A stretch of DNA of 64,000 bases, taken from Haliotis rufescens (lineage: Eukaryota). The translations under genes and the position numbers were made by a program. Numbering within the stretch: the first letter of the stretch is position 1; the number at the start of each line of letters is the position of its first letter. Below are positions 1-64,000 of the stretch, piece after piece. The DNA lies in NCBI RefSeq assembly GCF_023055435.1, contig NW_025963791.1, forward strand, positions 41,726,001-41,790,000, written 5' to 3'. A model generated the notes under the pieces. It was given only the letters and a program-made list of their open reading frames with translations, was not told the origin of the DNA and searched no databases.

Positions 1-396
1 ATGACATGCATCAACCAAGCCAGCGAGCCTTACCACCCGTCTCTATACTTACACCTAAGACAGTTAGCCCAGGCATAACAATGTTTGGATCCACCAATAT
101 CTGTATTCAACTGATTGTTTCAAATTGGTGCATAAAGTGACCCTGAACATAAAAACTGAAACTCATTTGTTTCTGCGTTCAAATTGACCAATCGAAGATA
201 CTAGTTCTCAACAGACGTCCCGCCACAATGTCCCAGGGCACCCGCATTGTTGACATCAAGATCTGGGTTCGAATCCCCACATGGGTGCAATGTGAGAAGC
301 ACACAGTGATATAGCGGGAACCGGGGTGAAAAGTGGTGGGAAAACCCTACTTAATAGCTGAATGACATATGTACGTATGACTCCAAGGTGACTTAC

Positions 397-506
397 TAGT
401 TGCAGGGTTGGCCAATGACTGCAGCGATGGCCCGCTGAACGCCACTGAGTGCCTGGGTGGGCGTATATACATCTAGACCATCCTCTGAAGGGACACACAC
501 TGCAGC
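397..506 (-). CDS. AOX-like exon 20
   Basis: [18 protein letters not shown]...IAAVIGQP. Confidence 0.88.
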
Positions 507-3500
507 CTGCAACACGAGACATGGATTCATCTCAAAGCATAACCCTGTCAATCCGGAAACCCTACTTACGAGTGAGGTGAATCGAAATGGGGTTAAAAGT
601 CGCGTTCAAGATCATTGCACTTATATAGTCGAGGGCCAGGCAGCGAAACAACAAAATTTAGTATCAAGTTTTTAACGTCTTTTGTTATTACGTTGCTGGG
701 GGTCGAACTATTGACCTTCCGCAACCGGGTAGACGCTCTATCAACTACACCACGGAGGCGGCCCTACGTACGAGTGATCACTGATTTACTACTACAGACT
801 GATGATTAATCCAGACATTTGTGTGTGCGGGGCATTGACTGGGTACAAATATTTTACCGTATGTGAACCAAACGGTGTGTATCAGAGTATCCACATCAGT
901 AAGACAGTGCTTTGGTTTAACAAATGATAATATGTCATCAAATGCTGTTCTAATATACATTCAATATTCAATGTCTCGGCAATCAAAGTGTTTTGCAGAA
1001 GCCAAAATGTACGAGCGATTAGGGAAAAACGTCACCGCGTTTTAGTTGTGTCGTGGAATGTCAGCTTAATGTGGAAGGAACGGTCACATTGAAACAAGCA
1101 CGGGTGTGGGCTGGTGAAAGAAGCACGTGTGTTGGTTGGTGTAATAACCAGGGGTGTGTTGATGTAACAAGCAGGGGTGTGTTGGTGTAACAAGCAGGGG
1201 TGTGTTGGTGTAACAAGCAGGGTGTGTTGGTGTAACAAGCACGTGTGTGTTGGTGTAACAAGCAGGAGTGTGTTGGTGTAAGAAGCACGTGTGGGTTGGT
1301 GTAACAAGCACGTGTGTGTTGGTGTAAGAAGCACGTGTGGGTTGGTGTAACAAGCAGGAGTGTGTTGGTGTAACAAGCACGTGTGGGTTGGTGTAATAAC
1401 CAGGGGTGTGTTGATGTAACAAGCAGGGGTGTGTTGGTGTAACAAGCAGGGGTGTGTTGGTGTAACAAGCAGGGTGTGTTGGTGTAACAAGCAGGGGTGT
1501 GTTGGTGTAACAAGCAGGGTGTGTTGGTGTAACAAGCAGGGTTGTGTTGGTGTAACAAGCACGTGTGGGTTGGTGTAACAAGCAGGGGTGTGTTGGTGTA
1601 ACAAGCAGGGGTGTGTTAATGTAACAAGCAGGGTGTGTTGGTGTAACAAGCAGGGGTGTGTTAATGTAACAAGCAGGGGTGTGTTAATGTAACAAGCAGG
1701 GGTGTGTTGGTGTAACAAGTAGGGGTGTGTTAATGTAACAAGCACGTGTGTGTTGGTGTAACAAGCCAGGGTGTGTTGGTGTAACAAGCAGGTGTGTGTT
1801 GGTGTAACAAGCAGGGGTGTGTTGGCGTAACCAGCAGGGGTGTGTGTGTTTGTGTAACAAGCCGGGGTGTGTTGGTGTAAAGAGCAGGGGTGTGTTCGTA
1901 TAACAAGCAGGGATGTGTTTGTGTAACAAGCCGGGGTGTGTTGGTGTAACAAGCAGGGATGTGTTCGTGTAACAAGCACGTGTGTCGGTGTAACAAGCAG
2001 GGGTGTGTTGGTGTAACAAGCAGGGGTGTGTTGGTGTAAGAAGCAGGGTGTGTTGGTGTAACAAGCAGGGTGTGTTGGTGTAACAAGCAGGGTGTGTTGG
2101 TGTAACACGCAGGGTGTGTTGGTGTAACAAGCACGTGTGTCGGTGTAACAAGCAGGGTGTGTTGGTGTAACAAGCACGTGTGTCGGTGTAACAAGCAGGG
2201 TGTGTTGGTGTAACAAGCAGGGGTGTGTGTGTTTGTGTAACAAGCCGGGATGTGTTGGTGTAAAGAGCAGGGGTGTGTTTGTGTAACAAGCAGGGATGTG
2301 TTCGTGTAACAAGCAGGGGTGTGTTCGTGTAACAAGCACGTGTGTCGGTGTAACAAGCAGGGGTGTGTTGGTGTAACAAGCACGTGTGTGTTGGTGTAAC
2401 AAGCAGGTGTGTGTTGGTGTAACAAGCCAGTGTGTGTTGGTGTAACAAGCAGGGGTGTGTTGGTGTAACAAGCAGGGGTGTGTTGATGTAACAAGCAGGG
2501 GTGTGTTGATGTAACAAGCAGGGTGTGTTGGTGTAACAAGCAGGGGTGTGTTGATGTAACAAGCAGGGGTGTGTTGATGTAACAAGCAGGGATGTGTTGG
2601 TGTAACAAGCAGGGTGTGTTGGTGTAACAAGCAGGGTGTGTTGGTGTAACACGCAGGGTGTGTTGGTGTAACACGCAGGGTGTGTTGGTGTAACAAGCAG
2701 GGGTGTGTTGATGTAACAAGCAGGGGTGTGTTGATGTAACAAGCAGGGTGTGTTGGTGTAACAAGCAGGGGTGTGTTGGTGTAACACGCAGGGTGTGTTG
2801 GTGTAACAAGCCGGGGTGTGTTGGTGTAACAAGCAGGGTGTGTTGGTGTAACAAGCCGGGGTGTGTTGATGTAACAAGCAGGGTGTGTTGGTGTAACAAG
2901 CAGGGTGTGTTGGTGTAACACGCAGGGTGTGTTGGTGTAACAAGCAGGGTGTGTTGGTGTAACAAGCAGGGTGTGTTGGTGTAACACGCAGGGTGTGTTG
3001 ATGTAACAAGCAGGGTGTTTTGGTGTAACAAGCAGGGTGTGTTGGTGTAACAAGCCGGGGTGTGTTGATGTAACAAGCAGGGTGTGTTGGTGTAACAAGC
3101 AGGGTGTGTTGGTGTAACAAGCAGGGTGTGTTGGTGTAACACGCAGGGTGTGTTGATGTAACAAGCAGGGTGTGTTGGTGTAACAAGCAGGGTGTGTTGG
3201 TGTAACACGCAGGGTATGTTGGTGTAACAAGCAGGGTGTGTTGGTGTAACACGCAGGGTGTGTTGGTGTAACATGCAGGGTGTGTTGGTGTAACACGCAG
3301 GGTGTGTTGGTGTAACAAGCCGGGGTGTGTTGGTGTAACAAGCCAGTGTGTGTTGTCGTAACAAGCCGGGGTGTGTTGGTGTAACAAGCGCGTGTGTGTT
3401 GGTGTAACAAGCAGGGTGTGTTGGTGTAACAAGCACGTGTGTGTTGGTGTAACAAGCAGGGTGTGTTGGTGTAACAAGCCGGGGTGTGTTGGTGTAACAA

Positions 3501-6500
3501 GCAGGGGTGTATTGGTGTAACAAGCAGGGGTGTGTTGGTGAAACAAGCACGTGTGTGTTGGTGTAACAAGCCGGGGTGTGTTGGTGTAACAAGAAGGGGT
3601 GTGTTGGTGTAACAAGCAGGGTGTGTTGGTGTAACAAGCAGGGGTGTGTTGGTGTAACAAGCCGGGGTGTGTTGGTGAAACAAGCACGTGTGTGTTGGTG
3701 TAACAAGCAGGGGTGTGTTGGTGAAACAAGCAGGGGTGTATTGCTCATAAACCAAGCAGCATATTCAAGGCATATCATGGCCCAGGGGATGCAACTCTGC
3801 ACAGTGAATTGTGGCGATCTACATCACATGACCATGACTTATTTACAGATAATCTAATTAATAATCTCACTTTCGGCATTCCATCCATATTAAGATGCCA
3901 CTCATTATACGTAAAGCATTATGCAAAGCTCATTTACTTAATAAATGTTCAGTCGTCGAATTCGTAACGTTAAAAATATTGTCACCGTGGTACTTACGTT
4001 GTTCTCGAGGTAGAAATGAAACAGGTTCTCCATGGTACACTGGCCCTCCACTGTCGAGGATGAGGCAGCCATGGCGTCTGTAGAAACAAGAACTACCTAA
4101 ACCCTTTTGGATTAAGAAAACTCAGCTAATCACAAAAATAGTCATGTTTCACATGAGCTTCCTGTTTCACAAAATCAGACATACACCTATATCTGTAACG
4201 GGCGCCTCAAACCAATATGTCCAAGGTGGTGGAACTAATAAACAAGGCCACTTCATATATTTCCTCATAGTTAGATAAAGAATGAATGTGTTTTCTAAAG
4301 AGGCCTGAAACACTTGCATAACAAACATATGCTGTAATACCGTGAAAGAAATTGATCACAGAATCATTAATCTTACTCTGACGATAAAATGGTGGCGGCC
4401 CATCTAGTAGCTGATATATTTGTACTATACACCTTTATCAGTTGTAAGTTCAGAGATTATTCCTCTACCTGTGTAGAACAGGTACCTGGAATATACTACA
4501 ATGTAACCTTCTCCAAATGTACCTCCGTTTGGTGGGCAATGGCAATGGTGGGGCAAACTCACGTCTTTTTTATCACAAAAAGCCCACGAATTTGTGTTAA
4601 GAGTATTGTGTTTTGTAGCTGGACCTTCACCAGATCCCCAGTCACGTGTCTACCCCTGACACCAACCACCCCAATACACCCGCTCACCCGTTTCACGAAC
4701 CTTGCCAAGAATTCAAACTTGATGATGTATATATAATTTGTTATCATGCAATGTCACAGAGAGTTTTCCGTGTTAATGAGTAACTTTGTATTCTAACATT
4801 GCCATAATTATAATCTGTGTGCCTTCCCTTGAATGTCCATCATCAATTCTTACCCACCTACCCCATTCGCACCCCCACAGCCGTCGCAGTTTATAATGTG
4901 TCAAGCAAACAACGTCCAATGTACGTCATATTACAAGATCGTGCTGTAGGCCCTAATTTACTTTATGAAAAACAGAAACAGTTTGTCTTAACCTTCAAAA
5001 TGATTGCCATAGTTACAATACGTGTGCCTTCCCTTGAATGTCCATCATCAATTCTTACCCACCTACCCCATTCGCACCCCCACAGCCGTCGCAGTTTATA
5101 ATGTGTCAAGCAAACAACGTCCAATGTACGTCATATTACAAGATCGTGCTGTAGGCCCTAATTTACTTTATGAAAAACAGAAACAGTTTGTCTTAACCTT
5201 CAAAATGATTGCCATAGTTACAATACGTGTGCCTTCCCTTAAATGTCCATCATCAATTCTTACCCACCTACCACATTCGCACCCCCACAGCCGTCGCAGT
5301 TTATAATGTGTCAAGCAAACAACGTCCAATGTACGTCATATTACAAGATCGTGCTGTAGGCCCTAATTTACTTTATGAAAAACAGAAACAGTTTGTCTTA
5401 ACCTTCAAAATGATTGCCATAGTTACAATACGTGTGCCTTCCCTTGAATGTCTATCATCAATTCTTACCCACCTACCACATTCGCACCCCCACAGCCGTC
5501 GCAGTTTATAATGTGTCAAGCAAACAACGTCCAATGTACGTCATATTACAAGATCGTGCTGTAGGCCCTAATTTACTTTATGAAAAACAGAAACAGTTTG
5601 TCTTAACCTTCAAAATGATTGCCATAGTTACAATACGTGTGCCTTCCCTTGAATGTCTATCATCAATTCTTACCCACCTACCACATTCGCACCCCCACAG
5701 CCGTCGCAGTTTATAATGTGTCAAGCAAACAACGTCCAATGTACGTCATATTACAAGATCGTGCTGTAGGCTCTAATTTACTTTATCAAAAACTGAAACA
5801 GTTCGTCTTAACATTCAAAAGGATTAATCGCCCCTACACATCATAAACAACATGTTTTGTCAAATTTACGCATGTTACCAATTAAGCATGTCATTAAACA
5901 CGTATCGATATGCATATAATGAGTATGAACATTGCAGTAGGCACTTTAATATTTCATTATGAATGAAATGGCATTCACTGTACTATCAAAATCAAACTTA
6001 CACAATAACCATTAAAACTCTCTATTACCTTTTCCCCACATGATAGCATAAATGGTTGCGATGTTTTCACCGACCTGAAACTGTCTATTGTCTGTTCAGC
6101 GCTTCCATCGTTGACAACCAGAGTATGACTACATGGATATTGTATTTGATGTTGGGAGCCTCAATGACGCGAATGTTAGGTCACTTCATTAAGCTGAGGC
6201 CATATTCCCAGATGGAATTATAGAGCATTATTGAGACCCTATTAGAAGGGATTCATTTGGATTTCTACCATCTCTACCACTACCAAGGCGGAAAGGGAGA
6301 GTTGTTGGCAGCCAGGCAATACCGCTCCTAAAACATACACTGAATTCAAAACGCGCTGACTGCAGCCATTACAGAATGACATGAAAAGCCCAGAGTCACT
6401 GGAATAGCATGACGTATTTTGTAATTTAATCAGCATGCGAGGTTGATACAGCGGGATTTATTCATCACAACGACAAACAGCAGAGAAAGAACAGCGAGAG

Positions 6501-9500
6501 CCTGCAGCGGAACCAGGAATACTACCAATACCTTCAGAATGCTGGGATAAACAGCGCATAACACGTGTCTGTGGCGGTCATTGATAACATCCATGTGAAA
6601 TTTCGGGACAAGACATTTAGGCAAGAGGTAGGCATGCCCATAGCTACCGATTGTGCTCCCCTTCTTCTTAATCTGTTTCTTTATGTATATGAATCGGAAT
6701 ATCTGCTTAGATTGGCAATATCAAAACAAGGTAGTTTGGCCAAGAAGTTTAGCTTAAGCTTCTGAGGGCCGTTGTACAAAGTGATATTAGCTCCAAGGTT
6801 GTCCAATACCCCCAATACCTTAACATGGACATACGCCAGTCGTAGTGCTAAGAATGTTTTTTTGTACAACCGCAGCCTGGTATGTCGATGATCTGATACT
6901 GTTCATTGACCATTCAATGACCAATTTCCTTCCACTGATTTCCACACCTTAACTAGAAAAGAAGATGCCAGTGAAACTGCCTCATCTGTTTCCCATGTTG
7001 ATCTACACATAACGGTTCAGAGTGACAAGAAACTTTCCAGTAGTCCACTTTCCTTTTATGTCGAGCAATATTTCAGCTCCAGCCTTTCCTCTCTACATTT
7101 CACAACTTTTGTGGTGCAATCGAACATGCAATTTCTACGAAGATTTCAAACAGCATCATACGACCCTTGCTCAAAAGTTGTTTGATCAGGGTAACAACAT
7201 ATATGGCCTCAGTAAAGATTTCAATATGTTTTATCGTAGGCATGTGGAGGAATTTCCAAATTCAACGCATCAGTGACAAAAAGGATGTCTGTGGCAATTC
7301 CCCATTTTGATTTGTGCAATATGTGTTTTTCAGGTGAACATTTAACTTGACTTTGCATGTATTTGTAGCAGGATGCGCTCAACTTTACGTGAACACCTGG
7401 TGTCATCATTAATTGATAGTGATTCAAAAACACACGGTTATGATTTAGTCGGAATGGCACAATGCACTCTGCTTTTAGTAGACAGTTTTGTGTGTACTTA
7501 TATTGGCGCTAATCTCCTTCCACAAGCTGTATGCTCAAAGCGCTGACATTATTACCCCGGTCAATGGATGAGTGTGCACTCGATTCTTTTCATTCTGAGC
7601 TCCCTGGGGAGAAAACAATCGAAGCTGCATGTGAGGCGCTAGAAAGTTAACAGCCACTTTACATCTCATCCTACCGGGTACCCATTCACTGCTGGGTGAA
7701 CGCATTGCGAAATTCATCTTGGCAATGCTCATCTAAATTGTTGCTAAGCATCCCAGGGACGTATATGCCAATCTGTATAGATATTGTTTCTGTACCCCTT
7801 GCCCTGTTATGTCATTCTAATAATTAGAATTGATAAAGAAGCAGTTTGCATTGATGACGTGCACAATAGTTAAACGCCCTTGCACGTCATTAATAATATC
7901 CTATGTCAAATGTACGTCCATATTATCAATTAAGCATGTCATTAATGTATGTATCCATATATTTTCATAAAAGTGTTGTGACTGGTATTCCCAAATATCA
8001 CCAAACGCCAAGCTGAACAATTAAGCTTTACAAAGAGATCCATTTAATTTTTTTTTTGCATCATATAATAACATTTCTTAGGGTAGCGACAATCGGACAT
8101 ATTCATTAACATTATCCTGTAACCAATAACTTTTTTATACGCACAAAGATGTGAAGAATAACGAACACTTCGCATTGGGCCACCACCCAACAAGCCACCA
8201 CACCCATCTGCTTTCCACTAAACCGAGGAGCTATACCTTTCAGACGATTTTTTTATACGTTTCCTTTTCAATAGAAAATATCTAAAGCAAGGATATTATA
8301 CCCACAATATGAACTGTACTGGCGCTTCGTCAGCGCTCAAAGAAGGGTATATTTTTCAACATGTAATTTGGCAATGGTGTCTACATGATGTCAACAATGG
8401 TGTCTATATGACGTCAACAATGGTGTCTACATGTCGTCAACAATGGTGTCTACATTACGTCAGCAGTGGTATCTACATGTCAACAATTGTGTCTATATGA
8501 CGTCAACAATGGTGTCTACATGGTGTCAACAATGGTGTCTACATTACGTCAACAATGGTGTCTACATGATGTCAACAATGGTGTCTACATTACGTCAACA
8601 ATGGTGTCTACATGATGTCAACAATGGTGTCTATATGACGTCAATAATGGTGCCTACATGACGTCAACAATGGTGTCTTTATTACGTCAGCAGTGGTATC
8701 TACATGGTGTCAACAATGGTGTCTATATGACGTCAACAATGGTGTCTACATGTCGTCAACAATGGTGTCTACATTACGTCAGCAATGGTATCTACATGTC
8801 AACAATGGTGTCTATATGACGTCAACAATGGTGTCTACATGACGTCAAAAATGGCGTCTACATTACGTCAGCAATGATGTCTACATGACGTCAATAATGG
8901 TGCCTACATGACGTCGACATTGATAGCTATATAACGTCAACAATGGTGTCAACATGACGTCAACAACGATGTCTACAATACGTCAACATTGGTGTCTACA
9001 TGACGTCAACAAACCATAGGGTGTGTGAAATTACTCTCTGACGTTTATCAATGTATGCTAAAACGCTGAGTTCAAGATTAAAGGGTCTGAAAGATCACAA
9101 ACAACGCTTCTGTATGTATTCGTGATAGGGAATTCCGAGGGTTTCCCCCGGAATGTGTAAGTAGTCCGTCAGTGTTGACGTCATTTCAAGAATACGGTCT
9201 CATGAAAAACGTATGAACGTCAAATTCGCGGTCATGTGACCGACCCCTCGTCTAATGAAAAAGCCGTATATCGTTTAACTCCACATTAAAAGATTGCTAT
9301 CGATGTGCTGTATTTACTGTGTGTATAGGAATAAGGGGTTCCCGAACCTTCAGGTTCCCCGATCCTTGTTTCCTTCAGTGGGTTGGCGTGGTAGCTGTTG
9401 TTGTGGATGGCGTCCTGAACCGACAGTATTGGCGTCTCAGTATCAGTGTAGGTGACGGAAATCTGCCTCGATGCCTCCTCAGCCAGGCTCTGAGATTCTG

Positions 9501-12500
9501 CAAAACATGTGAGTGAGTGAGTTGTTGATTTGAACAGTGTTTTGTTAATATCACCGTGTGTCAGCTTTATGTTGGCGAAATCCCAACGCAGGGCGTGGTC
9601 GTGCACCACTCGAGAAGAAAAACACATGATTTTCACTATGGTGTTGGATGATCAAGATTCATCATCGGGGATTTGATCTCTGGGATTTGAACCCGCGGGT
9701 TCTGACACGGCTTGGAACGCACACCTGCACAACAACCCGCAGTGCCTTAGACCTATTGAGTGAGTGAGTGAGTTGGGTTTAACGCCGCTTTTAACAGTAT
9801 TCCAGTTATATCGCGGTGTGTCAGCTTAATGTGGGAGGAAAGCCCGAAGTGATGCAGGTCTCAGACGTTTACCACTGCGGTGAAACCCACGAGCACGGGT
9901 ATGGTGCTGACAAACCTAGAAACATAATCGGGGCGAACCGGGATTCGAATCCACAATAATATGTTTCTGGCGTGCCCAAGGGACGCAAGTCGGCACAGCG
10001 AATCGCGGTGCCTTAGACGACTGGGCCACCAGTGCCCCCTTAGACCTATTGAACACCCATGTCCACCCGATTCATGTGTTGACACAGGCCAATATAGTTA
10101 GTGGTCGCTGACTTTCAGTATAAAAGAATGATAAATGAAATACTTCAATGTCCATTCATACTGTCAATAACGCACACTTCAACAATATTGTTTTGTGCGT
10201 CACCATCACAAGCATGTAGTTCTGTTAACCGATGGGTGCTTAATTATCTGAAACATGTATAGATCAACTGGTTTTGTAATTAGTTATCTCAAGCATGTAG
10301 ATCGGTTTTTGTGTTTCAATATATCAAGCATAGAATTCAACAAACTGGCTCTGTTAACTCAGGCATATAGTTTACCAACTGGTTTAGCGTATCATTAAAT
10401 CAAACAGACTCACCTGCCACAAGGAATCCGATCTGTTGTCCTGCATGTTTTACATTGCCGCTACAGAACAGCTGCAAGATGTGAATAAGGAAATCCATTG
10501 ACAATATGTAGTGTTGACCATATGTTCCTAAACGCATCAACACCCTACACTCATCAACACCCTACACGCATCAACACTCTAGAGCATCAACACCCTAAAA
10601 GCATCAACACCCTACACGCATCAACACCCTAAAAGCATCAACACCCTACACTCATCAACACCCTACACGCATCAACACCCTAAAAGCATCAACACCCTAA
10701 AAGCATCAACACCGTACACGCATCAACACCCTAAAAGCATCAACACCCTACACGCATCAACACCCTAAAAGCATCAACACCCTAAAAGCATCAACACCGT
10801 ACACGCATCAACACCCTAAAAGCATCAACACCCTACACTCATCAACACCCTACACGCATCAACACCCTACACGCATCAACACTCTAGAGCATCAACACCC
10901 TACACTCATCAACACCCTATACGCATCAACACCCTACACTCATCAACACCCTATACGCATCAACACCCTACACTCATCAACACCATATACTCATCAACAT
11001 CCTATACGCATCGACACCCTACATGCATCAACACCCTACACTCATCAACACCCTATACGCATCAACACCCTACACTCATCAACATCCTACACTCATCAAC
11101 ACCCTACACTCATCAACACCCTTCACTCATCACCACCCTACATGCATCAACACCCTATACGCATCAACACCCTACACTCATCAACACCCTACACACATCA
11201 ACACCCTACTCTCATCAACACCCTACATGCATCAACACCCTACACGCATCAACACCCTACATGCATCAACACCCTAAAAGAATTTACGGGGACAATTTAT
11301 TTGTTCCGGAATATCATATGGTCGGTCCCTAAGTCTTAGAAGAGATTTTGCATATCTTAGTTATGCGTACAACCCAAACCATGAGTAGTATGTAGAACAA
11401 TTCACCCACCTCCTCCCTCTGCTGGGGGTATGACACCTGTTTCAGAGCATTGTTCTCGCCGGGAATGTCCTTGGCTGTAAAAAGTCTGACCACACCAGGC
11501 ATGTTCTGAAGCAGTTTAAACGAATCGGGTGTACAAATTGGGCTGAGGTGAAATGGGGCTTAACGCCTTGTTTTAGATTATATTACATACATGGTACGTG
11601 CGTGCTTGTGTGGGGCTGCTTTTATCAGTTCGAACTAATGCCGGTTTTATAGCAGTTGCCCACTGAGATAACGAAGCCACTCAGACACAGTTTACTGACT
11701 CGGAGCCGTCCAGGCCTTGTTTTAATTCCTAAATGCCGAGCGTCAGGCAGGATGAACAAGTACCATCTTTTAACAGCTTTTGGTATGGAATAAACCTACT
11801 TAGAGATCATGGGGATTCAATGGATGTAAAAAGCGCCGAGAAGCATTCACAGGACACAACCTACGAGAGCTTTTGTGGCGTCGATATCGATAACCTTGCC
11901 CTTGGCAACAGACGTGAGGACGAATGATCCATACAGTTGATTCTTCATCACCGGCAGATCATCCACGTACACTGCCTCCCCGGATGCCTGAGGATACAAA
12001 CTGGTTTTCATTGGTTGGATTAGTCGGTGAGGTTTCGTGATACAAGGGCGTGGCACCTCGATGAGGGAGGAAGGTTCATGCTAGACGTCTAGGAGAGCGG
12101 CGAAAAGTGTGCACTACAAACGACACTGAAGATGTAGTTCGTGGCAAAACGCTTGCAACTCAACTCTGATTTAAACAACATATTGTCAAGAGCAATCTTG
12201 GTTATCAAAAAGTCGAATATGCTTGTTGTAAGAGGCGACTAACGTGATCTTGCGGCCAGGCTCTCTGACTTGGATGATGCCTGTCATCGTATCCCAATTG
12301 CACGGATCGATGCTCATGACGTCAATCATTGGATTGTATGGTCCGGACTCGATTATGTACAGACCGCCGTCATATAGCTGGAATATTGCTGAGTGCGGCG
12401 ATAAAAAAACAAAAAACAAACAAACAAACAAACAAACAATCAAACAAACAAACTGTCTTTCCACACACCTGGAGCGGCGCGGTCAGTTTGGGCATCGGCG

Positions 12501-15500
12501 CTTTCAAAGGCCATTCTGACTGAAGATTTTCAAAAGTATGTTGACTTGTCGACAGAGGGCAGTAGGAGTTGTCTCCCTTTTCCCCGTTGCGAAGGCTCAG
12601 GAGAAACTGAAAGTATATTGTGTTGTTTATGATGCTGTCATTGGTCAAACACAAAACTGGACAGGACAGTGCATTCAAATATGATTATTATACATAAATA
12701 TTCCGCCTTCGGCCTTGAATGTCCCTCAAATGCCGAAACTACCATCTTACCTACTTAACGCATCTTTGATCATGATTTAAATTCTAGCTCGGACACCACA
12801 AGGGTTGACAGGTGACTTAATGGTCAAAGCTTTCGTTCGTCACGCTGGAGACCTGGATGGTGACACATGTTGCAGCCCATTCTCACGACAGGATGTCCAA
12901 GTCATTAAAGCAGTGTATACCCGATTCACTCGCCCACTACAGAACCCGTGAAGATCCGGGTTAGAATTGATCTTCAGCAACCCATGCTTGCCGTAAAAGG
13001 CGACTATGGTTGTCGTAAGAGGCGACTAACGGGATTGGTCAGACTCGCCGACTTTCTTGATGCATGTCATCGTATCCCAATTGCGTAGATTGATGCTCAG
13101 GATGTCAATCACTAGATTGTCAGGTCCAGACTCGACCATTTTCAGATCGCCGTCATATAGCTGGAATATTGCTGAGTGCGGCGTTAAACAACAAACAAAC
13201 AAACGAACAAACAAACAGTTCGTTCTGCCAACAGTGAGTGAGGGGATGGTATGCCAAGGCGGCCTGAGTGGAGTCTGGGCAGACAAACCAGTGGTTGACA
13301 GTGTGATCAACATTCCCCACAGGGTTGCCGTTTCACACAACCAGCAAGGTCACACATCGTAGCTGATGCCCGATCGCGACTAGACTCTACAACAAGCGTG
13401 CGATACAAGCAACACATTTCCCCTGAATCCCCACCGAAGTGATCTCGGGAAAATATAAAACTCTAATATGAATAAAGTGCAAGTGATTCCCTGGCATTTG
13501 ATTGGCTAACCAAGCAATAGATTTTGCGTTCATGGTTCGATTAACCGACCAATCATTACCCCTACTGACGGACTAGTATTTCCTGATTGGCTGACAGTGC
13601 AGTGGTCGGGGCTAATGTTGCATTATTGCGGAACGATGGCACCGATTTCGTACTGTTGTCTGCAGTTTTTATGTGTTAATAATTAGATAACCAGCCTGTG
13701 AAGTTAGTGTTGTTGACGTATTTATTTACAAGAACTGACTTCAACAGAACTAACCTGAGATTACCGTAATACCTTATAAAAGAGATTCACACCCAACTGG
13801 CGTCTGTATTCTGGGCTCGCCGAGAGCGGCTGCTGCTGTGAGGGGTGTAGTTCAGCGTGGAGGTACGTCAGGATGCCTGGACAGACACAGATAGTGGTGG
13901 ACGATATCGGTGTTTTATACACTTTGTAAGATTGCCCATTGATTAGCTTTAGAAGTAATCAATGTATTGAGTAAAACCTATTCACCTGTACGTTTTGTAA
14001 GTGTAATGTTCAGATAGGATGGTGTAGCGGGTAATACATTGCAACTAAACCGTGGCATTTGATTGGGTAACCAAGGAATCTGTTCGCATTTATGTTTTCA
14101 TGAACCGGAAAATACTTTGGGCACGTGACCCGTGAAGATTCGGGGTAGAATAGGTGTTCAGCAACCCATGCTTGCCATAAAAGGCGACTATGCTTGTCGT
14201 AAAAGGCGACTAACGGGATCGGGTGGTCAGGCTCGCTGACTTGGTTGATGCATGTCATCGATCCCAATTGCGTGGATCGATGATCACTGGATTATCTGGT
14301 CCAGACTCGATTATTTACAGACCGCCGTCAAATAGCTGGAATATTGGTGAGTGCGGCGTTAAACAACAAACCAACCAACTACGGGCACGTCATACAAACA
14401 TACCACAGGTTTTTTTCTGATTGACGAATTTGAGATGCAGTTGACGACACCCGAATGTAGGATTCAGTTAACAATACCCGAATGTAAAATGCAGTTAACG
14501 ACACCCAAATGTAAGATGAAGTTAACGATACCCGAATTTTAAATGCAGTTAACGATACATACAAACGAACTACAGGTGACATGTTGCTAGCACGGGTTTC
14601 TAGGTTTGTTAGCACCATATCCGTGCTCGTGTGTTTCATCGAAGTGTTAAACGTCTGAGACCTGCATCACTTCGGGCATTCCTCCCACATTAAGCTGACA
14701 CGCCGCGATATAACGGTGATACTGTTAATAGCGCCGTTTAACCCAACTCACTCACTCACTACAAAAACGACGTAACAGAAAGACATTTACCCACCACCTA
14801 CCTTTCAACAGCGGTGTGTCACACAAGCATCTACTCTCCTACCTTGCAGCAACGGGGTGATGGGCAGACAATTGCCCACCTACATTGCAACGAGGATGTG
14901 CCCAACAGACATTTACACATACCTTGCAACAACGACGTCACTGACAGACACACCCACCTTGCAACTACGACGTGACTGACAGACACACCCACCTTCAAAC
15001 AACGACGTGACTGACTGACACACCCACCTTGCAACAACGACGTGACTGACAGACACACCAATCTTGCAACAACGACGTGACTGACAGACACACCCACCTT
15101 GCAAAAACGACGTGACTGACAGACACACCCTACTTGCAACAACAACGTGACTGACAGACACACCTACCTTGCAACAACTACGTGACTGACAGACACACCC
15201 ACCTTGCAACAACGACGTGACTGACAGACACACCCACCTTGCAACAACGACGTGACTGACAGACACATCCACCTTGCAACAACGACGTGACTGGCAGACA
15301 CACCTACCTTGCAACAACGACGTGACTGACAGACACACCAATCTTGCAACAACGACGTGACTGACAGACACACCCACCTTGCAACAACGACGTGACTGAC
15401 AGACACACCCACCTTGCAACAACGACGTTATTGACAGACACACCCATCTTGCAACAACGACGTGACTGACAGACACACCCACCTTGCAACAACGGCGTGA

Positions 15501-18500
15501 CTGACAGACACACCCACCTTGCAACAACGGCGTGACTGGCAGACACACATACCTTGCAACAACGACGTGACTGACAGACACACCCATCTTGCAACAACGG
15601 CGTGACTGACAGACACACCCACCTTGCAACAACGGCGTGACTGGCAGACACACCCACCTTGCAACAACGACGTGACTGACAGACACACCCACCTTGCAAC
15701 AACGACGTGACTGACAGACACACCCACCTTGCAACAACGACGTGACTGGCAGACACACCTACCTTGCAACAACGACGTGACTGACAGACACACCAATCTT
15801 GCAACAACGACGTGACTGACAGACACACCCACCTTGCAACAACGACGTGACTGACAGACACACCCACCTTGCAACAACGACGTGACTGACAGACACACCC
15901 ACCTTGCAACAACGGCGTGACTGACAGACACACCCACCTTGCAACAACGACGTGACTGACAGACACACCCACCTTGCAATAACGACCTGTCCGTCAGACA
16001 TTTGCCCATCAACAGATCTTCAGTTTTACTGGCATGAATCTGCAGGAACAGAAGGTGTGTGTAAATCTACCTCAGTCATCAGTCACAGTATCTGCATAAT
16101 GTGTACATTTGTGAATTGGAAGCAACTGCAATTACTAGTACGAAGTTTTAATGAAATATGTTGTAACTTAAGTAATTTAGAAGGTTATATTATTTATTTA
16201 TACAAATTGTGGCTTTCCTATCATTCTGTACAAATTCAGCTGAATCAAGTACAGTATAGAATGGTATCAATTATCTCACCGTGTCTGGACTTATACCACC
16301 AAAGACCAAAGACGGCCGGCATACGACCTGGCTGTGCACGTCCAGGGTCAAACAGAATGCAGCATTCACATAGGCGTGGGCGTTCTGATACAAACAGTTC
16401 AAACAAGAGAATCAAGCAAGGTTTACGACAAGGCTTTGTCTCAAGCATTCTGTAAACTAGGGATGTAACAATTAATCGCATTTTTATTGTATCGCTATTT
16501 TCATGGCCCGATGGCAGGACATCGATGGCAAATTAACAAATCAACAGTGCAGATCGATATTAGACAGTGCAGATCGATATTAGACAGTGCGGAGGTGTCG
16601 CCTTTAACTGCCGAGCATCTGCTGAATTGGGGATTTTCGGGCGCTTCGGCTTTCTCATGTCAAATATTTTAAAGACAAGTTTATATTTGAAACGGTAGAG
16701 GTACTCATTAAACAGTTGCGGGACTTTTGCCATACTTGTACCTGCATTGTTATACTTGTATCATTACAATAGTTGTACCTACGTTGTAATACTTGCATCA
16801 TTACAATAGTTGTACCTACGTTGAAATAGCTGTACCAGCATTTCAATAGTTGTACCTACAATGCATTGCCACAATTGTACCTATATTGCAATATCAGTAC
16901 CTACGTTGTAATACTTGTATCCACATTACAATAGTAGAACCAACATTGTGATACTTGTATCCACATTACAATAGTCGCACCTACATTGCAATAGTAGTAC
17001 CAACAATGCAATACTTACATCCATATTACAATAGTCGCACCTACATTGCAATATCAGTACCTACGTTGTAATACTTGTATCCGTATTACAATAGTAGTAC
17101 CTACATTGTGTAATTTGTATCCACATTACAATAGTCGCACTTACATTGCAATAGTAGTACCAACATTGTAATACTTACATCCATATTACAATAGTTGTAC
17201 CTACATTGCAATAGCTGTACCTTTAGTGCAGAATATGTATCTATATCACAATATATGTACTTACATTGCAATAGACGTATCTACATTGTAATAGTGTCCC
17301 AAAAAACGTTTTTTAACTATCGCAACATTACTAATCCAGCTATACCGAAGAGAAGGGCACATTTATACCATATTCCTCATATTAATAACAGCTTATATCG
17401 AACTTTATTACCTCAATATATCTAAGACTATAAACTCAATACATCTAAGACTATAAACTCAATACATCTAAGACTATAAACTCAATACATCTAAGACTTT
17501 AAACTCAATACATCTTAGACTATAAACTAATTACATCTAAGACTATAAACTCAATACATCTAAGACTTTAAACTCAATACATCTAAGACTATAAACTCAA
17601 TACATCTAAAACTATAAACTCAATACATCTAAGACTATAAACTCAATACATCTAAGACTATAAACTCAATACATCTAAGACTATAAACTCAATACATCTA
17701 AGACTTTAAACTCAATACATCTAAGACTATAAACTCAATACATCTAAGACTATAAACTCAATACATATCAGACTATAAACTCAATACATCTAAGACTATA
17801 AACTCAATACATCTAAGACTATAAACTCAAGATATCGGACATAATTACTTTGATATTCCGAATTTTACACGCATGGTCCCCACCGAAACCTTCTCGGCAT
17901 TCCGCTTGTCTCAACGTAAGGATAACATGTATTCGATAATCGCCGGGACTTTGATATAACGTGTATGTTTGTACATGGGTACTGTACCTGGAGTCTGGGG
18001 GATACCTTGAAAGACTGGACACGGGCCCTGGGGTCCAGCTGGAACAACTCAAGGCGCGTGATGGTCTTTCCTGCCATCTCAAGTTGCAGGAAGTCTTTGA
18101 GGCTGTGGTCACCTTCAGCCCCAGGGCCGTGATCTGGGATACATCAACGAACGTTTACAGGCATACATGTTTCATTCAGCTTTACAGTTTTGCGTCCTTT
18201 AGCTAGTGCTTTGCCAGGATCTATTGTGAATTAGTGAGGAGAAATATAGCATTACCTCCAGGTCCATCATGGCAGGGCACCAGAGATTGGGATACTCGCA
18301 TTGTAACAATGTGAGGAACACGAATTGAACTTGGGTTTCCTATTAAGCTAAACAAATCACTTTTCGTTAGACACCGTAGTACTATTTCCATAAAATAAAT
18401 GGCAAGCTGTTTTAATGTCCATGTGGGAGGCTTCATCCCCACATCAACCAACCATAACATGAATGGGATGATTAATAAGTTATGCTCTGGAGTCCCTGAG

Positions 18501-21500
18501 TGTACATCTGTAAATTGGGCATTCTCATGATTGAAATGCAATGAGGGCAATCTAACCTACTTATAATGAGTAATGGATGGCGATTCACTCCGCACCTGCT
18601 TTCTCATGGCAGGCTGTAAATAAGCTGTACCAGGAACACACCGTGCTGGACATGGTGAGCAGCAAACCACTGCCACACAATGTAACTACTCGATCCTTAT
18701 AGGATTCTGCAGACATGATCCATCCCAGAATCCCTTCCGCGGTGGGTAGGATCTATACATCTATCACTGCATTTGATCAAATCGGAAAACAAAACAAAAT
18801 AACCGGGCTTATTGCTGGTGGTGTAACGTGTGATCCACGGCAAAAATGAAATCATCATAATTTGAATAAGGATTGGCAGACAGCTCTTTCTTCTATTGTG
18901 GAAGGAGATGGAAATCTGGTAAGGATGTTCAATTATTTTTCAAGCCATAGTCATGTATGGCCGCCATGGTGACAACAGACTTCTGCACAGGCGTATTGTC
19001 CTGGTATAACAACACAGCTTTTCCGAGTTTTCCCACGAGGTTTCAGAATTGATATGCCGAACCAGAATACTATAATGATCTGAACTTTCGGGAGGTAGTC
19101 CACCAATAGGATTCCTTTGAAATCTTCGAAAACCGATGAAATCACTTTGCCAGCTGATGAATCATACTTTGCCCTCTTCCGAGGAGGAGTTGTTGTATAT
19201 TTACACTGCTTAGACTGTTGGTTGGTCTCTGGCTGGTAGTGACGAATCAGACTTTGCCTTCTTTCGAGGAAGAGTTGTTGTACATTTACACTGCCTAGAC
19301 TGTTGGTTAGTCTCTGGCTGGTAGTGATGAATCCAAGACTCATCCATGGTTTCGTATCGTTCAACGAAACCAGTTAGGTCTGCTTCAAAGCAACTGTATT
19401 TTCCCATGACAGATAATGAACATTGATCGTTTCTGATCAGAAGTCAGAAACTTTGGAAACCAGCGGGATGAAGCCGTTGTCAGTTCATTCCTCAGAAAGT
19501 TCCTACATCTATCTTGTGTCGTTTGGTGAGTATACTATAATGAATAATAATAACATGTATTTTATCTACAGTTTTCTCAGTGATGACAGTTGAAGGTGCC
19601 CCTGATCTTTGGTCTTCTTCGAGGGTCTCTCTTCCCCTCTACTACTCCGCTGCCCGACTCTTAACAGTGACTGAGAAGGATCATCATCCCCTAAAGTGTA
19701 CACCATGTCCGACTGGATGACTGTTGGAGTTAGGTCTGTCAGTTGGAGATACTTGATGACAACACGATAGCCAATTGTGTCCCTTTCCCCAACATGAAAT
19801 ACATGTACCTTGTCACATTGATGCCTGCAGAAATATACTGCCTGGATGTATTTGTGGTTCATTGATCCTCTAAGCAGTGAAAGTATTGTATTTAGTACAT
19901 GCAGCTTGTTGAGGATGTACTATACATCACTCGTAGTTAGGCTCAGAACGTTTAAAGAAACCCTCGCATGTTTCATGAGAACTCACCCAGGATGTGCACA
20001 CGGGCCGACACAGCCTCGAGCAGAGTGAAGACATCGGACGGGAACTCAGGGTGGCAGTGCTTGACCATCAGGTTTCCGGCCCACGTGCCCGCCTAGAGGA
20101 CCACACGTTACAGTGTTTGTCGTTGTAGAATATACTAAGATTATATGGATAAACACCCGTTACTATTCTTACTATCCAATGTTTCTATATGCACTGCCGG
20201 TATTAGCAGTCTATCGATAGCGTTGACATTCGGCTACATTTCGTTGTGTAATATATTAATCTATTTGCAGCGCATCCTCTTTTTGTCTGCTTGTTTCAAT
20301 GACTATCATTTTTGTCCGGTAGCAACTCTAAATTGGTAAGGCTTTTCTTCTGGTATGCTATAATCAGAGGTATTCTGACACAAATGTATGTGTACAACTA
20401 TACAATTAACTGTCAGTCAGAATATAAACGCAACTACTGGGATGGGTATTGTTATCATAGTTGTTGTTTTCAATAAAATATCAACATCATTAAAAACGTG
20501 GCGAAAGGAACAAATAGGTCCCGCCTATCTGGTTTCCCGAAAAAATGTCGTCGGCTAATATTCGGCTTACATTCCTGACCAAGACATTGCCGACTTTCCG
20601 GAGATGTGCGGCTACAGCCGTGAAATAGGAGTAGCCCGGCCCGGACGCCATGTCCGCCAACGTCTTAATCAGCGCACTGAGAGTCACATTGGAGCCGATC
20701 GTCACACTGGACCTCTGAGTCTAGCAAACAAATGTACATCATATAAGTTATATATATATAGACTTGTTACTTGATTCAACACAACCATGTAGTGCCTTTA
20801 CATACGTAGTTTCAATAGTAGTCAGTGATCCAGGCTGAAACGCCTTGTCTCCTTATTGCGGACGTTTTTTTGACCTGCATCCGTTTATGCGTAAGCAGTT
20901 TCAACCTGACAGAATATCCAACTTGGTGAATTACTTGTACAAGGGCTGCATGGGTACCGGTTTTAGTACATCATTAACATGGAAACACGTCGTCCTATAA
21001 AAAAACATTGTAGCTATTATTTTTAACTGTGAGTGAGTGAGTGGGTGAATGGGTGAGTGGGTAAATGTGTGAGTGTGTGAGTGAGTGAGTGAGTGAGTGA
21101 GTGAGTGAGGTTTTATGCCGCTTTTAGCAATATTCCACGGCCGGGAACATCAGAAATGGGCTTCAAACATTGTAATCGAACATGGGTCTTCGGCGTGACG
21201 AGCGAACACTTTAACCACAAGGCTACCCGACCGCCCCGAGGGGTATACTACGTATTATTAGGAACAGTGATTAACCTCAGTTTTGTAAAACTCTTGAATG
21301 TTCTGTAGATCCACGTATGTGTCAAAAGGGCCATCGTGCTTGTAGATTCCTGCAATAGAAATGACAATAAGGTATATGCTACACTGTACCAGCACACCCC
21401 CCCCCCCCACACCAACCCCACCCACCCACCCCACCCCCCCCACCCCCCCCCACCCCACCCGCACAAATATGACTTGAGATGCATCCGTTACTTGACCTGA

Positions 21501-24500
21501 TTGGTCTCGCATGTCTATTCCATGTACTAATCCTTGCAGGATTCCATTGCATTGAACGTATATTCAATAAGGTGGCGATGATGCAAAACAGGACGACACA
21601 GAAGGATGTAGAGTGAAACCTCTATAACTCGATAACACGAAACCATGGGGCACAAATGATCGGGCTATCCGAGGTTCGACATATACGGATCGCCGATATA
21701 ACATGATGATAAAAAGTTTTCAACGACACGTCGAGTTGCAGCGGTTTCATTGCACTAAGTAGACTTCTACAACAGGACGTGTGACAGTAAACTACCCAGG
21801 TACGACCACACGCTAATACCGCCGGTCATTAGATGCGGTTTCGTCTTCCCAGATCCTTGAACTCCATGGGCCTGAGCAACCAATGGTCAGACATGTTGCC
21901 TACCTGTCATGGCTGCCATGGTGCGGGAACGCTTAGGGGGAGATGGTGGCCCAGTGGTCTAAGACGCCGCAGGTCGACTAACATACGTTAGCAGAGCCAG
22001 AAACCGCTGAATGTGGCTGGTTCGAATCCCATTTTTACAGGAGACTTGGGTTCTCGGCGCTATATCCGATCTCGATGCTTTCACAACATGGTAAAGGTGC
22101 TTTGTTCTTCAGCATTACGTTGTGGTATAACAGAAATGACGTGGCGTTAACACCGACTCACTCACTTATGCGTTATGACAGTCTACACGGTTGTTAAGGC
22201 GATGACCTACCCGAGGCAGTGTTGCCGGCGAGCTGACGGACTGCGAGAGACGTGGAGGTGTTGGTCAGCACAAGGGTCAGCTGGCGGATGGACCTGGGTT
22301 TGTACCACTCAGTGTCGCCCCTGACTACATGGAACACGTCCAGGCCGTCACCCACGTTGCTGGTTTGTTTTGAACCGCCATTGCAGGAACCGTTGCTCAC
22401 ACATCCCAAACAGGACTTGCCCGTGCGGTCACAACGTGACTCCGAAAGATCCTTACACGGCGAAAGATGGGGAACAAATAAAGGTATTGAATGTTGAAAG
22501 TGTAGGCCGATTCTGAAACTGCATACTGGGTAGAAAGTAGGCTAAGACACTGAGTGATTGTAGTTTCAGACAATATATCTTTTCAGATAGCTATTGAAGA
22601 ACCATTGTATAGAATACTCTGTATGAACCACTTTATTATAAAGTTTATAAAGTCTAATACTGCTACTGTGTGATATATTCAATCATTTATCCCACAGATG
22701 CTTGGGAAAATCAAAGTATTCACTGATCCTATTGTAAAATAGGCGACAAAGCATATTTCAAACTTTCCAAGGTTGAACTATTTATGCTAACCTTCCATCT
22801 GAGGACTGTGAATATACAATGAAGTTATTTATCGCGAGAGGTATATCCGTGAGAGGGAAAGTGAGGGTGTTTGAACGTGGGACAGACTGTTAGCCTATTA
22901 TTAAAGCAGTTCGCAGCCAGATTTCTTCCACACACACAATGTCTCATGACGACGTTTAGTGTAAGCATTGGACACCTACCTCTATATCAAAACCCAGCCC
23001 GGCGCTAGCGGTCCCGGCAAAGGTCCTCATGGCGTCAAGGATTGGTCGGTATCCTGTGCATCGGCAAATGTTGCCGTCGAAATTGTCATCGATGTCCTGC
23101 TTTGTCAGTGCTGGTTTCTGATGCACTAACCTGGATGTTATGGACAAATAATATGATCATCAATAACATTCTATATCATAGCCAGAGATAATCAGGACTA
23201 AAACTGTTGTAACTGGATCTGAAGGGAATATTGAAATCACAAGGCCTTTCGGGGAAAAAGGGTTTGCAGCCAGACATACCCATACATGTGCATGACCATC
23301 CCCGGAGTACAGGAGCCACACTTACCCAAACATGTTCATGACCATCCCTGGAGTACAGTAGCCACACTTACCCATACATGTTCATGACCATCCCTGGAGT
23401 ACAGTATCCACACTTACCCATACATGTTCATGACCATCCCTGGAGTACAGTAGCCATACTTACCCATACATGTTCATGACCATCCCTGGAGTACAGTATC
23501 CACACTTACCCATACATGTTCATGACCATCCCTGGAGTACAGTAGCCACACTTACCCATACATGTTCATGACCATCCCTGGAGTACAGTATCCACACTTA
23601 CCCATACATGTTCATGACCATCCCTGGAGTACAGTAGCCATACTTACCCATACATGTTCATGACCATCCCTGGAGTACAGTATCCACACTTACCCAAACA
23701 TGTTCATGACCATCCCTGGAGTACAGGAGCAACACTTACCCAAACATGTTCATGACCATCCCTGGAGTACAGTAGCCACACTTACCCATACATGTTCATG
23801 ACCATCCCCGGAGTACAGGAGCCACACTTACCCAAACATGTTCATGACCATCCCTGGAGTACAGTAGCCACACTTACCCATACATGTTCATGACCATCCC
23901 TGGAGTACAGTATCCATACTTACCCATACATGTTCATGACCATCCCTGGAGTACAGTAGCGACACTTAACCATATATGTTCATGACCATCCCTGGAGTAC
24001 AGTAGCAACACTTACCCAAACATGTTCATGACCATCCCTGGAGTACAGTATCCACACTTACCCATACATGTTCATGACCATCCCTGGAGTACAGGAGCCA
24101 CACTTACCCATACATGTTCATGACAATCCCTGGAGTACAGGAACCACACTTAACCATACATGTTCATGACCATCCCTGGAGTACAGTAGCCACACTTACC
24201 AATAAATGTTCGGAGCCACACTTACCCATACATGTTCATGACCATCCCTGGAGTACAGTAGCCACACTTACCCATACATGTTCGGAGCCACACTTACCCA
24301 TACATGTTCATGACCATCCCTGGAGTACAGTAGCCACACTTACCAATAAATGTTCGGAGCCACACTTACCCACACATGTTCATGACCATCCCTGGAGTAC
24401 AGTAGCCACACTTACCCATACATGTTTGGAGCCACACTTACCCATACATGTTCATGACCATCCCTGGAGTACAGGAGCCACACTTACCCATACATGTTCA

Positions 24501-27500
24501 TGACCATCCCTGGAGTACAGGAGCCACACTTACCCATACATGTTCATGACCATCCCTGGAGTACAGTATCCACACTTACCCATACATGTTCATGACCATC
24601 CCTGGAGTACAGTAGCCATACTTACCCATACATGTTCATGACCATCCCTGGAGTACAGTATCCACACTTACCCAAACATGTTCATGACCATCCCTGGAGT
24701 ACAGGAGCAACACTTACCCAAACATGTTCATGACCATCCCTGGAGTACAGTAGCCACACTTACCCATACATGTTCATGACCATCCCCGGAGTACAGGAGC
24801 CACACTTACCCAAACATGTTCATGACCATCCCTGGAGTACAGTAGCCACACTTACCCATACATGTTCATGACCATCCCTGGAGTACAGTATCCACACTTA
24901 CCCATACATGTTCATGACCATCCCTGGAGTACAGTAGCGACACTTAACCATATATGTTCATGACCATCCCTGGAGTACAGTAGCAACACTTACCCAAACA
25001 TGTTCATGACCATCCCTGGAGTACAGTATCCACACTTACCCAAACATGTTCATGACCATCCCTGGAGTACAGTATCCACACTTACCCATACATGTTCATG
25101 ACAATCCCTGGAGTACAGGAGCCACACTTAACCATACATGTTCATGACCATCCCTTGAGTACAGTAGCCACACTTACCAATAAATGTTCGGAGCCACACT
25201 TACCCATACATGTTCATGACCATCCCTGGAGTACAGTAGCCACACTTACCCATACATGTTCGGAGCCACACTTACCCATACATGTTCATGACCATCCCTG
25301 GAGTACAGTAGCCACACTTACCAATAAATGTTCGGAGCCACACTTACCCACACATGTTCATGACCATCCCTGGAGTACAGTAGCCACACTTAAGCATACA
25401 TGTTCATGACCATCCCTGGAGTACAGGAGCCACACTTACCCATACATGTTCATGACCATCCCTGGAGTACAGGAGTCACACTTACCCATACATGTTCATG
25501 ACCATCCCTGGAGTACAGTAGCCACACTTAACCATACATGTTCATGACCATCCCTGGAGTACAGTATCCACACTTACCCTGCATGTTCATGACCATCCCT
25601 GGAGTACAGTAGCCACACTTAACCATACATGTTCATGACCATCCCTGGAGTACAGTAGCCACACTTACCCATACATGTTCGGGGCCACACTTACCCATAC
25701 ATGTTCATGACCATCCCTGGAGTACAGTAGCCACACTTACCAATAAATGTTCGAAGCCACACTTACCCACACATGTTCATGACCATCCCTGGAGTACAGT
25801 AGCCACACTTAACCATACATGTTCATGACCATCCCTGGAGTACAGTAGCAACACTTACCCATACATGTTCATGGCCATCCCTGGAGTACAGGAGCCACAC
25901 TTACCCATACATGTTCATGACCACCCCTGGAGTACAGGAGCCACACTTACCTATACATGTTCATGACCATCCCTGGAGTACAGGAGCCACACTTACACAT
26001 ACGTGTTCATGGCATTCCCTGGAGTACAAGAGCCACACTTACCTATACATGTTCATGACCACCCCTTGAGTACAGGAGGCACACTTACCCATACATGTTC
26101 ATGACCATCCCTGGAGTACAGTAGCCACACTTACCCATACATGTTTGGAGCCACACTTACCCATACATGTTCATGACCATCCCTGGAGTACAGGAGCCAC
26201 ACTTACCCATACATGTTCATGACCATCCCTGGAGTACAGTAGCCACACTTACCCATACATGTTTGGAGCCACACTTACCCATACATGTTCATGACCATCC
26301 CTGGAGTACAGGAGCCACACTTACCCATACATGTTCATGACCATCCCTGGAGTACAGGAGCCACACTTACCCATACATGTTCATGACCATCCCTGGAGTA
26401 CAGTAGCCACACTTACCCATACATGTTCATGACCATCCCTGGAGTACAGTAGCCACACTGAGTGCCGTTGAACTCTGCGATTCTCTTTTGTATTGGGTGG
26501 AATCCATCCCTGGAGTTCCCGAGTCCCTCGGTCGTGGTGATGCTCCAGCCGTCCACACTGTACAGGGGACACAGGCACTGGGGGTACATATTGATAATGC
26601 ATCAGTGACACACTGAGACAGCTTAGAAAGACATTGGGACAGCACAGCGACACATTGAGACAGCTCAGTGGGGCATTGGGACACCTCATTGGGACATTGG
26701 GACAGCACAGTGAGACATGGAGACATCTCAATGAGACATTGGGACAGCACAGCGAGACATTGGGACATCTCAGTGAGACATTGGGACAGCACAGCGAGAC
26801 ATTGAGACATCTCAGTGAGGCACTGAGACAGCTCGGTAGGGCATTAGGACACCTCATTGGGACAATGGGACAGCTCAGTGAGACATTTGGACAGCTCAGT
26901 GAGACATTTTGACAACTCAGTGGGACATTGGGACAACTCAGTGAGACATTGGGACAGCTCAGTGAGACATTTGGACAACTCAGTGGGACATTGGGACAAC
27001 TCAGTGAGACATTGGGACAGCTCAGTGAGACATTGGGATAACTCAGTGAGACATTGGGAGAACTCAGTGGGACATTGGGACAACTCAGTGGGACATTGGG
27101 GCAACTCAGTGGGACATTGAGACAGCTCAGTGGGACCTTGAGACAGCTCAATGAGACATTGAGACAGCTCAGTGAGACATTGAGACAGCTCAGTGAGACA
27201 TTGGGACAACTCAGTGAGACATTGGGACAACTCAGTGAGACATTGAGACAGCTAAGTAAGACATTGGGACAACACAGTGATACATTGAGACAACTTAGTG
27301 GGACATTGGGACAACTCAGTGGGACATTGGGACAACTCAGTGAGACATTAGGACAGCTCAGTGAGACATTGGGACAACTCAGTGGGACATTGGGACAACT
27401 TAGTGGGACATTGGGACAACTCAGTGGGACATTGGGACAACTCAGTGAGACATTAAGACAGCTTTGTGAGACATTGGGGCAGCTCAGTGAGACATTGGGA

Positions 27501-30500
27501 CAACTCAGTGAGACATTAAGACAGCTTTGTGAGACATTGGGGCAGCTCAGTGAGACATTGGGACAACTCAGTGGGACATTGGGACAACTCAGTGGGACAT
27601 TGGGACAGCTTTGTGAGACATTGGGACAACTCAGTGGGACATTGGGAGAACTCAGTGAGACATTGAGACAACTCAGTGGGACATTGGGACAACTCAGTGG
27701 GACATTATGACAACTCAGTGAGACATTAAGACAGCTTTGTGAGACATTGGGGCAGCTCAGTGAGACATTGGGACAACTCAGTGGGACATTGGGACAGCTC
27801 AGTGAGACATTGGGACAACTCAGTGGGACATTATGACAACTCAGTGAGACATTAAGACAGCTTTGTGAGACATTGGGGCAGCTCAGTGAGACATTGGGAC
27901 AACTCAGTGGGACATTGGGACAGCTCAGTGAGACATTGGGACAGCTCAGTGGGACATTGGGACAGCTCAGTAAGACATTGAGACAACTCAGTGGGACATT
28001 GGGACAACTCAGTGGGACATTGGGACAACTCAGTGGGACATTGGGACAACTCAGTGAGACATTAAGACAGCTTTGTGAGACATTGGGACAACTCAGTGGG
28101 ACATTGGGAGAACTCAGTGAGACATTGAGACAACTCAGTGGGACATTGGGACAACTCAGTGAGACATTGGGACAACTCATTGAGACATTGGGACAACTCA
28201 ATGGGACATTGGGAGAACTCAGTGAGACTTGGGACAGCTTAGTGGAAAATTTATGAAACTGATTCCCACTTATTACTCTTACAGATATCTCTAAATTCCT
28301 CAGATCACATCAACAGTACATTGATATACGAATCATACTTGATCCATGATATTCTGCATGCCCAACTAGTTTCTATATCTGAGATAAATATTTATAACAA
28401 TGTATTACCGAGTATTGGAAAAAAGCACATTTCCCTCTTTAACTGTGGCCACTTCATACGAGTCGCGGGGCGGTCGGGTAGCCTAGTGGTTGAAGCGTTA
28501 GCTCGTCACGCCGAAGACCCGGGTTCGATTCCCGACATGGGTACAATGTGTGAAGCCCATTTCTGGTGTACCCCGCCGTGATATTGCTGGAATATTGCTA
28601 AAAGCGGCGTAAAACCTCACTCACTCACTCACTCACTCATACGAGTCGCGAGTACAGGCCGAGCAACTTACTTGAGACTGTCTACTGTCATGCATTACTA
28701 GTGCCCTGATATATTTAAAAAGTGGCATATTCAATATGTATGGAAGCATATTAGTACAACAATCTTACAAAATATCATCTGCGATGATAATACTTGCCTC
28801 CATGTAGATGATACTTGCCTCCATGTATATATCTTACGTATCGCGACTCAGACAGTGATATTGTCTTGTGAAGTTGCAACCCTAGTTGGATACTAGTTTA
28901 TACAAACATAATTAAAAAAAGGCGATTACTTAATTACTGTTAATTTAATTAAATGTTTGGGAGCATTTTGGTCGTTTATTTCCATTTGGCCTTTTCAGGG
29001 TTTACACAACAAACTGAAATAATTTGAAATTGTCAAATTGTCAGCGGTAAAATAAAAACACAAACTGCAGAATTCTACCTTCCGTGCTTCATAGGATGAT
29101 GATGAGTATTGGTTTGAAATAGATGTTATAGTTTGAGTGATTCTCACCCCTCCATATTCACATTTCATCTCTTAAACCTAATTTGCATAATGGAGAATCA
29201 ACATATTTCAGAGTGATTTCTCCGACTTAAACCATGTTATGATTGATATATAAATTTACTAAAATTTTGGATGAGACCTATATTTGTTGTTTGTAATCTG
29301 GAGAACATGCCGTGCTCTCTTCTCATTTTCACGGTTGTGAGAGAGTGTGGCATGTGTCTAACTTCGTAACTTACACACATTCAAATGAATATTTACTTTT
29401 GTTATTGTTTATGTTGTTGTTTTGTTGTTTGTCTGTTGTTTAACACCGCACTCTATTGTTTATGTAATTATAATAGCATATACGCAGATGAAAGTTTCTT
29501 CTACGTAGATGTGAGTTCTTCTATGTAGATGTGAGTAGTATCGTCTACGTAGATGTGAGTTCTTTTATGTAGATGTGAGTAGTATCGTCTACGTAGATGT
29601 GAGTTCTTTTAGACCGTGGCACCAATACGCTTCCATACATATGCGTTTACGCAGAGGCGCTGGAGAAATAGTAGAAATAAACCCATAAACAAACAATTTG
29701 CTGTGAAGCTTGTCGCTGACAATTAACTAAACGACCTACAGAGTTGATAGAAAATGACGTGTCTTTCCCGGTGTTGGGGTCTGGTTTGGTGACAGTGACG
29801 GCACAGCAACCACACCCTCCCTCCTTACACATCACCTTGGTCCCCCTCAGACCCGCACCGTCACGGATGTAGTCGTTGAGGGATGTCGTCAAGTCATAGG
29901 CACTGCTCACTGTCAAGACAAAGTTGACACTTTACTGACTGAACAATCATGACTCTACTACAAGAGATCGGTCGTCTAAGGCGCCGCGATTCGCTGTGCA
30001 GAGTTGCGTCCCTTGGGCACACCAGAAAGCTATGATTGTGGGTTCGAATCCCGGTTCGCCCCGATTATGTTTCTAGGTTTGTCAGCACCATACCCCTGTT
30101 CGTGGGTTTCACCGAAGTGGTAAACGTCTGAGACCTGCATCACTTCGTGCTTTACTCCAAAATTAAGCTGACACACCGTGATATAACTGGAATAATGTTA
30201 AAAGTGGCGTTAAACCCAACTCAGTGACACTACAAGAAATCGGTACGTTTTTAGGCTTATCCTGTAGCATTCTACCGCAGAGAGCGAGTGGAGGAATTAG
30301 ATTAAATGCCACTATGAATAGTATCTTTTGTTTATATCACCGCGTGTCAGCTTGATGTGGACAGAAAGTACGAAGTGATTAGGCCCTTGACTTCTGACCT
30401 CGAGAACGGGAATGGTGTTGACAAACAAAGAGTCATTATTGAGGTGAAGCTGGTATTCGAATCCACGATCAAAGGTTTCTGAAACATCTTATCCTGGCAT

Positions 30501-33169
30501 CTCTGTACTTCTTTAGACGACAGTGAGTGGGTGAGTGAGTTTGATTTTACGCCGCTTTTAGCAATATTCCAGCAATATCACGGCGGGGGACACCAGAAAT
30601 GAGCTTCACACATTGTACCCATGTCGGGAATCGAAGCCGGGTCTTCGGCGTGACGAGCGAACGCTTTAACCACTAGGCTACCCGACCGCCCCCTTTAGAC
30701 GACAGGGTCGCCACCGCCAAGACTCAATCACACCATTAGCATGAGGCATCTTACACAAAATAGAAGCAATATTCCGAGAGTGATATTGTTTGGTAGGGTA
30801 GTTTGTTTTGCAGTTATTGCTTCTTTTTAACTGCGCACTCAGCAATGTTCCAGTTTTACAAACCAGTGATCGACATTATAAGCAACGTCCCACAACTGAT
30901 AACTTGATCGACTTCTAAGTTGGGTATGCCACACCGGTATAATGTAGGCAGCCCATTTCTGGTGTCCCCGCCGTGATATTGCTGGAATAATGCTAAAAGC
31001 GGAGTGAAGCGATTCTCACTCACTAAGCTGGGCACGACCAATCACTAGATGCGGGTAATCATAATGGGGGCGGGGTGGTGGGAGGCGAATAGTCTGAAAG
31101 ACGTATGTTTGTTTGAAAGACCTCTGTCCCTCACCTTGCATGTCTACACACCTCTCGATAATGAAGGGTTTTCAGTTCCCACTGAACAACGATGTACTTG
31201 CAAGCGACTTGCCCGAGGAACGGTCCCAATGGAAGTTTTGTTATGTAGAATAATTTTCACAATTTGTATTTTGGTTCATCTTTCCTTCAGAGGTATGAAT
31301 AATATAGATACATAGGACCCTCTTTCATCTGTAGTGCAAGAATTACCATCCCAGCTGAGATAATAACAAAGTGAAATATTGTCATACCTCTATATATCTT
31401 GTCATTTAAGGTGAAGCTGATTCCGTCCCTGGAAGCAGTGCTGAAACATAGGAGTGAGTGAGTGAGTGAGTATGGTTTTACGCCGCTTTTAGCAATATTC
31501 CAGCAATATCACGGCGGGGGACACCAGAAATGGGCTTCACACATTGTCCCCATGTCGGGATTCGAACCCGGGTCTTCGGCGTGACGAGCGAACGCTTTAA
31601 CCACTAGGCTACCCGACCTAGTGCATTCTCATGCATTTGGTAGCTAACTGAAACGTGAACGTTGTTACTGTATGGGGGCACGGGTGGCCCAGTCGTCTGA
31701 GGCGCCGCGATTCGCTGTGCAGAGTAGCGTCCCTTGGGCATGCCAGAAAGCTATGATTGTGGGTTCGAATCCCTGTTCGCCCCAATTATGTTTCTAGGTT
31801 TGTCAGCACCATACCCGTGCTCGAGGGTTTCACCGAAGTGGTAAACGTCTGAGACCTGCATCATTTCGGGCTTTCATCCCACATTAAGCTGACACGCCGC
31901 GATATAACTGTAATACTGTTAAAAGCGGTGGTACACCCACCTCGCTCACTCACTCTAACTGTACGGTATGATAGCTAGACATATCTAACTTAGTCATGCA
32001 AGCAGTCGTTACATTATCATATTTGACGTCTTTACGGTCTTTATCACTGCAATATGTTCGCTCATCATCTTCGCAATAAAAAGCCTAAAGGAAAAATGTA
32101 AACCGGTGATTTCAGTTTCATTCATGACGGCTGACGCCACAGCACGTGTATTAAGGCGATGGCAATTTATGAAAACATAGCGCGGAAGTTGCTTTCAGAT
32201 TAACCAGTCCATGACAGTTTCACTAAAATTTAAAAAAGACGAGTCAGATTGAAATGTTGTAAGCAGTGGTGTGTACCAAGGGTCTCCATTCTCTCGTATT
32301 TTATTGTCATGGTCGACCATAACAGTTGTTCCGACACACTTATTAACCTTGTTTAGACGTTGATGTCACTCCTGTCTACATTGCGACAAGGCCTATAAGC
32401 TAGCTGCCAATGTCCCCATATTTGCTCCCATGTCAAACAGTTTGCTTACGTTAGCCTGACTTTGCATCGCTACATGACGTCCTTCCTTCTGCTCCGTGGA
32501 TGAGTGGATATACGTAGATGCCCTAGCTACTACGTCGCTCATGATCAGAACAAAGCCCTGGTTGTGTTATTTACTTTCAACCACCAAGTTATGGGTCCAT
32601 TAGGATACGTCTAGCATGTACATACCTATAACATGCTTTGCTCGCAGTGATGATATAACCTTATGATAGTTTAGCAGGACTCTGGCTGAGGAAGCGGATG
32701 ACGGGTTGGGTAGGGGGTCGTTAACCTAATGTGTACATACAGTTTTAAAACCATTTTCGCAATGATGAAAATATTATACTTGTTTTGTGGGATAGGGGAG
32801 GCGGTGTCGTGCTTGGTTTGGGTAGATATCTAAATGTATGTTTAAAATTACCATGGTTGATTTCGAGTTTTCTTAAGTACAATGATAAAAATCCTTAGGA
32901 AAATAGTTTGATATAATGCTTTAGCACGCAATTATATATATTTGATAAATTAATAATTTTATTCTTATATGTTATTTCCTATCTGAATCATACTGGTTGA
33001 TTGTTCCATGCAATGATTAATATGACAACACACGCACATTCGACTAACTGGCCAAATGAGCAGATGTTCCTATTCAGGATGCAAACTTTTTGTCCAGTTG
33101 ACATGAACTGTGAAGATGTGTATGAGGAAAACCCTACCTTGTGAGGTGAAGTGTCTCGGGACCACTCAT
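397..33169 (-). CDS. Aldehyde oxidase / xanthine dehydrogenase-family molybdoflavoenzyme (AOX-like), 20 exons in window, 3' part outside window
   Basis: Phase-consistent GT-AG exons: 33138-33169, 31388-31440, 29740-29909, 26417-26577, 22980-23130, 22211-22451, 21276-21349, 20571-20720, 19987-20092, 17988-18133, 16280-16384, 15973-16039, 13773-13876, 12469-12606, 11865-11987, 11410-11505, 10414-10471, 9348-9497, 3998-4077, 397-506 (~771 codons). Motifs: [22 protein letters not shown] and [13 protein letters not shown] (2Fe-2S); AGNTASG and [22 protein letters not shown] (FAD); [18 protein letters not shown] (Moco domain). Confidence 0.93.
1095..3745. repeat. 22-24 bp minisatellite (GGTGTGTTGGTGTAACAAGCAG[G]) in AOX intron 19
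   Basis: More than 100 tandem units directly visible. Confidence 0.97.
3998..4077 (-). CDS. AOX-like exon 19
   Basis: [27 protein letters not shown]. Confidence 0.88.
4795..5825. repeat. 205-bp tandem repeat, about 5 near-identical copies
   Basis: Near-identical ORFs recur at 4817, 5022, 5227, 5432, 5637. Confidence 0.97.
6560..7275 (+). mobile_element. Decayed Penelope-like retroelement reverse transcriptase fragment
   Basis: IDNIHVKF...[30 protein letters not shown] at ~6880, [23 protein letters not shown]; stops and frameshifts. Confidence 0.75.
6764..6878. mobile_element. Small MITE-like insertion interrupting the Penelope-like RT
   Basis: Imperfect TIR GGGCCGTTGTACAAA ... TTTGTACAACCGCAGCC; separates SF from YVDD. 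Confidence 0.5.
7535..7705 (-). mobile_element. SINE fragment with Deu/Nin-like core
   Basis: CTCCCTGGGGAG...CCGGGTACCCATTCACTGCTGGGTGAAC resembles the conserved Deu/Nin core (recalled, not aligned). Confidence 0.4.
8370..9012. repeat. 23-bp minisatellite (TGACGTCAACAATGGTGTCTACA)
   Basis: About 28 tandem units. Confidence 0.95.
9348..9497 (-). CDS. AOX-like exon 18
   Basis: [17 protein letters not shown]...[14 protein letters not shown]. Confidence 0.9.
10414..10471 (-). CDS. AOX-like exon 17
   Basis: [19 protein letters not shown]. Confidence 0.9.
10532..11280. repeat. 17-bp minisatellite (CATCAACACCCTACACG) in AOX intron 16
   Basis: About 44 tandem units. Confidence 0.96.
11410..11505 (-). 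CDS. AOX-like exon 16
   Basis: [18 protein letters not shown]. Confidence 0.92.
11865..11987 (-). CDS. AOX-like exon 15
   Basis: [12 protein letters not shown]...IDATKAL. Confidence 0.92.
12469..12606 (-). CDS. AOX-like exon 14
   Basis: FLLSL...[15 protein letters not shown]. Confidence 0.88.
13773..13876 (-). CDS. AOX-like exon 13
   Basis: LHAELHP...[15 protein letters not shown]. Confidence 0.9.
14830..16000 (-). repeat. 35-bp minisatellite made of exon-12 end + donor site
   Basis: Unit (gene sense) TGTCTGTCAGTCACGTCGTTGTTGCAAG|GTGGGTG versus exon end TGTCTGACGGACAGGTCGTTATTGCAAG|GTGGGTG. Confidence 0.96.
15973..16039 (-). CDS. AOX-like exon 12
   Basis: [22 protein letters not shown]; ctgcag/gtgggt. 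Confidence 0.9.
16280..16384 (-). CDS. AOX-like exon 11
   Basis: [10 protein letters not shown]...[10 protein letters not shown]. Confidence 0.92.
16725..17295. repeat. Degenerate ~22-bp-based tandem repeat (ACAATAGTTGTACCTACATTG-like)
   Basis: Recurring CAATAG..GTACCTAC.TTG motifs. Confidence 0.8.
17415..17830. repeat. 23-bp minisatellite (CTAAGACTATAAACTCAATACAT)
   Basis: About 18 near-identical units. Confidence 0.97.
17988..18133 (-). CDS. AOX-like exon 10
   Basis: [15 protein letters not shown]...SFKVSPRLQ. Confidence 0.88.
18830..19970 (-). mobile_element. Decayed mariner (Tc1/mariner) transposon in AOX intron 9
   Basis: YRVVIKYL (HTH), [41 protein letters not shown]; end GCGAGGGTTTC..GTTCTGAGCCT. 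Confidence 0.85.
19987..20092 (-). CDS. AOX-like exon 9
   Basis: [27 protein letters not shown]. Confidence 0.92.
20571..20720 (-). CDS. AOX-like exon 8
   Basis: [13 protein letters not shown]...[12 protein letters not shown]. Confidence 0.9.
21276..21349 (-). CDS. AOX-like exon 7
   Basis: [25 protein letters not shown]. Confidence 0.88.
21611..21753. mobile_element. pogo/Tigger-like MITE remnant
   Basis: Imperfect TIR GTGAAACCTCTATAACTCGA ... TCGAGTTGCAGCGGTTTCAT. Confidence 0.45.
22211..22451 (-). CDS. AOX-like exon 6
   Basis: DLSESRC...[10 protein letters not shown]...LAGNTASG. Confidence 0.88.
22980..23130 (-). CDS. AOX-like exon 5
   Basis: [24 protein letters not shown]...DIE. Confidence 0.95.
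23272..26459 (-). repeat. 46-bp minisatellite made of exon-4 end + GTAAGT donor, filling AOX intron 4
   Basis: Unit (gene sense) CTACTGTACTCCAGGGATGGTCATGAACATGTATGG|GTAAGTGTGG, identical to the exon-4 3' end. Confidence 0.98.
26417..26577 (-). CDS. AOX-like exon 4
   Basis: [20 protein letters not shown]...[27 protein letters not shown]; cccag/gtaagt. Confidence 0.95.
26598..28245. repeat. 21-bp minisatellite (CTCAGTGAGACATTGGGACAA) in AOX intron 3
   Basis: About 78 units, ending ~20 bp before the exon-4 acceptor. Confidence 0.97.
28467..28636 (+). mobile_element. tRNA-derived SINE family A (~170 bp, (ACTC)n tail)
   Basis: A box TAGCCTAGTGG, B box GGTTCGATTCC; 13-bp TSD TCATACGAGTCGC. Other copies ~30524-30692(-), 31453-31618(-), 38482-38656(-), 39472-39633(-), 41569-41738(+), 46209-46305(+), 47237-47360(+), 51449-51622(-), 56185-56350(+), 56795-56945(+), 58011-58170(+), 21085-21238(-). 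Confidence 0.92.
29498..29610. repeat. Short tandem repeat (CTACGTAGATGTGAGT-based, ~5 units)
   Basis: Directly visible. Confidence 0.8.
29740..29909 (-). CDS. AOX-like exon 3 (2Fe-2S domain)
   Basis: [29 protein letters not shown]. Confidence 0.95.
31388..31440 (-). CDS. AOX-like exon 2 ([18 protein letters not shown])
   Basis: tttcag/gtatga boundaries; ISFTLN is typical of the N-terminal 2Fe-2S domain. Confidence 0.8.
33138..33169 (-). CDS. AOX-like exon 1 ([10 protein letters not shown])
   Basis: ATG at 33169; donor GTAGGG; phase 2 matches exon 2. Confidence 0.6.
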
Positions 33170-35705
33170 ACTTGCATTTGGCTTAGCTGGGGTTCTCCTG
33201 ATAGCATGCGGACTGTGTACAGCCAGTGCTCTGTGTAGTATGTCACACTGGCCTACCCTCACACTTTATGTAAATCAGCCACACAAGCGCGTCGCTTGAC
33301 GGATGAGATTCGGTTCGCTGTGACAGCGTAACACATTGCACTGTGTGTAGGGGACGGGGGAGCCCTGTGTTACGGAATACACAGAGGTCACGTTTATTTA
33401 TTACGTTGTGGATGTAACTAGGTTTGTCTGCTGCCGTGACATGGAGTCACCTGGTGAGTGAAGTCTGGATCAGTGCGGGTGACCTATAACTTTTATCATG
33501 CCTCCATGTCAGAATGATGAGGTCGAATTCGTTCAATTCATCTCGATAAAATTCATTGTATCACGCCTTGAAGGGAAATAAATTTCTCAGCGGGTGAATA
33601 AGTCCCTTATACCCTGCTACGCTGCTCGTGGATTTCTAATTGGCGGAATAAATCCCTCATACCCCGCTTTTTCCGAGTCAATGAAAGTCACGTGACATAG
33701 CACAAGTTACCCTCAGCTCAATCGAACAGCTCTTTTCTATAATTTTGAATTTGTTTAAATTCTTTTACAATTTCATATTAAAATATGTCGGTAAGATAAA
33801 CTCGTTTTAGCAGAATCAATTAGTGTACATGTGGTTTATGCGTTCCTCCGGCTCGTGGTATGAAACCTTACTCATGACGACCCATAAAGCCCATGTCCAC
33901 TGGGTGATCCTGCTACAACTTATAATACCCCGGTGGTTATGTAAAAGTATGCGTTCTTCATCCTACTTTGTTCGTAGATATTTAACCAGAAACGACCATT
34001 ATCTGGCAAATTTGGTAAATATTGTGCTCCCTCTTTTAAGCGTTGCTATGCAGCGACACCGGCATCCGTGTGTGTATACTTCAGAGATGCAGCAACAAAC
34101 ATGAATTCGTAAAGGAATGTTACAGCGTCAGCAGACAGCACCATCGTCCGAGTGCTATAACTTCTGTCTCAGCTCTGGTGGTGATGTCAATGGGGTTGTC
34201 CTGCCGGTGATGACCACGGGAGCTCCATCATGGACATCTGGGACTGCCTCGTGGGTATCTGCATCCTCCTTGTTGCAGTGGCATCAGGTTTTGTTCAAAA
34301 AACTTTGTTCGTATCTGCAAATGTGATAACGAATCCAAACATATTCAACACTCATCAGATTGCTTTTGATTGGTACTAGGCTGTTTACTACGGTGGCCCT
34401 TAAGGGACATGGAGTCTGTTTTTCAATATTTTGATGTTTAACTTACTTTTATCTTAACCTTTTGCAAATTAACACAATCTGCCATACAAATATGTGATAA
34501 ATCATGTATAAAAACATCCGAAAACATAGAAAATGTACTTTTAAGTAGCTTTTGAGTCGCTGAAATGTGAAGTGAAAATGTCAAAAACTAAAATGAAAAT
34601 GTCAAAAACACAAAACGAAAATGTCGAAAACTAAAATGAATACACAGAAAACTATTTCCAGCACGCCAGAAACCTATGATTGTGGGTTCGAATCTCGGTT
34701 CGCCCCAATCATGTTTCTAGGTTTGCTCGTGGGTTTCACCGAAGTGGTAAACGTCTTAGGCCTGCATCACTTCGGGCTTTCCTCCCACATTAAGCTGACA
34801 CACGGTGATATAACTGGAATAATGTTAAAAGCGGCGTTAAACCCAACTCACTCACTCACTTACACATTTGGTATGTTTTATCTAAATTGACACCAATTTA
34901 TCCATTTATATATTTATATGTGGTGGTGGGGGTGGCGTTGGGGGGGGGGGGGGGGGGGGGGAGGATATAAATTATCCCTGCAGTTGTCGGCGAATATGCA
35001 TAATCCCTGCAGTTGTCGGGAAAATATGCATTATGCCTGCAGTGGTCGGGAGAATATGCATAAGAGGCGATTGACGGGATGGAGTGGTCAGGTATGCCGA
35101 CTTGGTTGATGCATGTCATCATATTCCATTTGCGTGGATCGATGCTCATGGTGTCAATCACTTGATTGTCTGGTCCGGCCTCGATTATTTACAGATTATG
35201 TATTATAGCTGGAATATTGCGTTAAAACAACAAACAAACAAACAAACAAACAAACAAACAAACAAACACACACACACAGGTATGTTAACTTATATGACAA
35301 ATTGTCTTTATGCTACTGTTGTTGCATGTTTGACGAGCTGGAGGTAATTTTGATAGTGACTAACTGTTATACTACGCCTATAGATGACGTAACACCCCGA
35401 GAGCCTGTCCCATTATTAGCTGCCCCTTACAAAACCGTGTTCCACAGGTCGCACAAGTGTAAGCCCAGTGTCACGCTTCATTTCACACCATGCGCACTGA
35501 ACTCGTCTGACCTGGAACCTTCTCAAACAACCGGTCGGGGCTTCTTGCAGCATGCCCCGAACAAGCACTACCTCCTTAGTCGTGTTCTGTGTGTAGCAAC
35601 ATTCAACCGAAGGGAGGCAACTGCGTTGAAGCGATATTTCGGAGAAGATCTGTTGACCCTTCCAGGCTATTCAGTGACGTTGTTTGTGATCGCGAGGAGT
35701 ACAAG

Positions 35706-35718
35706 ATGTTTCGTCCAG
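35706..35718 (+). CDS. FUT10/11-like exon 1 (MFRP)
   Basis: ATG followed by CAG|GTAAGT; phase 1 matches exon 2. Confidence 0.65.
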
Positions 35719-38700
35719 GTAAGTTGTGTCGTATCTTGTCACCGTAGTTCCTTATCGATTATCCGTTATTTATTGATTACCACACGTGTGAGTGTGTGTG
35801 TGTGTGTGGGTTGGGGGTGGGGGGGGGGGTATTTCTTTACGTACGCGCTGTGTTGGAGCTCGTCGCATGGGAGTCGGGTAGACTGGTGATACAGTGTTGT
35901 AGGATAAAGTTACCCTCTGGAGGGGTTGGGCCGGTCAACTTTGCCGGTAACTGTGTATAATGAAACCATGTTTATATTGTGGGCCATGCCGTCTCCTGGA
36001 ATATGTAGTCCTGAAAACCGGATAGACCGGCCGTTATCGACGGGCCGTTATGTTCGGTGGTTGGGAACGTGAGTGGGTGGGGACGGTGTAGGGGTGGGGG
36101 TAGGGGTGGGGGTGGGGGTGGGGGTGGGGGTGGGTGATGGTGATGGTGAGGGTGGGGGGTGGAATTGAGTGGGTGGGTAAGTGAGTGAGTGACTAGGTAA
36201 GTAATTGAGTAAGTGGGTCAGTAATTGAGTGATTGTTTTTGTTGATGGTTGAGAGTGAGCGAGTGAGTTTTTGAGCAAGGTCATGTGGTCAAGGTAAGTG
36301 GTAAAAACTCGACACACGGCAGGCTCAGCTCGGTTTCCGACTTACAATACGTGAAGCCCATTTCTGGAATATTGCTATACCGGGGTAAACCCATACTTAC
36401 TCACTGTGTTACTTTCAACACTAATGTAGCTGTATCCAGCCAGTTTGCAGTAGTCAACAAGCATGGGATGCTCTGAGCAACAGTCCACACTAGTGCCATG
36501 TTGTACTGTCGTCCAGACCTGTAGCAGCTTCACCAACACAATATCCTGATGTGTTTCAGATTTGCTGGTTCTCTTCATCTTACTTGGAAGTTGTTACGTA
36601 ACAATTAAAGGTAAGTTGATCTTGATATTCGTGCATTGATTTAATGTTGTATATTTAATAGTCTAAAGCGTCCCATTTCTTTATTAAGGTTGCATCCCTT
36701 AGTCGCAAAAGAATTATTTGTTTTGTTTGTTTGTTGTTTAACGCCGCACTCAGCAATATTCCAGCTATATGACGGCGGTCTGTAAATAATCGTGTCTGGG
36801 CAAGACAATCCAGTGACTAACATCATGAGCATCGATCCACGCAATTTGGATACGATGACATGCATCAACCAAGTCAGCGAGCCTGACCACCCGATGCCGT
36901 TAGCTTCCTCTTACGACAAGCACAGTCGCCCTTTACGGCAAGCATGGGTTGCTGAAGACCTATTCCAACCCGGATCTTCACGGATACAAAAGAACACACT
37001 AGTCGCGGGTTCGGTTCCCATATTTGCCCTAAGTATGATCCGTGATCAGTTGGTTGGTTGGTCTGTTGTTTAACGCCGCATTCAGCACAGTCGCCTCTTA
37101 CGACAAGCATGGGTTGCTGAAGACGGGTTCCGTGATCAATCATCCAAATTGTTCATGTAACCGTCTATGACCTGTTCCACTCCAGCATTTAGCCGTGACG
37201 TTAATGACATAATTGACATACTTTACAAAACAGCGTAAAACCCAACTCGCTCACTCACTGAAAACGTTTCAGGTCCAACTGTGAGAGAGTGAGTCAAGGT
37301 GATAAAAAACTATTTGACATCATGTAAATAAACGATACTGATTTATGTCATTCTCATCGTTCCACGTCGAGATAGAGGTCACACAATCCTTGCACGACTT
37401 AGGCGTGGTCCGATGGGGATGCCTTGTAGGCACCAATGACCTATATTGTGTGTCGCCGTGCCCCGACACTGTCTTTCGATGCTCAGTCTATCAACCACCG
37501 GTTTGCGTGGTCAAGGCGCGACTATAAACAGGTTGTTCGTACTACAACATTTACTCAGTTCCCTTCTCTGGGGGTGGAGTGAAGTGAGAGGGGCATTAAC
37601 GGCGCCTTCAACATCACCGCACTTATATAGTGACGTGCATGTGTGTGTACACGAGCGTGCGTGTACTAGTCCGTCTTATACCGGTGCGAGCCAAATGAGA
37701 TACCATGCGATACCAGTTTATCATGGATACCACACACATTATAATGACTCCGAGCCAACGAGTGTTTTTTCCCCCTTAATGCCGAACCCCAGGCAGGGTA
37801 GCAATAATTACCATCTTTAACGTCTTTTGGTATGTTGCGCTCAGGGGATCGGACCACCAACCTTCCGCTCTCTGGGCAGACTCTCACAACACGGCTGCCT
37901 GGTAGGATGAGAAGTGGGCGATGAATTATTTCAAGTCTTTTGATGTAGAACTTGTCTTCACACCGTGCAGGGCATATTGTAAGCTACACAGTGGATGAGA
38001 GTCACGCCGACCTTCCAGTTGTGACGTGGTGGGAGACGATTGGTGAATATTCTGATTACGTCATTTCCTGTGAGGCGGAGCAGAGATGTGTCGTGTCCAG
38101 AAACAAGACAGCACCGCCCCGGCAGCAAGTAAAGGTGAGTACCAGTGATGTTTGTTTGTTTGTTGATTATCGCCGCACTCAGCAGTTTTCGAGCTATATG
38201 ACGGCGGTCTGTAAATAATCGAGTCTGGACCAGACAATTCAGTGACTGACATAATGATCATCGATCCACGCAATTTGGATACGATGACATGCATCAGCCA
38301 AGTCAGCGAACCTGACCACCCGATTCCGTTAGTCGCCTCTTACAACAAGCATAGTCGCCTTTTACAGCATGCATGGGTTGCTGAAGAGCTATTCTACCCC
38401 AGATCTTCACGGGTCGAGTACCAGTGAGAAGATATGGACGGTAAAGGTTTTGGGTAGTTCAGCTTAGTGCGGGACATACAAGAGTGAGTGAGTGAGTGAG
38501 TGAGTATGGTTTTACGCCGCTTTTAGGAATATTCCAGCAATATCACGGCGGGGGACACCAGAAATTGGCTTCACACATTGAACCCATGTCGGGAATCGAA
38601 CCCGGGTCTTCGGCGTGACGAGCGAACACTTTAACCACTAGGCTACCCGACCGCCCGGACATACATGAGCCACGCATTTATTACACTTTACCTGCTAAAA

Positions 38701-41700
38701 GTGATTGTAGAAAACGGTTAACTATCAAATTTTAGTTAACTAGACTGTACAGTCGACCGATAATATCATGTATTGTTGTATTGTTTGTTGTTTCACGCCG
38801 CACTCAGCAATATTCCAGCTACATGACGGCGGTCTGTAAATAATCGAGTCTGGAACAGACAATCCAGTGACTGACATCATGAGCATCGATCCACGCAATT
38901 TGGATACGATGACATGCATCAGCCAAGTCAGCGACCCTGACCACCTGATCCCGTTAGTCGCCCCCTTACGACAAGCATGGGTTGTTGAAGACCTATTCTA
39001 TCCCGGATCTTCACGGCAAGCATGGGTTGCTGAAGACCTATTCTACCCCGGATCTTCACGGCAAGCATGGGTTGCTGAAGACCTATTCTACCTCGGATCT
39101 TCACGGCAAGCATGGGTTGATGAAGACCTATTCTACCTCGGATCTTCACGGCAAGCATGGGTTGCTGAAGACCTATTCTACCCCGGATCTTCACGGCAAG
39201 CATGGGTTGCTGAAGACCTATTCTACCCCGGATCTTTACGGGTCGATAATATCAACTGTGTGTGGAAATGGTTTAGTTACAATTGAATACATCTGAATAT
39301 ACCCATTCACAATCTACGTACTCTGAGAGCAAGGTTTAAATGTTTCGGAATACAACCGAGGACAAAGTTCTCGGAATATTCTGTCGGGTGGCCAGTGCAC
39401 ACAGTCCCAGAATCAACTGACACTGTCTTTAGGGTCGTGATCTTTTACATCAGACCCTCCTGGAACATTAAGAGTGAGTGAGTATGGTTTTACGCCGCTC
39501 TTAGCAATATTCCAGCAATATCAGGGCGGGGACACCAGAAATGGGCTTCACACATTGTACCCATGTCGGGAATCAAACCCGGGGCTTCGGCGTGACGAGC
39601 GAACGCTTTAACCACTAGGCTACCCGACCGCCCCTGGAACATTAAGAGCAACACACACAGTAATGTCTTCATCCATGTCACCGGCACAACGCGCACCTCC
39701 CACTTGCCGTTTTAGGTGTATAGAATATGTGATTTTTGTCTTTTTTTTGTATTAAGTCCCAAATTCTATTTACAGATGTACTTATTTTACGGCTCACTTT
39801 TCCTGTCGAGTGGCCTCCCTTTGCCAAGGAAAGATGGCGACCTTTGGGCACTTGTTCACGAAGAGTCACCGAAGAACAATGAATGGCTGTTTTCGTTCGA
39901 GAGCACCATGGAGCTGTTCAACTACACTGCAACCTTTCAGCGAGGGTCAGACTACCCCTTCCCCACCCACTGGCTCACAAACCTAGATGCATTGCTGAGT
40001 AAGGAATATTTAGTCCCGACTCACAAGAAGAACCTGCTGAGAACAGAGGGTGGTCTCGCTCCCATCATATTTGTCCACAGCGACTGCCACACGCCGTCCA
40101 ACAGGGAGCAGTACATCAAGTTGCTACAGAAATACGTCGATGTCGACTCCTACGGCTCCTGTCTCCATAACAAGGACTTCCCAGAGGAGTAAGTATTTAT
40201 TATATACTTCAGTGCGAAAACCTGTTTTCCGAAGTTGAGAAAAGTGATATTTTCATTGTTGTGAACATAACAATTGATATTTTAATGCAGTGAACATAAG
40301 ACTTGATATTTCACTGCTGTGAACATAACATTTTGACGGAACTATTGTCATACAAGAGTGACCTCCCCGCAAATTGTCTCCCTTTATCGTAACAATAACT
40401 TCCTTTTTATGTTAGTTCCACATTGACAAGGCGAAATAATGACAGATGGTCATGTATTGTGTTTCGTGGGGTTTGTTATTCTCTTCAAAATGTTCCGTTA
40501 TAAACTGTAAATGTCTCACTTAACTCGTCAACCGAGACCGTTCGTTTGGCGAAGCGCCATATATTTGTTATTTGACCAGCGTGAATTCTTTCGCTTCAGA
40601 TGACGGTCTCGAAGTTTTCAAGAATATTTTTTGTTAAAGTTGATTTTTTATTTAATCATATCTATATGTATGATACAGAATTTTCGCGACCCTAAATATT
40701 TTTTTGCTACTTTTGTTTATATTTTTTATGATTTTGCAAACAAGAAACTACCAAATACAAGGGGTGGTGACCCGTCCCTGTGTGTTTGGGAGGGAGAATT
40801 TATGTTTCAAGGTTTTACATTTGTAATGAAATAATTTAATTTTCCTATAGACAACAACACAAAAAGTGTGTAATAAATAGGATATTCCTTGTGTCTCGTG
40901 AAATATCATGTTTCTCTCATGTCGTGACGGGAGAACAGGAGATATTTTCACGCGTTTATTATTCTCTTGCAAATATTTCGTTATAAACTGTAAATTTCTC
41001 ATTTAACTCATCAACCGAGACTGTTCGTTTCGTTAAGCCCTTCTCTGGTGCCCCCCGCCGTGATGTTGCTGGAATGTTGCTAAAAGCGTCGTTAAACCAT
41101 ATTCACTCACTTTAAAAGCATTTATTCTTGAATTGGGCAGAAATTCTGCAGCCTCAGTATTTTGTAATTGGATCTCCTGATCCCCGTTCACTGCAAATGA
41201 AATGCACACATATTGTGCTGGTCAGTTGAAGAGAAGTAGCATAAAGTAATGTTGTTATAGAACAACTGTCTGCCATCCAACAGGGTCAGGACGAGAGCGT
41301 GTTGGTACGAGACTACGACCCTTGACCAACACAGAATTCAGTTGTTATGGATGAAATGAAACAATTATTATGCTACTGCCAGGGTCGTATTTTGTAGGTA
41401 TATGGAGATCCGCATATAGGCTAGGTGACTAACACCTCAGCGTGTATGTATATGAAACCGACAAGAAATGCATGAAAACTTGCATTAGGCCTACACACAT
41501 TGACTGTGTTCTTCGGAATAGCTTCTCATTTGGAAATTATTGTACTGCTTTATGCTCTTTTAATATCAGGGGCGGTCGGGTAGCCTAGTGGTTAAAGCGT
41601 TCGCTCGTCACGCCGAAGACCCGGGTTCGATTCCCGACATGGGTACAATGTGTGAAGCTCATTTCTGGTGTCCCCCGCCGTGATATTGCTGGAATATTGC

Positions 41701-43641
41701 TAAAAGCGGCGTAAAACCATACTCACTCACTCACTCACTCTTTTAATATCCAACTTAACTGGTCTTATCTCTTGGAAAAGAAACGGTAGGCACCAACAGA
41801 AAGTGTTTGTCCCATCCTTTCAAAGATATACTGATTGAGTGAGTGAGTTGGGTTTAACGCAGCTTTAAAAAGTTTTTAAGTTATATCACAGCGTGTCATA
41901 TTAATGTGGGAGGTAGTCCCGACGTGAACCAGTTCTCAGGCGTTTACCACTTTGGTAAACACCATGAGCACGGGGTCCTTCCTATTGAAACGTAATCGTT
42001 GCGAACCTGGCATTGTTAAATGTTGTCCAGCAAGAGGTGTTTACAATTCTTACTCTGTTGGATAGGTAAAAATCAAAATTTACTCAGTGTTGAGGAAATA
42101 AGAAAATGGTTACTATTGTCGTTTCTCTTGTATAGGTTAAAGGATGTGGATGGTATGGGTGGTTATATGAAGGAAGACTTTTTCAAACTGATTGCCCGCT
42201 ACAAGTTTGCAATAGCTTTTGAGAACGCCATCTGTGACGACTACATCACAGAGAAGTTGTGGCGCCCTCTGCAGGTGGGAGCTGTCCCTATCGTGCTCGG
42301 CTCGCCGACAATCAGGGTGAGATTATTTGTGTTGGTGAAGACATTTTGGTCAGATTAAATTTCTTATGCTTTAACGTCCGCCCGGAGAGCGGAAGGTCCG
42401 GGGTTCGATCCCCGGCCACGTCATACAAAAAGACGTTAAAAGATTGTACTTGTTGTTACCCTGTCTGGCGCTCGACATTAAGGGGCTAAAACAAGGACTG
42501 GTCGGCTCGGAGTCAGTATACTGTGTCTGAGTGGGGTATTCATGTTAAACTGCGGCATGGTATCTCAGTGAGCTAGCACTATAAATCGGCATCAGTCCGG
42601 ACTAGTACAAGCAGCAACAAACACACACATACACGTGCATGCACGTCGCTATATAAGTGCAATAATCTTGGACGCGACGTTAAACCCAATTTCACCTCAC
42701 CTCTTATGCTTTACCAATACGTTGCTGCAGGGTACACACGTTTAGTGATACAACTACACAGGTCGTTATTACCGTTTAGGACCACCTCTGTGGTCAAGTG
42801 GATGAATTAAGTCACACATTAGATAAAAGGTAGTATATATGACGTATATATTTATGTAAGTCGGAATATATGTCGAATTTTGGGTCGGAATAAGTACCCA
42901 GTAGCTCTGTCGTAAGGGACATTTAAAATGGAGGTCGGGAGGTCAGAATCTGTGATTGGGCAAAGTGGGTGTCATGGATGGTGTTATCGATGTGATGTGA
43001 AGAACAGTGTTGACTGCGACATCAAACAACATTCGCTCAGTAGGATCAGTACTTCTGTTGATAGTACTTCTGTAAAATTAATGAAAATTGGGATTTAATG
43101 TTCAATGTATTTGCAGGACTTTTTGCCGTCCAACAAGTCAGCGATTCTCGTGGAAGACTTCGCCAGTGTTGCAGAATTGGCCGAGTTCATCAAACACCTT
43201 GACCGGAACGACGAACAATATGAGTCATATCGCCAGTTCAAACATACGGGTATTTCAAACCCAACCCTGAAGTCAGAAGTAAGCCGACTGCCTCATGCCC
43301 AGTTTGCTGGCGAGACTTTCGTCAAGGCTGTTATAGGATACGAGTGTTTTATCTGCGACAAGCTGCACAAGGCACTTGATGCCACAAGGTCCGGAGGACC
43401 CCTGCCGAAGGCACAATCCAATCAGAAACATCTTGATTGTCCTTTACCTTCCGTAAAGTATGACGAAAACGGTAAAACTGTCCATGACCCTCTTCGTGAT
43501 CGCGAGGTGGCCTTCTACAAGACGAATGCGGAGGTGTTCCGCCAGTCCTATGAAGTGGGTGAAAACATCACAGCTCACGACCTCTATCTAGCAACCACTC
43601 AGAGATGGAAAGACGCAGATGTACATAAGGACGAATTATGA
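35706..43641 (+). CDS. FUT10: GT10-family fucosyltransferase, FUT10/FUT11-like, 448 aa, N-terminal hydrophobic leader and C-terminal KDEL
   Basis: Exons 35706-35718, 36560-36610, 37971-38134, 39776-40188, 42136-42316, 43117-43641, all phase-consistent. Motifs [71 protein letters not shown]; ends HKDEL*. FUT10 versus FUT11 not resolvable by eye. Confidence 0.9.
36560..36610 (+). CDS. FUT10/11-like exon 2 (hydrophobic leader)
   Basis: [17 protein letters not shown]; tttcag/gtaagt. Confidence 0.75.
37971..38134 (+). CDS. FUT10/11-like exon 3
   Basis: LPVVTWW...[15 protein letters not shown]. Confidence 0.85.
38972..39243 (-). repeat. Six tandem copies of the 45-bp head of SINE family C
   Basis: GCAAGCATGGGTTGCTGAAGACCTATTCTACCCCGGATCTTCACG repeated. 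Confidence 0.93.
39776..40188 (+). CDS. FUT10/11-like exon 4
   Basis: YLFYGS...HEESPKNN...[11 protein letters not shown]. Confidence 0.93.
42136..42316 (+). CDS. FUT10/11-like exon 5
   Basis: alpha-1,3-FucT motif [21 protein letters not shown]. Confidence 0.95.
42375..42703 (+). mobile_element. tRNA-derived SINE family D (Meta-domain-like core, (ACCTC)n tail)
   Basis: B box GGTTCGATCCC then GTCATACAAAAGACGTTAAAAGATTGTAC...TGGCGCTCGACATTAAGG; related copies ~37575-37890(-), 11545-11790(-), 575-760(-), 58943-59556(-, interrupted). Confidence 0.75.
43117..43641 (+). CDS. FUT10/11-like exon 6 (terminal, KDEL)
   Basis: [10 protein letters not shown]...FICDK...HLDCPLP...HKDEL*. Confidence 0.92.
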   Translation, partial: DFLPSNKSAILVEDFASVAELAEFIKHLDRNDEQYESYRQFKHTGISNPTLKSEVSRLPHAQFAGETFVKAVIGYECFICDKLHKALDATRSGGPLPKAQSNQKHLDCPLPSVKYDENGKTVHDPLRDREVAFYKTNAEVFRQSYEVGENITAHDLYLATTQRWKDADVHKDEL

Positions 43642-46622
43642 TGCAAGTTTTTGTATAATAGGGAATTGTTTTTGTATTAGGGTCATCTTAGGGCTCTTCT
43701 GGTGTTGGGGGCACGGGTGTCCCAGTCGTCTAAGGCGCCGCCATTCGCTGTGCAGAGTTGCGTCCCTTGGGCTCGCCAGAAACCTATGATTGTGGGTTCG
43801 AATCCCGGTTCGCTCCGATATGTTTCTAGGTTTGTCAGCACCATACCCGTGCTCATGGGTTTCACCGAAGAGACCTGCATCACTTCGGGCTTTCTTCCCA
43901 CATTAAGCTGACTCGCCGCGATATAACTGGAATACTGTTAAAGGCGGTGTTAAACCCACTCTTCTGGTGTTTTTTCTTGTATTAAATGGTGACCCGACAT
44001 TCAAGGAACAGTTGTTATGTAAGGACAAGATTGCAGTGATGGTGCTAGACGTTTACCACTAACGTGAATCATACCAACACGGGTATGGAGCTGACAAACC
44101 AAGAAACACAATCAGGGCGGTTATGGAATTCGAACCCACGTTCAAATTTTGTGACGAATCCAGGTACCTTAGACGGCTAGGCCACTCGCGCCCCGTGTTC
44201 CTTCGAAGACACAACTAAGGAATGACATAATAGTTTGCGTTCGACGAATGTTTTCACAACATAACTTACGAGCCACGTCTTCAGAAAGAATGGAAAGATA
44301 GGGGCTCGCTTAGATGAATGAAAAGGGATACTAGTGTTCGGCAACGTGAAGTTGGGGTATGTAGTTTGTTAAACATGTCAGATCATATCTAGTTATGAAG
44401 GGACTGACATGAACTTTGCCTGTCCTTTTAAGAGTGAGTAAGTGAGTTGGGTTTAACGCCGCTTTTAACAGTATTCCAGTTATATCGCGGCGTGTCAGCT
44501 TAATGTGGGAGGAAAGCCCGAAGTGATGCAGGTCTCAGACGTTTACCACTTCGGTGAAACCCATGAGCACGGGTATGGTGCTGACAAACCTAGAAACATA
44601 ATCGGGGCGAACCGGGGCTCGAACCCACAATCATAGGTTTCTGGCGTGTCCAAGGGACGCAACTCTGCACAGCGAATGGCGGCGCCTTAGACGACTGGGC
44701 CACCTGTGCCCCCTGTGCTTTTAAGACACGAGAACTACTTCCTTGCCACACTGTGTTGGTTTCACTATGTCACCATGGGACAGAACATTTAATTCTTAAG
44801 TTTATTTTGATTGCCGGAACATGTTCAACTTCATGTCATCTTGATTATCACAACTTGTGTATTCCCTTCACAAACGCCTAGTCTTTACACACTGTACATG
44901 AGGGTAATGCTACAGTAAAAGGGAGCAAAGTTGTTGGAAGTCATAGCTGGAAATAACGTATTATGTCCATACTAAACGTTTTCAAAACACACAAACCCGC
45001 GGAAGTTGTAACTGTGATAGGAGAAAGCATATCTCTTGTGTAGAAACGGGTTTGTAATAGAATGAAGTGTTGTGGCAGCTGGACTCTGAGTTCTTATTGT
45101 ACCAAAATTGCATTAACAGCAGCACATTCCTCAGATTCACCATACTGTAGTCTGTATCTATAAAACTGAACATGTGTGAGGGCAATAGTGGGAAAGAGAA
45201 TTGGGAAAGTTCGTCACTTAAACTAAGCTGAAACTCTTTAGACAGCACTGGAGGGAGGGGTGGGGGTCGTTAATGTGACTAATTGATTTTTCACCGCCCT
45301 GTCTGACGTACATTTTCATGAACAATTGTTCAGTGATACTTACCACTACATATGAAATGGATAATATAAGTGTATTTTGTTAATTGGACTTTGACAAATC
45401 GTCAGACCCCACCTTCCTGTGTGCAGACATACTTTGGCGCAAGGAGATCTGCGTCGAGTGTCTGTGAGATGCATGATTGCTGTACGTGAATACAAGCGTT
45501 GGTGTTTAACAGATTAATCACAACAGAGGCAAAAAATCCAGACACACTCCTTGGCTGCTTGTGTTGCTGTTGAGCTACTGAAGTGAATAAACCCGTGAGG
45601 ATCCGGGGTAAAATAGGTCTTCAGCAACCCATGCTTGCCGTAAGAGGCGACTAACGGGATCTGGTGGTCAGACATGCTGACTTGGTTGATGCATGTCATC
45701 GTATCCCAATTGCGTAGATCGATGCTCATATCAATCACTGGATCGTCTGTTCCTGACCAGATTATTTGCAAACCGCCGCAATATAGCTGGAGTATTGCTG
45801 AGTGCGGCGTTAAACAACATGCTAAGCATGTATCATTACATACAGGCTAATGACCGATAAGTAAGATGGCGTGTGATTTGAGAAAGTGTGTGTGTGTGTG
45901 TGTGCGTGTGTGTGTGTGTGTGTGCGTGTGTGCGTGCGTGCGTGTGCGCATTCATATTCATATTTTCTGTAGCCAACTGACATCATGACATATTAAACTT
46001 AGTCATATTATATTGTTACTGTCTTTGTTTTTTATTTATAACATATCAATAAGACATAATTATTACGATAATTGAAATCACGATATCTTACTTTTCAGCA
46101 TGATGACTGGGCTCCCCTTACCTAAATGAGTAGACAGGTAGCCGGATTTTTTTTATCGAAGGCTGCGATTGGACGACACTAAACATAGCATTCTTTCATC
46201 CTTTGTCTGGGGCGGTCGGGTAGCCTAGTGGTTAAAGCGTTCGCTCGTCACGCCGAAGACCCGGGTTCGATTCCCGACATGGGTACAATGTGTGAAGCCC
46301 ATTTCGCTGCAGAGACTAGATGCGAACTGCAGAGGTTCTCTAGTTCTTCCATGCCCCAGCTCGCTATGCAGAGTTATGTCCCTTAGTTGGGACAACTGTC
46401 TATTTGTATCGCAGCTGGGGCCTTCAGCGGGTAGACATGGGTAGGCGTTGACGACCAAGACGAACTTCACTCCACAGTTGGAAAACACAAGTTAAAGGAC
46501 AGATATCACATGTACCCGTTTTGTTCTCAGCGATCTGTTCATTCACGTTGCCTTGCAGCTCCGCGTTGTGTCCGAGGAGTCATATTCCAAATAATGTTTT
46601 CCTTTGACTCTAATACATTTCA

Positions 46623-46905
46623 GGGGGCACGGGTGGCCCAGTCGTCTAAGGCGCCGCGATTCGCTGTGCAGAGTTGCGTCCCTTGGGCACGCCAGAAACC
46701 TATGATTGTGGGTTCGAATCCCGGTTCGCCCCGATTATGTTTCTAGGTTTGTCAGCACCATACCCGTGCTCATGGGTTTCACCGAAGTGGTAAACATCTG
46801 AGACCTGCATCACTTCGGGCTTTACTCCCACATTAAGCTGACACGCCGCGATATAACTGGAATACTGTTAAAAGCGACGTTAAACCCAACTCACTCACTC
46901 ACTCA
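46623..46905 (+). mobile_element. tRNA-derived SINE family B (~285 bp, V-domain-like core, (ACTC)n tail)
   Basis: A box TGGCCCAGTCG, B box GGTTCGAATCC, core TTTCCTCCCACA-like. Other copies ~9757-10040(-), 29968-30225(+), 31674-31955(+), 43706-43960(+), 44432-44713(-), 53816-54110(+); partials 14595-14760, 34660-34860, 52905-53070. Confidence 0.9.
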
Positions 46906-47479
46906 CAAATGTATTTCAGGAAAAACGGCATAGATGTGCTATTATCAGCGAGTTAAGCTATAGTTTTAGCATGCAGTTCCGGTATAATCAATGCCACTTA
47001 CACTGATGCCTATTGACATGATAGGGACATATAGCTAAACCCTGTGTGTTCAAGGGTACCACAGTAACAGTGCATGTTCCATGCGCTGAAAAGACCGCCT
47101 CCGTGGAGAGCGGAAGGTGGGGGTTCGATCCCCGTCGCTATATAAGTGCAATAATCTTGAACGCAACGGTAAACCCCACTTCTACAACCGGAATGTTTCA
47201 GGCACTATGTTTAGTTTTTTTCTTGATATGTGTTTCGGGGCGGTCGGGTAGCCCAGTTGTTAAAGCGTTCGCTCGTCACGCAGAAGACCCGGGTTCGATT
47301 CCCGACATGGGTACAATATGTGAAGCATATTTCTGGTATCCCTCGCCGTGATATTGCTCTAACTGTAAACTCCAAGTGAACACTGAGAAAACAAAAGTGT
47401 TAGTTTTTAAAAAGGGAAATAAACTATCAAGTAGGGAAAAATGGTTCTTCAACTCACAACCGTTACAAATTGTCACTTC

Positions 47480-48500
47480 TTAAATAAATATCTGGGGGTA
47501 ACCTTCACAGGCTGATTATCGTGGAATTACCACACCAGTAATGCAGCAATGCAGGCAAAAAAGATACTAATGGGAATCTTACATAAATATAGTTTAAAAA
47601 CTGTCACTGATCTTTCATATCAAACCTTCTTTAAAATATTTGATACAAAAATTACTCCAATTCTTTTATATGGAGCAGAGGTCTGGGGGCATACTGAATA
47701 CAGAACTATTGAACTGGTCCATCTATATGCCTGTAAACGATTCCGTGGCGTAAAAAACTCTACATCGAGTGTTATGGTATATGGGGAATGTGGACGTGTA
47801 CCACTTTACATATTCAACATCTTAGAATTCTCAAGTATTGGTTCAAGATTCTTAAAATGCCTATTGATAGATTACCTAAAAATGTTATGATACGATATTA
47901 TTGTATGAAAAACATGGAATCCGCAATTGGGTATATGATGTAAAGTCGTTATTAAATGATTGCGGCTATGGGTATGTTTGGCATAACCAATGTGTACCAA
48001 ACAATCCAGATTCGTTTTTAGTATCTTTATGCCAAAGACTTAAGGATATATACTTACAAAAGTGGGCATCGCATGTTTTAAGTTCAGAAAAACGCAATTA
48101 TTACAAGCTTTTCAAGACAACAATTTCCCTAGAATACTCTTTGTTTGACATCAACTTTAAAAGGTTCAGAATAAGTTTAGCACAACTTAGATGCAGCTCT
48201 CATAGACTTAGGATCGAAGTAGGCAGGCATAGAAACAAACCAGAGAATTGAGAATATGTGAGAAATGTGGTTTAAATGTGATTGAATATGAGTATCATTT
48301 TCTGTTAGTTTGTCCAAAATACGACCACCTTAGAAGACAATATATTGATCTGCCTAGTTATGTACATCCCACTCTACAAACATTTACAACGATCATGTCA
48401 ACAACTGATAAAGATACTCTAAAAAATCTATCAATGTTCATTTATCATGCTATGTTAATTAGAATATGACCTGTTAAACGGATCTGTAACCACTCCCGAA
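47480..48500 (+). mobile_element. 5'-truncated, decayed non-LTR retrotransposon (RTEX-like) C-terminal ORF2
   Basis: PILLYGAEVWG, VYGECGRVPL, QLRCSSHRLRIEVGRH, RICEKC..IEYEYHFLLVCPKY (CCHC-type knuckle); frameshifts and stops. Confidence 0.8.
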
Positions 48501-48923
48501 AACAGAATTGTACTATGGGCCTGAAGCCTTTCAGTATGGAACAAAAACGTATCCTTTCCTATTGCTGGAATATTGCTAAAAGCGGCGTAAAAAAACATAC
48601 TCACTGACTCACTCATACGTGTTTCATTGTCAATGCGTCGGTTGGCTGAAACAATCACGGCTTTTTAGAACATTTTGTTACCTTGCTATCTAGAAATGCA
48701 ATCCTTAAATGCAAGCGTTTACAATTCAGGGAAAACTGTATTGAACTATTTTACCGCGCCACACGTGTCCCCTTTAAACGGAAATCATATTTCGTTTCAC
48801 ATGTGCAGTCCTTCTTTTCAATTATACCTAAAATGAGCTTCCTTGTTGCAAAGCCGCATGTCTCAGCGTGTTCACTGACATACAACGTAGTTTAGACACA
48901 CATACCGGGCCCCACACACTGTG

Positions 48924-51900
48924 ATGTCTAAACGTCATACCAAGGGCCCGTCAGCCCAGGCTAGAGCTAGTAGCAGAACTAGCTTGAGAGTATTGCTAGA
49001 TATGGATCAAGTGTTAGCCGACTTCGAAGGACATTTTCTCAACACCTACAAACAACAGCATCCAGACTTGCCGTACATAGAGAAGGAGGACAGAAATACC
49101 TTCTACATAACTGAACAATACGCCACTCTGGGTCCAGACCTGCCCGTAGGTATATCACATCGACCGGAATAGCACAGCCTGCTTATTTGACTATCAATAA
49201 TAATGTCATAGTTCACTGTCTTTGAATGGATATCTAGTGGGGCGGTTAAGGCTGGATATTTTGTCACAATTGTTCACTTTGGGTTAAGGCATCAAACTTG
49301 GCACACTTAGTATACACATTCGTGACCAAATCGTGTTATTCCGGGACAAGTCGAATAGCGATTCGTGCCTCTCTCATGGCCACTTTAGCTACCGGGTTTT
49401 GTCTTAGCGCAAACAAGTGTCAACTCGTTGCGTAATGGTTCACATATATTTTCCCATATATTATATATATTTCAGATGCAATTTAAAGCACATCGGGGCG
49501 TGCGGAATTATACTGTATGATTGAACACATTTAACTTATCTTGGGTATATTTTCGGCAAAATATGATCCAGTCCAAAGACCCATCTTACCGCACCCCCAC
49601 CCCTACCCCACACTTATTTTCTTCTGTAATGCGAATATAAACCTGAATTGTGGAACCACCCGCTACCAGGAGTCCGGCTTACGGTCTTGGTGATTGTCAG
49701 TATGATACATAGAGGTTATCACGCGAGTGTGTTTGGGGATGGTAAATATCCTGCATTAGGAATAAACATTGTATTTAGCGAGCCTTGGCGAGCTAAATAC
49801 ATAGTGTTTATTCCTAATACAGGATATTTACCATCCCCAAAAACACAAGCGTGATAACCTCTTTATCATATAATGTCATGCTTTAATTCTGCTTTAAAAT
49901 CGCTTTCCCTCTCTCGCAAACATTACCAAAACATTGCGAGTTTTCCTGGAATGCGCGCATTAATATTTATTACGTCACAGGGTAAGTGATGTGTCAGTCG
50001 GACAGTGACAGTAGCCAATATAGTTCCAACTGAAATCTGTTTCTTATACAGTGGCGAAGCAACATATACGCAAAACAACAGTTGTTTTTAATTGCCTTTC
50101 GCGGCAATCCATCGGTCTGTCCGCTAGAGTAACTGCCCTTTGTCAAAGGGAAGCTACTCTAACCCTAGTCTATGAGACGTCACGGGCACGGTCAGACGTT
50201 GTTGACAGTCGGTCTGTCCTGTCATAACGTTAAGAAGTGTAGTCAGATGTACACACAGCGACAAAACCAAACAAGGTAACAATTCAAACATATTTCGGCT
50301 AAATCCAACTATTTTAATTTGTGGAGAAGGTTTCAAGTCGCAGAGGTCTACAAGCACAGATATTGCTACTGATCCCGCTTGGCTAGGCCTCGCGCCCTCG
50401 CAAAATTGTTTCGAAATTTATACCTCCAAAGTAGCCAAAACTTATAAAATGCCTTAGCTACGTCACAGTTAGACACTGATTTTCAGTATATTAGACTGTT
50501 CTTTTGATAATGATAGCAATTATCCCTGTTGTTTATCCAGATTCCCGATGGTTAATTCTGACTCGATCGCCGAATGACGAGGACGACGCCATGTTTGTTT
50601 ATAAACAGTGAAAGTAGTCCTACTTGACCTTTGATATTTGCATCTCTATCCGCATATGACCCCAACGGATATCGTTTTTATCCGTTGGCTTTATCCTGCC
50701 GAGAAACCTGCCCATTATATGATAAATAGTCTTATCAACATTAATTCTGGCACTATTTTCAGGTACAGATGCAAGACCAGATAATCCTTTTTAATTAATT
50801 GAAACTATGAGCCTGAATATTGTTTAAAAGAAAGACACATTGCAACAGTCTAATTTGTGTGGCAGACAATTTCTTCTTTTTTTCAACAACCTAAAGGGAA
50901 ATTTCTTTTTCAAGAACTTTCTGGGACAATGTAGGAACGAAATGTGTTAATATTTCAGAACAAGGTCGAGGACATCGGACACCTTCGATTCAAGTGGACT
51001 GATACTTTTATGTCATGGGTCCATTTAGAAATAACTGAATACAACACATCTTAATCAGGACAAAATATTCTTGTGCTCAAAAATATATTTCGCCACACCT
51101 TGGCAAGAAAATAGCATCGCCGGAATTATTCTCTCGCTCCAAATGCTGAGCAAGTTTATGATGTCAATGCTTATTGGAAAACACTTGATAACGTTAAAAA
51201 AGAGTATTTCCGAAGAAAAGAGTATTACAAGAAACAAGAGTGCAGTTTCAAATTGACAGTTTTTCGAAATCTCTTAAAGAAAGTGAAGGGCAGTTAGAAT
51301 GACAACATGTTCCTTAACAAAATATACTCTTACAAAAACAGGGGATACTCGGAAATAACTTAACATTTCCAAAATTGTAAAAAATATAAGTTTCTAGTAA
51401 TAGTTGTTTGATAATAATGAACGAATCGGGAACACGTTACAAACGGTAGTGAGTGAGTGAGTGAGTGAGTATGGTTTTACGCCGCTTTTAGCAATATTCC
51501 AGCAATATCACGGCGGGGAACACCAGGAATGGGCTTCACACAATGTACCCATGTCGGGAATCGAACCCGGGTCTTCGGCGTGACGAGCGAACGCTTTAAC
51601 CACTAGGCTACCCGACCGCCCCTACAAACGGCAGTGAAGTATGACAGTAGATGTTATGACCGCCAACGATGTTAAGGACGATAGGGGTAAGATGGGAAAT
51701 TTCAGAGTAGACGTTTTTGGATCATCAGTGCGTAATACGGCCATTATTTGTCAAACATTTATTCACTCGACGAGGCACACTGAGTATGAGCCTCCCAATG
51801 GCGATTTGAGTGTGTTCCACTCCGCCAAGTTCAGCCTGTGACGTTGACGTACACGTCTCCTTATGTCCAAGACGTGTTCAAAGGGGAACGTCTGGGCTCA

Positions 51901-54900
51901 TTGCTGGCCATGGCATTCTATGGATGTTGTGCCTGGGGCGAACACTGGCGATTTGTGCACGGTGAGCAAGGGTGAAGTCATCCTGAAAGACAAAACGTCG
52001 AGCCACACAGGTCCTGAACGGGGTCGATCGTCAACATTTTGTTAAAGGTTGTGAAAGGTTGAACGGATTGGCCAGTGCACGCTGACTTCTGCGAGTTTCC
52101 AGCATATCAATAGCCCGTAGAAGCTCCGCAAACAATGAATCAAATCAAGCAAATCACAACTGTTTGTTAAGCAGAATCAGTAAGACTCATAGTAATAATA
52201 TTCCACATGGATTAATCGACCTTCCTTGAAAGTGTCAAAATTAGACATGACACCCTACGCACGTGTGTGGCGCTACTGCGTGAGACACGTGCAAACTACA
52301 GGATGTGTTAAGAGTTACAGACATCTTAAACATCCTTGCATAGGATGTTTGTCGTCGACACTTATCTTTATTTTGATAGTGGGTATTAACATTTATGGTT
52401 CACGATCCCTTACTTTTTATCCCCCCGGTTTGAAAACCCCCCGGAGAGATACAGCGATCAGCATGTCCGTCTGTCTGTCCGTCAGCCGTCCCTTTTCCGT
52501 TTCCGGAGCAGTGCTCCAAAACCGTTAAATATTTCTTGTTGAAACATGCTATATATATATCAGTCTAGTGATGATCTGGTGCCTTTCGATGATTTGGGAT
52601 TTGGAAAAATATTGAACAGTATTATTTATTTCTTCACTGAACTGAAGGCATAAAATGGCAATGAACCAAAAGTGGGGTATAAGTAGTCAAACTCCATTTC
52701 CGAATTGCACCAGACCGGGGGATATGTCATCTCCTGATGACTCCTGTTTTGAAGAGTATATATTCTGAGCAACTGCAGTTGTATAACACTGTATGTGCCT
52801 TACACACGTGCTATACAGGTGTGAACACAGGGCACGAAACGTAATAACGATATGCTGGATGGTAATTGGACACCCTGTAAATGATCAAGCCGTGAATTGG
52901 TGTGAGTGAGTGAGTTTAACGCCGCTTTTAACAGTGTTCCAGTTATATCACGGCGTGTCAGCTCAATGTGGGAGGAAAGCCTGAAGTGATGCAGGTCTCA
53001 GACGTTTACCACTTCGGTGAAACCCACGAGCACGGGTATGATGCTGACAAACCTAGAAGCATAATCGGGGTGTGTGGATTGTAGACATCGATATTGCCTG
53101 TCATCTATGACCGAGCTGTGCAGACTGCTCTGTAACTCTGTATCTGCCTCTGCAGGAGACGGTGGAAGACATCATCACAGAGGAGTTCTTCTTCCTAAAC
53201 ATCCCGGAGATAGACGGGGGCGTGGCTGCAGCCAGGGAGATGGCAGACATGGAGGAGTGTGTATATGATGGAATGACTTCATTTGGCCGTGACCCGTGAA
53301 GATCCGGGGTAGAATAGGTCTTCAGCAACCCATGCTTACCGCAAGAGGCGACTACACTTGTCGTAAGAGGCGACTAACGGGATCGGGTTGTCAGGCCCGC
53401 TGACTTGGTTGATGCATATCATCGTATCACAATTGCGTAGATCGATTCTCATGATATCAATCACTAGATTGTCTGGTCCAGACTCGAATATTTGCAGACC
53501 GCCGTCATATAGCTGGAATAGCGCTGAGTGCGGCGTTAAACAAGAAGCAAGCAACCAAACAAACAAACACACAGGCATCTTAAGTTATCTGACAAATTGT
53601 ATATTGGCCTTTTTCGGTCGTTATATCTTGATATTTCTTTCTAAATAAGTATGTCTATGTTTCAGGCATAAGGTTAAGCTACACTATCACAAACCTATTT
53701 TCACATTTTCACCAAACTTTAACACGTTTGATGAATGTAAGTATGTTTTGAAAGTATGTTTGTAAACATAATAAAATAAACATCGAAATCTTACTCTCTT
53801 AGTCTTTATCGAGTCGGGGGCACGGGTGGCCCAGTCGTCTAAGGCGCCGCGATTCGCTGTGCAGAGTTGCTTCCCTTGGGCACGCCAGAAATCTATGATT
53901 GTGGGTTCGAATCCCGGTTCGCCCCGATTATGTTTCTAGGTTTGTCAGCACCATACCCTTGCCCGTGGGTTTCACCGAAGTGGTAAACGTCTGTGACCTG
54001 CATCACTTCGGGCTTTCCTCCCACATTAAGCTGACACGCCGCGATATAACTGGAATACTGTTAAAAGCGGCGTTAAACCAAACTCACTCACTCACTCACT
54101 CACTCACTCACTTTATCGAGTCTTATTTCTGCATTTGACACATGGAAGCGCTCAATAGCATGCATGTTTGTTTCAGTGTGGATGTGTTCATTTGCACCAG
54201 TCCAATGACGTTCTATAAATATTGTCTACACGAGAAGGTAAGTCACTGGTGCAGTGTTTATCGTACTGAGATCAGACGTTTTTGTTCTTGTTTATAATGT
54301 AGAAAGCACTTGTGTCTCGCGTGTTTCAGTTGTATGATGTTATTAATGCGTATAGAACAGGCCATAAAAAATGCATGAGAAAACGTGTGAACAAATACGT
54401 CACTTTATTCATACCGGTTCACTAGTGCAAACATAACACAGTATTTCCTTGATCATAACAGTCAGACATTTTCGACTATTATGACTAATTAATTCCACAA
54501 TGTCTTGTTGTAGTATCAGTGGGCTGACCCCAGTAAACAGTTCCATGAGTAGTTGTAGTATCAGTAGGGCTGACCCCAGTAAACTGTTTCTTGTGTGGTT
54601 GTAGTATCAGTGGACTGACCCCAGTAAACTGTTTCTTGTGTGGTTGTAGTATCAGTGGGCTGACCCCAGTAAACTGTTTCTTGTGTGGTTGTAGTATCAG
54701 TGGGCTGACCCCAGTAAACTGTTCCTTGTATGGTTGTAGTATCAGTGGGCTGACCCCAGTAAACTGTTCCTTGTGTGGTTGTAGTATCAGTGGGCTGACC
54801 CCAGTAAACAGTTCCATGAGTAGTTGTAGTATCAGTGGGCTTACCCCAGTAAACAGTTCCTTGTGTGGTTGTAGTATCAGTGGGCTGACCCAGTAAACAG

Positions 54901-57874
54901 TTCAATGAGTAGTTGTAGTATCAGTGGGCTGACCCCAGTAAACAGTTCCTTGTGTTGTTGTAGTATCAGTGGGCTGACCCCAGTAAACAGTTCCATTAGT
55001 TGTTTTAGTATTAGTGGGCTGACCCCAGTAAACTGTTTCTTGTGTGGTCGTAGTATCAGTCGGCTGACCCCAGTAAACTGTTTCTTGTGTGGTTGTAGTA
55101 TCAGTGGGCTGACCCCAGTAAACAGTTCCATGAGTAGTTTTAGTATCAGTTGGCTGACCCCAGTAAACTGTTTTTTGTGTGGTTGTAGTATCAGTGGGCT
55201 GACCCCAGTAAACAGTTCCATTAGTAGTTTTAGTATCAGTGGGCATACCCCATTAAACAGTTCCATGTGTGGTTGTAGTATCAGTGGGCTGACCCCAGTA
55301 AACAGTTCCATGTGTGGCTGTAGTATTAGTAGGCTGACCCAGTAAACTGTTTCTTGTGTGGTTGTAGTATCAGTAGGCTGACCCAGTAAACTGTTTCTTG
55401 TGTGGTTGTAGTATCAGTAGGGCTGACCCCAGTAAACAGTTCCATGTGTGGCTGTAGTATCAGTAGGGCTGACCCAGTAAACTGTTTCTTGTGTGGTTGT
55501 AGTATCAGTAGGCTGACCCAGTAAACTGTTTCTTGTGTGGTTGTAGTATCAGTGGGCTGACCCCATTAAACAGTTCCATGTGTGGTTGTAGTATCAGTGG
55601 GCTGACCCCAGTAAACAGTTCCGTGTGTGGTTGTAGTATCAGTAGGCTGACCCAGTAAACTGTTTCTTGTGTGGTTGTAGGATCAGTAGGGCTGACCCCA
55701 GTAAACAGTTCCATGTGTGGTTGTAGTATCAGTGGGCTGACCCAGTAAACTGTTTCTTGTGTGGTTGTAGTATCAGTGGGCTGACCCCATTAAACAGTTC
55801 CATGTGTGGTTGTAGTATCAGTAGGCTGACCCCAGTAAACAGTTCCGTGTGTGGTTGTAGTATCAGTAGGCTGACCTCAGTAAACTGTTTCTTGTGTGGT
55901 TGTAGTATCAGTAGGGCTGACCCCAGTAAACAGTTCCGTGTGTGGTTGTAGTATCAGTAGGGCTGACCCAGTAAACTGTTTCTTGTGTGGTTGTAGTATC
56001 AGTGGGCTGACCCCATTAAACAGTTCCATGTGTGGTTGTAGTATCAGTGGGCTGACCCCAGTAAACAGTTCCGTGTGTGGTTGTAGTATCAGTAGGCTGA
56101 CCCCAGTAAACTGTTTCTTGTGTGGTTGTAGTATCAGTAGGGCTGACCCCAGTAAACAGTTCCGTGTGTGGTTGTAGTATCAGAGGGGCGGTCGGGTAGC
56201 CTAGTGGTTAAAGCGTTCGCTCGTCACGCCGAAGACCCGGGTTCGATTCCCGACATGGGCACAATGTGTGAAGCCCATTTCTGGTGTCCCCCGCCGTGAT
56301 ATTGCTGGAATAGTGCTAAAAGCGGCGTAAAACCATATTCACTCACTCACTGTAGTATCAGTAGGCTGACCCCAGTAAACTGTTTCTTGTGTGGTTGTAG
56401 TATCAGTAGGGCTGAGCCCAGGAAACAGTTCCATGTGTGGTTGTAGTATCAGTAGGGCTGACCCCAGTAAACAGTTCCATGTGTGGCTGTAGTATCAGTA
56501 GGGCTGACCCCAGTAAACAGTTCCTTGTGTGGTTGTAGTATCAGTCGGCTGACCCCAGTAAGCAGTTCCGTGTGTGGTTGTAGTATCAGTGGGCTGACCC
56601 AGTAAGCAGTTACGTGTGTGATTGTAGTATCAGTGGGTGGAGAAGCATCTCGGCGAGCAGTGGCTGGACAGAATCATCATCACCAAGGACAAGACGCTGG
56701 TTCACGGGCACGTGCTGGTGGACGACAGACTCAACATTACAGGTGGTGTTTCAGAGTCGATCTTGCCGTAGTTATGAACCATCTAATGTAAGTAGGGGTA
56801 GCCTAGTTGTTAAAGCGTTCGCTCGTCACGCCGAAGACCCAGTTTCGATTCCCAATGTGTAAAACCTATTTCTGGTGTCCCCGCCATGATACTGCTGGAA
56901 TATTGCTAAAAGCGGCGTACAACAATACTCACTCACTCACTCACTCTTATGCAAGTCACATTAGCGCTGACTTGTTGGTCACAAACATTGCCAGGCTGAC
57001 AACTGCTCATGTCCACTTGTACATGTTTATGAGATTGAATGGATGGAATGTTCATGAATGAAACACCCCAAATGATTGAACCTTTTATAGTTGGCACCGA
57101 AATATCCCCCAAAATTACCTTACATAATATACGTGGAGGCTTTAAAAGCTCAATCCGAAATTAAGTCCACGTTGTGTTACACTCTCGGTATAAAATATGG
57201 ATGCACACGACGTGTTGCGACCTTGACGTAGAGCGCCAGGTAAATCTCGGGAAAATGTTCAAGTAGCCTTACTTGGAGGCAAGACAAGATTAGTACACTT
57301 TCAATTGTATCGACTTTAATTAACTCCACAGTGTTTGATTGTTTGTTTGTTTGTTTGTTGTTTAACGCCGCACTCAGCAATATTCCAGCTATATGACGGC
57401 GGTCTGTAAATAATCGAGTCTGGACCAGACATCATGAGCATCGATCCACGCTATTGGGATACGACGACATGCATCAGCCAAGTCAGCGAACCTGACCACC
57501 CGATCCCGTTAGTCACCTGGGTTGCTGAAGACCTATTCTACGCCGGGTCTTCACGGGTCAACTCCACAATGTCATTCAAATAACTTCCCTATGAGTGATA
57601 AGATTACACTAAGCAATATGCCTTTGTTGTAAACTGTATTGAGAAGTTCATACATTTATCGGGAAGGAAACCGTTTAATGCAAAGACTCAACATAATATT
57701 AGTGAAAGCGTGCATTATCTTCCTCCAGGTGTATGTGAGCAGCCCACCTGGGAGCACATAGTCTTCACGGCGAACCACAACGCAAGGTTTGACGCGGGGG
57801 GCAAACGACGGCTGGACAACTGGACAGACGGACAGTGGAGGAGTCTCATTGAAGACTTTCAGAAGAGGATATGA
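48924..57874 (+). CDS. NT5M: 5'(3')-deoxyribonucleotidase (NT5M/NT5C-like HAD phosphatase), copy 1, 214 aa
   Basis: Exons 48924-49145, 53156-53256, 54177-54237, 56628-56742, 57729-57874. Motifs RVLLDMDQVLADFEG, FFLNIPEIDG, VFICTSP, EKYQWVEKHLG, TKDKT, LVDD, PTWEHIVF, HN, RRLDNW. Confidence 0.92.
49705..50726. mobile_element. Non-autonomous element with a terminal ~150-bp foldback and a 13-bp inverted repeat pair
   Basis: Palindrome 49711-49862; TTTATCATATAAT (49862-49874) and ATTATATGATAAA (50714-50726). Confidence 0.55.
52414..52750 (+). mobile_element. Helentron-associated non-autonomous element (HINE/DINE-1-like)
   Basis: T-run, subterminal IR TATCCCCCCGG ... CCGGGGGATA, (GTCY)n microsatellite, 3' hairpin GTCATC-TCCT-GATGAC, T-run. 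Confidence 0.7.
53291..53570 (+). mobile_element. SINE-like family C (~260 bp, non-tRNA head, (AAAC)n tail)
   Basis: CCCGTGAAGATCCGGGGTAGAATAGGTCTTCAGC...GTCGTAAGAGGCGACTAA...CGGCGTTAAAC(AAAC)n. Other copies ~12225-12450, 12944-13215, 14128-14378, 35060-35265, 45591-45818 (+); 36720-36983, 38150-38413, 38780-39243, 57340-57558 (-). Confidence 0.88.
54505..56637 (+). repeat. 45-bp minisatellite made of 3' acceptor + exon-4 start of NT5 copy 1
   Basis: Unit CTGACCCCAGTAAACTGTTTCTTGTGTGGTTGTAG|TATCAGTGGG; the real junction is TGTGTGATTGTAG|TATCAGTGGGTGGAG at 56627/56628. Confidence 0.97.
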
Positions 57875-58990
57875 CAAGCTGACAAAATAGAATACATGCT
57901 GGAACAATCGGAATAGTGTTGTGTTTTTATTTATTATCATAACTGGTTTAACACAATATGTTTTATTTCTGTTATGAATACACAGTATGTGCAAGGTCGT
58001 TTAGAATTTTGGCGGTGGTGTAGCCTAGTGGTTAAAGCGTTCGATCGTCACGCCCAAGACCTAGGTTCGATTTTCCTTATGGGTACAATGTGTGAAGCCA
58101 ATTTCTGGTGTCCCTCGCCGCGTTATTGCAGAAATATAGCTAAAAGCGGTGCAAAACAATACTCACTCACTTTTAGAATCTGCTGAATCAGATGCCCCGT
58201 GTGGTCAGCAGTGGAAATTATTTGTGTTTAGATTGTGTCTGCCTCTTCAAACGCATGTGTTCCAACAGCCTACATTTCATCTGTGACCTGGCTGGTTTGG
58301 TCTGTGAGCTTCTCAGTGGACATTACGGAACAGAATATGCCCTTGCACCACCTGCTGGTAGTAACTAAGACACGACTCATCTGAGCATTGGGTGGTCATT
58401 GTGCGCGACATGGTTTATTGTGTTTCGATGCAGACCGTACCTTGACGATGTGCGTCGGTGCTCGTACTATCGACCACCGGTTTGCCTGTTCCTACCTTGG
58501 GTAGTTAAAGGCTGTCGTGGTATAACTGGAATACCAGCCTCGGTTTGGTACAGGTTGTGGTATAGCTTGAATATCAGCCTCGGTTAGTTAAAGGCTGTCG
58601 TAGTATAGCTTGAATATCAGCCCATGAAAATATCACCTGTGTCAGTCGATGAGGTCGCATGTTATGTAAGTTGACAAGAACGCCGATATCCTCAATATTC
58701 TGCTCACCGTTGTATATCTGTGTGTCAGATAACGTCACTGAATGGCTTGGAATAGGGTGTGAACAGCTTTGAGCTATGAAATGCACAACATCCATCGCCT
58801 GATTTATTGTTTACATCGAATCAGAAAATGACAGTAATTCTTTAACCTTTATGAAAGCTGGGTGTGCATATGCTTGATCCTTCATAGACATAACGTACCA
58901 GCAGAACATCATAATCACGTATAGTCATCTTACTTCAGATTAGAGGTGAGGTGAGGTGAGAAATGGGGTTTAACGTCGCATCCAAGATTA

Positions 58991-59527
58991 CATCTTCCTG
59001 AGGCAAGAGAATTAACTGACTATAAAAGTCCAGTTTCCACACTTGCCGAACTAGGCTGGTATTATGGAGTTATATTTTGACTGGACTAACGAGTCTATGC
59101 ATAGTCCGAACAAAATCGCGCAGCGACATCGAAATCCGGTTCGTAAACTGCCGTTCAGATTTCGGTCGATTGCAGGATTTGCAAAGCATGTGCACCGCCA
59201 ACTCGTTGTCAGCAGATATTTTCCGAATCTTTTCATGTTTGTACTCAAGGTGCTCACGTGATTTGATGCATTTCGCGATGTAAGACCCGTTTTATCACAA
59301 TATAGATCTTGATTATCGATCAGATCGTCCTGACTGGGTGTCGCCATTGTGTTTGTTCAAGAAGCAAACGCAAGTGATACGAGAGGTGGAATCTGATTGA
59401 TCCATAGGGACATAACTGGTAATAGCCACTGGTGGCGCTACGATCGAGCCAAGTAATTCCAGCCTAGTTCGGCAAGTGTGGAATCTGGACTTTTAAAGTC
59501 AGTTACCTCTCTTGCCTCGAGAAGATG
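58991..59527. mobile_element. MITE with ~68-bp TIRs and 9-bp TSD (Mutator-like)
   Basis: TIR CATCTTC..GAGGCAAGAGA...CCACACTTGCCGAACTAGGCTGG at both ends; TSD CCAAGATTA at 58982-58990 and 59528-59536. Confidence 0.88.
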
Positions 59528-59949
59528 CCAAGATTATTGCACTTGTATAGCGACGCTAGTTATCGTGCTAGCCCACTAAGATACTATGGCAAATTGCTGT
59601 ATCACTTCAATTCATAAATCACGACGCCGATATACTTTGATGGATGGATCAAGACCTGGGCATTGCGAGTTCCGACTGAATATTAAAATAAAAGGGAAAC
59701 AAAGACTGCAAAAGATTTAGATTATTCTTCAGCAGAAATTAATACATTTAACGTAGAAGACTTTCCAGAATCACGGATATATGTTTCAACAACACTGTGA
59801 TACAAATGTGTGTTTTTTCGCGTTTACTCTGATACTTTGTAGGTTTGTTCATGAACCAATGGTGTTTTTTATTACTAGATTCGAGGGTCGACCGATAGAT
59901 AATGTGTAATCGTGAACTCTTTTGTTGTGGACAGTTGAGTCCATGGTGT

Positions 59950-61040
59950 CATAGAGGTATATCAAGAAACGGCTGAGTCAAATGATCAGAACGTGTATCT
60001 GTGACAAGTCAGCAACATGAGCAGGGGTCTGTGACTTTTGGAAAATGGCCAAACGTTAGGAACATGCAGTGATCAAGTACTTACTAAAAGGGGCTTAACA
60101 CCAGAAGCCATCCGTGAAGATATGAGTACAACACAAGTGAAGGATGCCCCTCCCTGTGCCACAGTAAAGAGGTGGGCAGCAGAGTTGTAGGGAGAGCCTT
60201 GAGGACGACCCCTGTCCCGGACGGCCTGTCAAGGCAACAACACCAGAAATGATCTCGAGAATCCAGGATATGTTGATGACCGTGGCTGATCATATTGGTA
60301 GTATTTTCCAGGAAAGAGAACATTCCATTGTAACAGAAACTTTTGCAATGAAGAAAGTATCAGCTCGTTTGGTTCCAAAGCTTCTGACATCTGTTCCAAC
60401 TCACGCCAGACACAACATGTCTCGTGATAACCTAGCTCTTTTCGAAGCTGATCTAGAAAGGTTTTGCAACAATTTGTGACTTTGGGTGAAACCTGGGTTC
60501 TCCACTTGCAGCATGAGTCCAAACAACAATGAAAACAGTGAAAGCATTTGACATTATCACTACCAAAGAATCCATCACCTGGAATGATTATGGCCTCCGT
60601 GTTCTGGGATCCCGGGGGTGTCATTATGGTGGACTACCTTCCAAAAGGCCAGATAAGAAGACTGAGAGAAGTGGTGGGAAGGTGATTAAAGGTGTACTCT
60701 TGTGCCATCCTATTGGCATGGCTACAATCCTACAATGGCTATTGTGTCTTTGAACTCCTTCGACACCCGTCTTGTCCTCCTTGCCTGGCTCCGTGAGACT
60801 TCCTTCTGTTCTCGAACATGAGGAAAGCTCTAACCAGAACCCATTTCGACTCTTACGATGACGTCATTGAAGCTGCGGAACGGCCAAGAGAAGTCTTTCT
60901 AACAAACTGGGATAAAATCCATCCCACATCATTGGCAAAAGTGTATCAATGTGGAAGGTGATTATGTTGAAAAATATATAATAATATCTTTAGGCCAAGT
61001 CTGTCTATGTAAATCTCAGAACTTAGCAATATCTCTTCGA
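59950..61040 (+). mobile_element. Decayed mariner transposon
   Basis: VIKYL, TVKRWAAE, LEDDP.PGRP, KVSARLVPKLLT, ETWV, MASVFWD..GVIMVDYL, DFLLF, WQKCINVEGDYVEK. Confidence 0.87.
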
Positions 61041-61805
61041 ATGTCACCCAAAAGAATTTCCACTTCAACTTCAAATGTTTATTGTATGATAGGCCATAGG
61101 CCCAAATACATGAAGTGGATGCAATACACTACAAAATAAATTTAACAAGTAGAATCCCATGTTTCATTTCTGTACGTTTCTGGTCTTGAAGACGTATTTG
61201 AAATATAACATAACAGACTATATATCTTAATTGTTTGGGTCGATCAGTATTGTGAGGAAAATTCTTTCAGTGTTTTTTTTTACTTCTTTCAGAGAAAAGC
61301 TTGTTCTCTTCTTAAGGCTTTTGCAATCGTTTACTAACTATATACTAACTTTATGAATAGATTTGCACTATATTTATTAAACTTTGGCAGATGTGTCCCG
61401 TTTTTTCTTCTATATTCTACTGAATCGCATATTTATGTTGCATCCGATAAAAGAGCAATTTAGTTAATAATAAACGTTTAACAACAAACAAGGTGCGTTT
61501 TATTTTTAATGCTATTTCGTGGTAACTCCTCTACATAACTTATAACAGCAAACATACAGATTTGAGTTATATTTCCAATCATATTTCGTTTTTAGTTCGT
61601 TACAGTCCTACCTTTACAATCAACCTAGTAAACACGCATGGACGCAACATTAGAGCGCGGAACTACTATACTGACTGGCTGACGCTTTAAATTTGTAATC
61701 CCTCTTTGTGTAGACTCTTACATTTGAACTGAATACATTCTTCGTTACACACAGGCGCTTCATGAACTGTTGGTAATCTGCTGATGTCAATCTGGTCTGT
61801 AGTAC

Positions 61806-62991
61806 ATGTTTGCCACGTTGTCAGGGCACGCGAGAAAGTGGGCGTGTCGTTTCCTGGAAGTTACAAATGCGGCCAATAGACTGACTCAGTCTCCACAAAC
61901 CTATAATCTGATAACCGGGCCAAATACTTCATTTTGTCTTACATTTCTTAAACGATTCGTTGTCATGTCTAAACGTAATTTCAAGGGTCATTCTGCCCAA
62001 TCTAGTGGCCAGACTCGACTGAAAGTACTTCTAGATCTGGACCAAGTTCTTGCTGACTTCGAGGGCCATTTTCTTCGTCGATACAAGGAGAGATTCCCCG
62101 ATCTGCCCTTCATTGAAGAGAACGACCGAAACACGTTCTACCTGAGAGACCAATATGCCAAACTAGGGTCCGATCTGCCAGTATGTGTAGAATTCATGAA
62201 AGACTTTTGCCCATAATAATTATGAATGTATCCATAAAGCCACAAACATTACAACATTTACATTTTATCGATCGATCTTCTGATCACGAACAGGTGCTAG
62301 GTGGAAGGAAAAACCCTGAAAAAACACTCAGAAACATCTGGTCTATGGTAAATCATCATCATTTGGGAAATATTAACATATGACAAGAAAATATATAAAA
62401 AGTCCTTAAAATATTTTTTTTTATCTAAAATAACAGCCCTATGTACCCTCACTTTGTGAAAATAGACTTGAAGCATAAATAAATATGACGAAATGTCTGT
62501 GTTTATAGGACAGAGTGAGGGACGTGTACATGGAGGAGAAGTTCTTCCTGAACCTCCCAGAGATAGAGGGGGCCGTGGCGGCGGCCAAGGAAATGGCAGA
62601 AATGGAGGAGTATGTTGAAAGGAAAAATATATTTATGACCAACCATGAGATAAGGGTCCTTATGGGTGAAAAATCCCATTTTGACATACAGCATACAATA
62701 ATTTAGTCTGAGATTAATGTTCACAGCTCTCAAAGAAGCCTTGTTATGATTTATATTTTGGTTAACTCAAATATAAATAAATTGCAAGTGATTCCATGGC
62801 ATTTGATAGGCTAACCAACCATTTTGGGGAATTTATGGTTCAATAAAGTGGAAGAAATGAATCTACACCCTCTAACAGACTTCTCTTTCCTGACTGGCTG
62901 TATAACAGTGTCAGTGTGTTTGTATTGCAGTGTCGACGTGTTTATATGTACAAGTCCCCTGACGTCCTACAGATATTGTCTGAGTGAGAAG
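61806..62991 (+). CDS. NT5M: 5'(3')-deoxyribonucleotidase (NT5M/NT5C-like), copy 2, first three exons; continues beyond window
   Basis: Exons 61806 (or 61965)-62180, 62509-62609, 62931-62991; same internal exon sizes (101 and 61 nt) and phases as copy 1; KVLLDLDQVLADFEG, FFLNLPEIEG, VFICTSP. Confidence 0.9.
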
Positions 62992-63161
62992 GTGAGTTCA
63001 TCCTTACTGTAATGTGTCACCAGGAACTGCCCTATTATCAGTCTCACCTCAGGAAAGGCCTGTGTTGCACAATGTCTTCACAATATCAGTTGTAGTGTTG
63101 CTGTGGAGACTGAGAATGAAATGATCAAGGGGTCCTTGTCACAAATCCTGTTTTCACTAAG

Positions 63162-64000
63162 TCCATGGCATTTACCGTAGAGCTCCATCTGTCCACGCCA
63201 TGGCATTTACCATAGAGCTCCATCTGTCCACGACATGGCATTTACCGTAGAGCTCCATCTGTCCACGCCATGGCATTTACCATAGAGCCCCATCTGTCCA
63301 CACCATTGCATTTACCATAGAGCTCCATCTGTCCACGCCATGGCATTTACCGTAGAGCTCCATCTGTCAACGCCATGGCATTTACCATAGGGCTCCATCT
63401 GTACACTCCATGGCATTCACCATAGAGCTCCATTCGGTCAACGCCATGGCATTAACCGTAGAGCTCCATCTGTCCACGCCATGGCATTTACCATAGGGCT
63501 CCATCTGTCCATGCCATGGCATTTACCATAGAGCTCCATCTGTCCACGCCATGGCATTTACCGTAGAGCTCCATCTGTCCACGCCATGGCATTCACTGTA
63601 GAGCTCAATCTGTCCACACCATGGCATTCACCTTAGAGCTCCATCTGTCCATGCCATGGCATTTACCGTAGAGCTCCATCTGTCCACGCCATGGCATTTA
63701 CCGTAGAGCTCCATCTGTCCCCACCATGGTATTCAGCATAGAGCTCAATCTGTCAACGCCATGGCATTTACCGTAGAGCTCCATCTGTCCCCAACATGGC
63801 ATTCACCATAGAGCTCCATCTGTCCACACCATGGCATTCACCGTAGAGCTCCATCTGTCCTCCCCCTGGCTTTCAGCGTAGAGCTCCATCTGTCCACACC
63901 ATGGCATTCAACGTAGATCTCCATCTGTCCACACCATGGCATTTACCGTAGAGCTCCATCAGTCCCCACCATGGCATTTACCATAGAGCTCCATCTGTCC
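63162..64000. repeat. 35-bp minisatellite (CCATGGCATTTACCGTAGAGCTCCATCTGTCCACG) in intron 3 of NT5 copy 2
   Basis: About 24 units, running off the window end. Confidence 0.96.

What the first reader, a model, noticed from the sequence alone, without database searches (positions are those of the whole stretch)
14830..16039. ~30 tandem donor sites after AOX exon 12, with an open frame allowing length-variable isoforms
Seen: the 35-bp unit matches the last 28 nt of exon 12 (5 mismatches) plus GTGGGTG, so most units contain CAAG|GT. The exon frame stays open through the array down to 15428. Using every third donor (+105 nt) would insert an in-frame Cys-rich 35-aa block ([35 protein letters not shown]). 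The distal degenerate units (~14830-14915) keep exon-like GGGCAATTGTC, supporting an exon origin. Each AG|GT could also serve as acceptor plus donor (recursive splicing or intron gain).
Basis: partly seen in the sequence, partly recalled or inferred. Interest (0 to 1): 0.7.

Follow-up and report, generated by a model that had tools for sequence, protein, structure and literature searches.

The report
Splice-donor minisatellite in aldehyde oxidase intron
The end of one exon of an abalone aldehyde oxidase gene, splice signal included, is repeated 30 times into the next intron, but the assembled transcripts examined all splice at the first, true signal, so this is likely a tolerated repeat of a kind already known from human and lancelet genes, not a source of longer proteins.

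Summary
Observation confirmed; isoform idea not supported. Exon 12 (16039-15973, minus strand) of an abalone aldehyde oxidase/xanthine dehydrogenase-family gene is followed by 30 units of 35 bp matching its last 28 nt at 23 positions; 24 of 30 downstream junctions keep AG|GT. Four older 39-43-nt units follow. The unit occurs only here in the genome. Of 7 RNA-like runs laid, 6 (four studies) gave a contig across the exon 12/13 junction, all at the first donor, although five downstream donors score higher; rare forms are not excluded. The open frame is no sign of selection: 20% of shuffled units are stop-free and another frame stays open longer. An insert would land inside a predicted helix. A paralog has this intron at the same position without an array, so no intron gain. 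The units keep outgroup codons at 2 of 3 amino-acid-changing differences, a fossil of the older exon. This is a junction-spanning minisatellite like human F7 intron 7 and lancelet 'mirages'; the scan noted the same kind on eight other pieces of this genome.

The parts
15973..16039 (-). Exon 12 of the aldehyde oxidase/XDH-family gene (67 nt, residues 464-485 of P0001); its last 28-36 nt are the source of the repeat
   Evidence: spliced contigs
15967..15975 (-). Authentic 5' splice site AAG|GTGGGT, the only donor seen in RNA contigs; also the start of unit 1
14923..15972 (-). Homogeneous minisatellite, 30 x 35 bp (35 differences from consensus in 1050 nt); 24 of the 30 junctions downstream of the real donor (the last at 14922) keep AG|GT
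   Evidence: unit found only here in the genome
15428..15430 (-). First stop (TAA) in the exon reading frame, in unit 16
14759..14922 (-). Four degenerate, longer units (39-43 nt) that match further into the exon (GGGCAAA-like part); likely the older form of the repeat
13773..13876 (-). Exon 13, joined directly to the true end of exon 12 in RNA contigs
16280..16384 (-). Exon 11, spliced to exon 12 (joint 16039/16280)

Best explanation
This is an intronic minisatellite that repeats the end of exon 12 together with its splice donor; the transcripts examined splice at the first donor, and the array is likely a neutral product of local tandem duplication whose spare donors stay silent. Inferred history: a 41-43-nt piece across the exon/intron junction (about 36 nt of exon plus the first intron bases) was duplicated in place in an ancestor of several abalone species; an internal deletion gave a 35-nt unit, which was amplified and homogenised by slippage or unequal exchange while four old units at the far edge decayed. 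The exon later changed two residues that the array did not follow. Inferred splicing mechanism: the most upstream donor wins by position (exon definition across the 67-nt exon, or first-come choice as shown for human F7), not by strength or by RNA structure; use of the next one or two donors would shift the frame and the product would probably be removed by nonsense-mediated decay.
For: Shown: 23 of 28 match, P about 1e-9; unit confined to this array, 26 of 26 pattern matches, control 0; distal units align further into the exon. RNA: X1, X3, X4 join exon 13 to the true exon 12 end, X2, X6, X8 join exon 12 to exon 13 at the first donor within single contigs of 3.4-3.8 kb. Five downstream donors outscore the real one on a matrix from the gene's other 32 donors (11.1 and 11.3 against 9.9 bits) and are still not seen. 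Predicted accessibility does not favour the real donor (0.004, against 0.0001-0.035 for the others). Outgroup proteins read S-D-T (H. asinina) and S-D-A (H. rubra) where this exon reads T-D-R and the unit reads S-V-T. DNA-like run X15 of another organism code (19 differences in 500 nt) also runs from exon 12 into the array. 2 of 18 arrays in this gene span a junction, 0.7-1.2 expected from random seeding, P 0.15-0.33. Precedent: F7 intron 7 (PMC1557585), mirages (PMC3087553).
Against: All RNA evidence is assembled contigs, which drop rare variants; the tool marks these runs as RNA by guess (they skip intron 11, so they are spliced). X5 gave nothing on exon 13. X2 holds one 65-nt array-only contig at depth 3.8 against 33.9 for the spliced form: about 1% per copy if it is pre-mRNA or DNA, but up to roughly a tenth if all of it came from a short-insert isoform. 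In human 6-16 and CBS the nearest spare donors are used (Introduction of PMC1557585), so some leak is plausible. Tissues and conditions of the runs are unknown. The array has persisted across species, which neutrality allows but does not predict.
Confidence: 0.87

Rival explanations
1. The array is silent for protein but leaks: the second and third donors are used at a few percent, give frameshifted messages that are degraded, and so array length or sequence tunes enzyme level slightly, as reported for human CBS and 6-16.
For: Units 2-5 carry donors identical to the real one; use of the next two truncates the protein at 499 and 516 residues; array-only contig in X2; precedent cited in PMC1557585.
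Against: No fork at the donor in 6 of 6 contigs; array depth per copy about 1% of the spliced form in X2, and no array contig laid in X6 or X8.
Confidence: 0.08
2. One reading: every third donor is used and inserts 35, 70, 105 or 140 Cys-rich residues, giving length-variable enzyme isoforms.
For: Four in-frame AG|GT donors precede the first stop, two of them stronger than the real donor; such messages would encode 1330-1435 residues without a stop.
Against: Not seen in 6 of 6 junction contigs or in 5 RefSeq isoforms; 19.7% of 20,000 shuffled units are stop-free in all frames, and another frame is open further, to 15306; the junction lies inside predicted helix 349-362 of model m9d91fbf00929 (residues 353/354, block pLDDT 90) with no insertion at that point in any of 28 aligned homologs.
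Confidence: 0.03
3. The AG|GT units act as recursive splice sites or are an intron in the making.
For: Each intact junction is AG|GT; pyrimidine fraction upstream of the unit AG is 0.67, the same as the median of the gene's 33 real acceptors; mirages were proposed as a route to intron gain (PMC3087553).
Against: The paralog has the same 67-nt exon and phase-1 intron with no array, so the array did not create this intron; the -3 base is A, found in 2 of 33 real acceptors; the intron is only 2.1 kb, whereas recursive splicing is a feature of very long introns (recalled); no micro-exon in any contig.
Confidence: 0.02

Closest known systems
Human F7 intron 7 37-bp VNTR (Borensztajn et al. 2006, PMC1557585; abstract, outline and 12 passages seen)
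   Same: First unit spans the exon/intron boundary; donor reiterated downstream with the same intronic hexamer GTGGGT; only the most upstream site used, even against stronger downstream sites.
   Different: 30 units against 5-9; unit is mostly exon-derived (28 of 35 nt) against 4 of 37; a mollusc; no minigene test here; polymorphism not measured.
Human 6-16 (25 pseudo-sites), CBS intron 13 (15-20 units), lamin B2 and PDGF minisatellites (known to me only from the Introduction of PMC1557585; the 6-16 paper itself was not held)
   Same: Long arrays of reiterated donors; lamin B2 and PDGF use only the authentic site.
   Different: 6-16 and CBS also use two nearby pseudo-sites; no such use was seen here, at contig sensitivity.
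Lancelet 'mirage' repeats in Adh3, globins BflGb6/BflGb9, troponin C, PGBD5 (PMC3087553 and PMC3902484; passages seen)
   Same: Invertebrate tandem repeats across exon/intron boundaries, at donors or acceptors, several per gene, not disturbing splicing, homogenised inside with divergent edge units.
   Different: Different phylum; length and somatic instability are reported for mirages and were not testable here; here the array preserves older exon codons.

Membership tests
Junction-spanning minisatellites (F7 IVS7 type, lancelet mirages) | Head-to-tail minisatellite whose first unit spans an exon/intron boundary | tested here: met
   TRF array starts 28 nt inside exon 12; 23 of 28 match
Junction-spanning minisatellites (F7 IVS7 type, lancelet mirages) | Splice signal reiterated in many but not all units | tested here: met
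   24 of 30 downstream junctions AG|GT
Junction-spanning minisatellites (F7 IVS7 type, lancelet mirages) | Normal mRNA made from the authentic site | tested here: met
   6 of 7 RNA-like runs gave a junction contig, all at the first donor; rare forms not excluded
Junction-spanning minisatellites (F7 IVS7 type, lancelet mirages) | Homogenised interior with divergent edge units | tested here: met
   35 differences in 30 units; four distal units degenerate and longer
Junction-spanning minisatellites (F7 IVS7 type, lancelet mirages) | Length polymorphism between alleles (and somatic instability in lancelet Adh3) | not testable with these tools
   one assembly; contigs of run X15 collapse the array
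Junction-spanning minisatellites (F7 IVS7 type, lancelet mirages) | Spare donors work when the first is inactivated (shown for F7) | not testable with these tools
   needs a minigene
Coding VNTR giving length-variable isoforms | Repeat units present in spliced mRNA or protein | tested here: not met
Coding VNTR giving length-variable isoforms | Reading frame kept open beyond chance | tested here: not met
   unit length 35 is not a multiple of 3; 19.7% of shuffles stop-free; a non-exon frame is open longer
Intron gain by tandem duplication of AG|GT | Intron position new, absent from relatives | tested here: not met
   paralog has the same intron position and phase, no array
Recursive splice sites | Splicing intermediates joining the exon to an intronic AG|GT | not testable with these tools
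   contigs of mature RNA cannot show intermediates; acceptor context of the unit is not disqualifying

The most novel reading that the evidence does not exclude
Some tissues or stresses use the stronger in-frame donors in units 7 and 13 (or leak to the nearest ones), so that array length and donor variants set the amount or length of an abalone aldehyde oxidase, making these common abalone junction repeats heritable splicing dials rather than silent passengers.
Probability: 0.05. Interest if true: 0.55.

Novelty: new member of a known kind. Interest (0 to 1): 0.14.

Why it matters
Modest. It extends the position-over-strength rule for donor choice, shown in mammalian cells for F7, to a natural case in a mollusc where five stronger donors downstream are not seen in transcripts. 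The array also works as a small fossil: it keeps exon codons that the gene has since changed, which dates it before those changes and argues against ongoing exchange with the exon at these sites. Practically, such arrays can mislead gene models (two RefSeq isoforms of this gene start inside the similar exon 4 array). It would matter more only if downstream donors proved to be used in a regulated way.

Tried and rejected
Selection for an open frame: rejected. Intron gain: rejected. RNA structure hiding the spare donors: the array folds well (z -4.6 against plain shuffles), but against tandem arrays of shuffled units the excess is modest (10 of 300 as stable) and the real donor is no more open than the others. 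Enrichment of junction arrays in this gene over random seeding: not shown (2 of 18, P 0.15-0.33). Myosin-family loci as an outside sample: 2 of 30 loci held an array and 1 of 30 overlapped the exon match, but most loci are overlapping paralogs of one cluster, so it is no genome-wide rate. Literature: 'Haliotis + minisatellite + intron' gave 3 papers (passages of PMC6905558 seen, an intronic 27-bp repeat not described as junction-spanning); the abalone-genome search gave 140 papers, of which the 20 listed do not contain the term 'abalone genome'; 'VNTR + splice donor + UPF3A' gave 0. I found no paper on junction-spanning minisatellites in abalone; subscription journals and supplements were not seen.

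Full report
Setting. The window is G000:C13:41726001-41790000. A minus-strand gene matches P0001, named 'indole-3-acetaldehyde oxidase-like isoform X1 [Haliotis rufescens]', exon by exon. The whole protein was traced as 34 coding exons with GT..AG introns over 66.8 kb, running past the window's left edge. Its best solved relative is 7px0, 'Aldehyde oxidase 1' (E 1e-252), followed by xanthine dehydrogenases. Exon 12 is 16039-15973 and intron 12 is 2,096 nt.

Thirty 35-bp units follow the donor without a gap (15972-14923), with 35 differences from consensus in total. The unit's last 28 nt match the exon's last 28 nt at 23 positions; the best match anywhere else in the window is 19 of 28 and the binomial chance is about 1e-9, or 1e-7 without the shared CAAG. 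Of the 30 junctions downstream of the real donor, 24 keep AG|GT: 18 identical to the real one, 3 GTAGGT, 2 GTATGT, 1 GTGGAT. A 29-nt unit pattern with one mismatch allowed has 26 matches in the 1.33-Gb genome, all in this array, and 0 for the reversed control. The repeat was therefore made in place.

Origin and age. Four degenerate units of 39-43 nt lie beyond unit 30 (14922-14759). They begin with a donor-like hexamer and align further into the exon than the 35-mer does, so the first duplicated piece was probably 41-43 nt and the 35-mer arose from it by deletion (inference). Read in the exon frame, three of the five exon/unit mismatches change the amino acid. The exon has T-D-R, as does H. 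cracherodii; H. asinina has S-D-T and H. rubra S-D-A; the unit has S-V-T. At two of the three sites the unit holds the outgroup state, at one the exon does. The array thus predates two substitutions in the exon and has not been homogenised with it at those sites (inference from protein sequences only; outgroup DNA not seen). A DNA-like run of another organism code (X15; 19 differences in 500 nt) has a contig running from intron 11 through exon 12 and 22 nt into the array, with short array contigs piling up to depths of 470-1160 against 35 on the flank: many units are present there too, though this is no copy number.

Is it spliced? I laid 7 RNA-like runs and 1 DNA-like run of the 24 listed, on stretches beside the array. 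On exon 13, X1, X3 and X4 each gave one contig whose upstream loose end is the true exon 12 end, not a unit end; X5 gave nothing. On exons 11-12, X2, X6 and X8 each gave a single contig of 3.4-3.8 kb that skips intron 11 and leaves exon 12 at the first donor straight into exon 13. That is 6 of 7 runs, from four studies and three organism codes, with no other junction. Against this: X2 holds a 65-nt array-only contig at depth 3.8 beside 33.9 for the spliced contig. Its words occur 10.7 times on average in the array, which gives about 1% per copy, as unspliced RNA or DNA would; if all of it came from a short-insert isoform it could reach roughly a tenth, but such an isoform should fork the main contig, which is not seen. 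Contigs drop rare forms, so a leak of a few percent stays open. None of the 5 RefSeq isoform proteins or 3 other abalone proteins has an insert at this point.

The open frame is not evidence of function. The frame is open to TAA at 15430, leaving four in-frame AG|GT donors, and modelled messages would give 1330, 1365 or 1435 residues, while the next two donors truncate at 499 and 516. But a 35-nt unit cycles through all frames, so one stop-free unit opens all of them; 19.7% of 20,000 shuffled units are stop-free, and the first stops of the three frames fall at 15761, 15430 and 15306, so the exon frame is not the longest. The junction falls at residues 353/354 of the model of isoform X5, inside helix 349-362 (block pLDDT 90), in the region between the FAD-binding and molybdopterin parts, and none of 28 aligned homologs has an insertion at that point. 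A 35-residue insert there would likely damage the fold (inference).

How the first donor wins. On a matrix from the gene's other 32 donors the real site scores 9.9 bits and five downstream sites 11.1 or 11.3, so strength does not explain the choice. Predicted accessibility does not either: the real donor (0.004) lies within the range of the others (0.0001-0.035), and the unit's self-pairing is only modestly above arrays of shuffled units (10 of 300). Position remains. In human F7, a 37-bp minisatellite reiterates a GTGGGT donor, only the most upstream site is used, the spare sites work once it is mutated, and stronger downstream sites do not compete (PMC1557585, abstract and passages). I infer the same rule here; it was not tested in abalone.

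Intron gain and recursive splicing. A paralog about 60 kb downstream, roughly 45-60% identical in this part, has the same 67-nt exon and phase-1 intron with no array, so the intron is older than the array. The unit's AG has a normal pyrimidine tract (0.67, equal to the median of 33 real acceptors) but an uncommon A at -3 (2 of 33); intermediates cannot be seen in these data.

How common. Arrays make up 24.6 of the gene's 66.8 kb; 2 of 18 span a junction (introns 4 and 12), against 0.7-1.2 expected if duplications start at random places (P 0.15-0.33). A third junction array, at an acceptor, lies in a neighbouring gene of the window. Earlier notes of this scan list eight like cases on other pieces of this genome, one of which reports a similar random-placement result on 728 introns (unchecked AI notes, not counted as support).

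Known relatives. Human F7, 6-16, CBS, lamin B2 and PDGF carry such donor-reiterating minisatellites, and lancelet 'mirages' in Adh3, globins, troponin C and PGBD5 are the invertebrate counterpart, described as not disturbing splicing and as homogenised inside with divergent edges (PMC3087553, PMC3902484, passages). The tested defining features are met; polymorphism and function of the spare donors were not testable. My searches found no description in abalone. Verdict: a real, well-formed new member of a known kind, most likely silent; interest low.

Noticed in passing
window 23268-26459 (minus strand, intron 4 of the same gene): A second donor-spanning array: 46-bp unit copying the last ~40 nt of exon 4 plus its donor, about 3.2 kb, filling the intron. 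RefSeq isoforms X4 and X5 begin inside it and splice to exon 5; read mis-mapping is my guess, real use of a spare donor is not excluded.
   Followed up: partly
L007 3554-4767 against window 23268-26577: The downstream paralog's exon 4 is 99.4% identical in DNA to this gene's exon 4 and carries the same 46-bp array; exon 3 is 93% identical, while exons 5, 6 and 12 give no blastn match. This looks like a recent gene-conversion tract that includes the array.
   Followed up: partly
window 54507-56637 (plus strand): 45-bp array that repeats the acceptor and first ~10 nt of the next exon (reads like a 5'-nucleotidase exon, label recalled) about 47 times, interrupted by one interspersed element near 56190-56350.
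   Followed up: partly
L014 4165-4479: 77-bp x 4 array over the donor end of a late exon of the paralog.
   Followed up: no
L037 1130-1545: 83-bp x 5 array overlapping the 3' end of a myosin-head exon match.
   Followed up: no
L003 1-3173 and L004 8754-9996 (intron 26 of the gene): A 41-bp array of about 107 copies fills the 4.5-kb intron to within 20 and 36 nt of the splice sites but shows no likeness to either exon end.
   Followed up: partly
window 63163-64000 and L008 1-1271 (minus-strand reading): 35-bp array whose reverse strand reads like a donor in each unit, but the nearby exons seen are on the plus strand and no matching exon was identified.
   Followed up: partly
window 15982: All runs that cover it (X1-X4, X6, X8, X15) read the other base at this silent exon position; the window's base is the one shared with the repeat unit's codon. 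An allele, an old state or a small conversion from the array.
   Followed up: no
L002 4859-5145 (intron 21): A 51-bp period array 3.7 kb from the upstream exon scored above all 300 shuffles for a short local match to that exon's end (score 19; one of 40 such tests); may be chance.
   Followed up: no
window and flanks, 244 kb: Minisatellite arrays cover about 21% of the region (44 arrays).
   Followed up: no
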